Position numbers and translations under genes: made by a program. From contig JAVLKG010000006.1 in assembly GCA_032128875.1 (NCBI GenBank), forward strand, positions 314,828 through 378,827: 64,000 nucleotides of DNA, written 5' to 3'. This DNA is from Candidatus Melainabacteria bacterium 17Bon1m. GTDB taxonomy: Bacteria > Cyanobacteriota > Vampirovibrionia > Obscuribacterales > Obscuribacteraceae. This document shows positions 1-64,000 of the stretch, piece after piece. Position 1 is the stretch's first letter, and every line of letters starts with the position of its first letter. Under the pieces are notes generated by a model that had not been told where the DNA came from, ran no database searches, and saw nothing but the letters and a program-made list of their open reading frames with translations.

Positions 1-1
1 T

Positions 2-118
2 CCAGAAAAACAACCTGAGAAGCCACCAGAAAAACAATCTGAAAAGCCGCCTGAGAAACAGCCGGAGAAGCCGCCCGAAAAACAACCTGAAAAACCGGTG
101 GAAAAGCCACTGCCGGAA
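2..118 (+). repeat. Coding tandem repeat (PEKQ/PEKP)n, 12-bp period
   Basis: Repeated ccagaaaaacaa/cctgagaagcca-like units translating to PEKQPEKP. Confidence 0.85.
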
Positions 119-1372
119 CAACCAGCTCAGCCAATCGATGGTCCAAAGCCTCCAACAGATTTGGAAAGACCTGTTGATGCGAAGGAGCAAGGCGAGAAGC
201 TTGATGCCTTTGGCCAATCAATAAAAGATACAGGCGCGTTCACCATCGATAATTTTGGTGATGCATACAAAGAAGCGGCTAAGTCTGGTTCTGGTGTCGC
301 AATTATGGTTGTCGGTCGCGGTATTCCAGGCAGTGAAGACGCTATAAAGAATGTTAAAAAGCTGCAGGAAGAAAATCCTAAACTCAAATTCCTAATTGTG
401 GATCGCGACAAAATCGACGCCGCTGTTCAGGCTGATCCTAAGAATTCCAAAATGCAGGAATGGAAGAAGTGGATCGACGAGAGCACCAAGGCATGCGGTG
501 GTAGTGATAAGAACACCGTGCTCACCAGTGTTCAGTCCCTTAAGGCTGACTCTTCCGGATATCCGGCTCCGGAAAAGGTGACGAGTTTCCACTGGAACTC
601 CAACATCAATCAAGACCTATTATCGAAAGCTGCACTTGCGAGCGATGCCACTGTTTCGCACGCTAAAGAGTTCAGACTGTCGATGGACGCGCAAAGTGCT
701 ACAGCTCTTGCCTCGCAAATAAGAGCAGCGAGAGAAGAAGCACTTGCAACTCCGGTCAACGCAATGCCTGGCTTGCAAGAGCGTCAAGCGAAGTTTGTCA
801 AAGCGCTGCAAGCTGCATCGCAAGCACGTCCTGATTTGCTAGCTGAACGCCGCAAAGAAATAGACAAAATTGCTGACCTGGATGAACGAAATAGACAACT
901 GGCAACTTTGTGGGAGCTGGAGAATGCCCCAAGACTTCTACGTGCAGAACTCGGTCTGGACATGGTGAGAAGCGCGAGCAGCTTACCTAAAGCTGAGAAG
1001 CAAGCGGCGATGAATCAAGCCGGTTTGGATGTCTTGAAAGATGCTTACAGAACGGCACCAGAGCTGAAGGACAATCCTGAGTTTGCTGCTGCTCTCAAAG
1101 CCGCAGGAGTCAATGTCGAACAGTTGATCAAAGACTCTGAGACGGCACCACCAGTGACTTCGGATCAAATCAAGCAAAGACTAGAGAGTGCCTACTCGGC
1201 AGGTGACCCTGTTCGCGTGCAGGAGAAGAGAACCGAGTACAGAGGAAATCTGCCGCCCGAAACTCGCGCACGAGTCAGAGCGAGCGGAGGCTGCTGCTAC
1301 AGCGATGCCTGCATTCGTCAGAAGTGCTGCTCAGGTGGTATTTGCCGCAGACTTTGCGGCGGACGCCGTTAA
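2..1372 (+). CDS. Large hypothetical protein, 5'-truncated by the window edge; Pro/Glu/Lys repeats, possible degenerate thioredoxin-like domain, helical region, Cys-rich C-terminal tail
   Basis: The frame of ORF 98..1372 is open back to position 2 (PEKQPEKPPEKQSEKPP...), so the GTG at 98 is internal. C-terminus is GGCCYSDACIRQKCCSGGICRRLCGGRR. Confidence 0.85.
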   Translation, partial: PEKQPEKPPEKQSEKPPEKQPEKPPEKQPEKPVEKPLPEQPAQPIDGPKPPTDLERPVDAKEQGEKLDAFGQSIKDTGAFTIDNFGDAYKEAAKSGSGVAIMVVGRGIPGSEDAIKNVKKLQEENPKLKFLIVDRDKIDAAVQADPKNSKMQEWKKWIDESTKACGGSDKNTVLTSVQSLKADSSGYPAPEKVTSFHWNSNINQDLLSKAALASDATVSHAKEFRLSMDAQSATALASQIRAAREEALATPVNAMPGLQERQAKFVKALQAASQARPDLLAERRKEIDKIADLDERNRQLATLWELENAPRLLRAELGLDMVRSASSLPKAEKQAAMNQAGLDVLKDAYRTAPELKDNPEFAAALKAAGVNVEQLIKDSETAPPVTSDQIKQRLESAYSAGDPVRVQEKRTEYRGNLPPETRARVRASGGCCYSDACIRQKCCSGGICRRLCGGRR

Positions 1373-1385
1373 ACCTTATAGGTGA

Positions 1386-1889
1386 CTAGTTGATGCGTTT
1401 TTGAAACCAAATCGAACTGATGTACTGACCGTGCTTCTGTGCGTATTCATCAAAGACGCCGACTTCTGAAAATCCCATTGCTCTATGCAATGCAACCGAA
1501 CCAGGATTTGGTAATGCAACGCCTGCTACAACCAGGTGCACTTTCTCGTCTCTAATTGCTTCGAAAAGCGCTGAGTAGAGTTTCTTTCCAACGCCCTTGC
1601 CGCGCGCCTTTTCAGTAAGATAAATTCCGAATTCCACCGTTTCGACAAACGCTGGATGGTCGCGATACTGGCGGCTTCCTGCACTGCCAATTACCTCTCC
1701 GTCTGTTTCAGCAACGAGTAGCCGATATGGTCCCGACGTCGAGTATTTCTCGAACCAGGGTTTGTAATCGTGAATCGTCATTGGTTGCGTGTCAAACGCG
1801 ATATTCGTGTTGACGATGTAATAGTTGTAGATTTCAGTCAGCAGCGGAAGGTCGCTTTCAACTGCCGGACGAATAACGAGTGATTCCAC
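1386..1889 (-). CDS. GNAT N-acetyltransferase (phosphinothricin/methionine-sulfoximine acetyltransferase-like)
   Basis: IYNYYI..T..FD, ARGKGVG acetyl-CoA motif, NPGSVALHRAMGF. Confidence 0.9.
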   Translation of the reverse strand: MESLVIRPAVESDLPLLTEIYNYYIVNTNIAFDTQPMTIHDYKPWFEKYSTSGPYRLLVAETDGEVIGSAGSRQYRDHPAFVETVEFGIYLTEKARGKGVGKKLYSALFEAIRDEKVHLVVAGVALPNPGSVALHRAMGFSEVGVFDEYAQKHGQYISSIWFQKRIN

Positions 1890-2033
1890 GGGGTTGTGTC
1901 CTTGTAGACCGTTGAGCCAATCTGAATAGCGTGTTTTGCGCCAGTAAATGATATCCGCGCACGGCTGCCAAGATAATGATCTTTTGATGAGAATTTGCGT
2001 TCAAGGGTTAAACCTGTGGCGGAATGATTTTAT

Positions 2034-3179
2034 GTGGCTATGCTAAACAAATTAACAGTTGGAATTGAGCAGAAGGGAGTTTGGTTGAAATCAACTTTGC
2101 AGAAGAAGTCATCAGCAAGAGTGTTTCGCCTTAGCGTTGTAGTTTGCTCGACAATTTTCCTCAGCAGCTGCAGCTTGATCGAAGAAAAGTTCAAAGAGCT
2201 GATGCGACCTTCGCCTATCGAACATCCTGGTCAGCCCCAGACCGGGCAAGCTGAAAAGCGTTGGCCAGAGCCTCCGCACTTTACGATTCCACCACCTACC
2301 AAAGAAGAACTAGCTGAAGTCGGGTTACCTGTTCCCCCCACATTTTTTGTTCCGCCTCCACAGAAGCCTAACAAGAAAGTTCGTGGACGCAAAAATCCAG
2401 TCAAGTTCGAGAAAAAAACAATTGATCGCATTCCGTTCTACCAAACCACAATTGATTTGACTGACTACGACACATATCTCTCCGTGCTTTTGCCGCACAA
2501 TGCATCGCAGGCGAACAGCGCAGAAATCAGCTACGGCGCCGAGAATTTTGAATCCTTTGTGACATCGCATAGAGGGGCAGTTTTGATGAACGGAACTTTC
2601 TTCAGCAAAGACAAAGAACAGCGTGTGATGGGCAATCTTGTTGCCGATGGCAAAATACTCAAGTACAGCAGGTGGGAAAATTATGGCACCACACTTGGTA
2701 TTAGAGCCGACAACAAGCTAGAGATGGTTACAGCCCGAGCAGAAGGACAACCTCAATGGGATAAGCATTGGTTTTCTCTGACTTGTGGTCCGCGTCTGTT
2801 GCGTCAAGGAGAAGTTTGGGTTCATCCTGATATTGAGGGTTTTACCGATTCACACGTTTTGACCATCGGACCGCGGCAGGCGATGGGATATCCGAAGAGC
2901 AAAGACAAGATTTATCTGGTCACTTTTTTGTACGGATTGTCACTAGAGAAAGAAGCCGAAATGATGAAAAAGATTGGCTGCTACGAAGCGATGAACCTGG
3001 ACGGTGGCGCATCCCGCGCGCTCGCTCACAATGGTTCTATCATCATCAAAGCTGGTCGCCCACTTACGAATGTTTTGATTGTTTATGACAAAACCCATCC
3101 GGCCCCGCAAAACACCGTGAAATCTTGGGACCACTTTCAGGAAATCAATCAAGTAGCCGAAGAAGAAGGCGCTAACTAA
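2034..3179 (+). CDS. Phosphodiester glycosidase (NAGPA-like) family protein, probable lipoprotein
   Basis: MNGTFF, CGPRLL, GPRQAMG, AMNLDGGAS motifs; hydrophobic stretch ending FLSSC; true start uncertain. Confidence 0.8.
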   Translation: MAMLNKLTVGIEQKGVWLKSTLQKKSSARVFRLSVVVCSTIFLSSCSLIEEKFKELMRPSPIEHPGQPQTGQAEKRWPEPPHFTIPPPTKEELAEVGLPVPPTFFVPPPQKPNKKVRGRKNPVKFEKKTIDRIPFYQTTIDLTDYDTYLSVLLPHNASQANSAEISYGAENFESFVTSHRGAVLMNGTFFSKDKEQRVMGNLVADGKILKYSRWENYGTTLGIRADNKLEMVTARAEGQPQWDKHWFSLTCGPRLLRQGEVWVHPDIEGFTDSHVLTIGPRQAMGYPKSKDKIYLVTFLYGLSLEKEAEMMKKIGCYEAMNLDGGASRALAHNGSIIIKAGRPLTNVLIVYDKTHPAPQNTVKSWDHFQEINQVAEEEGAN

Positions 3180-3283
3180 TTTAGTGACCCGGCTGGGTAT
3201 ATAGATTTGGCGCTATTGGGCTTTGTCTTTTGGATTGAAACAGGTTGTCGAACCAATAATGTTGATTGCCAGACGGGTGAACT

Positions 3284-3958
3284 ATGAGTGCTGATGACGA
3301 CAAAAGATTAGCCGCGTCTGCGGCCGTCGAATTAGTTGAAGATGGAATGGTGCTCGGCTTGGGCACTGGTTCTACTGCAGTGTTTGCAGTAGAGATGCTT
3401 GGCGAGATGGTGAAGAAGGGATTGCGAATAAAGGGGGTTCCGACTTCGGATTCAACCGAAAAACTCGCCAAAAGCGTCGGTATTCCAATCGTGACGCTGG
3501 ACGAGTTTCCACAACTTGATTTGGACATTGATGGCGCAGATGAAGTAGAACCGACGCTGTGTTTGATAAAAGGCGGAGGTGGTGCGCTCCTTCGCGAGAA
3601 GATTGTGGCGTATGCTTCTAGGCGAGTTGTGATTATTGTGGACGAGAAAAAGCTGGTGGACAAGCTTGGGAAGTTTCACCTGCCAATTGAGGTTGTTCCA
3701 TTCTCTCGTGGGTTGATTCAAGAGACGATCAAGAAGATGGGCGCATCCAGCGTGGTTAGAGAGAGAAATGGACAGGTGTTTCGCACCGACGAAAACAACT
3801 TGATTTTGGATTGTGACTTCGGTTTGATTGACGATCCCCGCGCACTAGGACAGCAACTCTCCTTGATACCTGGAGTTGTGGAACATGGCTTGTTCTTGGA
3901 TATGGTTGAGCGTGTCATCATCGGTGGTGACGGAAAAGTTAAAACACTTTCGCGATAG
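3284..3958 (+). CDS. rpiA: Ribose-5-phosphate isomerase A
   Basis: GLGTGST, DGADE, KGGGGALLREK, PGVVEHGLF signature motifs. Confidence 0.97.
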   Translation: MSADDDKRLAASAAVELVEDGMVLGLGTGSTAVFAVEMLGEMVKKGLRIKGVPTSDSTEKLAKSVGIPIVTLDEFPQLDLDIDGADEVEPTLCLIKGGGGALLREKIVAYASRRVVIIVDEKKLVDKLGKFHLPIEVVPFSRGLIQETIKKMGASSVVRERNGQVFRTDENNLILDCDFGLIDDPRALGQQLSLIPGVVEHGLFLDMVERVIIGGDGKVKTLSR

Positions 3959-3965
3959 ACGCTTT

Positions 3966-4919
3966 CTATGACGCTGTAACAGCTTCTCTCGTGCCTACTT
4001 TTTCTAGAACAGCTTGTGTGGGCGGGCTGTATTTGTCGACGCGCGTGAAATCAGGATGGAAGAGTCTCGTTATCCATGCTGGTTGTGCAGCGCTGGTGCC
4101 CAGTGATATCACAATGTGTACTAGTGCACCCCACGTGAAAAACTGGAAGAATTCGAACTGCGTGAAGCAGTGCACTGGCAGTGGACTGTAGGGTGACAGC
4201 AAGACTATTAACGCAGTCAATATGATGTTAGCGCTGACAAAAATCATCAAGGGCTTCGTCTGTTTGTAAGAAATCATCTTCCAGCTAGGGTAAACGACCC
4301 AGAAAAGCACATGGTAAAAAATGAAGTTAGCTAGGTTGACTGGATGTATGAGACCCATCAGTACAAAAGCCAGACCGAGTGATTCAAATGCGCACACCTT
4401 CGTCATTTGCTCTTTAGTAAGGAACTTTCTGTGTCTGAACAAAAAGTAGCCGTACACGCATGCGCTTATTACATAGCCACTCCAGTAGAAGAGTTCTGCT
4501 TCGTGCTTATGCCCAAAGTGCGGAGATCGTGTTGACGCAAAAAATACAAATGTGTTGCAGACAATTGAAGCGACTCTAAGTAGTTTTGTTTGGCTCCAAA
4601 GTTTTGGCATTACATTCTCAAACATCAAATAGACTTCACTGAAGACGTAGTGAATGCCGAATGCAATGAAGAGAAGCGTTGGATTTTCTAGGCTGGCAAG
4701 AAGAACGGATGCACCAATTAGAAGCATGAAATATGTAGCGGTTGAAGGACGCTTCATAGCGTCGACCACATACTTCTTGGAGTACGGAACGGCTAGTAAA
4801 TAATGCGCGATTGTGAGCGGCATTGAAAAAACCGCAAATGCCATCGGCTTGAAAAAAAACAGCGGTATAGCGACCGCGAAGAGAAAACTGAAAAGGCGTA
4901 GTATCAAATATGATGGCAT
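3966..4919 (-). CDS. Polytopic membrane protein with several intramembrane His residues
   Basis: Many hydrophobic segments; AHY, IHY, YHV, VHI. Confidence 0.75.
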   Translation of the reverse strand: MPSYLILRLFSFLFAVAIPLFFFKPMAFAVFSMPLTIAHYLLAVPYSKKYVVDAMKRPSTATYFMLLIGASVLLASLENPTLLFIAFGIHYVFSEVYLMFENVMPKLWSQTKLLRVASIVCNTFVFFASTRSPHFGHKHEAELFYWSGYVISACVYGYFLFRHRKFLTKEQMTKVCAFESLGLAFVLMGLIHPVNLANFIFYHVLFWVVYPSWKMISYKQTKPLMIFVSANIILTALIVLLSPYSPLPVHCFTQFEFFQFFTWGALVHIVISLGTSAAQPAWITRLFHPDFTRVDKYSPPTQAVLEKVGTREAVTAS

Positions 4920-5098
4920 GCAAACGCCGGCTTAATTGAGGCGTCACGATTATACCGTGAGGGCGTAAAGCCTCACAGGTTCAGCATCTTATGCTGGACA
5001 TGCGAGGTTCTGTAGCAAGGCGCCAATCAATGCTTTGCAACCAATTAGAATCGCTTAAACCTTCGCAGGTTCAACAATTTGCTTGATGTCAAGCGTGC

Positions 5099-5818
5099 CT
5101 ATGCTACCTTTTCGCTATCAAATGAATCAAACTCGTTAAAGGAATCACCGTAAATGTATTTGTGATTCCATTCAGGAACTCTACGCAAGTAGTCTTTGAT
5201 TTGCGCAAGCATCTGTTTGTTTTTCCGCACATCTAGCCGAAATACTATCGGCGACCACTTTGGCCCCCAGATCTTGGTAATCAAAAATGTGCGAACAGGC
5301 GTTAGTTTGAATGCCGAGTCAACAATCACTCGAGTTTTGTTTTCACCGAGCTGTTCAAACTTGATGTCTACCATCCTGTCGACGGTCACCCAGAAGTTTC
5401 CTTTTACGCGCAATTGAATGCGCTGGCCTTCTTCGAATGTTTCGATTTTAGACTTCGGTAATTGAGTTGTTGCTCCAAGGCTCAGTTCAAATGCCTGTTC
5501 AAGCGGCATATCCAAATCTTCGTATGCGATGAAAGCACTGGCGCCATGATTCTTTAGTCTGCGCCACCACACAAAGTGATGAATCATCGCCGAAATTAAA
5601 AGCATGCCGACGATAGTTGTTGCAACGCCAAACTGAAAAGAGAGCAGGCGAGCCATTGGAAGACCTGCGACAAGCGCCATCAAGGTGGGCGGGAGAGTGA
5701 ACACCATCGCGTAAATAGTGGCGCCAACAATCGGTCTCAGGTAATCCTGCGGCTGGATAAGCTCGGGGTTTAGAATAGGCAGGTCGATAACGACCAGTTC
5801 TTGGCTCTCTTCGGACAT
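5099..5818 (-). CDS. Hypothetical membrane protein (2 TM plus C-terminal domain)
   Basis: Long ORF with two hydrophobic helices; ATG at 5818 chosen as likely start. Confidence 0.7.
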   Translation of the reverse strand: MSEESQELVVIDLPILNPELIQPQDYLRPIVGATIYAMVFTLPPTLMALVAGLPMARLLSFQFGVATTIVGMLLISAMIHHFVWWRRLKNHGASAFIAYEDLDMPLEQAFELSLGATTQLPKSKIETFEEGQRIQLRVKGNFWVTVDRMVDIKFEQLGENKTRVIVDSAFKLTPVRTFLITKIWGPKWSPIVFRLDVRKNKQMLAQIKDYLRRVPEWNHKYIYGDSFNEFDSFDSEKVA

Positions 5819-5945
5819 TAAATGCACCCTGGGCTGAGTCTTATAAGTTCTATTCCCCTCTCCGGGCAATATCTCTCACAGGCACCTTCAGGTTAGAATT
5901 AACGCAATCCATGTGGGGCGTTCTTTGCCAGACTAGGTTTCGCTT

Positions 5946-6905
5946 TTGAAAATCAACAGACTCCTCGTTGGGCTCGTTAATGTTGTTGTTCTCGGAATTT
6001 CAATACTTGTCGTTTTGAGTTTCGTACCTGCTGATTGGTACTGTGACTTACTAACTCAGTTTCGTTTGATGTATGTACTAGGTCTTGTGGTGTGCGTTGG
6101 CGCTTTGACGGCACTGAGGGCATATAAAAGCCTTGCAGTCGCCGCTCTCGCATTGATAGTGGCGGGCGCACCGGTGGCTACGATGTTCATTCCGCGCAGT
6201 TCCGGAGGGCACGACGACACCGTAATGCAGACCATCAGCATTATGAATTTCAACACTGAGTTTCAGCACAATGATGCCTATCACAAATTTGCCGACTTGC
6301 TAGAAAGCAACAAACCCGACGTTCTAGCGCTGGTTGAGACTGATCAGAAGTGGGTTACTGGGCTGTCTGAATCACTCGCCCGATATCCATATCAGCAGGT
6401 TGTTATCAAAGGACCGGGGATTGCGCTGTTCAGCAAATATCCAATCTCAAATGTAAACGTGTTTTTCTATGGGAAATCACATCATCCTCGTATCTCTGCC
6501 GAACTTAGAATCAAGAAACGCACTGTTAATGTGGTTATTGCTCACCCTACGACACCTAAAACACGGGCTGGGTTTATGGAAAGAAATGCCGAACTTAGGC
6601 TGATTGGCGATGAAATGCGGTCCAAGGTTGGCACAAAAATTCTTATCGGTGATTTAAACTGTGGACCGTGGTCTGGGGAGTTTCGACAACTCTTAGGTGA
6701 TGACCTTATCGATTCGGAACAGGGATTTGGACCTCAACCGTCATGGCCTGCTCGAACAGGTCGAGTAATTGAAAACTTTCCAATACCACCGTTTGTTCCG
6801 ATAGATCATATTTTGATTTCCAAGGACATTTCCATTGAACAAAGAATAATCGGACCAGCTATTGGTTCTGACCATTTGCCAGTGTTTGTGAAACTGAAAT
6901 TGTAG
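5946..6905 (+). CDS. Membrane-anchored endonuclease/exonuclease/phosphatase (EEP, YafD-like) protein
   Basis: N-terminal TMs; PDVLALVE, GDLN, IDHIL, GSDHLP motifs. Confidence 0.9.
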   Translation: MKINRLLVGLVNVVVLGISILVVLSFVPADWYCDLLTQFRLMYVLGLVVCVGALTALRAYKSLAVAALALIVAGAPVATMFIPRSSGGHDDTVMQTISIMNFNTEFQHNDAYHKFADLLESNKPDVLALVETDQKWVTGLSESLARYPYQQVVIKGPGIALFSKYPISNVNVFFYGKSHHPRISAELRIKKRTVNVVIAHPTTPKTRAGFMERNAELRLIGDEMRSKVGTKILIGDLNCGPWSGEFRQLLGDDLIDSEQGFGPQPSWPARTGRVIENFPIPPFVPIDHILISKDISIEQRIIGPAIGSDHLPVFVKLKL

Positions 6906-6981
6906 AGTCAATATAGGCTTCGGTCTGGAGTAAGTCGTATTTGCCGCGGCTTTGCTAAGCTGAGAGCCTTGAGGAGGCATT

Positions 6982-7809
6982 GTGGTCAAAAAAGTTGTTT
7001 TGTCGATTCTAATCCTCTATCTACTCGGGGCCGTTGCTCTGAACAGTCCTTTGTTCAGCCTCTGCGTCATTTCGCCGTCCCGAAAAATAGATCCGTCACG
7101 ATTTGATGCGATTCAAGGAGCCCGAAGGCAAAGGTTCGTTGTTAGGTCCGGCACAGAACAATTAGAAGCTTGGTTTTTTGAGGTCAAAGGTTCTACGTCA
7201 CTCGCCGTCGTACACCATGGAAGAGGTGGCAATCTATACAACAAGGCATTTCTAGCTCAACAGCTAATTGACCGTAATTTGTCTGTGGTAGTTTACGATT
7301 ATTGTGGCTATGGTGCGAGTTCAGGTCCCGCATCCCTGAATAGCTTCAATCGAGATGCGCTTGCAGTGCACGATTTCTCGATTGTCAGATTTGGATTTGC
7401 TCCCGCGAAGACGGTTATCGTTGGAGAGTCCATTGGTACTGGGCCTGCTTGCGCTGTAGCTTCCCAGCGAGAGTGCGCTGGAGTGTTCTTGCAGGCACCA
7501 TTTACGTCATTACCTCAGGAGGCTAAGAGCTGCGCACCAATTCTTCACGTATATCCGGATTGGTTATTTCCAAAGCCAAGCTTCGAGAATATTCAATATG
7601 TAAGAGGGAAGCATCCCCCTTTGCTGATTGTTCATGGTGCTAAGGATAATCAGATTCCCGTATCTCACGCGAAAGCACTATTTGAAGCCGCGACTCAGCC
7701 TACGACGTTGGTGATACTACCCAACGCCGGTCATAGAAACGTTGGTGGTGCTGATCCTGAGCTGTTCGGAAAGGCTTTGACAGAGTTTCTCAACGAAATT
7801 AAAAATTAG
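6982..7809 (+). CDS. Alpha/beta hydrolase (ABHD13/Bem46-like)
   Basis: HHGRGG, DYCGYGAS, GESIG nucleophile, HGAKD, AGH. Confidence 0.9.
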   Translation: MVKKVVLSILILYLLGAVALNSPLFSLCVISPSRKIDPSRFDAIQGARRQRFVVRSGTEQLEAWFFEVKGSTSLAVVHHGRGGNLYNKAFLAQQLIDRNLSVVVYDYCGYGASSGPASLNSFNRDALAVHDFSIVRFGFAPAKTVIVGESIGTGPACAVASQRECAGVFLQAPFTSLPQEAKSCAPILHVYPDWLFPKPSFENIQYVRGKHPPLLIVHGAKDNQIPVSHAKALFEAATQPTTLVILPNAGHRNVGGADPELFGKALTEFLNEIKN

Positions 7810-8248
7810 CCCGAGTTTGCACTACGCATTTTGCAATCATGTCGTGCAGGCATTGTTTTTTCTTTGAAACCAAAAAGAGAAGATATCCAAATCCGAAAGA
7901 AAATACAGATGCATACTTGCTCACGTGCCTAGCGAGAGCGCGTGATTTGCTGATTTGTCTGCCTTGAAGATCAGTAACGATTAATCCGAAAATGATTTTT
8001 CCTGGCGTCGCCTGAAATTTTGAACCTTCAAAGAAAACATGATAGGCAAATGCAATAGCCACGCCGATTGCCAAACTGATCATAGCCATTTTTCCAGCAG
8101 CAAGATGAAGGTTCATTTGAAGGCAGAGAGTAAAAAGTGTTATGCGTGCCAGAAAAATGATAATTCCCACGATAAGAGAATCTGCCAACCATGCGGTTAG
8201 TCGTTTTGTGATAGTAGGAAATTGTTGATTATCTCGTGTGGTGCTCAT
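7799..8248 (-). CDS. RDD family membrane protein
   Basis: KRLTAWLAD, QATPGK..FGL.V, KQCLHDMIA; start overlaps upstream stop (ATGA). Confidence 0.9.
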   Translation of the reverse strand: MSTTRDNQQFPTITKRLTAWLADSLIVGIIIFLARITLFTLCLQMNLHLAAGKMAMISLAIGVAIAFAYHVFFEGSKFQATPGKIIFGLIVTDLQGRQISKSRALARHVSKYASVFSFGFGYLLFLVSKKKQCLHDMIAKCVVQTRANF

Positions 8249-8889
8249 TTTGTTTCTTTAAATGTGTCCATCGGCAAAAATGGTCCATCAATTCCGGGAT
8301 ACGTTTTTCCCTCCGGAAGAGACAGCTCCAAACTGTTTTCATTCACCCAATGAATAAGTGACGCAACATAACTGTTGCTTGTCCAAAAGCCTAAGCGGCC
8401 TATCTTGAATGGACGCACTATCGGACTGTACATAAACTTGCCCTTGTTTATGTTTTTCATTCCGTTCTGCGCCATCGTAATTAATTTGAAGGCTGAATCT
8501 CTGGAGAGTTTTTGTGGTTTACCAAAATCATCCCAACTCCTTATGTTGAATAAGGGAGAAGTGGGATGCTTTGGGTGTATGTATGCTTGCAAGAAAACAG
8601 GAAACAAAGCGGGGATTTGATACACAAGCAATGTGTCGTGTGCATAGGTGGTATCCCAGCCGCCATTGATGTACCAAGTGGCTGACGGCTTATCGTTGGT
8701 GAGCATCGTCAATTTCATACCGAGGTGATATGAACCGAAGTCTCCCCACCTTTGATAAGTGAGGATGTAAGCGATTTTCTCCGCCGCCTTATTTGCGTTA
8801 GTTCTCGAGATCTGTTGTGACCACGCCGGAGCAAAAGTGGTTGTAGTGATTAAAAGTGAAACGAGGGCTAGTATTGATAAGCGAAGCAT
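8245..8889 (-). CDS. Secreted protein, paralog of 57013..57735; putative permuted papain-like fold
   Basis: Signal peptide from ATG at 8889 (MLRLSILALVSLL...APAWS); GSYHLG and WTSNSYVASL motifs shared with the paralog. Confidence 0.75.
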   Translation of the reverse strand: MLRLSILALVSLLITTTTFAPAWSQQISRTNANKAAEKIAYILTYQRWGDFGSYHLGMKLTMLTNDKPSATWYINGGWDTTYAHDTLLVYQIPALFPVFLQAYIHPKHPTSPLFNIRSWDDFGKPQKLSRDSAFKLITMAQNGMKNINKGKFMYSPIVRPFKIGRLGFWTSNSYVASLIHWVNENSLELSLPEGKTYPGIDGPFLPMDTFKETK

Positions 8890-9250
8890 ATCTTTTCGAC
8901 GTAAGGACGTTGTTGTTAACGCGGCACGATTCGCAAAGTCTGGTTCCAGTGACGCTCTTGAATTGCAAATGTGCCGCGGTATGACCGGTTTTCTTGACCA
9001 ATTATTTGATAAAAGCAAACGCATATTTATGTCATTGAAAACTGTCAAGGAGCTAGATTACTACGTTTTGGACAGTAGGGGCACTGCCCGTTCGAGCAGG
9101 AACCACCCGAAAAGCATTGCCTCTCGCGCTTTTTCGCTTTGGCAAAAAAATTTTGCGCTTGCGAACAAAATGCCTTAAGCTGCTGTGCTATCAAAATACC
9201 GAGACATACTTAGCAAGCATTGTTGTCATTAGGAAATCAGGTAACTCTAA

Positions 9251-11074
9251 GTGTTAAAAAACAGTCGCAGAAGTATAGTTTGTACCTGTCTTGCTACGTC
9301 GTTTTTCCTTCAAGCTAATGTGGCGTGCTTTGCTAGTGAAAGTGTTGCGGCTAGTTCGCCGTCGTCCGGCACCGAAGCGGCGCACAGTAATGTTGATTTT
9401 GGCGAACTCCCTATTGCTGACGATATGTTGGTTGCTGCTGCTGACTTGAAGTCAGTTACCGAGTCCACGGCAAAAAATTCAGATATTGCACCGAATGATC
9501 AAAAGCCCGACTATGGTGGTGACGAGCTGTTTGATGAAAAGGCTGGCGGAAAGCCTCAGAGCGAAGACACAGAGACAAACTCTAGTTCGGCTCCTGCTGA
9601 TAAAGCAACTAAGACGGCGGAGAGTAGTGCCTCCGATACGGACAAAACCATCAAAGTACAAGGGTCTGTGGGTGGTGCCGGACATCTGACTCGCCCTACG
9701 GCTATCGCACAATCATTTGGCGACAAAGTAATTTTGCGAGGAGATGCTTCCGTTACACCGAGCGAAGCGGCGCGGCAGGTCGATGATCTGACCAAGCAAA
9801 TACTTTTAAAAGAGATAGAACTGCAAAGGTACAACTTGCATTACACCATGGAAGTGGCTAAGCAAGGCCGCTGGAAAGGATGGCGTTATGCACTCTTCCA
9901 GGAAATAAATTCCGGCATGGGTTTGACTGGTTCGATTATCTCCACGTCAAACCGCGGACAAGCATTGCATAATGCTAAGCGAGTCAATCTGCATACTCAG
10001 CTGGCGGCAAACTACATTCCCATGATTGGATCTATCATTGGTGCCAGTGCGGCCGCCGGTGAATTTGGTATCAATACCTACCATGAAATGGTGGCGCGCT
10101 CGCATGGATTTTCGCCAACGGCAGCAGTAAAGAAAGTTCGTGGTCTGCAACAAGACATTGATTCATTGATCAATAAACGCGACGCTCTAATGCGAATTGA
10201 GGCTTCAGAGCCAAGCCTCCATGAGTATGTCACAGTAGATGATGTTGAAGGAAGAGTTTTGAAGGATATGCGTGACCAGTCGCTCATGGAATTCGAGCGC
10301 TTTCACCTTGGTGCGCGTAAAACGCTCGGCTTCCAACAAGCTCAGTACTTGTTTGACGTCGCAAAATACACGACAAATGCGATTGGCTGCAACTGGGCTT
10401 ATCTGTCCCTCGCTAATCACCATCGTATTTGGAACGGACGCGCAGGTGTGATGTTTGCGATTTCTGGTCAGTTGACTTGCTATGCACCTATTCTCAGCAG
10501 ACTGTTTGCTAAGGGCTATGGTGAGTTCACCAAAAAGGGAATGAAAGACATTCGCGAAGAAGCGCGCGAGACTAGCATGGCTAAGTTGTCTGCGGATCTC
10601 AATGACTTAAACCAGATCATCAAAAAGCATCAAGAACATAACCCTGAAGTTGCTACCACTGTTGTGATGCAGGGTGACTATGAAGCTCACGAGCGAACTT
10701 TCACGAAAGAAATCGATGCAGCGCAAAAGAAATCTGATGCGGCAAAACTTACTGCTACGCAGAACATCGGAGCCGGTTTGTTTGTCGGTGGTTTGAAAAC
10801 AGCATCAGGTGTGCTCTTCATCGTGCCTGGATTCAACCCCAATTACAACAAGTCCGATACGCGTTCGTCACGTGTCACTAACGACTTGTTGTTTACGACA
10901 GCTATCCTTGGATTACCTGCCGGTGTGTTTTCAATGCTCGACACTCTGCGAATTCAGGTTCGTGGTGAAATAAATCGACACAAGGCAGCCAAGGAAGGAA
11001 AACTTCCTGGACAACTAGCTGTAGCTCGCTTGAAAGAACTCGATCAGATGGAACGGAAGCTCAAGGCTTTGTAA
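9251..11074 (+). CDS. Exported hypothetical protein with low-complexity N-terminus and helical/hydrophobic C-terminal region
   Basis: 607-aa ORF with signal-peptide-like N-terminus. Confidence 0.75.
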   Translation: MLKNSRRSIVCTCLATSFFLQANVACFASESVAASSPSSGTEAAHSNVDFGELPIADDMLVAAADLKSVTESTAKNSDIAPNDQKPDYGGDELFDEKAGGKPQSEDTETNSSSAPADKATKTAESSASDTDKTIKVQGSVGGAGHLTRPTAIAQSFGDKVILRGDASVTPSEAARQVDDLTKQILLKEIELQRYNLHYTMEVAKQGRWKGWRYALFQEINSGMGLTGSIISTSNRGQALHNAKRVNLHTQLAANYIPMIGSIIGASAAAGEFGINTYHEMVARSHGFSPTAAVKKVRGLQQDIDSLINKRDALMRIEASEPSLHEYVTVDDVEGRVLKDMRDQSLMEFERFHLGARKTLGFQQAQYLFDVAKYTTNAIGCNWAYLSLANHHRIWNGRAGVMFAISGQLTCYAPILSRLFAKGYGEFTKKGMKDIREEARETSMAKLSADLNDLNQIIKKHQEHNPEVATTVVMQGDYEAHERTFTKEIDAAQKKSDAAKLTATQNIGAGLFVGGLKTASGVLFIVPGFNPNYNKSDTRSSRVTNDLLFTTAILGLPAGVFSMLDTLRIQVRGEINRHKAAKEGKLPGQLAVARLKELDQMERKLKAL

Positions 11075-11076
11075 GA

Positions 11077-12978
11077 CTATTTCTCTTTTGGGGTTTCAGT
11101 TGGGACTTCGGCGCCATAAGTTTTCCAAAACTTTTTCGCTTCGTCTTCCTTCTTGAGATTTTTCAGCTTCCAGTAGACATCTCTTACTCTTTCAACAGTC
11201 CGTGGATTGTCCTTTCCGAGGACCTTATCTAAAACTGCTATTTCTTGTTTGTAGTAGGGGATAGCGTCAGCGAGTTTTCCTTGCTGAAACAAGATATTTC
11301 CGAGTTGATTGTACGCGTTTGCGCAAGCGAGGTGATCTTTGTTTGGATATGCTTTTTCCACCAAAGGGATCAATGAGCGATCAACTTCTTCTGCTTTCGC
11401 AATCTCGTTCGCTCCACGGTAGGCCTGGCCCAATCGAAAAAGCGGAAGCAACGAGAGAGGATCTCCCTCACCTCTCGTTCTTACTTTTATTTCTCTCGAA
11501 AGGCGAGCCTCTTCGATAGCTTTACGATAGTTCTTCTCTTGAAGATAGATTTCGGCCATCCAATCATGCATTGAACCTCTTTCAAAATCTTCGCCGTGTT
11601 TTGCGTTGAGTTTCAGAGCTTCTTCAAAGGATTTTTTTGATGCGCCCCAGTTGGACATATTACTTTGAAGTTGCGCTAACTGCATGTAGATCAATTCCCG
11701 ATCGTGATCTGGCGCATTTCCAGCTTTTGCAGCTTTTAAAGCCTTTCTTAGCTCGATTTCCGCGCTGGCATAATTTGCTGGACCGTTATTACTGGTCATC
11801 TGCGCTGAGCGCGCGAGTGCATTCCAAGGCGCCGGTGCGAAAGTTTCTTTGAGCCTGGGACCGATAGTAAAAATTCCTACTGCTGTAGTTATAAGCGCAA
11901 AAGAGATAATTCCGAATTTTAGCGCTTGCTTCGGAGAAAGATGTCTCTCTAATTTTTTATATTTGTGTTTTGCGGGACCGTCGGGATTTTGAATGAATTG
12001 ATTCAGATCTTCGGCCGTCTGCCAGCGATCATTCGGGTCTTTCTCTAGACATCCTTGAATTGCGCTCATTAGTGTGCGAGCAGGATGTTTAGCGGGTTTT
12101 ACAAACTCTTGGTTGTTGTGCTTCATCAAGACTTCAAGTGCACTATCAGCAACAAAAGGAGGTTTGCCTGTTAGGCACTCAAACGCAACGCAACCAAGCG
12201 AATAAATGTCCGAGCGTGCGTCCGCATGTTTCCCCAAGCATTGCTCCGGGCTCATGTAGTGCGGTGTTCCAAACACCTCTCCTGTCTGTGTCAGGTTTGC
12301 CTGATTTTCTTCATCGACAAACTTTGCAATACCAAAGTCAACGATCTTGGGAATCTCTTCTCCGTTAACTTGAGCAAGAATTATATTCGCCGGCTTTAAA
12401 TCTCGATGGACGACACCTGCTTCGTGAGCATGTTTCAATCCCTCACAGATTTGGGAGATGATTTTCTTGGCTCTTTCTTCTCCAAGAGTTCCAGCTTGTT
12501 TGATCGCGTCCGAAAGAGGTATTCCATCAACAAAATCCATTACTAGATATGCGCCGTTATCGTCGTATCCGAATTCGCGCACGGTGGCAATGTTATTGTG
12601 ATTGAGTGATGTTGCCGTTTTTGCTTCTTGCTGAAACCTCATCGCCGCTTTCGCCTGCATGATGCCAGGCTTGATTAATTTGATCGCAACGATACGATTG
12701 AGCATCAAATGTCGTGCCTTATAGACGACACTCATCCCACCCTCACCGAGTTTTGAAATTACTTCAAAACGGCCGGCAATTATTTGGCCGATTATGGAGT
12801 CGTCCTGCAGAGGGCTCGATGGAAGACTTGATGAACGCTCATCGCCAAATGAAAGGGTTTCGGAGCCTGAAAATGTGTTGCTAGTCGAATCTAAAAGTTC
12901 TCTTTGAGCGTGTTGCGATTCATCTTGTCCAAGAACAAGATCGATCTTTTCTTGTTTCCTCAGGTCTTCCTTGCTCAC
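11077..12978 (-). CDS. Ser/Thr protein kinase (Hanks type) with TM and C-terminal TPR domain
   Basis: LGEGGMSVVY, VAIK, HRDLKPAN, DFG, GTPHYMSPE; TM helix; TPR-like repeats. Confidence 0.95.
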   Translation of the reverse strand: MSKEDLRKQEKIDLVLGQDESQHAQRELLDSTSNTFSGSETLSFGDERSSSLPSSPLQDDSIIGQIIAGRFEVISKLGEGGMSVVYKARHLMLNRIVAIKLIKPGIMQAKAAMRFQQEAKTATSLNHNNIATVREFGYDDNGAYLVMDFVDGIPLSDAIKQAGTLGEERAKKIISQICEGLKHAHEAGVVHRDLKPANIILAQVNGEEIPKIVDFGIAKFVDEENQANLTQTGEVFGTPHYMSPEQCLGKHADARSDIYSLGCVAFECLTGKPPFVADSALEVLMKHNNQEFVKPAKHPARTLMSAIQGCLEKDPNDRWQTAEDLNQFIQNPDGPAKHKYKKLERHLSPKQALKFGIISFALITTAVGIFTIGPRLKETFAPAPWNALARSAQMTSNNGPANYASAEIELRKALKAAKAGNAPDHDRELIYMQLAQLQSNMSNWGASKKSFEEALKLNAKHGEDFERGSMHDWMAEIYLQEKNYRKAIEEARLSREIKVRTRGEGDPLSLLPLFRLGQAYRGANEIAKAEEVDRSLIPLVEKAYPNKDHLACANAYNQLGNILFQQGKLADAIPYYKQEIAVLDKVLGKDNPRTVERVRDVYWKLKNLKKEDEAKKFWKTYGAEVPTETPKEK

Positions 12979-12985
12979 GAAAGGT

Positions 12986-13126
12986 TTACTGACCAGTAAG
13001 TGCTTTGGAAATCATGGTGCCGGCGAATGCCCAGACACCAAGAACGATAATTGCGATCCCCGCGAGTACCATCACAAGTTTGCCCCAGTTGGATGGTGGA
13101 TTTGGATCGTATGGATCTTCAGGCAT
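12986..13126 (-). CDS. Small single-TM protein immediately upstream of the kinase
   Basis: MPEDPYDPNPPSNWGKLVMVLAGIAIIVLGVWAFAG...; stop 7 nt before the kinase start. Confidence 0.55.
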   Translation of the reverse strand: MPEDPYDPNPPSNWGKLVMVLAGIAIIVLGVWAFAGTMISKALTGQ

Positions 13127-13264
13127 TTTGTTCACCTTTTCGCGGACGAACTTCAATCGAGACTCCATTCAAGATTATAGACCTCAGAATCTTAAAAGCG
13201 TTCAAAAGGTGCTAAAAATGACATGGGAGCCACAAGTGATTAGTTCTGGGATTGTTGTAAACTG

Positions 13265-13843
13265 GTGAGCTGCTTGGCTGAACAAGTTCAGAGAATAAGC
13301 GAAGAAGAGGCGCTTGCTGAAAGCAAGAGGGTGCTTCTCTTTGGGTTGCGATCAGAACTGGAAGCAGAAGAAAGCGTTCTCTGGTCGGAGCTAATGAGCC
13401 CTGACGTGCGACGATTGAAGCTTGTAAGGGGGATTGCGCTCGGTGCAATGGGAGTGCTTTTCATTTTGACGAGTACGCTGTCGTTGACAGGTCCAGAACC
13501 GACAGCTCTGAATGTTTTGATCGAAATTGTATTTGCTTTTTTCGCAATCAGGTTTGCTACTAAATTTCTTGACCAGAGTGGATTCAGTTTACACCCGAGA
13601 ATTGCGGTCCTGACAAACATGCGCGCTATAGAATGCGATAGCACCGGTGCGCAAACAATTGTTTGGTATACCGATTCCAATTTTGGAAACGTACAGGCGA
13701 ATCAGACAAGATTAGACTTGGGAGACTTGCTGTTCGCGAAAGACGATGAAGGCCGGATGTTTGGCTTCAAGGACGTACCAAACGCTGCTGTTGGCGCGGA
13801 AATTCTATTCCGTGCGCAGGCCAAAGTCCGCGCAAGAAAGTAG
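13265..13843 (+). CDS. Hypothetical membrane protein (2 TM plus possible bacterial PH-like domain)
   Basis: E..E..LW, two TMs, LTNMRAI, GDLLF, FKDVPNA pattern. Confidence 0.6.
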   Translation: MSCLAEQVQRISEEEALAESKRVLLFGLRSELEAEESVLWSELMSPDVRRLKLVRGIALGAMGVLFILTSTLSLTGPEPTALNVLIEIVFAFFAIRFATKFLDQSGFSLHPRIAVLTNMRAIECDSTGAQTIVWYTDSNFGNVQANQTRLDLGDLLFAKDDEGRMFGFKDVPNAAVGAEILFRAQAKVRARK

Positions 13844-13852
13844 AAGCAATGA

Positions 13853-14761
13853 TCATTTGCCGTAGAAGTCGGCTTCGATTCGTACTCTTTTGATGCCCTC
13901 GGGCAGCTGGTGTCTGAGTGCGCAGTGTTCGAGAGCGCTGCGAGCGGCATCGACAAACTGAAGACCAGACGCTTGATCTTTTGATTTGCCGAAATATACA
14001 GGCACCACTTTTATATTGGTGAATTGTCGGTCTCCATCGATTACAAATGTAGCCCGCGCAATTACTTCAACCGAATTGGCAACAGGTGACTTCCAGTTTT
14101 TCCACAATTCATCACATACAGCTACACGGAAAGCTGCTAACTGAGGTGCCATTGGTGTTCTGGCAAAGACCTTTTCTTGAAACCGCGTGTACACGCGATC
14201 TCCAAATCTGAAGTCTTTCTTCTTCTTCGTTGCTAATTCCATGGCTTCGCAAAGCTCTTCAGAAACATGTCCATCTATGTTGACTTGATGTGCGACTCTC
14301 CACAGTGCAGCTTCTGAACCAGAAGACGACAGTTGACCTATTCTGGCAACCGCACTCGAATATGCCGTATTAATCACGTGGTTGTAGTTGATAAACTTGC
14401 CGTCTAGCTCGTTGGAGTGAGCGTTGAGATTCGCCCATATAGCAAGCGTCGCAAGCTGGTTTGGGTCGGAGAGTCCGGCGACAATTTCTCCCGCAACTTT
14501 GTCGAGCAGCTTTTGGTGCTCTTGATACGAGATATCTTTCTCGCTTGCCTCAGCCAGTGTTACGATTTGCTGTTCAATCGCGTGCAATTTGGCGTCGCCA
14601 TATACGTCCGATTCGCCAGCGGCAAAAGTTGGGGCGACGAATAACATTACACCCAGTAAAAATCCGGAAAAGCTTGTCTTGCCGTATTTTTTCAACTTCC
14701 GTACTCTCTTTGAAGGCGTCAACAATGATACCGCAAGCGGACTGCCGCTGTTTTTGGGCAT
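13853..14761 (-). CDS. Exported hypothetical protein with TonB/TolA C-terminal-like domain
   Basis: Signal peptide ending PTFA; C-terminal NWKSP..ATFVIDGDRQFTNIKV..FVDAARSAL..LP pattern; start may be later. Confidence 0.6.
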   Translation of the reverse strand: MPKNSGSPLAVSLLTPSKRVRKLKKYGKTSFSGFLLGVMLFVAPTFAAGESDVYGDAKLHAIEQQIVTLAEASEKDISYQEHQKLLDKVAGEIVAGLSDPNQLATLAIWANLNAHSNELDGKFINYNHVINTAYSSAVARIGQLSSSGSEAALWRVAHQVNIDGHVSEELCEAMELATKKKKDFRFGDRVYTRFQEKVFARTPMAPQLAAFRVAVCDELWKNWKSPVANSVEVIARATFVIDGDRQFTNIKVVPVYFGKSKDQASGLQFVDAARSALEHCALRHQLPEGIKRVRIEADFYGK

Positions 14762-14796
14762 AAAGGAATAGGTGCCAAATCCGCAAAAGGTCTCCT

Positions 14797-17121
14797 GTGC
14801 CGCCTGTAGGGTGCGACTTGGTCAACAGTGTATACAACGAAGCCGCTGAGGATTCGGGGGATGAAGCCCCGAAAGAGCCCGTTTACCAGGGTGAGACGAC
14901 CCTTTGCCTGCCCACTGAGTCCCTGGAGGTATTGAAGCCGGGGACGGTACTGCTGGAAAAGTTCAAAATTCTAGAACTTCTTGGTCAGGGCGGAATGGGT
15001 AGCGTTTATAGGGTGGATCATCTGCTGATGAATCAGCAGTTCGCCCTCAAGTGTCTCAATAAATTCCAGACCGAAGATGCCGGGTGGCGGAGGTTTAAGA
15101 ACGAAGCCAAAGCTGCCCACATGCTGGACCACGCTAATCTAATCAAAGTGTACGAGTTCGGTCTTCTTCCAGGCGGTCAGCCTTTTTTCCTCATGGAGCT
15201 GGTGGAAGGGGTGACGCTTGCAGATGAGATCGAACGGCTCGGGCATCTGCCTGTAGAGCGCGTCATCAAGATTTTTATTCAAGTTGCTTTTGCTATCGGA
15301 TATGCGCACGACAATCGAGTTATTCACCGAGACCTCAAACCGAGCAATATTATGCTCGTGTCGAAGAAAGCTGAGAGTGACCCGGAAGTGGTAAAGGTTG
15401 TGGACTTTGGCATAGCGAAGCTGACCGGCGTTGATGAGTTTAACCAGCAGACTCTCACCAAGACCGGCGAAATATTTGGCAGTCCGCTTTACATGAGCCC
15501 CGAGCAATGCATGGGCATTGCGGTCGATCACCGCAGCGATCTTTATTCCCTGGGTTGCGTTTTATATGAAGCATTAACAAGTGCGCCGCCGTTCATGGGC
15601 GAATCGGCGCTATCGACAATGATGAAACATCAGTCTGAATTGCAGGCATCAATGAAAGAAGCGTCATTGGGAATGCATTTTCCTACGGCGCTAGAGAAAG
15701 TTGTTAATAAGCTGCTGGAGAAGGATCCACAAAACCGCTATCAATCCGCTGGTCAACTGGCGTCTGATCTCATTCATGTTGAAAGAACACTGAGCAATTC
15801 CGGCACGCAGGAAATAACTGACGAGAAGATTGAGCCATCTCCGAAGCCCTTCGCGAGACCTTTGAGCAAAGATGAGGAAGAGTTTCAACGTAAGGAGAAA
15901 CATTTACTTATAGCTGGAGTTGCGGCAGTTGCGTTCACGGTTGGTGTCCTTGCTCACAACCTGACTAGCCGCTTCATTATGTTCGATCATGTCAAATCAA
16001 CTACTTCCACAATGCCTGGTGTACCTGGACGTTCTGACCGCTCTATTCCAGACGAGTCGGATTCAAATTCTAGTCCCACTGCAGATGATTCAAAGCAAGA
16101 TTCTAATGCTAAAGCTTCTTCTTCCGCGGCTGACAGTAGTGCCGCCGATGGTGCGGAGTCGAAATTGCCGTGGTCGTATTTCAAAAATGACAAGCGTGTT
16201 TTTGACTTTCCCGCAAAGGTTTCTTTGGGAAAAATTGTTGTGGCTAATGGTGAAACCTATGATGCCACCGGAAAGGTTGAAGTGCCGAGGGAATTGCCAA
16301 TTGGTTTGATCGCCAATGATTACATTGTGAAGAACCTAAAATTGCTAGACCGCTTTAAACCTGATGAATTGGTTGTATTTGATTTCAATAAAAATAAGGA
16401 AGCTGGTCACGCCGCGTTTGAGAAAATCGGCACGATGACTAGCTTGAAAGCACTCAATCTTTACGATACTGAGTTTTTGAGTCGCGATCTGCCTATTCTC
16501 AAAAACTTGAATAAACTGCTCTATCTCAATCTCGGCTTTACTGGCGTTAGGTGTGATGAGGCGCTGAAGTTTGCGCCTAAATCTTTGAACAGCTTGGATC
16601 TCACCAGTTTGAAAGGCGGACATGAGGCGGTCAAGCTGCTGCATGGATTTCCTCATCTTCGGCACGTCTTACTGGTAAACACCAATATTGGTGATGATGA
16701 TTTGAAAGAGCTAGCCAAGACTGATAGGTTGCGAATTCTGGATGTCGCCTGGAATAAAGTGACAGATGTTGGAGTGGGGTATCTGACCAAACTTAAGAAC
16801 CTGGAATATCTCGATTTGTCAGAAACTGATGTTTCACCAGATGTTTGGAAGTCTGTTTCGCAAATTCAAAATCTGCGTAAAGTCAAACTGGCAAGATACA
16901 GAAGTCATCCCTGGCCGGCCGCTGCAATGCGCTATTTTGAATCTCAGATGCAAAAACATGCTCCGAATGTCGCCGTCATGTGGGTATATGAGGACAATTT
17001 GGATTTCATTACGGCGTCCACTGATTTGACCTGGTTGAATGAAGGTATGCATGCGCATACTTGCCCGTACTTATCGGATTTTAAAGATCCGTCCATGTTG
17101 GGACCGACACCCGACGAGTAA
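14797..17121 (+). CDS. Ser/Thr protein kinase with TM and C-terminal leucine-rich repeats
   Basis: LGQGGMGSVY, HRDLKPSN, DFG, GSPLYMSPE; LKNLEYLDLSET-type LRRs. Confidence 0.95.
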   Translation: MPPVGCDLVNSVYNEAAEDSGDEAPKEPVYQGETTLCLPTESLEVLKPGTVLLEKFKILELLGQGGMGSVYRVDHLLMNQQFALKCLNKFQTEDAGWRRFKNEAKAAHMLDHANLIKVYEFGLLPGGQPFFLMELVEGVTLADEIERLGHLPVERVIKIFIQVAFAIGYAHDNRVIHRDLKPSNIMLVSKKAESDPEVVKVVDFGIAKLTGVDEFNQQTLTKTGEIFGSPLYMSPEQCMGIAVDHRSDLYSLGCVLYEALTSAPPFMGESALSTMMKHQSELQASMKEASLGMHFPTALEKVVNKLLEKDPQNRYQSAGQLASDLIHVERTLSNSGTQEITDEKIEPSPKPFARPLSKDEEEFQRKEKHLLIAGVAAVAFTVGVLAHNLTSRFIMFDHVKSTTSTMPGVPGRSDRSIPDESDSNSSPTADDSKQDSNAKASSSAADSSAADGAESKLPWSYFKNDKRVFDFPAKVSLGKIVVANGETYDATGKVEVPRELPIGLIANDYIVKNLKLLDRFKPDELVVFDFNKNKEAGHAAFEKIGTMTSLKALNLYDTEFLSRDLPILKNLNKLLYLNLGFTGVRCDEALKFAPKSLNSLDLTSLKGGHEAVKLLHGFPHLRHVLLVNTNIGDDDLKELAKTDRLRILDVAWNKVTDVGVGYLTKLKNLEYLDLSETDVSPDVWKSVSQIQNLRKVKLARYRSHPWPAAAMRYFESQMQKHAPNVAVMWVYEDNLDFITASTDLTWLNEGMHAHTCPYLSDFKDPSMLGPTPDE

Positions 17122-17136
17122 GTAATGTCTTAGGAT

Positions 17137-17226
17137 GCCGGCAGGAAGCCGGAGCTCCCAGTAAAAGCCGGCGAGCCGCCGGCGCTCCCAGTAAAAGTCG
17201 GCGAGCCGCCGGCGCTCCCAGTAAAA
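17137..17226. repeat. Three tandem 30-bp REP-like palindromic repeats (a degenerate fourth follows to about 17265)
   Basis: Unit GCCGGCGAGCCGCCGGCGCTCCCAGTAAAA with internal inverted repeat GCCGGCG-agc-CGCCGGC. Confidence 0.9.
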
Positions 17227-17271
17227 TGTCAGCTGTGAGCCGGCACTTCCAGCAAATGCTCCCAGGGGTTA

Positions 17272-17676
17272 ATGAAAGAGTCTGCAGGGACATTGTTATA
17301 TCGAAACGTCGATGGCAGCATCGAAGTATTGCTGGTTCATCCTTCGGGCAACTATAACAAGAAGGCGAAGTGGGGCATTCCCAAAGGATTACCAGACGAA
17401 GGTGAGAATTTTGAGCAAGCGGCGCGACGCGAAACGCTTGAAGAAACGGGAGTTGAAGCAGGGACGCTCAAGAGTTTGGGTTTTGTTGAATATACTAAGA
17501 GCCGCAAGCGCGTGCATTGTTTTTGCGGACCTGCTCCAGATGACGCCGCACCTCATTGTGCTTCGTGGGAAGTCGACAAAGCGGAGTTCGTCACACTGGA
17601 TAAAGCTAAAGACATAATTCATCAAGACCAAGGCGAGTTTATTACGAGATTAGAATCGTTGTTAGGCATCGAATGA
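17272..17676 (+). CDS. NUDIX hydrolase
   Basis: PKG.....E.....ARRETLEETG Nudix box; LLVHP. Confidence 0.9.
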   Translation: MKESAGTLLYRNVDGSIEVLLVHPSGNYNKKAKWGIPKGLPDEGENFEQAARRETLEETGVEAGTLKSLGFVEYTKSRKRVHCFCGPAPDDAAPHCASWEVDKAEFVTLDKAKDIIHQDQGEFITRLESLLGIE

Positions 17677-17734
17677 TATTTGAAAGTCGATTGATAGCGA
17701 TTGAAAAGCGATTTGAAAAACATTTTGAGGTTTT

Positions 17735-18580
17735 ATGGACTTAAAGGACTTGAGCGTCGCGGCCGAGAGATGTTTTGCAAAAATGCTGGGTGTGTACGAA
17801 CTTCAGCCCGCTGAAACCACCGATCCCGAATTTTTAGAACTCGGAAAACGATATGGTATCAAGTTTGTTACTGAGGACGAGCTTGATTGCTCCGACCTTT
17901 CCTATCACAAAGCGACTGACGATCAGTATCGCCGCGCAAAGGAAATGATCATTGAGGAGTTGTCGATTTACCCAAAAGAAGCGATTGAAAAAACGAGAAT
18001 TGAGCAAATTATTTTCTGCTCAAATCTAGTCGTCAGCAACAAACGCGCGGGCGGCACTTTAAAGGTCGGGCTACATTATGTGGATACGCTTTTCATAGAC
18101 TTGTCTGAGTTTCGCAATGAATTGCATGGTCGGCGAACATTGCATCACGAGCTATACCACGCAATTGATTTTCGCGACACCTGGCATGGGTACGTCGATG
18201 CGGAGTGGACACGAATACAAGGTCCGGAGTTTAGATACGAATTCGATGCTGCCGCTGAAATGCACCGGTTGATGGGAGAAAATCCGCAAGATGTAATGCC
18301 GAGAGAATTTGATGATCCATATAACAGGATGTCTGCGTTGGAATCGGCGACTCCTGGATTTATAACTGACTACGCGCGATATTCTGCAGCGGAGGACAAG
18401 GCTGAGGTTTTTTGTCACCTGATGGTTTCATACAAACAGGTTATGAAACGTGCTGCGGTTGATGCAATATTGAAGCGGAAAGTCGAACGCATGAAAGAGA
18501 TGCTAGTTGAATACATTCCTTCTATGGATGAGAAATTTTGGAAAGAAACAATTGCGAAGCGAAAAGTAGATTTTGACTGA
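17735..18580 (+). CDS. Putative zinc-dependent metallopeptidase (zincin)
   Basis: LHHELYH (HExxH) and downstream DYARYSAAEDKAE. Confidence 0.75.
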   Translation: MDLKDLSVAAERCFAKMLGVYELQPAETTDPEFLELGKRYGIKFVTEDELDCSDLSYHKATDDQYRRAKEMIIEELSIYPKEAIEKTRIEQIIFCSNLVVSNKRAGGTLKVGLHYVDTLFIDLSEFRNELHGRRTLHHELYHAIDFRDTWHGYVDAEWTRIQGPEFRYEFDAAAEMHRLMGENPQDVMPREFDDPYNRMSALESATPGFITDYARYSAAEDKAEVFCHLMVSYKQVMKRAAVDAILKRKVERMKEMLVEYIPSMDEKFWKETIAKRKVDFD

Positions 18581-18710
18581 GTTATCTGCCAATACTTAAG
18601 ACTTCATTTGATGTGCAGTGTTTGCTCTTTGTCTTAAGGCGCCCTTAACCGGTTGAGCCTGATAATCGGAACAACTGAGATGACAAACACAAGAAGAAGA
18701 CAAATGAAGA

Positions 18711-19556
18711 ATGAAGACTATCGTACCTGAAGACTGGGAAGTGCCTCCTCAAATTCGCGCTCGATTCGGAGACAGTGCCGGACGACAAAGAGCAATGACA
18801 GCGAATGGGCATCTGTTGCTGGTGTTGCACCAGCCGCCAGGACCAAACGACAGAGAGCGAGACGCTTGCCTTTTATGGCGCAGTCCCGAGGGCGTCTGGC
18901 AATGGACCAGCGATGGAACGACGACCAACTTGCTGAAGAGACACATTATGTCCTTCGCCTCCAAAGTAGAACAGTTGGAAAATCAATTGCAATCTGCTTG
19001 TTGCGCGGCAGATTATTTTGAATTGCTGCAAGCGATAACTCCGCTGCATCGAACCTGTCGCAACTTGCATGCGACACTCCAAACGGCGCGAGACATGGTT
19101 GTAGACGACAAAGATGTTATAGTGGCGCGCGACGCCGCTGGAGATCTCGAGCGAGCATTCGAACTTTTGCACAACGATGCGAAGAACGGATTGGACTTCA
19201 CCGCTGCGCAGAAGGCGGAGTTGCAGTCGCAGCGCAGTTATGAGATGGCGATGTCTGCGCACAGACTCAATTTACTTGCCGCATTGTTCTTCCCTGTAAC
19301 GGCAATCAGTTCAATATTCGGCATGAATTTCTCGTCTGGTTTGGAGACCATTCCAGGGCAATGGCTTTTCTGGGGAATTCTTGGCGGAGGGCTTTTAACT
19401 GGGATTTTGCTTACGCAGGTAATTGCCAAAAAACCAGCGCCCGTCGAACAAACTGGATTCCACAGTGGGGTCACGAAAACAAGTCTTAAACCCACACTAC
19501 GATCTAAAGTACGAAAACCAACAAAGTCAAATAGACCAAAAATTCCCGCGGTATAG
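18711..19556 (+). CDS. CorA-like divalent cation transporter family protein (short form)
   Basis: Helical domain followed by two TMs with P.T.ISSIFGMNF. Confidence 0.8.
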   Translation: MKTIVPEDWEVPPQIRARFGDSAGRQRAMTANGHLLLVLHQPPGPNDRERDACLLWRSPEGVWQWTSDGTTTNLLKRHIMSFASKVEQLENQLQSACCAADYFELLQAITPLHRTCRNLHATLQTARDMVVDDKDVIVARDAAGDLERAFELLHNDAKNGLDFTAAQKAELQSQRSYEMAMSAHRLNLLAALFFPVTAISSIFGMNFSSGLETIPGQWLFWGILGGGLLTGILLTQVIAKKPAPVEQTGFHSGVTKTSLKPTLRSKVRKPTKSNRPKIPAV

Positions 19557-19670
19557 ATTGCAACAAACCTATATCAAGGGAGTTACCGGCGAAAGTTTGT
19601 GCGGCATACCTGCTGTACGAAACCGTAACCGGGTGTTGTGACGTACTTCAGTGGGCAAAGAAGGTACTTA

Positions 19671-20099
19671 ATGGAAAGGGAGTGGGCCTCGAAAAAGCTC
19701 GTCTGCAATCTAGTAAAGAAAGAAAAGTATGAGCTGGCTGGCTATGTTGTGTTAGGTGAGAAGGTCGTCTTCGAGATGTATTCGAATTGGATCTCTGATA
19801 CTGAATCGAGAACCCGCGATACATCCGAAGACAATCGCAGACGAGAGTTGAGCTACATCATTGAGATGGCAAAGGAAGAGATCAGAGAACACCGCAAGTG
19901 GCAAGAGGAGGTTCTCTCCAGCTTGCCACGTAAAGACGATGCCTTGGGGTTGACGGGGCCTCTGCGGTTGGCGTTTGCTGATGCTTCTGACGCTAGAAAA
20001 GCTCTCTTGCAGGAAGTGATGGTTGCCCATGGTAAATTCATCGAGCCTGCTTGTGAGGCAGTTTGTGCGCAAGAAAGTCTACAAGCTTCAGCGTTATAG
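19671..20099 (+). CDS. Hypothetical protein
   Basis: ORF with AGAAGG upstream of ATG 19671. Confidence 0.6.
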   Translation: MEREWASKKLVCNLVKKEKYELAGYVVLGEKVVFEMYSNWISDTESRTRDTSEDNRRRELSYIIEMAKEEIREHRKWQEEVLSSLPRKDDALGLTGPLRLAFADASDARKALLQEVMVAHGKFIEPACEAVCAQESLQASAL

Positions 20100-20107
20100 T
20101 CACCTCC

Positions 20108-21103
20108 TTAACCGTTTAGAATCGGGGTTTCTGATTCATAGCTTGGCGTTTGTTCTGATGGCGGCGTTTCGTGCGGCGGTTCTACTGGTGGTGTAGCAGG
20201 CGTCTCAACGGGGGATTCTGGCGGGGTTTCTGCAGGAATTTCCGCTGGGGTCGCTGGAATTGTTTCAGCTGGAGTTTCTTGTGGAGTTTCAGATGGGGTT
20301 TCGCTGCCGGGGTTAGGATTTGGGTTTTCCGCAGGGACACGCTTCTTGAATGGGGATTCCTTGAGAGGCTCGTTAGGGTCATGTGGCGGTCGACGTTTAG
20401 CTACTTCAGCCAACGCATTTTTCATCTTCTCTATATCTCTTGCTTGTTGTTCCTCCTCCGTTGGAAATTGAAATGGTTTAAACGCGCCTTCGCCTGCTAC
20501 ATGACGTTGTTTGACTTCGTCCATGGCGTGCTTGACTCGTTCGCTAATGCTTTTCTCTTTCGGCGTTTCGGTGGGCTCAAACTCAAACGGTAAGCGTGTT
20601 CTAGGCTCTGGGCTGGCTTCTGCTTCAGGGGAGCCCGGAAGGGTTTTAGGCAGTCCAGCATCGTCGCCTGGCTTTTGATAAGTCCCCCTGCCCTTTGCAC
20701 GGGCATCGCCCGAGCTGGTCGGTCCAGGACCTTCTATTACTCTGGGGACACCTTCTGCTGGACCTACGGCGTAGGCGACTTTGGGACCATCGCTAGATTC
20801 GCCGCTGGCTGAAGCAACCGCATTGGGTTCTGCTGTAGGTTCTGCCTTGGGTTCTGGGCTAGAATCTGCGTTAGTTTCTGTGTTGGGTTCTGAACTGTTT
20901 TCCGCTTGTGCGAAATTGTTTTGCTGAGAGTTATCTTCTAAAACTAAGTTGCCGAGCCAATTTGGGTCGTCTACTTCGCGGGCTCCGGACGAATACAATC
21001 TGTCGGACATGATTTCGGCAAATGCTGATTGCGACCACGCATTTGCTGTGGCAGACTCGCGAGCGGACTCGAATTGCCCAAAGTTATTCTCAAGAACAGA
21101 CAT
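20108..21103 (-). CDS. Pro/Glu-rich, probably disordered protein without signal peptide
   Basis: GAGGAGG RBS before ATG 21103; ETP repeats at the C-terminus. Confidence 0.75.
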   Translation of the reverse strand: MSVLENNFGQFESARESATANAWSQSAFAEIMSDRLYSSGAREVDDPNWLGNLVLEDNSQQNNFAQAENSSEPNTETNADSSPEPKAEPTAEPNAVASASGESSDGPKVAYAVGPAEGVPRVIEGPGPTSSGDARAKGRGTYQKPGDDAGLPKTLPGSPEAEASPEPRTRLPFEFEPTETPKEKSISERVKHAMDEVKQRHVAGEGAFKPFQFPTEEEQQARDIEKMKNALAEVAKRRPPHDPNEPLKESPFKKRVPAENPNPNPGSETPSETPQETPAETIPATPAEIPAETPPESPVETPATPPVEPPHETPPSEQTPSYESETPILNG

Positions 21104-21276
21104 AAAGTGCCTCCTCAATTAGGATCGGGCGGTCGCTTGGAAGCGAACCGTCATTTGTTGATTAGTAAGGGTGAGCGGTGTCGAAGTTGACGCCTCAAAT
21201 ACTAGGCGCCAAATCTGATCATTTCCTGAGGAAAAGTCTGAAAAGCTAGAGTGGCACTGGCGCGAAAGGATTCAAA

Positions 21277-21310
21277 TGTTAAGCAACTTAGGCTCGATTG
21301 TTAAGCAACT
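21277..21310. promoter_or_regulatory. Perfect 12-bp direct repeat, 22-bp period; candidate regulator site
   Basis: TGTTAAGCAACT at 21277 and 21299. Confidence 0.5.
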
Positions 21311-21371
21311 CATGTTCCCTGAGATGCAACCTGTAGGCGAGGCAAAGCGCTAGATCTTGATACAAAGGAAT

Positions 21372-23462
21372 CTAATCGCTTTCAGAATCAGTTTTGCCAT
21401 TGAGCGTTATAGTTTCAGCACTTTCGTTCGCCTCGATTGGTAAGCAAACTTGAGATGCGTGCTGGTCACCACAGACAATTTCAATTTCATCGCTCATCTT
21501 TGCAAATGGTGGTAGCTTGAAATGATTTCTGTCTCGCCCTGCAATCGAAAGACGCACACGATGCCCTTTCTTGAATTGATATGAGATGGGAAACATCTCC
21601 AAATCTACTTCTCTAACTTCGCCTGGCGCAAACTGTTTGTAGTCGATCTTCTTGAACGTTCGCATCGGCAAAAGAGTTTTATACTTTTGGACTTGCGCAT
21701 CACTGAGAGTGTTTCCGCACAGAATTTGTGCCTCGGTGACATAATTCACAGAGCCGCTTGGTGAAACGTCTTCGAGGTAGACAAATAGGCTGCAATCTTC
21801 TTTGTTTGGTTTTACAAAAACCTTCACTATCGGGTTGCCGCTTACGATCCAATTTTCTGCCAGAGGTGCGGTTTGGAAGCAGATGTTGTGCTTATCTTCA
21901 CTCTTCCTATTCGAATAGGGGTCAAGCAAAACATTTCCCAACAAGCAGTCCCAACGCGAATTTTTTCCTGAGCCACTCTTCTCGTCGACTTTATAGATCG
22001 CAGTCTGCTCACTCGCTGGCGCTTTGTCATTCATTGATTTGTCTGCAGACAAATACAGCGTCTTCGGATTATTCTTCGGCGGCCAAGTGTCACTGCCATG
22101 CCACCGCTCTTCGCCCAGTGTGTAGTAATGCACTCGAGCATCATGCGCTAGAGAATTCTTGTTCAACATGTAGTGATCGAAGAATTTGAGCATCTCTCGA
22201 TCGATGCGGAAGCGCGACAGTCCGCCGCGGGTGAACGGGCTGATGTTGAAGAAGTCGTGCTCCCATGGCCCCAATATTAGCTTTGACCCAGGCGTTGTGT
22301 AATTGAGAAAACGATTGACTGCCGCACGAGAATTCGAACCTTCCAGCCAACCAGAACTCATATACATCGGCACTTGTGCCGCATCGAATTCCTTCCAGTA
22401 ATCGCTTGGGCTGCTCGGATCCACACCCAGGGCTTCGAAGTGCATGCCATATCTGTCACGCAAAAATTCTGTTGAAATGTCGCGTGTTTTGGTGGCATGT
22501 AAATCAGTTGCAGTAAATGGAGAGTCATCTCTGAAGTTCAGTTTTTCTGCAGACAGCGCTGAATTTTTCTTGTGCTCTGCAACGGCTTGCTTTAGCATTA
22601 GCTTACTTTTGTCTTCGTCAACCGGCTTCATGTGAGAAAGAAGCGGTCGAAGAAACTTCAGGTTGCGCGGCAAAATATTCGAATCAAAGTCCTTGTTCAG
22701 ATTCATCCAGTCATTGATGAATGGCTGAAGCGGAAGACCGCCTGGGCGAAGCACGTCTGCGTAGATGTCGAACGGGCTAGACAAGACCGCCGCCGCCTTC
22801 ACGCCCGAATGCTTGTTCATAAGTGCAAACTCGGCCATATTGCCCGAGTACGAATGCCCGATCAATCCGATATCACCGTTGGACCAGGGCTGCTTCACAA
22901 TCCAGTCCATGATTTCTTTGCTGTCCTTGATGTCCAGGGGTGGCAACTCCCAAGGACGGTCGCCGAACGACGCACCAGCGCCGCGCGCGTCACTTACGAC
23001 CCATACATATCCGTGCTTGAGAAACTCCGAACGGTACAAGCTGAGAGGCGTCCAGTAGAGAAACTTCAAATATGGCTTTGGTTGAATGACACGCCAATAG
23101 CGGCTCTGCTCAAACATAACCGGCAGCTTCTCGCCAGTCTTGACTGTATTCGGAATATATACATCGACGGCAATCTTCGTGCCGTCACTCATGGTCAAAT
23201 ACTGGGACGTTTGCTTATAGAGGTGGCTTGTCTTGGGCGTCTTGTAGACAGTTGGTGTTCCTTTTGCTTCATCTGCCTTGCCTCTGGCCAGATTCCTGTG
23301 AGCCTCAGCGCCTGGCGGCTGTAGCAAGGACGCGCAGCCAAGGGCAACTAGAAGCTTTGCGTAAGCTTTCTTTTGATTCAACTTCCTATGATTCGGCACT
23401 GACCTGGTTTCCGATAGTCCCGAGCGTTCTGAGGCAGATGTGCCGCCACCAATGGTAGCCAT
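21372..23462 (-). CDS. CocE/NonD family serine hydrolase, exported
   Basis: MSDGTKIAVDVY, DARGAGASFG, GHSYSG, GPWEH; hydrophobic signal-like segment. Confidence 0.92.
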   Translation of the reverse strand: MATIGGGTSASERSGLSETRSVPNHRKLNQKKAYAKLLVALGCASLLQPPGAEAHRNLARGKADEAKGTPTVYKTPKTSHLYKQTSQYLTMSDGTKIAVDVYIPNTVKTGEKLPVMFEQSRYWRVIQPKPYLKFLYWTPLSLYRSEFLKHGYVWVVSDARGAGASFGDRPWELPPLDIKDSKEIMDWIVKQPWSNGDIGLIGHSYSGNMAEFALMNKHSGVKAAAVLSSPFDIYADVLRPGGLPLQPFINDWMNLNKDFDSNILPRNLKFLRPLLSHMKPVDEDKSKLMLKQAVAEHKKNSALSAEKLNFRDDSPFTATDLHATKTRDISTEFLRDRYGMHFEALGVDPSSPSDYWKEFDAAQVPMYMSSGWLEGSNSRAAVNRFLNYTTPGSKLILGPWEHDFFNISPFTRGGLSRFRIDREMLKFFDHYMLNKNSLAHDARVHYYTLGEERWHGSDTWPPKNNPKTLYLSADKSMNDKAPASEQTAIYKVDEKSGSGKNSRWDCLLGNVLLDPYSNRKSEDKHNICFQTAPLAENWIVSGNPIVKVFVKPNKEDCSLFVYLEDVSPSGSVNYVTEAQILCGNTLSDAQVQKYKTLLPMRTFKKIDYKQFAPGEVREVDLEMFPISYQFKKGHRVRLSIAGRDRNHFKLPPFAKMSDEIEIVCGDQHASQVCLPIEANESAETITLNGKTDSESD

Positions 23463-23732
23463 ACTTTGCCACGCTCTTTATTGATTCTACTTTTGATGCG
23501 ATATTTCGGCAATTAATTGGATTTATAACATCCCAAATGTCCACTATGGACTGCTTTGTGTTCCTTAACTACATTGAGAACAGCCGAAATTAGGGGGCTG
23601 GTTACCGCCGAGAGGGGCTGGCGAATGCGGTTTTCATCACTGTTGGCGGCGAAATGCTCTATATAAGGTTGGAAACTCGTCGTAAGATGGGATTGAAGCC
23701 ACGTACAGGCTGTCTGTCTTGGATTAGAAGTT

Positions 23733-24845
23733 ATGCGCCGATTCGTATTCGCAGCTTTGATTGGAGGTTTTATCGGCTTTGCCGTGCTCTTGCAAATTGC
23801 TTCGGATAAGGCTGGATGTTGGGGCTACGACAATTTTCATTGTGGAAATATTGTTATGCTTCCTGTCACCGCGTTCAAAATCTCTGATCTGATGCACGCG
23901 GCACGCATCCTCATCTTCCAATTTGAGATCGTAAATTCAGGATTTGAATTCTTCGTTAGAGGCGCTGGTGCTGGAATCTTCGTATTGATGATTTACGAGG
24001 GGCTCAGAAAACGAATCAAAACGCAGACGATTGACTCACTTCTGCGCTGGACTTCGCTGCATGAGAATTCGATTGCCACTGCACTGTGGCTTGTGGGACT
24101 TCTTTTTGGATGTTACGTTCTGCTCGAACTTCTAATGTTCTGCATTGGTGTGTCGTATTTTGCCTTGGGAGGGTACCTAAATGCGACTTCAATAGCAATT
24201 ATTCTTCCTTCAGTTGTTCTGCATGTTCTAATTCTTGCCGCAGCTTACAAGAAGAAGCTTTTCCTTTGGCAACAAGTAAGCCGCGACACTCCACACTTTC
24301 ATCTCGTAAAATTTTTGAAGGCTTTTTTCTTTCTGCTAGTCATTTTACTTGGAGTTTTGTTGGCTTGTTATTTCATGCTCTTAGGTCAAAGTTATTGGGG
24401 TGGTGCGTCTGAGTTATCCAGCTCTGATTTAAATCTTGCACCATCTACCTCGTATAAAGGTGTTGTTTTTGCAGAAGCATTCAATACTTTTATTAGTGCT
24501 TGGTGTGCTTGCGGTTTGGTTTTTCTGTTGGAGACTTCAACTTTTAAATATTACACAGGAAAGACGTGGACAGAATGTGCACGTATCTGTGGATTCAATG
24601 CTCTTTTACAATGTGGTTGGCTGCATCTTTTGTTGCCTACAATTTGCGTGCCTCTCTTTTTTCATCCGATCGATGGCGGTTCCATCCGCCCGTTTCTGAT
24701 GGATGTTAATAGTATTGTCGTTGCAATCTCCACGATTCCCGTGACCTTATGTGGAGTGGCAGTTGCTTTCGCGCCCAGGCAGGACGGAAAGCTCGATCTC
24801 TACGCTACAGATTCGAAACTCCATAATTCCTCCACATTAGTTTGA
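23733..24845 (+). CDS. Hypothetical polytopic membrane protein
   Basis: 370-aa ORF with many hydrophobic helices. Confidence 0.6.
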   Translation: MRRFVFAALIGGFIGFAVLLQIASDKAGCWGYDNFHCGNIVMLPVTAFKISDLMHAARILIFQFEIVNSGFEFFVRGAGAGIFVLMIYEGLRKRIKTQTIDSLLRWTSLHENSIATALWLVGLLFGCYVLLELLMFCIGVSYFALGGYLNATSIAIILPSVVLHVLILAAAYKKKLFLWQQVSRDTPHFHLVKFLKAFFFLLVILLGVLLACYFMLLGQSYWGGASELSSSDLNLAPSTSYKGVVFAEAFNTFISAWCACGLVFLLETSTFKYYTGKTWTECARICGFNALLQCGWLHLLLPTICVPLFFHPIDGGSIRPFLMDVNSIVVAISTIPVTLCGVAVAFAPRQDGKLDLYATDSKLHNSSTLV

Positions 24846-24966
24846 TAGTGTGAAGGTAATGGCAGGCGAGGGCTTGCGTTTAACCGATCAGCATCATGGG
24901 CGCGAAGTGATGGGCACGAAACGTCACTTCCGCTCCTGATGCTGCATCGATGACTTTGGAGACGAT

Positions 24967-26082
24967 ATGCGAAACACTCTTATGCTAGCCGTTGTCTGTA
25001 GTTTTGCGATGATTGCTATTATTTCTGCAAATTCCGCCTTTGCGGAAACCGACGGAATCGGTTGGATTCCCACTTGGAAGCAAGCGATTTCCGAGGCATC
25101 CAAAGCACACAAACCGATTTTATTGGTTGCTGCAGCTCCGCAGTGTGCTGGCGTCTCTGGTATTTGGTGACCAGGCAAGCAAGACATGGATGAGAGGTTC
25201 TTGTCCAAGCCCAACGTAATAAAAGCCTCCAGAGATTTCGTATGCGTCCGCATGATGACCTACGAGAGTGCAAGCGAAGCGCAACTGCTGAAGACACTCT
25301 GGCGTCCGGATGCGCCGCTGGAGAATACTGTTTTTGCCATTCTTGACCCGGATGGACGCTCTATCGTTCGAGGTGGTCGCAGTCCGCAAATGGTATTTCG
25401 CGATGCGGATGATATGACGACGCACATGAATGAGATCGCCCGCTACTACGGTAGTAACGGTGATTCTGTTCCGAAAGCGCTGCCCACAGTAGATACTGTG
25501 CGCCTTGCAGTAGACGTCGCTGCGTGCGACAAACGTCCGTTAGTGATTGTTGTTGGGCAAAACGATCAAGAGAGAAAACAGCTGGCAGCGCGCCTGGCAC
25601 CAAGCGCCTGGTCGGAGCCATTAATCGGAAAACTCGTTTATACGACTGGAAGCGGAACAGACCTGAGCATCATCAAGAATGCAAATCGATCCAGCGGATA
25701 CATTTTCGCTGCACCTGGGTTGTTCGGAACAGACGGCACCGCCTTGATGCATTTAAGCCCTTCTGCCAGTCAGATTGATCTTTCTGCGGCGTCCAAGCAG
25801 GCAATTGGAATGTATCAACCTCAAGTGCTGAGCCACCATGACCATGTACGTGCAGGGAGGCAAAACGGCGTTCAATGGCAAAGTGCTATACCTGTTTCCG
25901 ACCCGCACGATCCCCGATCGTCCGGTGGTGCGCAAAACGGCGGTCCTGTGGTTTTTGGTCATCCCCCTGGTCCTCATCCAAGCGCCGGTCGCCTTGGCGG
26001 CGGATTCAGTGGCGGAAGTTATGGTGCTCCTTATGGTTCACCTAGCACCAGGCGACAAACTTACATTCAGGAATTTCGGTAG
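24967..26082 (+). CDS. Exported thioredoxin-like protein, probable selenoprotein (UGA=Sec at 25168-25170), 371 aa
   Basis: ORFs 24967..25170 and 25186..26082 are in frame. Read-through gives IGWIPTWKQAISEASKAHKPILLVAAAPQCAGVSGIW-U-PGKQDMDERFLSKPNVIKASRDFVCVR, a continuous thioredoxin-fold pattern. GGAG RBS and signal peptide (AFA) at the first ATG. Confidence 0.8.
25174..25211 (+). promoter_or_regulatory. Candidate bacterial SECIS hairpin
   Basis: UGGAUGAGA-GGU-UCUUGUCCA 9-bp stem (25187-25207), apical loop starting with G 25 nt after the UGA; possible lower GGC/GCC pairs. Confidence 0.6.
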
Positions 26083-26308
26083 CGCAGGTAGTATCAGCCG
26101 ATTTATTTACTGCGATACCAATCTGTGATTCTTGCGCAAATGTTTGCAACACTTCTGGGGTGCCTGTTGCAAAGTGGGTGCATGACAAAGCTAGATAATC
26201 AGGGTTCAAAATTGTAGTAGAGATTCGTTGAATTTCATCCTTTTCCCTAGGTGTTGCTCGTCCATTGACCTAGGATGTTTGCCTGCTTGCTCGACTAATA
26301 TTGAGTCC

Positions 26309-27289
26309 ATGAGCGTTGATGAATTGGAACGCGTTAGTCGTTCCCAAGTGCAGAAAAAAGAAATGTTTGCGGGTAAGCGGTCTGTAGTGAGTGTCGGGGT
26401 TTTTTCCTTCACCACGTTTCTTGTCTTGGTACCTTTTCTAAGTAGTTCATGGTTCGGCGAGATAGCTGGTAGTTTTCGTCTTTACTATTTTTTTCCGCTA
26501 GTGGCTCTGGCAACTTGTTTCCTGGTGAAGCGAAATTGGTTGCTTATGAGTTTGGTTGTAATTACTTCGGCCATAAACGTGATGCCTTTGCTCTACTTAT
26601 TTCAGCGAGAAGTTCAAGTGGGCAAGGGCGAAACTTTGAAAGTGGTTCAGGTCAATGTCGAATATTGCAATCAAAATAGAACCAAGTTAGTGCAGTGGTT
26701 AAAGCAAGTTGATCCTGATGTTATTGCAGTAGAAGAATTGTCACTTACATGGGATGCCGCACTTCGCAAAGAGTTCCCCGGCTATGACGCCTTCACTGTT
26801 CCGCAGGATAGTTACTATGGGATTGGGCTTTTCTCCAAAAGGAAATTGATGAATGGGAAGAGTTTTATTCCACCTGCCGTCAAACCAATTGAGCCTGCAA
26901 TATTTGCCAAAATTCCATGCAAGAATGGTTCATTAAATCTCGCTGCAGTCCATGTTTTCGCGCCGCACCGTCCTGACGATTGGCGTCGGCGCAACATGCA
27001 AATGAATGCAATTGCAGAAGCGATTGGTGCAAACACTTCGTCGACAATCCTATTGGCTGATCTGAATTCGGTGCCATGGTCAAATGAGATGATGAAGTTT
27101 AGAAAAATAACCAATCTTCGCGATTCTCGTCTTGGCTTTGGAATCAAGAACACTTGTTTGGTAAAGCACTTGCTTTGGGTGCCCATCGACTATTGTTTGG
27201 TATCGCCAGGAATTAGGGTTCAAAAAATGACAATCGGTCCTTCATTTGGTTCTGACCATTTACCCATGCTGTTGGAGCTGAAGCTCTGA
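26309..27289 (+). CDS. Membrane-anchored EEP (YafD-like) protein, paralog of 5946..6905
   Basis: PDVIAVEE, ADLN, IDYCL, GSDHLP; start uncertain. Confidence 0.88.
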   Translation: MSVDELERVSRSQVQKKEMFAGKRSVVSVGVFSFTTFLVLVPFLSSSWFGEIAGSFRLYYFFPLVALATCFLVKRNWLLMSLVVITSAINVMPLLYLFQREVQVGKGETLKVVQVNVEYCNQNRTKLVQWLKQVDPDVIAVEELSLTWDAALRKEFPGYDAFTVPQDSYYGIGLFSKRKLMNGKSFIPPAVKPIEPAIFAKIPCKNGSLNLAAVHVFAPHRPDDWRRRNMQMNAIAEAIGANTSSTILLADLNSVPWSNEMMKFRKITNLRDSRLGFGIKNTCLVKHLLWVPIDYCLVSPGIRVQKMTIGPSFGSDHLPMLLELKL

Positions 27290-27711
27290 TGAAGAAGGTG
27301 ATTCTCATCCTCTCCAACTTGATACTAATCGTTCTCATTGTTGGATATTTGTTGATTTCCGGGCTCAATCTATTATTTGGTGACTTGTGCGGCAACGACG
27401 TCATAAGCGAAACTTATTCACCTGACAAAAAGATGAAAGTGGTTGTTTTTCGTCGCAGTTGCGGTGCTACGACGGGTTTCTCTACTCATGTATCTATCTT
27501 GAATGCCTGGGATAGGTTGTCTAATGATGAGGCGGGAAACGTTTATTGCCTCGATGATGTGATTCCTTTGAACATTACGTGGACAGGAAACGAGAAATTA
27601 AATATTGTGCGCAGTGTTCCCTCTGCGACCTTTACGAAGGCGAGTACTCATCTTGTTTTGCCATTTTTCCAGCAGGTCAAAATAACCTACGAAACACTTA
27701 CCGTTGATTAG
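27289..27711 (+). CDS. Membrane-anchored hypothetical protein (DUF5412-like)
   Basis: CGN.....SPD....VVF.RSCGATTGFS.HVSI pattern; start overlaps the upstream stop. Confidence 0.65.
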   Translation: MKKVILILSNLILIVLIVGYLLISGLNLLFGDLCGNDVISETYSPDKKMKVVVFRRSCGATTGFSTHVSILNAWDRLSNDEAGNVYCLDDVIPLNITWTGNEKLNIVRSVPSATFTKASTHLVLPFFQQVKITYETLTVD

Positions 27712-27838
27712 AACATCAAAGATTGTGTCAATTGCAAACGAAAGGGGAACCGAGAATAGCGCGCGCCCCCCACAATTCCTTGTTTTGGAACTTTGAAAGG
27801 TTCGCACTGTCTCCGTTGAGAGACAGGAGACTCCCGGC

Positions 27839-29542
27839 ATGCCGGATAAGTACGAAATTGCCAATTATCTGCGCGAGACTGGTTTATTGCTCAGTGCTAA
27901 GGGCGAAAACCAATTTAAGGCGCGTGCGTATCTGCGTGGAGCAAAGGCAATTGAGGCCACGCAAGCAGACATCGGTAAGTTGATAAAGGATGACATGCTC
28001 ACCTCTATTCCTGGCATTGGTGAATCATTGGCGAAGACCATTGCGGAAATTTACCAGTCAGGCGAGTCAAAATATCTGGGGCGATTGAAAGATGAAGTGC
28101 CAGAAGGGACGATAGAACTTTCCCGAATTCCTGGTCTTACACTTGAGAAAATTGAAAAGTTGACTAGTGCTCTGGGTATCCGCACAATTGCCGAGCTGGA
28201 GCAGGCATGCCTGGAAGAGCGCGTGCGGCTTGTGCCTGGCTTTGCGGCACGCAGCGAAAGAGCACTTTTGGGGAAAATTCAGCGGATGAAGTTGCGTTCG
28301 TCAGCCATTTTGCTGGTCGATGCTTTAGAAACCGCCGAGGAAATCATTTCTTATATGCGATCCTCAGTACGTGGTTTGGATATTGAGGTGACGGGCGACG
28401 TGCGTCGCTGGCACGAAGCCGTGGACAAAGTTCAGTTCGTTGCCAAACCCAAAAAGGTTTCCTCCGCTATTGATGCTTTCAAGAAATTCCCTCTTGTTGT
28501 TGAGGTCATTGAAAGTAGTGAGGAATTTGTAGCTGCCAGGCTTTTCAACGAGCTAGTCGTCGAAATGTTTATTGCTGAGAATATGCATTTGAAACTGTTG
28601 GAAACCACAAGCCCAGCTCACTTCTCGCATCTGCAAAGACTCGCAAAACGCAAGAATATTAGTTTGAGCGACGCCGAGTTTAGAACAAAAACGCGACACA
28701 TAGAAGTCGTTTCCGAAGCAGACGTTTATAAAAAACTCGGATTAGCTTTTGTACCGCCCGAGCTGCGAGAAGATGATGGCGAGATAGAACTAGCTCGCAA
28801 GGACGACTTCTCAGATTTACTAGAAATTGAAGATATTCAAGGCATGACTCATTGCCACAGCACTTACTCAGATGGGCGTCATTCCATAGAGCAAATGGCT
28901 CGTGCGGCTGAGCGTCTGGGCATGAAGTACATGACCATTACTGATCATTCTCCGACCGCGCATTATGCTGGTGGTCTTACTGTCGATCGCCTGAAAGAAC
29001 AATGGGAGGAGATTGAGCGCGTTCAAGAGAAAGTGAAGATCAAACTGTTAAAAGGAACTGAATGCGACATTCTGGCGGACGGTGCGCTAGATTACCCTGA
29101 CGAAATTCTTGAACAGTTTGATGTGATCATCGCAAGTATTCATTCTCGTTATAAGCAAGATGAGCCGCGTATGACAAAGCGCTTGCTAAATGGCTTGCGC
29201 AATCCGCATTTTAAGATTTGGGGACATCCGCTTGGACGCCTTGTCCTAAGACGTGATCCGATTCCTTGCGATGTTGAGAAGATTTTGGAAGCCATTCAAG
29301 ACTCTCCCGTTGCGATTGAAATTAACGGAGATCCCTATCGGCTGGACCTGGCACCAAATTGGGCAAAGATTGCCAGCGAAATGGGCTTCAAATTTGTAAT
29401 TTCTACTGATGCGCATGCAACTTCAGATTTGCAGAACTTGCCATTCGGAATTCACCAAGCAAGACGTGCTGGTATTCGTAAATCGCAAGTATTGAACGCA
29501 CAGAGTTTTTCAACATTTAGGAAAGCCGTAAAACCAGCGTAG
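27839..29542 (+). CDS. polX: DNA polymerase X / PHP-domain protein with altered polymerase active site
   Basis: GENQFKARAY, HhH IPGIG motifs, PPELRE, intact PHP (HCHSTYSDG, TDHS, HP.GR, STDAH); canonical GSxRR..GDxD reads GDVRR..DKVQ. Confidence 0.92.
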   Translation: MPDKYEIANYLRETGLLLSAKGENQFKARAYLRGAKAIEATQADIGKLIKDDMLTSIPGIGESLAKTIAEIYQSGESKYLGRLKDEVPEGTIELSRIPGLTLEKIEKLTSALGIRTIAELEQACLEERVRLVPGFAARSERALLGKIQRMKLRSSAILLVDALETAEEIISYMRSSVRGLDIEVTGDVRRWHEAVDKVQFVAKPKKVSSAIDAFKKFPLVVEVIESSEEFVAARLFNELVVEMFIAENMHLKLLETTSPAHFSHLQRLAKRKNISLSDAEFRTKTRHIEVVSEADVYKKLGLAFVPPELREDDGEIELARKDDFSDLLEIEDIQGMTHCHSTYSDGRHSIEQMARAAERLGMKYMTITDHSPTAHYAGGLTVDRLKEQWEEIERVQEKVKIKLLKGTECDILADGALDYPDEILEQFDVIIASIHSRYKQDEPRMTKRLLNGLRNPHFKIWGHPLGRLVLRRDPIPCDVEKILEAIQDSPVAIEINGDPYRLDLAPNWAKIASEMGFKFVISTDAHATSDLQNLPFGIHQARRAGIRKSQVLNAQSFSTFRKAVKPA

Positions 29543-29564
29543 TCATGTCACGGGGCTAATAATT

Positions 29565-30638
29565 ATGTCAGTTGCCAAATCAACAACCTCCAAGACTAAA
29601 GCCAGTAAGGTTTCTGCTGCTACTAGAAATTCGTCTACTTCGAACTCGAAGCTGAATTATGAGTATGCGCCGATGGAAGCTCTGCTGCAGGACAAATTAC
29701 CTTCGGGAGATAAGTGGCAGTATGAGCCGAAGTGGGATGGTTTTCGATGTATCGCATTTCGCGATGGAGATGAGATAGAGCTGCGTTCGAAAAGTGGGCA
29801 GTCTTTGAGTAGATATTTTCCTGAAGTCGTTGATTCTCTTTCGAAATTGAAGGCCGATAAATTTGTGCTTGATGGCGAGTTGGTTATTCCTGTCGGAAAC
29901 ATTTTTTCGTTTGACGATCTTTTGCAGAGAATACATCCGGCAGAGAGTCGTGTCCGAAAGCTGTCCGTGGAATTTCCTGCCTCATACATCGTATTCGATC
30001 TTCTGAGTTCGGACGATGGAGAAAACCTGACGTCGCTGAGTTTGAGAGATAGACGTCAAAAATTAGAGAAATTCTCTGGCAAGTATTTGAAGAATCATAA
30101 AACGATAACTCTAAGCCCAGTTGCTTATGACATTGCGGATGCGAATGAGTGGCTAAGCAACTCTGGCGCCATCATAGACGGTGTTATTGCCAAAGACGTT
30201 GATCTGCCATATCAAACCGGCAATCGCAAAGGGATGGTTAAAGTCAAAAGGATGCGCACGGCGGACTGTGTTGTCGGTGGTTTTCGTTATGGCACTAATT
30301 CAAAAGTAGTTGGGTCGCTCTTGCTTGGTCTCTATGATGATGAAGGTGGTTTACACCATGTCGGCTTTACTTCATCGCTCTCGTCAAGCGAAAAAAAGGA
30401 ATTAACTAAGAAACTTGAAAGCCTAAAGGCCGAGGCTTCATTTACTGAGAATGTGCCTGGTGCTCCTAGTCGCTGGAGCAATGAAAGGAGCACGGAATGG
30501 GTGCCGCTAAAGCCTAAGCTGGTAGTTGAAGTTCGCTACGATCACGTCACTGGGGGGCGTTTTCGTCATGGTACGAAACTATTGCGTTGGCGCCCCGACA
30601 AGAAAGCGAAGCAGTGCGCGTTGGAGCAAATTTCATAA
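29565..30638 (+). CDS. ATP-dependent DNA ligase (LigC-like)
   Basis: YEPKWDGFR adenylation motif, LDGE, FDLL, GVIAK, KVK, EVRYD..RFRH..RWRPDK. Confidence 0.92.
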   Translation: MSVAKSTTSKTKASKVSAATRNSSTSNSKLNYEYAPMEALLQDKLPSGDKWQYEPKWDGFRCIAFRDGDEIELRSKSGQSLSRYFPEVVDSLSKLKADKFVLDGELVIPVGNIFSFDDLLQRIHPAESRVRKLSVEFPASYIVFDLLSSDDGENLTSLSLRDRRQKLEKFSGKYLKNHKTITLSPVAYDIADANEWLSNSGAIIDGVIAKDVDLPYQTGNRKGMVKVKRMRTADCVVGGFRYGTNSKVVGSLLLGLYDDEGGLHHVGFTSSLSSSEKKELTKKLESLKAEASFTENVPGAPSRWSNERSTEWVPLKPKLVVEVRYDHVTGGRFRHGTKLLRWRPDKKAKQCALEQIS

Positions 30639-30660
30639 GCAGTGGTTTCGCAGTCATAAA

Positions 30661-32193
30661 CTATTTGCGTTTTGTGAAAAGCGCTTTCAATGTAGTATTG
30701 CGGTTTCGGCCAAATAGCAGAGTGAAAAACAAGAGAGTTAAACCAGCCAGACCAATCAAGGCGAACGATATTGATAGAAAGAACTTACTCAATCCGCCGA
30801 CTTTTATTTTGTTAACGATTGCCTTCTTGTGTCCTGCAGATTCTTCAGTTTTTCCGAGCGCATCCTCTACATTTGAGAGCTCTTGGAGTGTTAGTCCAAT
30901 CAATGTTTCGTTGCGACTCTTTTGCGCAATTTCTAAGCAATGTTCTAACTGAATCTCCTCTTCTGCGAATTTTTTTTCGCGGCCCAAGTTTAATGCATCC
31001 GAATGAAGTTTCTCCCATTGATTTGTTAGCTTGGTTTCGTTGTTTCTGTTAATTGTCAGGCTCGAAAGAGAGATTATCAGCACCACAAACACAGTAAAAA
31101 TTGCCAGAATGGCGCCGAGAAGAATTTTATATTGCCCTGTTTTCGTATTTGTGTGCAGTGGTTTATTGCCCGCTTTGATTGCTTCCAGATCTGCCATTAA
31201 GTCAGACATACTTTGATATCTTGACGTTGGATCCTTTTGCAAGCATTTCTCAACGACTGCTCTTAGGTCTTTGCCAACGTTGGTTCCAAGAGAGGGCGGC
31301 TCGCTATTTACGTGTGCAAATAAAATCTGGATTGCGCTTTCGTTGTGAAAGGGTGCATTACCTGAAAGCATTTCAAAGAGTATGCATCCTAAAGCGTAGA
31401 TATCTCCACGTGCATCTACCTTGCTGCCGTGACACTGTTCGGGACTCATGTATTTTGGTGTGCCGAACACCTCGCCGGTTTGCGTCAAGTTGGGACCTAA
31501 ATCATCATCGCGCATCAATTTCGCTATTCCGAAATCGACGATCTTTACTTCGTTATCACCATTCCTGTTTTTGGTCAGCATTATATTCGCGGGTTTGATA
31601 TCCCGGTGTATAACTCTATTGTCGTGAGCGTGCTTCAGACCAGCGCATACGCCGAGGATTATCTCTATCACCTTTTGTTCTGATAAAGTGCGCTCTTCTC
31701 TAAGAACGTCACCAAGACTGGTGCCCTCAATGTAATCCATTACCAGGAAAGGGACACCATCTTCAGTTATTCCGAATTCTCTGGTGCCGCAAATGTTTGT
31801 GTGTTGTAGTCCTACCGCTGCTTTGGCTTCTTCTTGGAACCGCTGCAGCGCTTTGCTGTCGAATTGCCGGCCGAGTGCCAAAAATTTCACAGCAACGTCA
31901 CGGTCTAGCAGTTGATGTCGAGCTCTGTAGACAGTGCTCATTCCACCCAATCCAATCAAGGAAAGAATTTCGTAGTGTCCGCCGATTACTTTTCCCAAGT
32001 GGCGGTCGGAATAAGGCACATCTTCACTGCGAACGTCGTGGTTGACGATGGTTAGATCCGGGGATGAGTCCTGTGTTTGTTTTTCTTCAAACGTTTGAGA
32101 TGGCCCAGCGCCAACGTGACGAGCGGTTTCTTGATGCGCTTCACTTTCAACAAGTTCTATCTCTTTGGAGGTTCTTAAGTCTTTTCTGTCCAC
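30661..32193 (-). CDS. Ser/Thr protein kinase with two TMs flanking a short TPR-like domain
   Basis: IGLGGMSTVY, HRDIKPAN, DFG, GTPKYMSPE. Confidence 0.95.
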   Translation of the reverse strand: MDRKDLRTSKEIELVESEAHQETARHVGAGPSQTFEEKQTQDSSPDLTIVNHDVRSEDVPYSDRHLGKVIGGHYEILSLIGLGGMSTVYRARHQLLDRDVAVKFLALGRQFDSKALQRFQEEAKAAVGLQHTNICGTREFGITEDGVPFLVMDYIEGTSLGDVLREERTLSEQKVIEIILGVCAGLKHAHDNRVIHRDIKPANIMLTKNRNGDNEVKIVDFGIAKLMRDDDLGPNLTQTGEVFGTPKYMSPEQCHGSKVDARGDIYALGCILFEMLSGNAPFHNESAIQILFAHVNSEPPSLGTNVGKDLRAVVEKCLQKDPTSRYQSMSDLMADLEAIKAGNKPLHTNTKTGQYKILLGAILAIFTVFVVLIISLSSLTINRNNETKLTNQWEKLHSDALNLGREKKFAEEEIQLEHCLEIAQKSRNETLIGLTLQELSNVEDALGKTEESAGHKKAIVNKIKVGGLSKFFLSISFALIGLAGLTLLFFTLLFGRNRNTTLKALFTKRK

Positions 32194-32723
32194 TGGTCAC
32201 GACCATTGAGTTGCATTAGGGCAAAAGACCAACAGAATTAGGCTTCCAGGGTTTGTTATACCCGGTAATGAGATTTTTTCGGTCAAAACCCATAAAGGTA
32301 GGAACAACAAGGACTTTGACCGGTCCTTAAGGTCAGTAGGATGGGAGCGGAATTTTCGCTATTTCTTCTGCGTATCGCTAGCCAAAGCCGAATAGCGTCA
32401 GGCTAGCGAACCATCCAAATATTAAAACAGCTATTCGCCAGAAACATTGGATGAGCTAGAAACTTTGAAGATTACGATGCGGGTCGACAATTAAAAATCT
32501 GCGGATTTGTAAAGGCATTCCATAGTTCGCTTACAAATCGTGCCATTGGAAAACTGCTGTTCAAGCGATTTTGCGCTGGCGTGGTCATACATGCTGTGCG
32601 CGCGAAACCCATATTGTAAGCGTCTCCACAATTGCCTTACAATTCTCATGTGACAAAACCCTAGACGCTGTGCGCTGTTTGAGTATGATGGAAAATATAT
32701 CCATCGCACCACGAGGCAAAACT

Positions 32724-33206
32724 ATGTTGCGCTCTCGAAAAGGCACCGCCATTAGTGAATTTGCACCAGGACTTTTTCTGTTGCTTATGTTTGGTCTATT
32801 TCCAATTGTAGACGCTGTTTGCATTGGCATAGACTATGGCTCTGCGCGCTATCTCAACGAGTTGCAATTGAGAGAGGCACAGAAACTGCCGCGCTCAAAA
32901 GCGATTGATATGAACGGGTCGGTCATTAGCGGAATACCTGATGCGTGGCGTCACACACTCTTAGGTGGATTGTCGGCGACCGATCAAAAAGTGGTGACGA
33001 AAATAGAATATGTCCCTGTGCCATGGCAACCAGTCGGTAGCAATCAAACGGTCAACTTTTGGTTCGTCAATATTGCCACCACAACCACCTTCAGACCTCC
33101 CCTTCCAATTTTTCTCTTTAATGGTGTTCCGGGACTAGGCGGTCCAATTACGTTTTCAGTAGTTGGGCGTCGCCCGGTTGAGAACAACCGTTTTCTGAAC
33201 GAGTAA
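32724..33206 (+). CDS. TadE-like pseudopilin
   Basis: Class III signal peptide RSRKG|TAISEF plus hydrophobic helix; GAGG before ATG 32724. Confidence 0.75.
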   Translation: MLRSRKGTAISEFAPGLFLLLMFGLFPIVDAVCIGIDYGSARYLNELQLREAQKLPRSKAIDMNGSVISGIPDAWRHTLLGGLSATDQKVVTKIEYVPVPWQPVGSNQTVNFWFVNIATTTTFRPPLPIFLFNGVPGLGGPITFSVVGRRPVENNRFLNE

Positions 33207-33239
33207 TTTCTTGTACGAGTGATTTAGCGAATCGAGCAA

Positions 33240-33641
33240 ATGAAAAATAGAAGAAGAAAGGGCAACGCCCTAATAGAGTCGATTGTTGGCGTCGGCATCG
33301 TTTTTGTGCCGCTGGTATTGTTTGCGGCGGACCTTGCAGTGATGTTTCACGCAGCACATGCAAATGAGGAATTCGCCGAACAACTAGCACGTTTGTGTTC
33401 GACCCTTCCCGATGAGGCTAATGCACTAAAGGCTTGCTCGGATGTAATTAAGCAGTATCGCTTGCCTTCGAACATCTCAAATCTACAATTCAGTAATTTG
33501 GTTTTTGACGCTGGAACACAAGAAGTTTCGCTCACTACTTCGATGGTCGTGTCAATGCCAGTGCCGTTTCCTGGATACGAGCGTGTCACAGTTTCGGCCA
33601 ATGTAAAACAGCCTATTGTTTCCGTCCCTGTACCGCGCTGA
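33240..33641 (+). CDS. TadE/TadF-like pseudopilin
   Basis: RRRKG|NALIES plus hydrophobic helix. Confidence 0.75.
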   Translation: MKNRRRKGNALIESIVGVGIVFVPLVLFAADLAVMFHAAHANEEFAEQLARLCSTLPDEANALKACSDVIKQYRLPSNISNLQFSNLVFDAGTQEVSLTTSMVVSMPVPFPGYERVTVSANVKQPIVSVPVPR

Positions 33642-33644
33642 GGT

Positions 33645-35438
33645 ATGTACATACTCATGCAACGCAAGCTCAAAAACGCAAAAGCAGAAGAAAACGCCAA
33701 TGCAGAAGCCAAACCAGAAGCCAAACCACATGCAAATGCAGTAGCCAAACAAAAAGCAAAACGGACGCGCTCAAATAAAGGTAGCGCATTTGCGATTGTT
33801 GCGGTGTGCGCATTGCTGATCATAATTGCAATCGTCACTGGTTTTCGCATGAGCGTATTTCTAGGCAGTTCGCAAGAGATGAAAAACTCCGTAGATGCCG
33901 GTGCGCTCAATGTCGCGAAAAGCGTATTCGAATTGAAGACGAAGCCGAAAGCGTCATCATCAGGTTATGGATACAGCGACGTTACGGATTCGCAGCAAAC
34001 GATAAGTTTGGCAAATATCAACAGAGTCTGGGGTAAGAGTTTTTTGGTTAACGCCAATGCTCAGGCGATGAGCCAGCAGGGCTATGGAAGTGGCGGCAAC
34101 TCTCCAACTGATGCGTTTCAAAACGCGTCGACCGTAAACAATGATTTGTACGACTTGCTGACCAAAAAAGGAAATCTGGCAGTTTATTTCAATAAGCTTG
34201 TTTCGAGCAAACCGGCGAAGTTGTTGGGACACGGCGGCTCTGTCTCTTCCGGTGCCACAGACGAGTGGGACTCGGCGGCGCTCTACCGTGGTGAAGAGTC
34301 CAATATCGAACTCAATGATCCGCAGACGATACCGACAGGGATAAATGCAAATCTGCATACTAAGAACAATCAGACTTATTTGCAGGGCTACAACCCATCG
34401 GAAGCCAACGGAAAACACTTCTGCTTCGTCACGTTTCACGCAAATGAAGCATCGCATTTGGTGTCAAATAGTACGTTTGACCAGTGGAAGAATGTAGCTG
34501 TTCCGAATAGCACGGCTATGACCTTGCCAAATACATTCAAGGAATCTGGTCAGATTGCCGGGCAGCTTCAATTGGCTGCGGCTGCTTCTGCTGTGGCAAA
34601 TCCGATGCGCAGCTATGAATTGACTATCCCTCACTCGTTTGTAGCGATCACTCTGAATTCCATCGCTACAATCAGATTGGACGATGGGCACGGGCATGTC
34701 ACCACCTATCCGCAAATGACTTATTACTCCGATACTGGTACTGTTCAACCCTTCAAAAGTGTCGATTTAGAGAAGAAGCGCTACACATACCCATACACGT
34801 CTAGCAAATGGTTGGCGACTTCGGGCTTGTTGAGTGGTTATGTTTCGCTAGGCAATGAGCTTCAGCCGGATAATCTGTGGCAGGCGATCAATGCCTTGCC
34901 CGGCGATCATTCCGCTGCAATTACTGCGATTCTGCAACGAGTGAAGGAGTTTAAGCCTGGCTATACACAAGCCGAACTGCAGAATTTGCTGAAAGGTCAG
35001 CATCTCATAAACAACGGAGAGGATACTGTCACCTATTACATTTTTCCAAAGTACAGTACGCCTGATAATACCAATGCGCAGGTTTCAGTTGGAACTGCCG
35101 GACAGTTGCCGAGCTGGCTGAACAAAAGCGCGTCACCTGAAGGTTCGTCGAAGACGATCGTGAAAGAAACAACGCAGCGCGACAAACCGAATACAGCATG
35201 GAGCACCATTAATGAAGGGCATTACGAAATCCCGATGACTCCTAAGCCAGATTGGCCAAGTTATTCGGCAGATGTTCACAGAACCGCTGTTTCCGGCACG
35301 CTTTCCTGGCAACCCGGAACCGGTTGGAATCAGTGTCTTGGTGTTCTGAGTATCAAGCGGAAGACAGATGTTATCTTCACCGGTTGGCCTTCCCGATCGA
35401 GTGATTACATGGATGAAATTTTTGGACCTGTGCAGTAG
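33645..35438 (+). CDS. TadG-like large pseudopilin/tip protein
   Basis: RSNKG|SAFAIV TM followed by EMKNSVDAGALNVA (Tad-domain pattern); large C-terminal domain. Confidence 0.72.
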   Translation: MYILMQRKLKNAKAEENANAEAKPEAKPHANAVAKQKAKRTRSNKGSAFAIVAVCALLIIIAIVTGFRMSVFLGSSQEMKNSVDAGALNVAKSVFELKTKPKASSSGYGYSDVTDSQQTISLANINRVWGKSFLVNANAQAMSQQGYGSGGNSPTDAFQNASTVNNDLYDLLTKKGNLAVYFNKLVSSKPAKLLGHGGSVSSGATDEWDSAALYRGEESNIELNDPQTIPTGINANLHTKNNQTYLQGYNPSEANGKHFCFVTFHANEASHLVSNSTFDQWKNVAVPNSTAMTLPNTFKESGQIAGQLQLAAAASAVANPMRSYELTIPHSFVAITLNSIATIRLDDGHGHVTTYPQMTYYSDTGTVQPFKSVDLEKKRYTYPYTSSKWLATSGLLSGYVSLGNELQPDNLWQAINALPGDHSAAITAILQRVKEFKPGYTQAELQNLLKGQHLINNGEDTVTYYIFPKYSTPDNTNAQVSVGTAGQLPSWLNKSASPEGSSKTIVKETTQRDKPNTAWSTINEGHYEIPMTPKPDWPSYSADVHRTAVSGTLSWQPGTGWNQCLGVLSIKRKTDVIFTGWPSRSSDYMDEIFGPVQ

Positions 35439-36316
35439 TGATGGTGGCAATGAAAACGAAGTTCTTAGTGTTGACTGTTTCGCATATTATTTTTCTCGCT
35501 TGTATGTCATCTGTTCAAGTTGACGCTAGAGATCAGCAAAATTGTGTCGATTACCTAGCGAATAACGTTGCTACTGCTGGTGTTAACAATGGTGGCGGTT
35601 TTGTCATGAACAATGGCAAGAGCTTTGGTGTGAACAATGGTGGCGGCGACGATGAACCTCGAGTTGAAGAACCAAAGGATAGTTTGCTCAATAAGGCAAT
35701 CAGACAATACCGTTGCCGCCAGTTTGCAAACGCAGCAAACGATCTGGGCGCAGCGCTGCCAGCGGAGTTTAACAACCCGCTGTTGCACTATTACTATGCA
35801 AATTGCATGGTGCATTTAAGGCACAAAGAGTCGGCAATTCGAGAGTATCGAATTGCGTATGCTCTTCAGCCGAGTGGAACCATTGGTGAATACTGCAAGC
35901 TCTGTCTAGATCGATTTGGAATTGACGCCGAAGGTAAGAAATCGTCGCAGCCGAAAGCATTGCCATTAAAGCCGGGTTCAAAGAATTCTGTCCCAGATGT
36001 TCCTGAGCCACCTAGCGCTACCGAGTTGGCAGCATTGAAAGCAAATCCTAAAGACGGTTCGGAAAGTGCACTTGCCCGCGAGAAGTCTGTGGAAAACTTG
36101 AAAGATTTGATGCAACAGAAGAAACGTGCAAATGGCTCACCTCTACCTTCTTCCGTGGGCACCAACCTTTATGTTCGTAACTACAAAGAATCCATGATGG
36201 CGCCTGAAAAACTTGCGCAACGGCCTTCCGGTATCAATAAACAGGCACCGCAATCTGTGCCTTTAACAAACAAACCTTCGTTTCCGCTAAAAGGTTTCAA
36301 ACTTTGGTGGTGGTAG
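35438..36316 (+). CDS. Exported TPR-containing protein
   Basis: Signal peptide; LLHYYYANC...AIREYRIAYALQP TPR; coupled to the TadG-like gene. Confidence 0.7.
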   Translation: MMVAMKTKFLVLTVSHIIFLACMSSVQVDARDQQNCVDYLANNVATAGVNNGGGFVMNNGKSFGVNNGGGDDEPRVEEPKDSLLNKAIRQYRCRQFANAANDLGAALPAEFNNPLLHYYYANCMVHLRHKESAIREYRIAYALQPSGTIGEYCKLCLDRFGIDAEGKKSSQPKALPLKPGSKNSVPDVPEPPSATELAALKANPKDGSESALAREKSVENLKDLMQQKKRANGSPLPSSVGTNLYVRNYKESMMAPEKLAQRPSGINKQAPQSVPLTNKPSFPLKGFKLWWW

Positions 36317-36337
36317 TCTCTAAGTGGTGTGTCGGAG

Positions 36338-36407
36338 GCTTGCCGACGTTGGGCGGCAAGCTGCCGCCTGTCCAATGAAAGAAGCCAGCTGGGATAAGCT
36401 GGCTTCT
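36338..36407. terminator. Two hairpins between convergent genes (probable bidirectional terminator)
   Basis: GCTTGCCG/CGGCAAGC (36338-36361) and AGAAGCCAGCT/AGCTGGCTTCT (36380-36407). Confidence 0.6.
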
Positions 36408-36435
36408 CTACCACCGAAGTAATGGTGTTGAATGA

Positions 36436-37614
36436 TTACTTGTCTAAATTGTCTTCAGCTATCGCATCTGCGATGAGTTTGTATTGTCTTGCCAATATTC
36501 CGCTCAGTGCATATTTTGGACCGGTCGTCGGGGCTAGACGTTCTAAAGTTTCCTTGTCTCTGAAAACCTTCGGAACTGTTTTTTCCATTTGTGAGTGCGT
36601 CATGCCGTTTGCCGTTTTTTCTATTGACGACATTTGTTTTGCCATCTGAACTTGAGCGGCAAGTCCATTTACGGCAAGAGCTTGCAGCCTGGTTGTTTCG
36701 GTGTCGCTGTTTAGCGCGAGGTCTGCCGCCCGCTCTTTCCCATAGATGCCAAATCGATCAAGGCTACCGCTTCTTTGCTCAGCAGTGACCTCACCTGACG
36801 ACGAAATTGTGAGGTGCGATTCCTTTTCAGGACTAAAACCACCTAGATATCCGCCGCTAGTCGCGTTTTGAAAGTTTGTTAGAACGTCGAGCGAGTACTG
36901 TCCGTTATTATCAATGACATTAACAGTGGTGCTAAGAATACTAGTCAATTCACGTGCCATGGCTTGGAGTTTTTCCTTCCCAATGGAATCGCCCTCCATC
37001 TCTTTGAGCATTGACTGAATCTGTGTCATGTCGCCCGATACTAGAGCCTGCATAGCGACTTGCGTTTCGGCTGAGATTGGTGCGTTGTGCGGAATGAGGC
37101 GTCCATCGCCTTCATCTGCAAGTCGTTCAATTGTCTCATTTGCTGTAGAAATTGCATCACTATTAGGCGTCTCAGCCGCTGTATATGGTGGTGCTGGTCT
37201 TTGACTAGATCTGTTATTTGGTAGCACATCGATGCCGTCCATCACCTTTGGTTGACTGGATTTTTCGAGTATTCTGATCACTTGTCCGTTGGGGTTTTCA
37301 GGGCTAGGTTTTGAACGTTCAACCGTTATTGTTTCGTCTCCCGGCGCTGCCTTACCGGAAAATACAGAACTTTGTCTGCCGTCCTGGTGACCGTGACCCA
37401 TCGTAGGATCCACAATTTGAAAAGTATTATTGATCCAATCGCGGGCGCTTCCGCCGAGTTCCTTTGCACCGCTAAAAATCTTTCCCGCATCTTGCATCAG
37501 GCTCTGGTAATCGAATTGTGGCATAGCTGTTGAGCCTAGACCTCCAGCTTCAGCATGGTTGTCGCCTGAAGTGTGCTGTGGTTTTGGCTCTTGTTTTGCG
37601 ATTTCATTTCCCAT
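36436..37614 (-). CDS. Hypothetical protein without signal peptide
   Basis: GAGAGGA RBS before ATG 37614 (MGNEIAK). Confidence 0.75.
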   Translation of the reverse strand: MGNEIAKQEPKPQHTSGDNHAEAGGLGSTAMPQFDYQSLMQDAGKIFSGAKELGGSARDWINNTFQIVDPTMGHGHQDGRQSSVFSGKAAPGDETITVERSKPSPENPNGQVIRILEKSSQPKVMDGIDVLPNNRSSQRPAPPYTAAETPNSDAISTANETIERLADEGDGRLIPHNAPISAETQVAMQALVSGDMTQIQSMLKEMEGDSIGKEKLQAMARELTSILSTTVNVIDNNGQYSLDVLTNFQNATSGGYLGGFSPEKESHLTISSSGEVTAEQRSGSLDRFGIYGKERAADLALNSDTETTRLQALAVNGLAAQVQMAKQMSSIEKTANGMTHSQMEKTVPKVFRDKETLERLAPTTGPKYALSGILARQYKLIADAIAEDNLDK

Positions 37615-37818
37615 TACAAAATCCTCTCGGCAGTGTAGAAGCGCAGACGACATACAGGCTCTGCGCCGGTCGTCAATGCTGTGGTGGAGTTCGGTGGTGA
37701 ATCGGAAGGTTGGTCGCGGTGTCTTGACCGCTTGTGCCAATAGATTAGGGCGAGTATGTTGCTCGAAGGTTGCTGCCATGAAAGGCAAACAGGGCTTTGC
37801 TCTCGACGTTTTAGCGAA

Positions 37819-38217
37819 CTAAAGCGGTCTTTTCTTTGCTCTGAGCATTAGCCAACATATAACGACAAAACCTTCAATCGCAGCGGCCATGAATGTATTC
37901 TGTCGCGCGCCGTGTACCGCTGGAATTGCGAATAGCTGCAGCAGCTGAATTACAAAAATTGAGATAAGTACGATCCATCGAATCTTCTGGTGAAGTGCTG
38001 GTGCGCAACGGACTGCAAGACTAGTTGCCCAGCTTGCGCATAAATATGTTGTGACCGCTCCGCTTATCCAAAGTATATTTGTGACGAATGGCACAAAGGT
38101 AAAGAAAGCAATCGCGCCTTGTAGCGCTGCGCTCACTATGTATCCAAGCGCATAGCCTGCCATTCCCGCGAAAGGGGTGGCAATCCATCTTAGTAGGGCT
38201 TTGCTTGCGCGTTTCAC
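37819..38217 (-). CDS. Small 4-TM membrane protein
   Basis: Hydrophobic 132-aa ORF. Confidence 0.65.
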   Translation of the reverse strand: MKRASKALLRWIATPFAGMAGYALGYIVSAALQGAIAFFTFVPFVTNILWISGAVTTYLCASWATSLAVRCAPALHQKIRWIVLISIFVIQLLQLFAIPAVHGARQNTFMAAAIEGFVVICWLMLRAKKRPL

Positions 38218-38318
38218 TGGTAAAATCCGGTCAGTGCATCACAACCGATTGCACAGTATAAACCACCGGGGCACGTCTCAAAAGTAGATATTCGCATGTC
38301 ATGGTTATGTGACTTCTC

Positions 38319-38810
38319 TCATTCGTATCCGGCAGCACGACTAAATTTCCGCAGCCACCATTTGAAGTTTTGCAGTCGAAATCTATGGAAGCCGTACTTG
38401 CGCATCTCATCGTAGGCTTGGTTGAATGACCATCCCTGACGAAACATGCGAAAGATCGCGATCAAAATTCCAGTTCGGTCCGAGCCGTGGAGGCAATGAA
38501 CATAAAGAGGATGATGCTCGGAATTGTCGATAAGATCGAGAAAATTGTCGATTGTTTCCGGCTTCGGTAAATTCCAATAGTTGAGCGGCATTGAGATGAA
38601 TGTCATACCGAGGGATTCAACCGAGGCCTTTTCTGCCGCTATGACTTTCTTTCCCCAGCGCAGGCACAAAACGGTTTTGACGCCCAAATCCTTGAGTGCC
38701 ATAAAACCCTCTTTCACAGGCTGTCCACCACGATAAAGGTAGGGTTCTACCTTGTGAAAATTGCGTATAGGGACTTTGCCATCGCCTTGTTTTTTCGTGA
38801 TGTCAGTCAT
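38319..38810 (-). CDS. Protein-tyrosine/dual-specificity phosphatase (Siw14-like)
   Basis: NFHKV..LYRGGQP, HCLHGSDRTG (CX5R). Confidence 0.92.
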   Translation of the reverse strand: MTDITKKQGDGKVPIRNFHKVEPYLYRGGQPVKEGFMALKDLGVKTVLCLRWGKKVIAAEKASVESLGMTFISMPLNYWNLPKPETIDNFLDLIDNSEHHPLYVHCLHGSDRTGILIAIFRMFRQGWSFNQAYDEMRKYGFHRFRLQNFKWWLRKFSRAAGYE

Positions 38811-38916
38811 AAAAACCCAATGGAAAGTGGCACTAAATGCCAACACGATCTACTATAGCCGTCTATCACCAAAATCCGCATATCGGTACTCATCCGGCTT
38901 TCTCAAAACTTACGCA

Positions 38917-39975
38917 ATGACGCCCGAAAGTAACACCCCAGACTCAAAAATCAAGCAGGTGCTGGTGGTGTACAACCCCGCTTCAGGAACAGTCGGCGAT
39001 TTCGACCGGCGACTGGGCTCGATGGTTCGACATTTTGCGGAAGAGAAGGGCTATGTCGTAAACGCTCGCCCGATAACGCCTAACATGACCAGTGCGGAAA
39101 TGCTCGCGCCTGTTATGGGTCCGTTCGAGCTTGTAGTGGCTGTGGGTGGCGACGGCACCGTCGGCTTTGTGCTTGGTGCCGTTGCTGAGTCAGGATTGAA
39201 GATTCCGGTGGGCATTATTCCTTTTGGTACGGGAAATCTTCTGGCACGTGCCTTGAAGCTGTGCACTGGAAGACACGGCGAAGACCCACTGGAGCGTGCC
39301 ATGGACACGATTATGCACGGCGATACCATTAGCCTCGATCTCGGCAAGGTGAATGGAGCTTGGTTCACTATTGATGCCGGTACCGGCCCTATTGCAGACG
39401 CAATAACAAAACCAGTCAAAGAGTATAAAACTACTTTTCGCCTTCTGGCTTACGGATGGCCACTGCTGAAAAGCGTTACTCATCGTCCTCTGAGATACGA
39501 ACTTACCATTGATGGAAAAGAGAAACTTGATGTAGAAGCTTCCGGCATTTTCATTACTAATAGTTCGGAGATGGGCATCGGAGCTGAGGGGATAGAACAT
39601 CTGTCTGATGGAGTCTTAGATTTGCTGGTGATGAACCCGCGCAGTGTTGCTGACTATTGGCGGATTCTTGTGCGTTTCTTCAGATGGTTTATTCTCAATC
39701 AGGACTCAGGAAACGTGCCTTATGTTTTGCGCAAGGTAAGAACTGTCGAAATTGAAATGATACCGAAGCAAGTTAGTCGTTCTCCTCTTCATCGATTTGC
39801 ACGCAAAACGCGAGACATTTTGTCGGGTAAAACGCATGTTCCCAAATTGAAGTTTGAGGCAGAGGTTATGGTCGATGGCGAGCCCTGTGGAAAAACGCCG
39901 TGCACGGTGGAAATTGTCCCGGCGGCAGTCATGGTGCGCGTACCAAGGGCAAATGCACCGGCGCTCAGACGATAG
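38917..39975 (+). CDS. Diacylglycerol/lipid kinase family protein (YegS/DgkB-like)
   Basis: YNPASG, GGDGT, IPFGTGNLLAR, DLG, DGVLD, DGE. Confidence 0.92.
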   Translation: MTPESNTPDSKIKQVLVVYNPASGTVGDFDRRLGSMVRHFAEEKGYVVNARPITPNMTSAEMLAPVMGPFELVVAVGGDGTVGFVLGAVAESGLKIPVGIIPFGTGNLLARALKLCTGRHGEDPLERAMDTIMHGDTISLDLGKVNGAWFTIDAGTGPIADAITKPVKEYKTTFRLLAYGWPLLKSVTHRPLRYELTIDGKEKLDVEASGIFITNSSEMGIGAEGIEHLSDGVLDLLVMNPRSVADYWRILVRFFRWFILNQDSGNVPYVLRKVRTVEIEMIPKQVSRSPLHRFARKTRDILSGKTHVPKLKFEAEVMVDGEPCGKTPCTVEIVPAAVMVRVPRANAPALRR

Positions 39976-40048
39976 CTAGCAGGTAGGTACTAGGCTGTTA
40001 GCCGAAGTAGGTCTATGATGGTTCTAGAGCGATTGAGAGGTTGCCGGC

Positions 40049-40636
40049 ATGGACCAGACAAGGCGACAATTCCTCAAAATCTTGGCTTCAGCCCCCCTAA
40101 TCCTGCCACTTGGATTAACGGCGTCGCCGATCATGCGTTATCTAAAACCGACAATGAAGCCTGGTGGATTCTTTGACCCGGCGGATATGCCTGCTAACGA
40201 AGAGGAAATTGCTTTTTCACGTAGCGATTTTCCTGTGCCGTGGACATGTATTCCTTTTATGTATCACATGAAAATCACGGAATTTAACCCTGAGCAGCAG
40301 GAGATTCGTGAGATACCCGCTTTTATGATAAGGCTGGCTGATGATGAGATCGTGGCTTATTCTAGGATTTGTCCGAGAGGAAGTTGCATCCTCAACTGGG
40401 TGCCAAATCCGGATGAATTCAACTGTGGATGTGCATCTACTGCCGATAAATGTTGTTGCCACTACAAACTAAACACTCCGGCTCTAGTTTGTCCGTGTGA
40501 CTTAAGTACATTCGACCTATCTCGTGCAGGAAAAGTAGTTTTCGGGCCAGCTCCAAGACCGCCTCGTCAGTTCGACTTGAAGGTACGAGAGCACATGATT
40601 ATTGTCGGTGCATTGGAAATGCATACTGTTCAGTAA
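40049..40636 (+). CDS. Rieske-fold protein with Tat-like anchor and non-canonical ligand boxes
   Basis: TRRQFL plus TM; AYSRICPRGSC (box 1), CPCDLSTFD (box 2), G.V..GPAPRP. Confidence 0.8.
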   Translation: MDQTRRQFLKILASAPLILPLGLTASPIMRYLKPTMKPGGFFDPADMPANEEEIAFSRSDFPVPWTCIPFMYHMKITEFNPEQQEIREIPAFMIRLADDEIVAYSRICPRGSCILNWVPNPDEFNCGCASTADKCCCHYKLNTPALVCPCDLSTFDLSRAGKVVFGPAPRPPRQFDLKVREHMIIVGALEMHTVQ

Positions 40637-40646
40637 TGGCAATAAA

Positions 40647-41012
40647 CTAGTCTTTAAGTAACCCTAGTTCACGGCGTTTCTTTTTGGAAACGCCCTCAAG
40701 AACTAGATCATATGATTTGCGAATGTAATCTTTGAGCTGTTGGTCTGTGAATCCGGGCTTATCGTAGTGCTGGATCCAGAGAAGTCCCCGTGATGCCAAA
40801 TATGGTGCCGGTCGGAGTCCGGGTTGTTCTTGCAAAACCTCGAACGCCCACGGACTTACTTTTATTGTGTAGGCTTCCTCTTCTTCTTCGCTCCAAGCGC
40901 CGATTGCAAACACTTTGTCTGCGACTTTCCAGACGTGGCATCCACCCCACTGCATAACATATGTTGTGCAAGGAAGTGATTTGCAGAATTTGTTGAACTG
41001 AGCGAATTTCAA
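40647..41012 (-). CDS. MmcQ/YjbR family DNA-binding protein
   Basis: QWGG..VWKV..KVFA, PAPYLA, W, SY.LV. Confidence 0.9.
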   Translation of the reverse strand: MKFAQFNKFCKSLPCTTYVMQWGGCHVWKVADKVFAIGAWSEEEEEAYTIKVSPWAFEVLQEQPGLRPAPYLASRGLLWIQHYDKPGFTDQQLKDYIRKSYDLVLEGVSKKKRRELGLLKD

Positions 41013-41063
41013 GTTTGTATTAGCCTATGGGCGACACTTACTTGAGTTTTACCATCGTGACAA

Positions 41064-42551
41064 TTATTCGTCAAAGAGCGAATCAACGAAGAAATCAGCG
41101 TTGGTACGTTGACGCCCGTCAAGAGTCGGGTCAAAGGCTCCCGCACCTGTTTTTGAATCAACGGTAATACCAGTGAAGTCCGCTTTTAATGCGGGCATAA
41201 ATCCACCGAATAATCCAGTTGACTGCTTAACTTCAGAGTTGACATAGTTGCCACGACTATCGAGATTGCCTGTTAGCACACCAGATATGGTGCTCTGAGC
41301 ATCGCCGACAAAATTGAAGTTAAGCGATCTCGTGTCTGCGTCAAACGTAACTTTGTCGTTGGCGTCATGACGACTGCTTATGACTTCATCATCCTTGACT
41401 GCTTCTCCCAAATTGCCGTTGTTGTCTACGCGGAATGCCTTTCCATCAGCTTGGAACATGATCCGCTGCCCATCTCCAAGATTCACAACTTCTTTGTCGA
41501 AGACGGTGATGTCGTGTCCTTCTTTGGCGCGCAATTCTGGATTATCGAATGATGTGGTATGTCCGGTTATGGAAGCACCATCTGATGTTTTGACTAAAAG
41601 CACATTCTTGTTAGCTTCGATTTGATCTTCTATGTTATTGCCTTTCGCATCTTGGATATGGGGGTCGCCCCAGATCAAATGGCGCTCGGCTTTGTCATAG
41701 AACTCGGGCTCACACGGTGGCTCCGGTTCGCATGGAGTTTCTGGCTCCTCCGGAGTTTCGCAGGGTGGTTCTGGCTCGCAAGGAGTTTCGGGCTCTTCCG
41801 GCGTTTCACAAGGCGGTTTAGGCTCGCACGGATTCTTCGGCTCCTCTGGTGTTTCACATGGAGGAGTTGGTACTTCTGGTTGCTCGCATCCCGGCTTTTG
41901 CGCTCCCGGTTGTCTGTGTCCTCCGTGTCTTCCACGTCTGCTGGCGTCTTCGATATTATCGACACCATAATCAACATCGTCGCGACCGTTATTCAGCTCT
42001 CTGCGTCCTTTGCGGAGGAGCTGCATCGCCTCATCTTCTCTACCGTTGCGTATGAGGTGAAATGCCTTCGATAAGTGGTGGCGGCTGTCTGAAATTTCGT
42101 CCAACCCTTCTCTGACATTGCGCTCCCCGTGTCGATCTTGTCGGGAGTCATTAGGATTGTGTCTCAATCCATCTCTAAGGTCCTCAACGCCTCCTCTGAT
42201 GTCTCTCAGAGAGTCGCGCAGATAACTTGCTGCGCCTTCGGAGTCGCCGTTGCGAAGGGCACGCAGTGCGCGCTGAACTTCATTACCTGCTCTGTCGAGG
42301 CGGTTTTCTCCAGAATGCAATTCGTCTACGGCGCGGTTTTGGTGCCGTTGATCGTTGTGGTCATAGATATTGAAGTTTAGCCCGGCATTCAGCTCCTGCT
42401 CCATGTCATCGTTGTCTCTAGAGTCTCTTCTGAATCCACGGTTTGTGTAGCTGTCTGGTCTCCACGCATCTTGCGCTGCATACGAACCCCACTCGCTAGC
42501 TCCTTCCATCGGCTGGTGGCGTCCGGATGTGGAATCATTGGGCCTGTGCAT
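41064..42551 (-). CDS. Hypothetical protein: duplicated helical region, Cys/Pro/Glu repeats, C-terminal WGDPH (VWD/DUF1521-like) domain
   Basis: GGAGG RBS; PCETPEEP repeats; IWGDPH with WGDPH at 41658-41672. Confidence 0.8.
   Translation of the reverse strand: MHRPNDSTSGRHQPMEGASEWGSYAAQDAWRPDSYTNRGFRRDSRDNDDMEQELNAGLNFNIYDHNDQRHQNRAVDELHSGENRLDRAGNEVQRALRALRNGDSEGAASYLRDSLRDIRGGVEDLRDGLRHNPNDSRQDRHGERNVREGLDEISDSRHHLSKAFHLIRNGREDEAMQLLRKGRRELNNGRDDVDYGVDNIEDASRRGRHGGHRQPGAQKPGCEQPEVPTPPCETPEEPKNPCEPKPPCETPEEPETPCEPEPPCETPEEPETPCEPEPPCEPEFYDKAERHLIWGDPHIQDAKGNNIEDQIEANKNVLLVKTSDGASITGHTTSFDNPELRAKEGHDITVFDKEVVNLGDGQRIMFQADGKAFRVDNNGNLGEAVKDDEVISSRHDANDKVTFDADTRSLNFNFVGDAQSTISGVLTGNLDSRGNYVNSEVKQSTGLFGGFMPALKADFTGITVDSKTGAGAFDPTLDGRQRTNADFFVDSLFDE
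41705..41895 (-). repeat. Coding tandem repeat, about 3 x 48 bp (PPCETPEEPETPCEPE)
   Basis: Direct reading of the translation; 8 Cys in xCE motifs. Confidence 0.85.
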
Positions 42552-42771
42552 GTCGAACCTCCAGTAGTCAAAGCAGGCTCAGCGGGCGTTTGCTCGCTTT
42601 AGAAACTTTGAGAAACGACCAGCTCAACGCAACCTTTTAACGGCTTGATTGCGTGTGGTCTAGTAAGTGAATCGGAAGAGCGTTGCCCAATCCCATCAGC
42701 CTATGGCTGATTGGCTGGGTAAGCGGAAGCGGAAGGCTTCCACCGGTTACTTTCCGTCACGACTATGACAC

Positions 42772-42817
42772 AAAAATGACAATACGCCTGCCGCCCCTGA
42801 AAGGCGGAGAGGCGTAT
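42772..42817 (-). terminator. Intrinsic terminator of the amidase gene
   Basis: ATACGCCT.CCGCC / GGCGG..AGGCGTAT stem followed on the minus strand by TGTCATTTTT. Confidence 0.65.
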
Positions 42818-42838
42818 GCATTCATGGAAAGCGACCGG

Positions 42839-43675
42839 CTAGCCGTCTGAACCATCCCGCAGGCGACTGTATGCGGTTTGAGTCTCGCTCTGATTCTGTT
42901 GGAGCGAAGCCAAATTTCTGGCGAACCGGCTCCAGTCAAAAGCAACAGGGTCGGTCCGATCGCTGGGCTGAACTTCGCCGTGCCCGCAAATCCTTGTTAT
43001 GTTGAAACGCTCCTTGACGTAGCCTACCAGAGCAACCAAAGAATTGAGTTGCTTTTGCGTGTACTTTTGCTTGCCTGTGCGTACAATCTCGATGCCGATA
43101 CTGTTGTCGTTGTTGACGCCACCTAGCGCTGTTCTATCGTTGACGTGGACAGTAGCATAGGCTGGATCCGCGGTTTGCAGAATGGTGCCATCTCTATCAA
43201 CGATGTACTGTGCACCAGGATGGCGGGGTCCGATATTATTCCAGCTTCGCACGATGGTTCTTGCATCGGCTGGACGTCCGGTCTCAGTAGAGTGCAATAC
43301 GAGGTAACGAACGCCCCCTGTGCGCTTCCGTATTCCGCCTTTTAAAGGATAGTGGACAAACACCCTTGCACGCACCATATCTTCCGGTGAGAAGCGAGCG
43401 GCGGTGCCAACTTTAAATTTTGCGTTGATGCGATTTCTTACAGCAGCCGAGTACGGTGCTGTATTGATAGGTGTTGACCAAATGTTTGCCACAAGTGTTC
43501 GCGTCGCACGGGTGACTGTCTTCCGTCTAGTTACAGTTTTTCTTGTGCTCTTTGACTGCTTATGCTGTTGTTTTGCAGTAGTTTTATGTTTTGTCGTTGC
43601 AGAGTAACAAGGGAGTGAAAACGAGATATTTAATAGAAGAATAAGTGAAACGAACCTAAGCCACCGTGATTCCAT
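42839..43675 (-). CDS. N-acetylmuramoyl-L-alanine amidase (Amidase_2), exported
   Basis: VLHST, QYIVDRDG, NDNSIGIE, GHGE...RTDP; AGGAG RBS before ATG 43675. Confidence 0.9.
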   Translation of the reverse strand: MESRWLRFVSLILLLNISFSLPCYSATTKHKTTAKQQHKQSKSTRKTVTRRKTVTRATRTLVANIWSTPINTAPYSAAVRNRINAKFKVGTAARFSPEDMVRARVFVHYPLKGGIRKRTGGVRYLVLHSTETGRPADARTIVRSWNNIGPRHPGAQYIVDRDGTILQTADPAYATVHVNDRTALGGVNNDNSIGIEIVRTGKQKYTQKQLNSLVALVGYVKERFNITRICGHGEVQPSDRTDPVAFDWSRFARNLASLQQNQSETQTAYSRLRDGSDG

Positions 43676-43887
43676 TAATTCTCCTTTTAAAAACTGTTTC
43701 CTGAGGTGATACCAAATGTGGGGCACCGCTTGAAACTAATTAACCGCAACAACGCCAGACGCACGTATGTAATGTGCGCGCAAAGTAATAAAAAGCAGCC
43801 GAAATCGGCGGTTTGAATACCGCAGTTTCGCTAACTAATGCCGGAGTATGCGCTAAAACACGCAATGCCGAGCCATTTTTGGGCAAT

Positions 43888-43907
43888 ACTATTTACTGAC
43901 TATTTAC
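43888..43907. promoter_or_regulatory. 9-bp direct repeat, 11-bp period, upstream of the amidase
   Basis: ACTATTTAC-tg-ACTATTTAC. Confidence 0.4.
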
Positions 43908-44113
43908 CGAAATTTTTGTTCCGGAGGCGCGAGCGCCCATAAGTGCCACTTGCTCTCTTATTCACAAGATACTTGGCAGTTAACAATGTGAGTGCTTTTG
44001 TAGAGCAATCTTTACCTGAACTGATGCGGTTTTACACAACTGCAGGTTGTGGATTCACAGAGTTTTTTTTGAGTGTGTGCAAGTAGCGAATTCTCTGTTG
44101 CAAGCCTGTTGAA

Positions 44114-44521
44114 TCAAAGAACCACTAGTGCTGGAAAATGCTCGGTGTGGCTGTCACCGTTTCGCCCAAAATAAATGACCTGACCGCCGGTAATCTGCAC
44201 GAAGTAGCCGACACAACCAGCTTCCATTGTCTTTCTAACAAAGTCTACATAAGTATGTTCACCACTTTGGCTTTGTCTGACTGCATCCGCAACAGCCATC
44301 GCCGAGAAGTTCACAGCGGTGTTGTGTTGAGCGTGCGGACTCGAAACCACATGAGACGTGCCATCTGCCCAGTAATAAGTAATTTCTTGACGGCTATAAT
44401 CGGCGTGATATCGTTCGACGCCTGCTTCCGACAATTTCTTCAGCACTTCGGGAAATGTGAGCACCCCTTTGAGTGACCCTTCTGCACATTCTTCCGCAAC
44501 TTCAATGTTTTCTGGTTTCAT
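44114..44521 (-). CDS. DUF1398 family protein
   Basis: FPEV...L..AGVERY..D, Q.G...Y..F.....AGC.GY.V, Y.GR.G..H.E.F. Confidence 0.85.
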   Translation of the reverse strand: MKPENIEVAEECAEGSLKGVLTFPEVLKKLSEAGVERYHADYSRQEITYYWADGTSHVVSSPHAQHNTAVNFSAMAVADAVRQSQSGEHTYVDFVRKTMEAGCVGYFVQITGGQVIYFGRNGDSHTEHFPALVVL

Positions 44522-44550
44522 TAGGATTCCTTGAGTTTTCGGATCTCGAA

Positions 44551-45144
44551 CTATTTTAAACCTTTATATATCGAAGAAAGAATTTGCTCCAGAAGTTGTT
44601 CTCTATTTTCGCCGGTGCGTTGTGCCACCATAAGAGGATGGTGGAAATCAATTGTCGCTGTGAGTAACATCAAAGCGATTGTCGACGCGTTTCCTTTTAT
44701 CAAACCATCGTCAATAGCGCGCTGAACAAGCATGGTCATTTGCGTATTCATGAGCGCAATGTGGCGTTTGACGAATTCCTTTTCAATTTGCGAACAGAAA
44801 TTGAACGCGCGGTAAATTTCCGGGTCGTTCTGCACCTTTTCTTTCTTTGCGCGGTGTAGTACGAGAAACCATTTCGTGATGCGGTTCAGTGCATTTTTTA
44901 TAGTTTTGTCTTCGCAGACTTGTTCGAGCTGGGCATCCAAATCACAGACGAAACGCTCGCTTACCGCGTCGAATAGAGCTGCTTTATCGGCAAAGTGACT
45001 GTAGAGGGCGGCGTGAGTGATGCCCATGTCCTTGGCGATGTCGCTAAGGCGTACCTTTTCATGGCCAAACTTCCGCATACGGGCAATGGTGTGCTCGATG
45101 GCGCGCTCTCTTATTTGTTCTTGGGTTAATCCGGTCTTGGGCAT
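44551..45144 (-). CDS. TetR/AcrR family transcriptional regulator
   Basis: DIAKDMGITHAALYSHFADKAAL HTH. Confidence 0.93.
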   Translation of the reverse strand: MPKTGLTQEQIRERAIEHTIARMRKFGHEKVRLSDIAKDMGITHAALYSHFADKAALFDAVSERFVCDLDAQLEQVCEDKTIKNALNRITKWFLVLHRAKKEKVQNDPEIYRAFNFCSQIEKEFVKRHIALMNTQMTMLVQRAIDDGLIKGNASTIALMLLTATIDFHHPLMVAQRTGENREQLLEQILSSIYKGLK

Positions 45145-45162
45145 AATTCACTCTCATTTTAA

Positions 45163-45224
45163 CTTACAAAAAGTGGATTATGTAAGATTGCCATGGTATG
45201 CTTACAAATAACAAAATATGTAAG
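45163..45224. promoter_or_regulatory. Two TetR-type operators CTTACA-N12-TGTAAG
   Basis: Inverted repeats at 45163-45186 and 45201-45224 in the divergent TetR/SDR intergenic region. Confidence 0.8.
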
Positions 45225-45291
45225 TTGAAAGAAGGTCCGGACGGGAAATGCGTCCAGTCCGGCAATTTTTCGAGCAAACTGGAGAAAATCA

Positions 45292-46056
45292 ATGAAAATA
45301 CAGGGCAATACCATCCTTATTACTGGCGGGACTAGCGGAATTGGCCGCGGGCTGGCGGAGGCTTTTCATAAACTCGGCAATAAAGTAATCATCGCTGGGC
45401 GCCGACAAGCATTATTGGATGAAATCACCGCAGCGAATCCTGGCATGGAAGGCATTCAGTTGGATGTTCAGGATACGGCGGCGGTTACCAAATTCGCAGA
45501 AACGGTCGCGAAGAAATATCCGGACTTGAACTGCTTGATCAACAACGCCGGCATTACGAAAATTGAAAACTGGAAAAAAGGCGATGTGAATATAGATGAC
45601 GTCAGTTCCATCATTCAAACCAACATAACTAGTGTCATTCAGTTGACTGCAGAATTGTTGCCGCTTCTCAAGAAACAGAAGAATGTAACTGTTATCACCA
45701 CGACGTCTGGGCTCGCGTTTGTTCCGCTAATAGCTGCACCAACTTATAGCGCGACGAAAGCATTTTTGCATTCGTGGCTTCAATCAATTCGCAGTCAGTT
45801 GGAAGGTGTTGTTGAAATTCTGGAACTCGCTCCTCCTTACGTTCAAACAGAATTTGGTGGAAAGCAGCAAGCCGAAGATCCTCGTGCCATGCCGCTCAAC
45901 GAATATGTTGAAGAAGTAATTGAGTTGTTGAAAAACAATGATGCTCCAAACGGCGAAGTTTTGGTAGAGCGCGTCAGAAGCTTCCGCGACTGCGTAACCA
46001 CAGATGAGTACGATAAGACATTCTCTATGATCAATTCGATGTTCCAGTTGGTGTAA
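45292..46056 (+). CDS. Short-chain dehydrogenase (DltE-like)
   Basis: TGGTSGIG, NNAG, YSATK, PPYVQT. Confidence 0.92.
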   Translation: MKIQGNTILITGGTSGIGRGLAEAFHKLGNKVIIAGRRQALLDEITAANPGMEGIQLDVQDTAAVTKFAETVAKKYPDLNCLINNAGITKIENWKKGDVNIDDVSSIIQTNITSVIQLTAELLPLLKKQKNVTVITTTSGLAFVPLIAAPTYSATKAFLHSWLQSIRSQLEGVVEILELAPPYVQTEFGGKQQAEDPRAMPLNEYVEEVIELLKNNDAPNGEVLVERVRSFRDCVTTDEYDKTFSMINSMFQLV

Positions 46057-46080
46057 TAGTTTCAGGCAGTACCGCTAATT

Positions 46081-46122
46081 AAATGACGACCGCTTCTCCG
46101 CAACGAGTGGCGGTCGTTATTT
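46081..46122 (+). terminator. Terminator-like hairpin, copy 1 of a repeated element
   Basis: ACGACCGCT...GAGTGGCGGTCGTTATTT. Confidence 0.65.
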
Positions 46123-46264
46123 CTATCGCCCTTCTCTTCGCTAAATCGTACAAACTTGTCCGCAATTGCGCGCGCTGGTTGTATCCAAAAGGTTATAGGA
46201 ATGGACTGGTTCGAGCGGGCAAATCGGTTTAGCATTGCAGCGTTTACCTTATCGGGTGGTTGTC

Positions 46265-47311
46265 ATGGGCAAAAGATTGGCGATAATCCTACCTCTTCTA
46301 CTGGCAGGAATTTTCACCGTTCCGCCAGCATTTGGACAAACGGCTGAAGTAGACCGCGACTCTGAAGGCGCGACTTCATCTGAGCCAGTTACTGTCACTA
46401 CTAAAACTGAGACGTCCTCGGCGGCAAAGCCGTTGGGCAGACCTCGCATCGGTTTGGCTCTCGGTGGTGGTGGTTCGCGTGGTGCTGCTCACGTTGGTGT
46501 TCTGAAAGTATTGAAGGAAGAAAATATTCCGATTGATTTGGTTGTTGGCACCAGTATTGGCTCTGTCGTGGGTGGATACTATGCCGCTGGAACGCCCATC
46601 AATCAAATTGAACAACTATTCATAAATGATAGGTTCACCAAAGAATTCACTCCGCTTCCTTATGTCAGAGTGGCGACCGAACCGCTCGAACTTATGCTGC
46701 GAGTCGTTGGATACAAGCCTTATGACGGGCTTTATCGAGGCTGGAAGTTCAAAGGGTATGTCAGAAAAACCCTTAGCGATAAAAACATCGAGCAGCTAAA
46801 GATGCCTTATGGTGCGGTTGTCACTGATGTTGTAACGGGCGAGAGCTGTAGGCTCACCTCTGGCGATATTGCAGTAGCAATGGCTGCAAGTACTGCTGTG
46901 CCGGGGTTGAAGAAACCTGTTCAGATCGGTCCGCGCCTCTATTGTGATGGCGGATTGATCAACAACGTACCGGTAAATCACGCGCGCGAGATGGGCGCTG
47001 ATTTTGTCATCGCCGTTGATATCGATGAAAAGCTAAAGGACATGCCGCTGGATAAGTTTCGAGGTTTGGGTTCGATGGCGCGGCAAGCGCTAAAAATTCA
47101 GTTGGCTACTTTTGATAGCCATAATTCAAAAACTGCGGACGTGTACATTCATCCTGATACTACCGGCATCAGCCTTGTATCTTTCAAAAAATCCGATGGG
47201 CAAACCGGCATAGAAGCAGGTATTGCTGCTGCACGTGCAGCAATGCCGGAATTGAAGAAGAAGTTGTCCACAATGGGCATTGCTCTAAAACCCGGAAGCA
47301 ATACACAGTAG
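46265..47311 (+). CDS. Patatin-like phospholipase with signal peptide
   Basis: GGGGSRG, GTSIG, DGG. Confidence 0.92.
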   Translation: MGKRLAIILPLLLAGIFTVPPAFGQTAEVDRDSEGATSSEPVTVTTKTETSSAAKPLGRPRIGLALGGGGSRGAAHVGVLKVLKEENIPIDLVVGTSIGSVVGGYYAAGTPINQIEQLFINDRFTKEFTPLPYVRVATEPLELMLRVVGYKPYDGLYRGWKFKGYVRKTLSDKNIEQLKMPYGAVVTDVVTGESCRLTSGDIAVAMAASTAVPGLKKPVQIGPRLYCDGGLINNVPVNHAREMGADFVIAVDIDEKLKDMPLDKFRGLGSMARQALKIQLATFDSHNSKTADVYIHPDTTGISLVSFKKSDGQTGIEAGIAAARAAMPELKKKLSTMGIALKPGSNTQ

Positions 47312-47329
47312 TAAGCCAGTTAATCCGAC

Positions 47330-47370
47330 AAACGACCGCTGCCTCTTTTTTGAGTAGCGGTCGTTTTCTT
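47330..47370. terminator. Terminator-like hairpin, copy 2
   Basis: AAACGACCGCTG...GAGTAGCGGTCGTTTTCTT. Confidence 0.7.
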
Positions 47371-47388
47371 TAATGCGCTTTTTTCGAA

Positions 47389-48453
47389 TTATGTATCATA
47401 ATCGCCGGTCCATGGAGGGTAGAAGACCAGATCTCCTGGCTCCATCGAGGTTTGATCTCCATACTCCTCGGTTGAACTGTCTAACATGCCAAATTTGTGT
47501 CCATCGACGATGACATCGAACAGTTTAATCGCGATGTTTCCATATTTGACTGAGTCAAGGCTCTCGATGTACGACATCATTACCTTCTCCGCTCTATCCA
47601 AAACTTCGCGCTCGCCATCTGCTGTTGCGCCAATTCTTTCTGCTTTGGTCTCTAGATGATTCCCTTTTGAATCAAACGTGTGCAAAATCGCGTACCAGTG
47701 TTTTCGCTGCTCCCATGATTCATCAGTTTTTTCATTGCTAAATTCAGCTGCTACACGCGCCCAAAACTGATTGCGTTTGCCAAATAACGAAGTCTTCTCT
47801 CCATAGGTTCCAATAAATTTTGAGTATCCGTAATCGGGATAGTAATTAACGGGGATAACCTTGGGCAGTGTTTTGGAGACGTAAGGTTCAAAGGATTCCT
47901 CAAGGTCTTCGTGAGGTAATTCGCGCTGTTTTTCCTGTGCCTTAATTAGCTGTTCATCTGTCTTTGGGAAATTTGAAAGCAATTCGTCGATTGAAACCAG
48001 AATTGAATTTGGCTTAAAGTCAGTTGTCCTCTCGATCTCAGTCGTCAACGAAGAAAAGACGTCTCGAAATTCGCGCACAAACTGCTCCAGTTTTTGACAA
48101 CCTTTGTTTTCATCCGGAACTAATCCGATGGTGCTGGCAAACTGTTTTGGGGAGCTGAATGGGAAAAACTTGCTTACATACTCGATCTTTAGCTTCTTGG
48201 TCGTTTTGTAGAACGAACACTTTGGTTTGCTAGGTAGCGTGTTGTTATAGTCGTCCAGAAATGATGGTTGAAACCCCGGAATGTCAGGCACTTCTGTAGC
48301 TCGAAATCTCACGGTTACATCTATTTCCAGGACGTCTTGCGAACCTGATATTTCGTGCAAGCGGAGCAGGTAGGGAATGAGTGACAGCAAATCATGTCCA
48401 CCGCCACCACTAACAGTCCAGTACATAAACGAAGCGTTCATTTGGGCACCCAA
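47389..48453 (-). CDS. Two-domain hypothetical protein
   Basis: 354-aa ORF; Trp/Tyr-rich C-terminal domain (KHWYAILHTFD..G.H, YGNIAI..F.V..DG..FG, PW.G.YDT). Confidence 0.7.
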   Translation of the reverse strand: MGAQMNASFMYWTVSGGGGHDLLSLIPYLLRLHEISGSQDVLEIDVTVRFRATEVPDIPGFQPSFLDDYNNTLPSKPKCSFYKTTKKLKIEYVSKFFPFSSPKQFASTIGLVPDENKGCQKLEQFVREFRDVFSSLTTEIERTTDFKPNSILVSIDELLSNFPKTDEQLIKAQEKQRELPHEDLEESFEPYVSKTLPKVIPVNYYPDYGYSKFIGTYGEKTSLFGKRNQFWARVAAEFSNEKTDESWEQRKHWYAILHTFDSKGNHLETKAERIGATADGEREVLDRAEKVMMSYIESLDSVKYGNIAIKLFDVIVDGHKFGMLDSSTEEYGDQTSMEPGDLVFYPPWTGDYDT

Positions 48454-48683
48454 TGGTTACTTTTCTGAATTGGTCTCGATTATAGAGTATCTGCTTGGTT
48501 ATTTTTGCAGCTCTCCTGTTACGCTAGGAGAATAAACCGAAGCGAAATTCAATTGACTACAAAAAATGACCAAAAACGCGGAAGGTGGCGTTTTACTGCT
48601 GTATAGGCTGCGCTCGGCTAACTAATCTTACACTGTCCAGATTCTTGAAGTTTCATAAGAAACGTTTGTATTCAATATGAGAG

Positions 48684-49259
48684 GTGAGAATAGTGAGATA
48701 TGAAGATGCGATAGGTCCTCTCGATACAGGTTGTTTATGGTCAACTCCTGAACTTCAGAAAGAAGCGCGAGAAATGGATGATAAGCGTAACGCAGATGAG
48801 GTGTGGCTCTCACTAAGCGTTTGTCATGACACTATGGATCCAGATCAGATCAGTGATATTTTCGAACTGGAGCCAGATGACGTTAAACGAGTCGGTGACA
48901 CAATTTTCCGAAACGAAAAGTATCACATAAAGTCGGACAGAACCATGTGGCATGCTGATACTAGTGAGTATTTGGACTGTAATTCATTTGAAGAACATCT
49001 CCGCTGGCTTTGCGAGCATTTGCATGGAAAGACGCCAGATATACATAGATTACTTGAAGAAGGATGCGAGATTGAGATTGTTGCGCACATCGATTTGATG
49101 TCATACGGAACATTTCCAAGTTTGAGTGTCGAAGCAATGAGGTTTTTGGCTCAGTTGCGCATTCCGCTTCGTTTCATAGTTCGTTATCTTAATGCAGTTG
49201 AGTTTCAAAAGGAAGAAACGACCGATGACGGTGAGTCGAGTAGCGGTCGTTTCTTTTGA
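48684..49259 (+). CDS. DUF4279-like protein
   Basis: DPD.IS..F.LEP......G, W, L..L...L pattern; start may be later. Confidence 0.7.
   Translation: MRIVRYEDAIGPLDTGCLWSTPELQKEAREMDDKRNADEVWLSLSVCHDTMDPDQISDIFELEPDDVKRVGDTIFRNEKYHIKSDRTMWHADTSEYLDCNSFEEHLRWLCEHLHGKTPDIHRLLEEGCEIEIVAHIDLMSYGTFPSLSVEAMRFLAQLRIPLRFIVRYLNAVEFQKEETTDDGESSSGRFF
49213..49255. terminator. Terminator-like hairpin, copy 3, overlapping the 3' end of the DUF4279-like CDS
   Basis: AAGAAACGACCG...GAGTAGCGGTCGTTTCTT. Confidence 0.6.
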
Positions 49260-49280
49260 TTACTTGCTTGTGTACTGAAC

Positions 49281-50012
49281 TTAGACTTGCGCGAATCCAC
49301 CGTCGACGCAGAGATCAATTCCGGTCACGTAGCTTGAATCGCTCGAAGCCAGAAAGAGAACTGCAGTTGCAATTTCTTCTGATTTGCCAATGCGGCCCAT
49401 TGGAACTTGACTGATAAACGCTTGCCGCATCTCATCGCTAATGCCTTCCAAGGCAGCGGTATCGATTGGACCTGGGCTGAGCAAATTAACGCGGATTTTG
49501 CGTTCTTTCAAATCATTCGTCCATGTGCGAACAAACGAACGCAACGCTGCTTTGCTTGCGTTGTAAACGCTGAAATTCGGAATGCCTTTGCGGTTTGCGA
49601 CAGACCCGTTGATGATGATGGAGGCACCATCTTTCAAGAGCGGAAGCGCCTTCTGAACTGTGAATAGTGTGCCTTTCACGTTGAGATCGAAAATCTTGTC
49701 ATAGTGCTCTTCGGTGATGCTGCCCAACTGTTGAAATTCGCCTTGCCCTGCACTGGCGAACAGCACGTCGATTGATCCTTTCTCGGCTTTGACTGTCTCG
49801 AATAGTTTGTCTAAATCTGCGAGATTTGCTGCGTCTCCCTGGATACCCTTGACGTTCTTGCCAATTGCTTTGACCGCTTCGTCGAGATGTCCTTGTCTGC
49901 GACCGGTGATGTATACGTATGCGCCTTCTTCTACAAATAATTTTGCTGTCGCGAGCGCCATTCCCGACGTCGCGCCGGTGATGACCGCAACTTTGCCTTC
50001 AAGTTTTCCCAT
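49281..50012 (-). CDS. Classical short-chain dehydrogenase/reductase
   Basis: [24 protein letters not shown]. Confidence 0.93.
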
Positions 50013-50053
50013 TAGATGATTTGTCTCCTGCTTTCCGCTGGTTTGTTCGGAAC

Positions 50054-50082
50054 ATATTAGACCGGTCGGCTAGATTGGTCAA
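50054..50082 (-). promoter_or_regulatory. Sigma70-type promoter TTGACC-N17-TAATAT with an imperfect palindrome in the spacer
   Basis: Minus strand ttgacc aatctagccgaccggtc taatat; TAGACCGGTCGGCTA at 50058-50072. Confidence 0.65.
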
Positions 50083-50230
50083 GGGAAGAGTCAAGAACTG
50101 TAATGTCATATTATTTCAATGCTTTATCTGACCTGCTTTTAGCCCGTTCGGCACATGGAATGTTTGTTGAAACATGGACAGGATCTATGCCGGTTGGTAC
50201 GATGAAGTTTGACCCCGAATTTATTTAACT

Positions 50231-50434
50231 ATGAACAAGAAAGCGATTGCGAAGACAGCGTTATGTCAATACAAAAGCAGTGAATCAGTTTTTGTTGTGC
50301 AATCGCCCCTATTCGAAAGAGTCATCGGCGTCGGCGAGACTGAAGCGGAAGCGTGGCAACTCTTTGGAGAGGTGCTGGACGAAACCTATATCGCTTTTTT
50401 AGAGGGAACTCTTGTCGGATTTCAAACTAGCTAA
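50231..50434 (+). CDS. Short HicB-like protein (N-terminal domain only)
   Basis: FVVQSP....IGVGETEAEAW....E.L...I pattern typical of the HicB N-domain. Confidence 0.55.
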   Translation: MNKKAIAKTALCQYKSSESVFVVQSPLFERVIGVGETEAEAWQLFGEVLDETYIAFLEGTLVGFQTS

Positions 50435-51881
50435 AGCTTTCGGTTCGCATTTCATAGCGTTTCTTTTCTCAACCCGAAGTGGCGATAAGAACACCCCGGC
50501 GCCGCTGACGCGCAGCTCAGTCCATCGATTGTTTTGGACTTGTGCAGTTTGTATGTGCCTATTTCTCTGCACCCCATCACATTGCGACGCTCAAAATTCA
50601 AATGCGAAGGTCATTTGGGAAGACTATCATATGGGCGATGAATCCCGCGAATGCACTTGGGAAAATTTTCGGAAAGAGAAGAGACGGTCAAAGCTTGATT
50701 TAGACTCCAAGATTTATCCCGGTTTCGAAAACGCAAAAGCTTATGAAACAACGTACTTCGACAATCGCATGTACATTTATGGTGCTTACAAACACAGTAA
50801 TATTGAAGGTCCGAATTCTGCTGTCGTCATTTGGTGGCTCCTTCGGTACGCGGATCAGTTAGATCGTGGGCAAGCTACAAATTTCGGAGCGGTTCTCTCA
50901 GATGTGAACAGTAGAGTGCAAAGGTTTTCGATTGAAGAGCAAAATAAAGTTCTTACACTCCTGGCTACGTATCCATCTGTGATGTTGCATACTGATAGAG
51001 AAATCAATGCAATTCCGCTTGTTTACACTGTTCTGGGATTATGTGACAAGCCTGGGATTGAAGTAGATAAGGACCTTGCAAATAGATTACGTTGCATCGA
51101 ACGAAATTTTTGTGGCAGTTGGGAACAGGTGACTTCAGACTCGCGTCGCAACAAATGCGTTTTAGATGTCACTAAAAAGTCAGTAGAATTATTCGAGAAG
51201 TTAGATCCTAAGTCTAAACTGGCGGTGATTGCGCACGAACATCTTGCCCGAGTTTTTGGTGACGAAAATCAAAAGGGAGATGAGAGTGCCGAATACCTAA
51301 AAGTGTTGCAGTTGAATTTGGAAGGTGTTCAGGGCGAGTACCGACCAGGAACTGTATTGCGCATGCTTATGGAGCTATACATAAGCGAGCAGCAATATTC
51401 GGAGCTATCCCCTGCATTCAAAAAATACTCTACTTTCCTTACGAAGAGTAGCGAAGAATTTCGATGCGCGAAGCTTTTACAGGATGTTGTTAGAGCCGGC
51501 GCTTACACCGCTGCAATCGACGTCGGTCCATTGATTTTTTCTAGAATGGATTTCGAAGAACCTACGCCGCCAACACCTCCCAGACCAAACCAATTGCAGC
51601 AGACTGGTTGTGGTATGGTTCCAAAATGCTATTCGCAGCCGAGCTGGTATCTTTCTGGTTGGTTGAGCATAATGTGCGACGCTGGGACAAAAATAGAAGC
51701 CCAAAAACTCTACACGCAATGTATTTCTGCGGCGCTTCGGGCAAATAAGCAAAATACCAAAGAATTTAAACTGTCAGTCGATTGCGCGGACACTTATTCT
51801 CTCCGTAAGTCTGACGAAAAAGAGATGAGTTTTGAACCTAGTAGCGGCTCGAGATCTATTTCAGCAGCTGGTAGACGATGA
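50412..51881 (+). CDS. Hypothetical exported helical protein
   Basis: 489-aa ORF; signal-like segment after residue ~35, so the true start is probably later. Confidence 0.6.
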   Translation: MSDFKLAKAFGSHFIAFLFSTRSGDKNTPAPLTRSSVHRLFWTCAVCMCLFLCTPSHCDAQNSNAKVIWEDYHMGDESRECTWENFRKEKRRSKLDLDSKIYPGFENAKAYETTYFDNRMYIYGAYKHSNIEGPNSAVVIWWLLRYADQLDRGQATNFGAVLSDVNSRVQRFSIEEQNKVLTLLATYPSVMLHTDREINAIPLVYTVLGLCDKPGIEVDKDLANRLRCIERNFCGSWEQVTSDSRRNKCVLDVTKKSVELFEKLDPKSKLAVIAHEHLARVFGDENQKGDESAEYLKVLQLNLEGVQGEYRPGTVLRMLMELYISEQQYSELSPAFKKYSTFLTKSSEEFRCAKLLQDVVRAGAYTAAIDVGPLIFSRMDFEEPTPPTPPRPNQLQQTGCGMVPKCYSQPSWYLSGWLSIMCDAGTKIEAQKLYTQCISAALRANKQNTKEFKLSVDCADTYSLRKSDEKEMSFEPSSGSRSISAAGRR

Positions 51882-52602
51882 TGTCGTTGTCCAACAAACC
51901 GCGACCGGGTACGTATTTTAGAGAGTGCCTTTCTTCCCCATCGATGTTGACCACATATATTTGAGCGTTTTCGTCAAACAGTTTCCAATCGCCGGAAGCA
52001 CCATTGGTGGTGACAATCTTACCGTCCGCGGTGAACTTGCAATCTCCAAGCGGCTTTGTGTAGCCTGCTAGTTGTTTATACATTCCTGCGATGGGCGAAG
52101 CAGAAGAGCCGGTTTGATCAAAGGAAACAGCACCTGTAACCTCGATTTCATAGTTGCCACCCACTCGAAGCATTGCATTAGTCGGAGGTACCACGCTAAT
52201 CACGATTTTAGTTTGTGCCTTAGGAGCGCCTTCAAACGTCGTGTCGACCGGCGTGCCTTGCGACATCAGTACTTTACTTGTGTGCCAAGTATTGGCAGCA
52301 TCGGACATCGTGAATGTAACTGCCGTCTTTGGCGCAGTTCCATAAATGCCCATTGCGCTGAAGGTGACGTGAACCTTGCTGGCGCCAGGCTGGGCTGTAT
52401 AAGTCCAGTAATGAGGTCCAACGAGGGCATCTACCAGTCCTCGATTTATACCCGGCTTCAGGGGTGTCGGCGCATCGGCTTTTAGCGACTGCGCTGGCGA
52501 GCTAGTTGTACTGATTCCGAAGGCAAGAGCAAGGACGGCAAATTTCATCACGCGGCGAAAACGTGGAGAAGACGAGCGAAAATTTCTATATCTGAACATC
52601 AT
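51856..52602 (-). CDS. Exported beta-rich hypothetical protein
   Basis: Signal peptide MKFAVLALAFG...PAQ. Confidence 0.7.
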   Translation of the reverse strand: MMFRYRNFRSSSPRFRRVMKFAVLALAFGISTTSSPAQSLKADAPTPLKPGINRGLVDALVGPHYWTYTAQPGASKVHVTFSAMGIYGTAPKTAVTFTMSDAANTWHTSKVLMSQGTPVDTTFEGAPKAQTKIVISVVPPTNAMLRVGGNYEIEVTGAVSFDQTGSSASPIAGMYKQLAGYTKPLGDCKFTADGKIVTTNGASGDWKLFDENAQIYVVNIDGEERHSLKYVPGRGLLDNDIIVYQLLK

Positions 52603-52677
52603 GTACCTACTAATTACAACAGCAAAAATGTCTCATAAGTGCCTCACTGCAGGAGTACAGAAATTAGGAGGGAATTT

Positions 52678-53286
52678 TTACTGTTTTTCCTGGCTTGGTT
52701 TTACATCAAGATTGTCAACGGAAAAGAAGAAGTGACTTTCCGGAATTTGTGGGAACAGCTCATAGTCGCCAGTTGAAATGACTTTCAGATGACAAAGCGT
52801 CCCCGTGGCCGTTATAACGTCGCCTTCCTTAATTGGAATGAGCAATTTATGCAACCTTTGTTCTCTGATTTCAGAGTGTTCGTCTGATTTCGCACCTCCG
52901 CCGATAGTTTCAACTGAAATAGAGATTGCATCTGGATTTTTTCTATCGCGTTTTACCGCGTAACGAAGAATCAGTTCGCTGTTCTGCGGAACCGGCAGCG
53001 ACTTAAATGCAATAACCATTTTTGTCTTTTCGTCTTGAATGCCAAATCTAGGGGTTCTTCGAGGAGTCAGCTTTCCGCTAATCGAAACCCGTTTGCCAAT
53101 CTGTTTTCTTAGTTCCGCACCATGAACACTGTTGATATCCTGCGTATCAATTTTTACTCTGAGGCGATGCGTGCTGGCCGCTTCCTTTTGTTGCTTTGCA
53201 GATACCTCTGTTTGCAATAAATGCGCCGTAAAAACCAGTGAACATGCGATCACGACTATAAGTCTTGCCGAAGGAAGAATCTTCAT
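52678..53286 (-). CDS. Exported hypothetical protein
   Basis: Signal peptide; 202-aa ORF. Confidence 0.6.
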   Translation of the reverse strand: MKILPSARLIVVIACSLVFTAHLLQTEVSAKQQKEAASTHRLRVKIDTQDINSVHGAELRKQIGKRVSISGKLTPRRTPRFGIQDEKTKMVIAFKSLPVPQNSELILRYAVKRDRKNPDAISISVETIGGGAKSDEHSEIREQRLHKLLIPIKEGDVITATGTLCHLKVISTGDYELFPQIPESHFFFSVDNLDVKPSQEKQ

Positions 53287-53377
53287 ACCTTGTTTGCCCT
53301 ACAATGGTCTTTCTATGCCTAGCCGTTTCATCAGATCAAAGTGTCGCTTCTCTGCTATGCCTCGCATGAAGTATGCG

Positions 53378-54661
53378 CTAATCCCGAGTCGTGTTGTGCT
53401 GGAGGAGACTGCGTGTATTGTCACTTTCTTTCGACTTCATGTTCATTCTCACTATATTCAAGTTTTCGGAACACAGCTTGTAGTTTGGATCGATTTGAAG
53501 TGCTTTGAGGAAGTATTCTTCCGCCATTTGATATTCGCCCATGTTCAAGCATAAAACACCTCGGTTATTTAGGCATATAACCTGGTTCGTTCGGCTTGGT
53601 GGAGTTTGTAGTGCCGTGGGATTTTTTTTCCAAATTGCGAGTACGCGTTTGAACAGGACCCTATCTTCCGTGTTTTGTCTAGCTTTTATTCCAATCAGTC
53701 CTCTTAAGTTTGACTCTAGCAAAGGGTCGTCTGGAGCCAAATACGTATCTCTGATTGCGAGAGCACGTCGCAAACATTGTTCGCCTTTCGAGAAATAGTC
53801 GTACATCCAGTACATGTGACTCTGCTCGTCAAGGATTTGAGTTGCAGTTTTACTGTTCGTGCCCTCTGATTTTTCGCAGATAGCTAAAGCTTTTTCCAAC
53901 AGGTTTTCAGCATCAACAAACGCGGGATTTTTGCGCGGCTCGGCTGGTTTAGGATCGAGATCAAACGCTCTCTCATATATACAATGTGCAATATTTTTCA
54001 TCGTGATCGCGACTGATGGACTTTCAGCGCCGAACTTTTTCTGCTCAATCTTTAGAATTCGTCTGTAAATCTCCTCTTCCATGAGGTAATTGCGGTGTCT
54101 TTCTTCTAACCAAGCTTGCTTCGATAGTACTTGAACAACATCTGTATGATCTGTCCCTAGTTTCCTTTCTCGAATTTCCAAAGCTCTTTTGTAAAGCCGA
54201 TCAGCGGTTGCAAACCGCTCTTCTTTACAGCAGGCATCCGCTTCGCGCATTAAACTTGTAGCGATCAAAAGTTCGTTTGCGTTAGCGTTTTGTTCGCTGC
54301 AGGCAGCCATCGCAAATAGATTTTCCGCATCGTCGAAATTTCCAAGCCTAAACGAAGCCTCGCCGGCCTCCATGAGATTCTGCCAGGTGCTATCCATGCC
54401 AGGCTTTACTTTTTCAGAAGCTCTCAAGGCAGGCGCACCTTCTCCGAAAATGACAGACGCAAAGATGGCAAAGGAAAAGACAAGTAAGGGTGTCCATTGA
54501 ATTCGACATCGTTTCATGTGCTTAGCGATACTCCATTTCGGTCGTCTCTCGCGCCCGTAAGGCAAAGCTGGCAATTGGACTTCTTGTTTGACAGTTATGA
54601 GCCGAGTTTTGAGACATCCAGAATTCGAATGAATCGGCTGAGTATGGGGTCTTATCTTCAT
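53378..54661 (-). CDS. TPR protein (kinesin-light-chain-like repeats), exported
   Basis: YKRALEIRERKLGTDH-type repeats; true start probably near 54517. Confidence 0.85.
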   Translation of the reverse strand: MKIRPHTQPIHSNSGCLKTRLITVKQEVQLPALPYGRERRPKWSIAKHMKRCRIQWTPLLVFSFAIFASVIFGEGAPALRASEKVKPGMDSTWQNLMEAGEASFRLGNFDDAENLFAMAACSEQNANANELLIATSLMREADACCKEERFATADRLYKRALEIRERKLGTDHTDVVQVLSKQAWLEERHRNYLMEEEIYRRILKIEQKKFGAESPSVAITMKNIAHCIYERAFDLDPKPAEPRKNPAFVDAENLLEKALAICEKSEGTNSKTATQILDEQSHMYWMYDYFSKGEQCLRRALAIRDTYLAPDDPLLESNLRGLIGIKARQNTEDRVLFKRVLAIWKKNPTALQTPPSRTNQVICLNNRGVLCLNMGEYQMAEEYFLKALQIDPNYKLCSENLNIVRMNMKSKESDNTRSLLQHNTTRD

Positions 54662-54733
54662 TCTAACGGTATAGTCCGAGGAAAGTTATGCAAGTGTCTA
54701 ATTGACGATTGAATTGCTCTGCTTGATAATCAA

Positions 54734-55024
54734 ATGAGTAGTTCCACAGGCTTAGAAGCAACGATGCACGGCAGTGGTAAAGGCTGGACTCGCATTTGTT
54801 TTTTGACCACCATAGTTTGCTTCTTCTTGGGAATAGTTATTGGACTTCTGGAGTTTCATCCATTAACGATCGTGATTGATGAATGCATTGGTTATCGTTT
54901 AAATGAGAAAACTCAATACCGCCAGCGGGGTAGGTTATTTGGTTTGCTTCCTGTTGAAGTACGTTATTACGCCGTGACGAAAGACGGCGAAAAGTTGCAA
55001 GCCGAACGATTGCGTCGTTATTAA
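54734..55024 (+). CDS. Small single-TM hypothetical protein
   Basis: 96-aa ORF with one hydrophobic helix. Confidence 0.45.
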   Translation: MSSSTGLEATMHGSGKGWTRICFLTTIVCFFLGIVIGLLEFHPLTIVIDECIGYRLNEKTQYRQRGRLFGLLPVEVRYYAVTKDGEKLQAERLRRY

Positions 55025-55153
55025 TCAAGACAAAGCGAGAAGTAAAGCAAATGGGAGTTCAGTGCGAAGCTCGCCACCCACTCTCGTTTACAAAGCAGGA
55101 GAGCGATTGACCAGCGTTTTGCACCAACAGGAATAAGGTAACCGACACTAACA

Positions 55154-56557
55154 GTGGAAGAGAGTTCCAACCAATCCTCGACGCATTCAAATGAATTGCC
55201 GCTTTCTGACGATGCGCCGCTCGTCTCTGGCAGCTTGTGGAAATCTATTTGGGTTATGTCCTGGCCGCTATTGGTGGCGACCGTTGCCAGCTCGATAGTC
55301 GCGCTCGTGAATGTGCAAGTTGCTGGGCTGCTGGGTGCCGCTTCGCAGGCTGCTGTCGGTGTCGCGGAGCAGATTATATTTATGTTCCAGGTGTTTCTGA
55401 TGTCCGTAGGAGTCGGGACCACTGCCATCGTTTCGCGGGCTTACGGTGCGAAGGATGTTGCCGAGTCAGATTTCGCAACGGCGCAATCTCTTTCGCTCTC
55501 GATCCTTATTGGAGTCGCGTTGTCGGTTACAGCGATTCTGACAGCGCACTGGATTATTCCGCTGTTCAGCGAGGCTGCTGATGTGAATAAGCAGAGTGAT
55601 TTTTACCTGACAGTGTACGCACTGTATTTGGTGCCATTCAGTTTAGTGTGTATTGCCAATGCTGCATTTAGAGCAATAGGAAACGCGCGCATTCCTCTGA
55701 TCATCATTTGCATCGAAGTGGCTATCAATATAGCGGGTGACTATTTGACGGTTGTCTATGGATGGCCGGTCCCGGGTTTGGGTGTGCGAGGCATAGCTGC
55801 GTCCGCGGTCGCCGGCGCATTGGTTGCTGCTGTTGCTGCCATCATTTTTGTGCGTCGATCGCAATTGAAAGGCAGCTTGAATCAGCTGCTGCCCCTCTCC
55901 GCTTCGTTTCTCAAGCGCATAATCAACATTGGAGTGCCAGCCGCGTTGCAGCGTTTGAGCTGGGCTTTCAGCGTATTCGGGTTGTTTTTCATACTTTCGA
56001 AGGTTGCGAATCCAACTGCTGCATTGGCTGCGTGGACAATTGGTATGCGTGTCGAAGCGCTATTGTTCATGCCGGAACTCGCATTGAGTATAGCTGTGAG
56101 TTCGATTGTCGGGCAAAACCTCGGTGCGGGTAAAGTTGACAGAGCTTTTCGTGCAGGTTGGGCAGTGTGCGGCATAGCAGTGTTGATGATGGGAACCGTA
56201 TGCGTCGGCGAATTTATCTTTGCTCGCCAGTTAGCAGAGATGATGTGCGCAGATGACCTTGCCACCATTGAGGCCACTACGAGTTTTCTTCAGATAAATG
56301 CAATTGGTGCCGTTTTTCAAGGGATAAATGCTGTAATCAGCGGTGCTCTGCAAGGAGCTGGCGACACCAAAATAACGATGTGGATTTCGATTGTGTGCTA
56401 TTGGATAATCCGATTGCCGCTGGCTTGGATGCTGGTTGTGGGTTTGGGCATGGGCGCGAGCGGTGCCTGGATATCGATGGCAGCTTCTGCGACGATTTCG
56501 GCAATTGCAATGTCGGTGCGATTCCAGACTGGCGGTTGGGTGCATCGAAGGATTTAG
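55154..56557 (+). CDS. MATE family efflux transporter
   Basis: About 12 TMs; SRAYGA, RAIGNAR.P, GQNLGAG, QGAGDT. Confidence 0.93.
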   Translation: MEESSNQSSTHSNELPLSDDAPLVSGSLWKSIWVMSWPLLVATVASSIVALVNVQVAGLLGAASQAAVGVAEQIIFMFQVFLMSVGVGTTAIVSRAYGAKDVAESDFATAQSLSLSILIGVALSVTAILTAHWIIPLFSEAADVNKQSDFYLTVYALYLVPFSLVCIANAAFRAIGNARIPLIIICIEVAINIAGDYLTVVYGWPVPGLGVRGIAASAVAGALVAAVAAIIFVRRSQLKGSLNQLLPLSASFLKRIINIGVPAALQRLSWAFSVFGLFFILSKVANPTAALAAWTIGMRVEALLFMPELALSIAVSSIVGQNLGAGKVDRAFRAGWAVCGIAVLMMGTVCVGEFIFARQLAEMMCADDLATIEATTSFLQINAIGAVFQGINAVISGALQGAGDTKITMWISIVCYWIIRLPLAWMLVVGLGMGASGAWISMAASATISAIAMSVRFQTGGWVHRRI

Positions 56558-56566
56558 AGGGGACTG

Positions 56567-57012
56567 CTAATCGCTGCTCGAAACGCTTGCGCCAGAAGCC
56601 ATCGCCACGAAAAACCTGATCAAAATTGGAATGGCCGTGCAAATCAAATAGAGCACGACAGCATCGCTCCATCCTTTATTTACGACAGCATCAGACGGAT
56701 GAGATGGGTTGTAATAGACGGTTTCTTGCTTGCCTATTGCCTGATCGACGCCGTTTATGACTGTTCTTCCCTGCCCCGGATGAAACGAACTGTGCCCACC
56801 CAATCGCTTGGCGAAAATGTCTACGATGTTCTCGTTTGAGGTTGTGTAGACCTTCTTATTGGCTTCATAAGTCATCGTTCGATCGTTGACTTCGTTCTTT
56901 GTCACGACCGCTACAGTCGGCGACCAGTGGTTGGTCTCGTTTGCCAAACCGCACAGAGAGATGCCGAAGAACAGATAGAAAACGATGTAGGCGAGAAAGA
57001 CAAAGTTGCGCA

Positions 57013-57013
<1 letters not shown>
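56567..57013 (-). CDS. DUF3592-like membrane protein
   Basis: TM - W..T.A.V ... V.YNP..P..AV - TM; TAATG overlap with the upstream gene. Confidence 0.7.
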
Positions 57014-57735
<722 letters not shown>

Positions 57736-57993
57736 GTCCGACGAACAGTAAAACGTGACTCAGTCGACCGAATGTACAAATTATAGATGTTCTTGGCAAT
57801 CCGCAATTAAGCCATTATTAGAATGCTGGTACCTTTGTCACCATAAACATTTACAGTTTTTTCGGATTCAGATAGATTTAGCGGCGCCTTCCCGATCAAC
57901 GGTTCTTATCTCTAGCGATTATTTCGTCCCAATCAGCTTTAAACGCGTGGAAGTAATCAACACGTCTTTATTGGTAGTATTGATGAAATTCCT

Positions 57994-59757
57994 TTGACTG
58001 CCGCAAGGCAAGGGTATGACCAACAGTTCGTGACTCGGCGTCTCTTAATTCCTCTGGCATTTGCTGGTCCGTTGCTTATCGCGGCGGGAGTAGGTCTGAC
58101 ACCAGCGTGGTGCGGCGAAACAACAAAGACTTCGACCGACGAGATTATGGCGCTCAAAGCAAAGCCCGGTGACGTCAACGCCGCTTCGGTGAGAGCCCGA
58201 TATCTTAAAAAACTCAGTCCTGGCGGACGAGCTTACTTTTATGTCAATGCTCGTGAATTGAAGCTTGCGCTGAAGGAACTCTCGAAACTGCCAATGTCTA
58301 TTCGCGATTCTGGTAGCGCACTGTATCTGAAGGCGTTTTGTCTCGCGTCAGTGCATAAGTTTGCGGAGGCGGTTCCTTTCTATGAACAGGCGAGGAAAAA
58401 GATTGGTGGCTCTTTCCGTCCAGGGAACGCTTTTTACGAGGACTACGTTGTAGCTTTAACCCGCACGAAGAAGTATTCAGAAGCACTAAAAATGGTGGCA
58501 TTGGCGAGACAGGTGCCGGTTGATGGTCGATACAAGGGTGACTGTGGGTACATTAGCATTGGCGTTGACGAAGCCGCATTGTTAGAGCTTTCCGGCAGGT
58601 ATGAAGAGGCTTTCAAAGCATATTTGGCGTTGTTCCGCGACAAGGGCACACAGTTTGGATTGAACATCCCCCTACTTGGCTCACAGGAAGAGCAACAAGC
58701 TGCCATTAGTTGGTTGAAGAAGAACACTTCAATGCCGAATGATCTTAACGAAGTTCAGAAAGCTGCATACTTTGTCAAACGAGGCAAAGCAAATCTATCG
58801 CTAGGAAAGAATGACGATGCTATTACTGATTTCAAAAAGGCGCGGACCCTCGGCGACGACTACCTCACTAACAAGTATATCGGCGACAAAGTCGGCATGC
58901 GCAAAATCAGAGAGCAAGCTTGTGCAAATTTGATGAGGCTTTATTACGCTAAAAAAGACTTTGCTAAGTGTTGCGAAAACATACGACCCTTCTTTGGTAA
59001 CGAACCTATTGAAGAGTGCGGTCTGGGCTCTTACAATGTTTGTCTGCAAGATGTCATCGAAGTCGCCGCTCCTCAGGATGTTTCTGCGCATTCAGTTGAA
59101 GCGGAATCAGTAATTCTTTCAAGCCCGCAAGAGCGAGCGGAGATGGAGTCGAAGTGGACTCACCATCAAAAGCTTCCGACTATGTCGAAGTCTGTGCTGG
59201 AACGCAGCGAGGGATTGGCAAATGCTCGGAATTTAGCGAGTAGAGGCGATTTCGCTGGAGCATATAACGCACTTGTGCACTATGAGTCAGCTGCTGAGTC
59301 AAATGGACGCGGCAATCCTAAAAATGATGAATTTTATTTGTATAAGTCTAAATTTGGTTGGAAAATAAAACTGCAACGAATGGCGTGTGGTTTGGCATCT
59401 GGTAAGACTGATGTATCTCTGAGTTTTGCATCGCGTGATGGAGCATATATAACTGTGCCATCTACGATTGAACAATGTTTGGTTGAGCGCTTAAACCCTG
59501 ACGAGGTGCAGTTTGCCTGGCGAAAGAAATTCGGTCGAGCCATCGATAACGAAAGACTCTGCTGGAGCCGTTTTGCGTTTGCCATCAGCCGAATGAGAAA
59601 GCAAGATTTCAAAACAGCGCGCCAACAGTTTGATGCCATACTTGCTGCGCCTCCTACTCCAGATGACTTGCAGCTGTTTGCTAAAGCGATGAAAGGTTTC
59701 GTCTCAAAGCGCAAGACTTCAATGAGAAGTTTTGGCGGTTGGAGAAAACCATCTTGA
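57994..59757 (+). CDS. Exported TPR-like protein
   Basis: Signal peptide (PAWC); TPR-like helices. Confidence 0.7.
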   Translation: MTAARQGYDQQFVTRRLLIPLAFAGPLLIAAGVGLTPAWCGETTKTSTDEIMALKAKPGDVNAASVRARYLKKLSPGGRAYFYVNARELKLALKELSKLPMSIRDSGSALYLKAFCLASVHKFAEAVPFYEQARKKIGGSFRPGNAFYEDYVVALTRTKKYSEALKMVALARQVPVDGRYKGDCGYISIGVDEAALLELSGRYEEAFKAYLALFRDKGTQFGLNIPLLGSQEEQQAAISWLKKNTSMPNDLNEVQKAAYFVKRGKANLSLGKNDDAITDFKKARTLGDDYLTNKYIGDKVGMRKIREQACANLMRLYYAKKDFAKCCENIRPFFGNEPIEECGLGSYNVCLQDVIEVAAPQDVSAHSVEAESVILSSPQERAEMESKWTHHQKLPTMSKSVLERSEGLANARNLASRGDFAGAYNALVHYESAAESNGRGNPKNDEFYLYKSKFGWKIKLQRMACGLASGKTDVSLSFASRDGAYITVPSTIEQCLVERLNPDEVQFAWRKKFGRAIDNERLCWSRFAFAISRMRKQDFKTARQQFDAILAAPPTPDDLQLFAKAMKGFVSKRKTSMRSFGGWRKPS

Positions 59758-61550
59758 GCCTGAGGAACAAGCTCCTAATTCTTTTGATGCTGCCGATGGT
59801 TTTGCAGATTCTTTTGGCTGGCTCGATTTATCAGTTGTACGTAAAGTCGGAGGAGCTGCGCCAGCGTGCCGAGCAAGCGCACCTTGTGAGCGAACTCTTC
59901 GCCAGAGCCTTTGAAAAGCATGCAATTTTAACAAGTGTTTATTCGGGCGATTTGGCGTTGCAAGATAGGGATTTTCACCAAAATGCAGAGCGCGCAAAGG
60001 CAGGATTTAATGTTGCGTGCGCTAATCTCGGACGCTTGTTGAAGGATGATTCGGACGTTCAAGCGGCTCTACGTACGATATCTACTGAAGTAACCCACAT
60101 CGATCCTATTCAGAAACAATTGGAAGAGAATTGGTCCACCACCGAAGTTCAAGGCGGACCATCCAGGCAATTTTGGTGGGCAGATCTTCGGAAAATCATT
60201 TCTCAAGAACTTTTGGAAGATCTCAACAAGATTGACAGTAAATACAAATCATCATATGAGATGAACGTCGCTCAGGCTGTAGAGACGAATAAAAAACTCG
60301 CATTCACGATCGTTGTTCTGTGTGTGGTTGTAGCTGGATTCTTTGTGGGTGGAACTATTTTCCTTCTCAACAATATCGGCACACGCTTCCGTATCATGAA
60401 GGAAAACACTTTTAAGTTGGCGAGCAGTCAGCCGCTCAACGCCCCGCTCGGTGGCACTGATGAAATTGCCGATATGGACAAAACGTTTCACATGATGGCG
60501 AAGTCCTTGAGTGATTCGACTAAAAGAGAACGCGCAATCATCGACAATGCCAAGGATGTGATTTGCACTTTGTCAAAGGAACTGCGTTTTGAGTCAGTGA
60601 ATACAGCCTTGGAAAACCTTTTGGAACGCGGATACAGCGATATTCTTACTGTTCCGCTGTTGCGCTTTTGCCGAGCTGAGGATGAGCAGAAAATCAATGA
60701 CTATTTTTTGCAAGCACGAACTTCCAATCAGGACAAACCGCTGGACTTGGATTTAATTGCATCTGAGTCAAAAACGGTGTCGACCGTGTGGTCGGTCGTT
60801 TGGTTTCAGGATTTGAATTCGTATTTATGCGTTGTGCATGACGTCACTGAACGTCGGAAGCTAGAACAAATGCGTAGCGATATATTTCGCATGGTGACGC
60901 ATGATATTCGCACTCCACTCACTACGATAGATGCGCTTATTACTTTCTTGGAAGAAGGATATCTTGGAGAACTCAACGAGCGGGGAGTAAAAATGACGGG
61001 CAATGCATCTCAAAGCGTTCGCCAGGTGATAGGCCTCGTCAATGACTTTCTTGTTGCTGAAAAACTGGATGCCGGCGACTTCGAGTTGGACCTAAATGAT
61101 GAGCAATCGTCGCCAATGGTTGCGGAGGCTCTTTCGTCGGTCACGGGTGTAGCCCTTCGTAAGAAAATTTCCTTGACTCAGTCTGGTGATGATGTGTGTG
61201 TCTCTTGCGACCGCGACCGCATAATTCAAGTGATAGTAAATTTGCTGGGCAATGCGATCAAGTTTTCCTCAAATGATTCTGAAGTTAAAGTCTCTGTTGA
61301 AGCCATTGGTGACTGGGTTGAATTCCAAATCATTGACCATGGTCGTGGTATACCGGAAGACCAGCTTGATCATGTCTTCGAGAAGTTCAAGCAAGTGTCT
61401 TCTGCTGATTCTAAAAACATGGGTGGTGCCGGACTTGGTCTGAGCATCTGCAAGTCAATGGTGGAGAAGCATGGCGGACAGATTGGAGTTCGCTCGAAGA
61501 TTGGCGAGGGAAGCACATTCTGGTTTCGTCTTCCAACAGCTAAACGTTGA
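59739..61550 (+). CDS. Sensor histidine kinase (TM, HAMP, PAS, HisKA, HATPase)
   Basis: THDIRTPL, NLLGNAIKF, DHGRGIP, GAGLGLSI. Confidence 0.95.
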   Translation: MEKTILSLRNKLLILLMLPMVLQILLAGSIYQLYVKSEELRQRAEQAHLVSELFARAFEKHAILTSVYSGDLALQDRDFHQNAERAKAGFNVACANLGRLLKDDSDVQAALRTISTEVTHIDPIQKQLEENWSTTEVQGGPSRQFWWADLRKIISQELLEDLNKIDSKYKSSYEMNVAQAVETNKKLAFTIVVLCVVVAGFFVGGTIFLLNNIGTRFRIMKENTFKLASSQPLNAPLGGTDEIADMDKTFHMMAKSLSDSTKRERAIIDNAKDVICTLSKELRFESVNTALENLLERGYSDILTVPLLRFCRAEDEQKINDYFLQARTSNQDKPLDLDLIASESKTVSTVWSVVWFQDLNSYLCVVHDVTERRKLEQMRSDIFRMVTHDIRTPLTTIDALITFLEEGYLGELNERGVKMTGNASQSVRQVIGLVNDFLVAEKLDAGDFELDLNDEQSSPMVAEALSSVTGVALRKKISLTQSGDDVCVSCDRDRIIQVIVNLLGNAIKFSSNDSEVKVSVEAIGDWVEFQIIDHGRGIPEDQLDHVFEKFKQVSSADSKNMGGAGLGLSICKSMVEKHGGQIGVRSKIGEGSTFWFRLPTAKR

Positions 61551-61626
61551 GGACAATGATCGTTGAACCTCTAAAAGTATAGGCTCCTCTGCTAGCGCTT
61601 TTGAAAAACGGTCTATAAGATGACAG

Positions 61627-61652
61627 AAGACCGAAGTGGGCACTTCGGTCTT
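61627..61652. terminator. Hairpin between convergent genes (probable terminator)
   Basis: AAGACCGAAGT-gggc-ACTTCGGTCTT perfect 11-bp stem. Confidence 0.75.
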
Positions 61653-61697
61653 TCCGGCTTGGTTTTAAACTGTGCAGTTGGCTTTCGTCTCGATAAC

Positions 61698-62363
61698 TTA
61701 ATCGCTTACTTTCCCTCTCGCAATTACTTCGCTTTGTATTGAATGTTCGTCGAGGTTTCTTTTCAGAGTAAGCTCCCCCCAAGAGTTGCCGGTTACGAAA
61801 TAGCCGCTACCGCTGAGCTTTTCTTCAAGCTTTTGATTTAATTCAGTGGACGCGGTCACCGCTTCATCTGGCGCCTTACCTCTCAGTGCATCCAGCGTTT
61901 GTTGAAACATTTTTCTTGCAATCTCTTCTTTGTCAGACTCACGGCCCTCTTTTGGCAGCACGGCATTACTGTCATTTTGTATTGCCGCTTTTGGTGTTGC
62001 ATCCGATGGTGTCCCATCGTTTTGTAGGGAATGCTTAGGCGTCGCGTCTATTGAATGCCCTGGTCCAATTGGTTCTGACTTGGTATCCGGTGCGAAGTTT
62101 TTCTGCTCGCCTGGTTCGCCTTCACCTTTTGTTTTGACGACTGAGTTTTCGTATTTTGAAATGCTGCTTGCTGGCGATGTTCCATCTTTAATTACTTCGT
62201 CACCATCCATCAGCTCAACACAGGGTAGATCTGCATTTTTGCACTTTGGCTGCTCGTAAGACCATTTCTTCATTTCACCGTAGATTTCTTGCAATCCTTG
62301 ATGAATATCTTGGGGTGTTGGTTTTACTAAAACGTCAGCGCTTTGCTCTAGAGTGTTTGCCAT
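61698..62363 (-). CDS. Hypothetical protein without signal peptide
   Basis: AGAGG upstream of ATG 62363 (MANTLEQ). Confidence 0.7.
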   Translation of the reverse strand: MANTLEQSADVLVKPTPQDIHQGLQEIYGEMKKWSYEQPKCKNADLPCVELMDGDEVIKDGTSPASSISKYENSVVKTKGEGEPGEQKNFAPDTKSEPIGPGHSIDATPKHSLQNDGTPSDATPKAAIQNDSNAVLPKEGRESDKEEIARKMFQQTLDALRGKAPDEAVTASTELNQKLEEKLSGSGYFVTGNSWGELTLKRNLDEHSIQSEVIARGKVSD

Positions 62364-62596
62364 AATTATCGTGCCTCTTGGGTCAGTTTTGAAGCCGGTG
62401 CCATCGCATTCGGCTTTCACATTTGCACCTTAAGGACGATGCATAACCAAACCATGGCATCGACAACTTCGTCCGAAACGGCAAGTCGTAACGCCCACCG
62501 GTGCGCTCTCTAAGGATGGTTATAGTTTGGTTAGACCACTTCTTCATAGTTGGGAAGTCGAAGTTCTTCGACGTTTCTATCTGGAGGGGTTAATCA

Positions 62597-63946
62597 ATGG
62601 CAAGCTCAATGGTAAATCCGCTTGAATCACTGCAGCAACGCGATGAAAGTGCATTTGAAAGTCAACCGACTAATCGCTTGATGGAATCCGTTAATACGGA
62701 AAGACAATCCTCTTTTCAGCAATTACGTGTTTCTCACGATGCTTCAACCAGCGAACAGGCATTGCTGGATTTTGGAACAGCGGGAGAGCTATATGGAGCA
62801 GGTGAACTTGTTGAAGTTGAGCCTAAATCATTGCTGGAAAATCAAGCCTCGTCTTATGCGCTGGGTTTGGAGTTTGCTCACAACATGCGCATTTTCGAAG
62901 AGCGCATGGGCTCGACAGCTGACGGGCAATCAGCGATAGAAAACACTTATAGGAACATCTCAAATTTGCTGACCTCGACAGATGCGAATTTGGCGACAGA
63001 GCAGAGAGTAGCCCTGGCTCAAGAATTGATGGAACACGCCGCTGACCCATTGAACATAAATCAGGGCGCTTACAATACGTGCGTTCCGGCTTCTATGCAG
63101 GGGAAAATGTGGTCAGAACATCCGGACAAGGCTGCTCAGATAATTTCACAAGCTGCCCTCTATGGCGCTTTCACTTTGGCGGATGGCTCTGTCATTACCT
63201 TGGATAGTAATTCGATTCTGTCCAGTTATCAGCCCACCGTAAAGGGATTGGAGAACGTAAGCCAGCGCGATCAATCCGAACAAATACTTCAAACTGCGAT
63301 CATGAATGCATTTCTTCAACCGAAGCAACTGGAATATTCTGTGGTCGCACCCACTGATGGTTCCACTGGTGAGCGCATCTCTCCAATTGGTGATTCTTCC
63401 ACTAATATCTTTCCGCGAGGGTTGCCTACCGTCCAAGATGAACCCTTGCTCGCGGAAACGTATGCAAGATTGACTGGCGATAGTTCAGGCATTGGTAGAG
63501 ACTTCCTGACGAGTTTTCGTGATGCATACAACGCCACTGAACTTGGGGAGCAACTTTCCCAGATGAAAGAGGCTAACAATTTTCCTCAGTTGGCATCGAT
63601 AAGCACGATGGATCCAATTGTTGCTTCCGTGATTGGAGAAGCCAATGCTCGTGCTGCTGCTGAGCAAGGTATCTCGAGGCATGTGGTTTTGATCGAAAAC
63701 TATGATGCTAATTCCGGTATTGTCTATGTTCGCAATCCTTTGAATGGTGGCAGTTCAACTGCTGTTTCGCTGGAGAACTTTTCCCACGCATTGAGGAATC
63801 ATCAGCTGAATGAGCAAGAAATGGTCATGAAGACTTTCTCCGACGGTGTCCTATTTTATGAGGGCAAAATGACTGATTTAGACTTGCAGGAAGGCGCGGC
63901 GGCGTTGCCAGATAGTCAACGCCTGATTGGCGTCAAATTAAATTGA
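62597..63946 (+). CDS. Putative papain-fold cysteine peptidase (C39/calpain-like) without signal peptide
   Basis: GGAGG RBS; INQGAYNTC (Gln oxyanion, Cys), RHVVLI (His), VYVRNP (Asn). Confidence 0.72.
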   Translation: MASSMVNPLESLQQRDESAFESQPTNRLMESVNTERQSSFQQLRVSHDASTSEQALLDFGTAGELYGAGELVEVEPKSLLENQASSYALGLEFAHNMRIFEERMGSTADGQSAIENTYRNISNLLTSTDANLATEQRVALAQELMEHAADPLNINQGAYNTCVPASMQGKMWSEHPDKAAQIISQAALYGAFTLADGSVITLDSNSILSSYQPTVKGLENVSQRDQSEQILQTAIMNAFLQPKQLEYSVVAPTDGSTGERISPIGDSSTNIFPRGLPTVQDEPLLAETYARLTGDSSGIGRDFLTSFRDAYNATELGEQLSQMKEANNFPQLASISTMDPIVASVIGEANARAAAEQGISRHVVLIENYDANSGIVYVRNPLNGGSSTAVSLENFSHALRNHQLNEQEMVMKTFSDGVLFYEGKMTDLDLQEGAAALPDSQRLIGVKLN

Positions 63947-64000
63947 ACGTCAACGACAATTAGAATTGCGCTTTTAGGACTTCCTTTCCTCCTTTGCTGC

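Follow-up and report, generated by a model that had tools for sequence, protein, structure and literature searches.

A split locus in an Obscuribacterales genome probably encodes an exported, thioredoxin-like selenoprotein with a C-x7-U-P-G-K centre

Does the interval 24967-26082 of the window (the whole 64,000-nucleotide stretch that we analysed) hold two short genes, the remains of one, or a single intact gene whose internal TGA is read as selenocysteine (Sec)? The first of two open reading frames on the plus strand, on which all features described here lie, encodes 67 amino acids (24967..25170) and terminates at the TGA at 25168-25170. The second encodes 298 amino acids (25186..26082) in the identical frame, and only five sense codons (CCA GGC AAG CAA GAC) separate that TGA from its ATG. 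This is the arrangement from which the first-pass annotation had proposed a hidden selenoprotein, and we confirmed it. The annotation had also credited the first ORF alone with a clear ribosome-binding site; consistent with this, inspection of the sequence revealed a Shine-Dalgarno-like GGAG (24958..24961) 5 nt upstream of the first ATG and no comparable counterpart upstream of 25186. Read through, the gene (24967..26082, with its stop TAG at 26080-26082) comprises 371 codons including one Sec codon, an extent that agrees with full-length homologues containing a single in-frame TGA. The 371-aa product carries the segment APQCAGVSGIW-U-PGKQDMD across the TGA. An assembly error or simple nonsense mutation had been named as what might undo the proposal; a contig from another, independent study, which differs at 13 positions in 1251 nt, retains the TGA.

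We found the same TGA in close and in more distant relatives. All 12 full-length matches among 61 related genomes (51-100% identity) contain a single TGA, always aligned with that of the window's gene, and both flanks are conserved. TGA likewise occupies this codon in 81 of 81 copies at 80 loci of the genome_contigs set, as well as in all 42 gene copies from the 37 genomes with a match in a sample of 301 Planctomycetota genomes. TGA-bearing homologues with conservation on both sides reach down to about 36% identity. The recurrence of TGA at one aligned codon, in all homologues whose sequence we read through the site, is more than chance would give. Cys occupies the Sec column in four continuous proteins (P0029, P0081, P0103, and P0197) and at 22 metagenome loci. 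P0197 alone retrieved no relative when it served as the Cys-form query for metagenomes; a second scan, which used an alignment of Cys forms, was productive and yielded 65 loci, 43 with TGA and 22 with TGT or TGC. Conservation of either TGA or Cys at this position, with homology on both sides, is what the first-pass annotation had expected of genuine homologues. The rarity of Cys homologues may explain why methods based on Sec/Cys pairs missed the family, and reliance on such pairs is a limitation stated by the deep-Sep authors (PMC12013277).

Decoding of UGA as Sec requires dedicated machinery, and the same genome contains all four components for which a search had been suggested, each above its curated cut-off: tRNA-Sec (67.5 bits, cut-off 47; anticodon TCA), selA (496.8 bits, cut-off 268), selB (285.8 bits, cut-off 242), and selD (370.2 bits, cut-off 125). 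Distant carriers of the family had selA in all four cases tested. The genetic code itself is standard and TGA an ordinary stop here, since TGA ends 9 of the 34 ORFs of at least 250 aa in the window. Of 30 genomes sampled from the same family, the window's own excluded, 26 have selA above the cut-off. Sec decoding is common among the Obscuribacterales, which belong to the non-photosynthetic sister lineage of Cyanobacteria. The first-pass annotation had remarked that Sec use would be noteworthy in a cyanobacteria-related lineage; the host is such a lineage by kinship and has the machinery. Our literature search found no paper combining "Obscuribacter" with "selenocysteine", and one study mentions that a Melainabacteria proteome includes a single protein annotated with Sec (PMC9529120).

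Bacterial Sec insertion further calls for an RNA element, and a SECIS-like hairpin (25188..25206) begins 17 nt after the TGA, with an 8 bp stem and the apical loop GGU (25196-25198). Across 79 sequences, 94.8% of alignment cells in the stem are paired, with compensatory changes in five of the eight pairs; none of 500 shuffles reached this pairing, and control stems slid along the alignment were 35-60% paired. Codon choice is constrained at the same place: Arg at codon +8 is AGG in 43 of 45 sequences (AGG makes up 7.7% of the Arg codons in the rest of these genes), Ser at codon +9 is AGT in 61 of 61 (12.8% elsewhere in the same genes), and third-position entropy is 0.1-0.75 bits over codons 7-11 compared to 1.6-2.0 bits over codons 13-20. 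The stem also tracks the identity of the codon that it follows. Metagenome TGA forms retain a mean of 7.79 of 8 pairs (all eight in 36 of 43), whereas the 22 natural TGT/TGC forms retain 4.3-4.5 of 8, that is, the hairpin is not kept. The window's own copy has two G-U pairs among its eight. Folded alone, the 101-nt region is not unusually stable (z = 0.40; 128 of 200 shuffles fold as well or better), so it is the comparative evidence that supports the hairpin. Scanned against Rfam, 25100-25320 gave only a viral match at chance level.

The element resembles the SECIS of Escherichia coli fdhF in being a hairpin shortly 3′ of the UGA within the ORF, in its G/U apical loop, and in occurring together with selA, selB, selC, and selD. 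It differs in spacing, as the minimal fdhF element begins about 11 nt after the UGA and the present stem 17 nt after it. It also differs in sequence, which is family-specific (consensus GGACAGGAGUUUCCUGUCC) and doubles as code for the conserved peptide MDRSFLS; binding by SelB is predicted. The features by which bacterial selenoproteins are recognized, namely a conserved in-frame UGA, Cys homologues, a stem-loop, and tRNA-Sec with SelA, SelB, and SelD, are therefore all present.

These observations bear on two other ways of reading the TGA. Were it a true stop, arising from nonsense mutation or from faulty assembly, we would be looking at a pseudogene or at two separate genes; gene callers do split it, and every database entry that we found is a fragment or a "hypothetical protein". 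However, a dead codon would not be expected at the same position in all homologues whose sequence covers the site, even the most distant, between conserved flanks, nor would it be expected to survive in an independently assembled contig, to interrupt a single thioredoxin fold, or to be matched by Cys forms that are continuous. We regard a true stop as extremely improbable. The UGA might instead specify one of the standard amino acids, namely Trp, Cys, or Arg through a near-cognate tRNA or a reassigned code, a reading that nothing specific favours. Against this stand the ordinary use of TGA as a terminator in the window, the complete Sec machinery here and selA in the distant carriers, a hairpin with an apical G/U loop that is tied to TGA forms only, and the fact that the alternative residue is Cys, as in known Sec/Cys pairs; we consider such a reading highly improbable. 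We conclude, with a probability of roughly 85%, that 24967-26082 is one intact gene for an exported selenoprotein of about 345 residues in its mature form, for which we infer a redox mechanism. The analysis directly shows how the gene is built and that its TGA is conserved, as well as the RNA element, the Sec machinery, and the fold.

We asked what kind of protein the read-through product is. Residues 1-26 (24967..25044) form a putative signal peptide, judged by eye from the translation, with cleavage between AFA and E; the N-termini of all 12 close homologues are similarly hydrophobic and end in A-x-A, and the protein is thus probably exported by way of a cleavable signal peptide. An AlphaFold2 model (pLDDT 93.7, pTM 0.90) contains two tandem thioredoxin-like domains. 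Domain 1 (residues ~31-161; 25057..25449) is of a divergent Thioredoxin_7 type and holds the active site. Its strand 1 lies upstream of the TGA and its active-site helix begins directly after it, such that a single thioredoxin fold runs through the TGA, as the first-pass annotation had supposed, and Sec stands at the N-terminal end of that helix. Domain 2 (residues ~174-282; 25486..25812) has the topology of domain 1, and the N-terminus of its helix lacks Cys or Sec. The segment VRLAVDVAACDKRPLVIVVG, previously taken for a second, degenerate thioredoxin-like stretch, indeed falls in this domain, where the model places it as the helix and first strand. Following the two domains are the conserved columns of a C-terminal motif, H-x3-G-x3-G-x2-W-x4-P-x2-D (residues ~290-313; 25834..25905; near-invariant H267, G271, G275, W278, P283, and D286 in mature numbering), and a Gly/Pro-rich low-complexity tail (25912..26079), whose length varies among relatives. 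Model confidence is high to about mature residue 290 and drops to a pLDDT of about 52-57 in the modelled part of the tail (~291-309).

The active site departs from that of a typical thioredoxin in the way that the first-pass annotation had described. Sec68 (TGA, 25168..25170) lies in the motif W-U-P-G-K, at the position of the first Cys and as the final residue before the active-site helix. Thioredoxin and DsbD-gamma have two redox residues at the helix N-terminus (CxxC); here the +3 position after Sec is instead Lys in 78 of 79 sequences. The extra Cys, Cys60 (TGT, 25144..25146), lies 8 residues upstream of the TGA in a small β-hairpin inserted between strand 1 and the active-site helix. All 70 aligned members, the Cys forms among them, have this Cys, which is a candidate partner for Sec68. 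Cys93 (TGC, 25243..25245), in the FVCVR strand, also occupies an invariant column of the alignment.

Domain 1 shares its fold with exported Thioredoxin_7-type domains (DsbD-gamma 1uc7, 2fwh, and 1vrs; DsbH 2ju5; 3f9u; DUF255 3ira and 7tkv), to which Foldseek matched it with a probability of 1.0 and target TM-scores of 0.54-0.65; AGR2 and ERp19 were also among its matches. These domains, like ours as predicted, are exported and have their reactive residue at the N-terminus of the first helix. They differ from the present protein in that U-P-G-K here replaces C-x-x-C, that an 8-residue insert supplies an extra invariant Cys, and that a second thioredoxin-like domain and the conserved C-terminal motif are added. 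In sequence, the window's protein scores 20.8 bits (full length) or 21.6 bits (mature) against Pfam Thioredoxin_7 (PF13899), below the gathering cut-off of 27, while E-values of 0.01 or lower were obtained for 64 of 70 family members (the best being 8.6e-8); the protein is therefore a divergent relative and its sequence not a scored member. No Pfam or NCBIfam model reaches its cut-off on the window's protein, and the family profile found nothing below E = 0.1 among PDB sequences.

Two known families of bacterial selenoproteins also have a Thioredoxin_7-like domain, NF041199 (Trx7/PDZ) and NF041383, with Sec motifs CxxU and VPGU (VPGUxxT in full for the latter), respectively, as listed in Table 1 of PMC13188914. 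Matches to them among the 70 members are weak (NF041199, 25 of 70, best E 7.6e-4; NF041383, 7 of 70, best E 5.4e-4). The window's protein belongs to neither: it scores 14.1 bits against the NF041199 cut-off of 300, has no Pfam match to a PDZ domain, and does not match NF041383 at E ≤ 1. Its motif, C-x7-U-P-G-K, is also distinct from theirs; in NF041383 Sec directly follows VPG, whereas here I-W stands between the VSG/VPG tripeptide (VSG in the window's protein) and U. NF045694 TsoB, a rhodanese/DsbD fusion with the motif UxxxxU, gave 19.8 bits over 90 residues, far from its cut-off of 805. The C-x7-U-P-G-K motif is absent from a 2026 list of 119 prokaryotic selenoprotein families.

The two-domain matches in Foldseek were to PDI, ERp44, ERp57, and QSOX. 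In PDI a-b pairs a catalytic thioredoxin domain precedes a thioredoxin-like one that lacks an active site, an order that the window's protein may share, and ERp44, AGR2, and AGR3 likewise have one reactive chalcogen and no partner at +3 (CRFS in ERp44; CxxS in AGR2/AGR3). The matches to PDI-type pairs had E-values of 2.6e-6 to 1e-4 and probabilities of ~1.0, but query TM-scores of 0.24-0.30 and an rmsd of 14-19 Å; given this poor global superposition, the domain arrangement differs. PDI-type proteins are moreover eukaryotic ER proteins that use Cys and have no detectable sequence relationship to the window's protein.

How might such a protein work? We propose that SelB and Sec-tRNA(Sec) would decode the UGA at 25168-25170 as Sec, directed by the hairpin in the coding sequence, and that the exported product would fold into its two domains. 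In domain 1, Sec68 would take the place of the attacking Cys of a CxxC thioredoxin, with Lys at the resolving position, and the only invariant thiol near it is that of Cys60. The selenolate may attack a disulfide, sulfenate, or peroxide as its oxidised substrate in the periplasm, or form a mixed Se-S bond with a client, and Cys60 would then resolve this intermediate through an intramolecular selenenylsulfide with Sec68. Domain 2 could have a binding or scaffolding role and no catalysis of its own, comparable to the b domains in protein disulfide isomerases. We infer the Cys60-Sec68 redox couple and the class of substrate from the placement of these residues, and our best guess at the function is a periplasmic selenol/thiol oxidoreductase.

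Two other functions are compatible with a Sec-decoded gene. Rather than being a redox enzyme, the protein could bind or chaperone a soft metal or metalloid in the periplasm (Cu(I), Hg, or As, for instance). The ligands would be Cys60, Sec68, and perhaps the conserved C-terminal His, by analogy with Sco-type copper proteins, which have a thioredoxin fold. This role would fit the three invariant chalcogens (C60, U68, and C93), the near-invariant His of the C-terminal motif, and the missing resolving Cys at the CxxC position, and we take the C...U-P pattern to resemble the Cys-loop-Cys-Pro arrangement of Sco. Nevertheless, none of the 70 members matches a Sco, copper, or mercury family in Pfam or NCBIfam, no metal-handling genes are conserved near the 80 loci surveyed, and the best single-domain Foldseek matches are thiol-disulfide oxidoreductases; we think metal binding unlikely. 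Alternatively, the enzyme may act as a peroxidase in the manner of GPx or Prx, with peroxide oxidising Sec68 to a selenenic acid that Cys60 recycles. The position of Sec at a helix N-terminus, the adjacent Trp (W67), and an invariant Asn (N120 in LENTVF) agree with this mode, the latter two presumably recalling the Trp/Asn site of GPx, and in a weak alignment to TXNDC12 (E = 0.63) a residue other than Pro fills the usual cis-Pro position. GPx and peroxiredoxin families, however, were unmatched at E ≤ 0.01 in all 70 members, and GPx/Prx structures are absent among the Foldseek matches listed, from which we judge a peroxidase to be improbable as well.

Genomic context gives no hint of function, because no neighbouring gene is conserved: in the 80-locus survey (1.5 kb flanks) the largest cluster, of Ser/Thr kinases, covers 8 loci, and it and another cluster, of sulfatases, were judged uninformative. 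In the window the neighbours are an S15 peptidase, a membrane ORF without a Pfam family, an EEP-family protein, PolX, and DNA ligase, among which we saw no operon logic. A scan for promoters and terminators gave nothing useful. The locus occurs in 2-3 RNA-labelled sequencing runs within long contigs (27-79 kb), which therefore say nothing on transcription.

Family members occur in Obscuribacterales and on contigs titled Planctomycetota, Verrucomicrobiota, Vulcanimicrobiota, and Omnitrophota, and the Sec codon is found in every copy from the sampled Planctomycetota and Obscuribacterales genomes. It is conceivable, and we advance it only tentatively, that this is a nearly obligate selenoenzyme family with a new kind of active site, performing a periplasmic reaction that Cys performs poorly. 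Cys forms would then be confined to a few side branches, and the selenolate would pair with the Cys of the inserted hairpin without a CxxC partner and possibly without a cis-Pro. If so, the family would be among the selenoproteins for which Obscuribacterales, a group with no formate dehydrogenase of the Sec type, retain the Sec machinery. The selenoprotein catalogue gains a thioredoxin-fold family with an unusual centre, and a large one (565 clusters at 50% identity, E ≤ 1e-3), which public databases record only as truncated fragments; where named, its members are called "hypothetical protein", and most begin at the Met six codons past the Sec codon.

The TGA at 25168–25170 terminates a 67-aa ORF (24967..25170), and a 298-aa ORF (25186..26082) starts from an ATG in the same frame, five sense codons past the TGA, as the first-pass annotation had described. 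Reading the TGA as U gives a 371-residue product (MRNTLMLAVVCSFAMIAIISANSAFA/ETDG...KPILLVAAAPQCAGVSGIW-U-PGKQDMDERFLS...). A Shine-Dalgarno-like GGAG lies 5 nt upstream of the first ATG (24967), while inspection of the sequence before the second ATG (25186) revealed no comparable ribosome-binding site, which bears out the claim that only the first ORF has one. The N-terminus, ending in AFA, looks like a signal peptide when the translation is inspected by eye.

Sec machinery genes, the presence of which had been posed as a check, were sought in the window's own 7.55-Mb assembly. We found all four above curated cut-offs: tRNA-Sec (67.5 bits, cut-off 47; anticodon TCA), selA (496.8 bits), selB (285.8 bits), and selD (370.2 bits). 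Elsewhere TGA is a normal stop, terminating 9 of the 34 ORFs of at least 250 aa in the window.

A search of 61 related genomes gave 12 full-length matches (51–100% identity, the window's own genome included), every one of which has a single TGA, always at the same codon of the alignment, and is conserved on both sides of it. Five further rows matched: three weakly (E ~5e-4 to 9e-4), one as a C-terminal piece located where a contig ends, and one as a 70-aa fragment that contains a TAA. Scanning one genome per species returned 204 relatives in 207 candidate stretches, and at the 80 best loci the TGA lay within C-x7-TGA-P in 81 of 81 gene copies. Among 301 sampled Planctomycetota genomes, 37 had a match, and every gene copy in them carries the TGA (42 copies in 43 rows, because a frameshift splits one gene). 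The first-pass annotation had raised the possibilities that reads might show TGG or TGC here, or that no homologue would keep UGA or Cys at the site. Conservation of the TGA across homologues rules out an assembly error, and the TGA also persists in a contig from another, independent study that shows 13 differences over 1251 nt. In RNA-labelled runs the locus lay inside 27–79 kb contigs, which are uninformative on transcription. Of note, one Planctomycetota homologue (G411:C3:21432-22304) has two in-frame TGA codons in the matched region and may contain a second Sec, and all that one genome of the window's family has of the gene (G014:C18:43802-44008) is a 70-residue fragment carrying a TAA in frame, which may be a decayed remnant.

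Cys occupies the Sec column in the continuous homologues P0029, P0081, P0103, and P0197. Among 65 metagenome loci, fetched with motifs upstream of the Sec site, 43 have TGA and 22 have TGT or TGC. One of these Cys forms (L141) has an in-frame TAA 10 codons past the active-site Cys and could represent a pseudogene or reflect misassembly.

A SECIS-like hairpin (25188–25206; 8 bp, loop GGU) begins 17 nt past the TGA. Across 79 distinct aligned sequences, 94.8% of cells are paired, with compensatory changes in five of the eight pairs; none of 500 column shuffles matched the observed pairing, and sliding the partner by 1–3 columns as a control left only 35–60% paired. The stem overlaps the codons of MDRSFLS, whose synonymous sites are constrained: the Arg codon at +8 is AGG in 43 of 45 sequences (against 7.7% for Arg codons in the rest of those genes), the Ser codon at +9 is AGT in 61 of 61 (12.8% elsewhere), and third-position entropy is 0.1–0.75 bits at codons 7–11 versus 1.6–2.0 bits at codons 13–20. 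The two metagenome forms provide a natural control, and the best one: TGA forms average 7.79 of 8 pairs (all 8 in 36 of the 43), whereas the 22 Cys forms, encoding IDDGWLT or IDNGWLL there, have 4.3–4.5. The window's 101 nt alone show no unusual stability (z = 0.40), its own copy has G-U in two of eight pairs, and the hairpin region has no Rfam match. In the TGA form L154, MDQGFLL replaces MDRSFLS and only five of eight standard pairs remain; visual inspection suggests that a 4-bp stem (CAGG/CCUG) could form in a shifted position. A contig titled Verrucomicrobiota (L091) carries two tandem gene copies (543–1454 and 1665–2576), both with TGA and hairpin. Machinery, TGA conservation, Cys homologues, and hairpin thus agree, and we conclude from these four lines of sequence evidence that the TGA very probably encodes Sec and that the gene appears to be a real Sec-encoding gene.

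The mature part was modeled confidently by AlphaFold2 from the 70-row family alignment (pLDDT 93.7, pTM 0.90). The model agrees with the earlier proposals of a thioredoxin fold spanning the TGA, an extra Cys in an upstream insert, and a second thioredoxin-like segment. It has two tandem domains, each helix0-strand1-helix1-strand2-helix2-strand3-strand4-helix3. Strand 1 of domain 1 (PILLVAA) is upstream of the TGA, Sec68 immediately precedes helix 1 at the attacking-Cys position of thioredoxin, and Cys60 sits in a small β-hairpin inserted between the two elements. In full-length numbering, C60, U/C68, P69, F91, C93, R95, Y99, E100, N120, F123, P173, D188, G221, and G254 are invariant in the 70 rows. 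The C-terminal motif H-x3-G-x3-G-x2-W-x4-P-x-T-D is nearly invariant (the window's protein has Ser for Thr) and is followed by a variable Gly/Pro-rich tail. Domain 1 resembles DsbD-gamma, DsbH, 3f9u, DUF255 domains, AGR2, and ERp19 (Foldseek against PDB, TM on target 0.54–0.65). The family profile aligns weakly with TXNDC12 (E = 0.63), whose W-C-G-A-C then falls opposite W-U-P-G-K; the Cys60 segment is an 8-residue insert in this alignment. The domain pair matches PDI, ERp44, ERp57, and QSOX (Foldseek probability ~1.0) with a TM on query of only 0.24–0.30; the domain arrangement therefore differs.

Family models match faintly. For the window's protein, Pfam Thioredoxin_7 is sub-threshold (20.8 bits against 27), accompanied by a faint DsbH match, and two NCBIfam selenoprotein models score far lower than required (TsoB, 19.8 versus 805 bits; Trx7/PDZ, 14.1 versus 300). 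When the 70 members were scanned singly against Pfam and NCBIfam, Thioredoxin_7 matched 64 (best E 8.6e-8), Trx7/PDZ 25 (7.6e-4), and VPGUxxT type 2 seven (5.4e-4); curated selenoprotein or thioredoxin models gave nothing better than E = 5e-4, far under NCBIfam cut-offs. A C-x7-U or UPGK-type motif occurs in none of the 119 families in Table 1 of a 2026 prokaryotic selenoproteome review (PMC13188914), the main-text table being the basis of comparison; models cited there were among those scanned. Passages of the GOS (PMC2398784), deep-Sep (PMC12013277), and 2016 comparative (PMC5029168) papers mention no similar protein. Full-text searches on selenocysteine or selenoproteins in Melainabacteria, Vampirovibrionia, or Obscuribacter, and on Planctomycetes/Planctomycetota selenoproteins (thioredoxin-like included), found nothing relevant. 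Where sources name members, the name is "hypothetical protein". The family is an apparently uncatalogued, widespread group of thioredoxin-fold selenoproteins with an unusual redox motif and tandem domains.

Among library representatives clustered at 50% identity, 565 were relatives at E ≤ 1e-3, of which 166 reached E ≤ 1e-30. Of the 150 matches listed, most begin between query residues 74 and 86, immediately past the TGA, and only three cover the Sec site. Titles of the closest relatives name Candidatus Melainabacteria, Obscuribacterales, or Obscuribacteraceae. A quick maximum-likelihood tree of the 70 rows places them with the window in one 20-row clade (SH-aLRT 100), which also includes three bins that carry no phylum name and two with the labels Proteobacteria and Cyanobacteria. 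A separate clade (SH-aLRT 99) unites Verrucomicrobiota and Omnitrophota, and Vulcanimicrobiota nest among Planctomycetota. Because the backbone is without resolution and the root, a long-branched Cys form, is arbitrary, we make no claim about the direction of transfer. Among 151 genomes sampled from the window's class, 31 have selA above cut-off: 26 of 30 in the window's family together with the window's own genome, and two of two in both a second family of the order and a third family; no selA above the cut-off was found in the other families sampled. Despite the full Sec machinery, no Sec-type formate dehydrogenase in the window's genome exceeds the cut-off of the model, and the related molybdopterin enzymes found there have no in-frame stop; other selenoproteins, the present one included, must therefore sustain the Sec trait.

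We regard gene structure, recoding signals, and fold as established and the chemistry as inferred. Position +3 from Sec is Lys in 78 of 79 sequences and never Cys, so the selenolate at the helix N-terminus would be the likely nucleophile. Invariant Cys60, on the adjacent insert, would be its likely partner in a selenenylsulfide with Sec68, a redox couple to which we give an even chance; domain 2 may be a non-catalytic binding domain. A thiol-disulfide or sulfenate-type oxidoreductase is our favored function (probability about 0.55). That the protein instead binds a metal or metalloid seems unlikely, and a peroxidase-like enzyme is equally improbable. Genomic context gives no functional hint for any of these, the largest conserved neighbor cluster being Ser/Thr kinases at 8 of 80 loci. 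Just upstream (23733–24845) is a 370-aa ORF with many hydrophobic stretches and no Pfam family, and a similar ORF precedes the gene in the closest relatives only (three loci). Downstream, at 27839–30638, a PolX-type DNA polymerase (HHH_8, DNA_pol_B_thumb, PHP) is directly followed by an ATP-dependent DNA ligase, and the two may constitute a repair gene pair.
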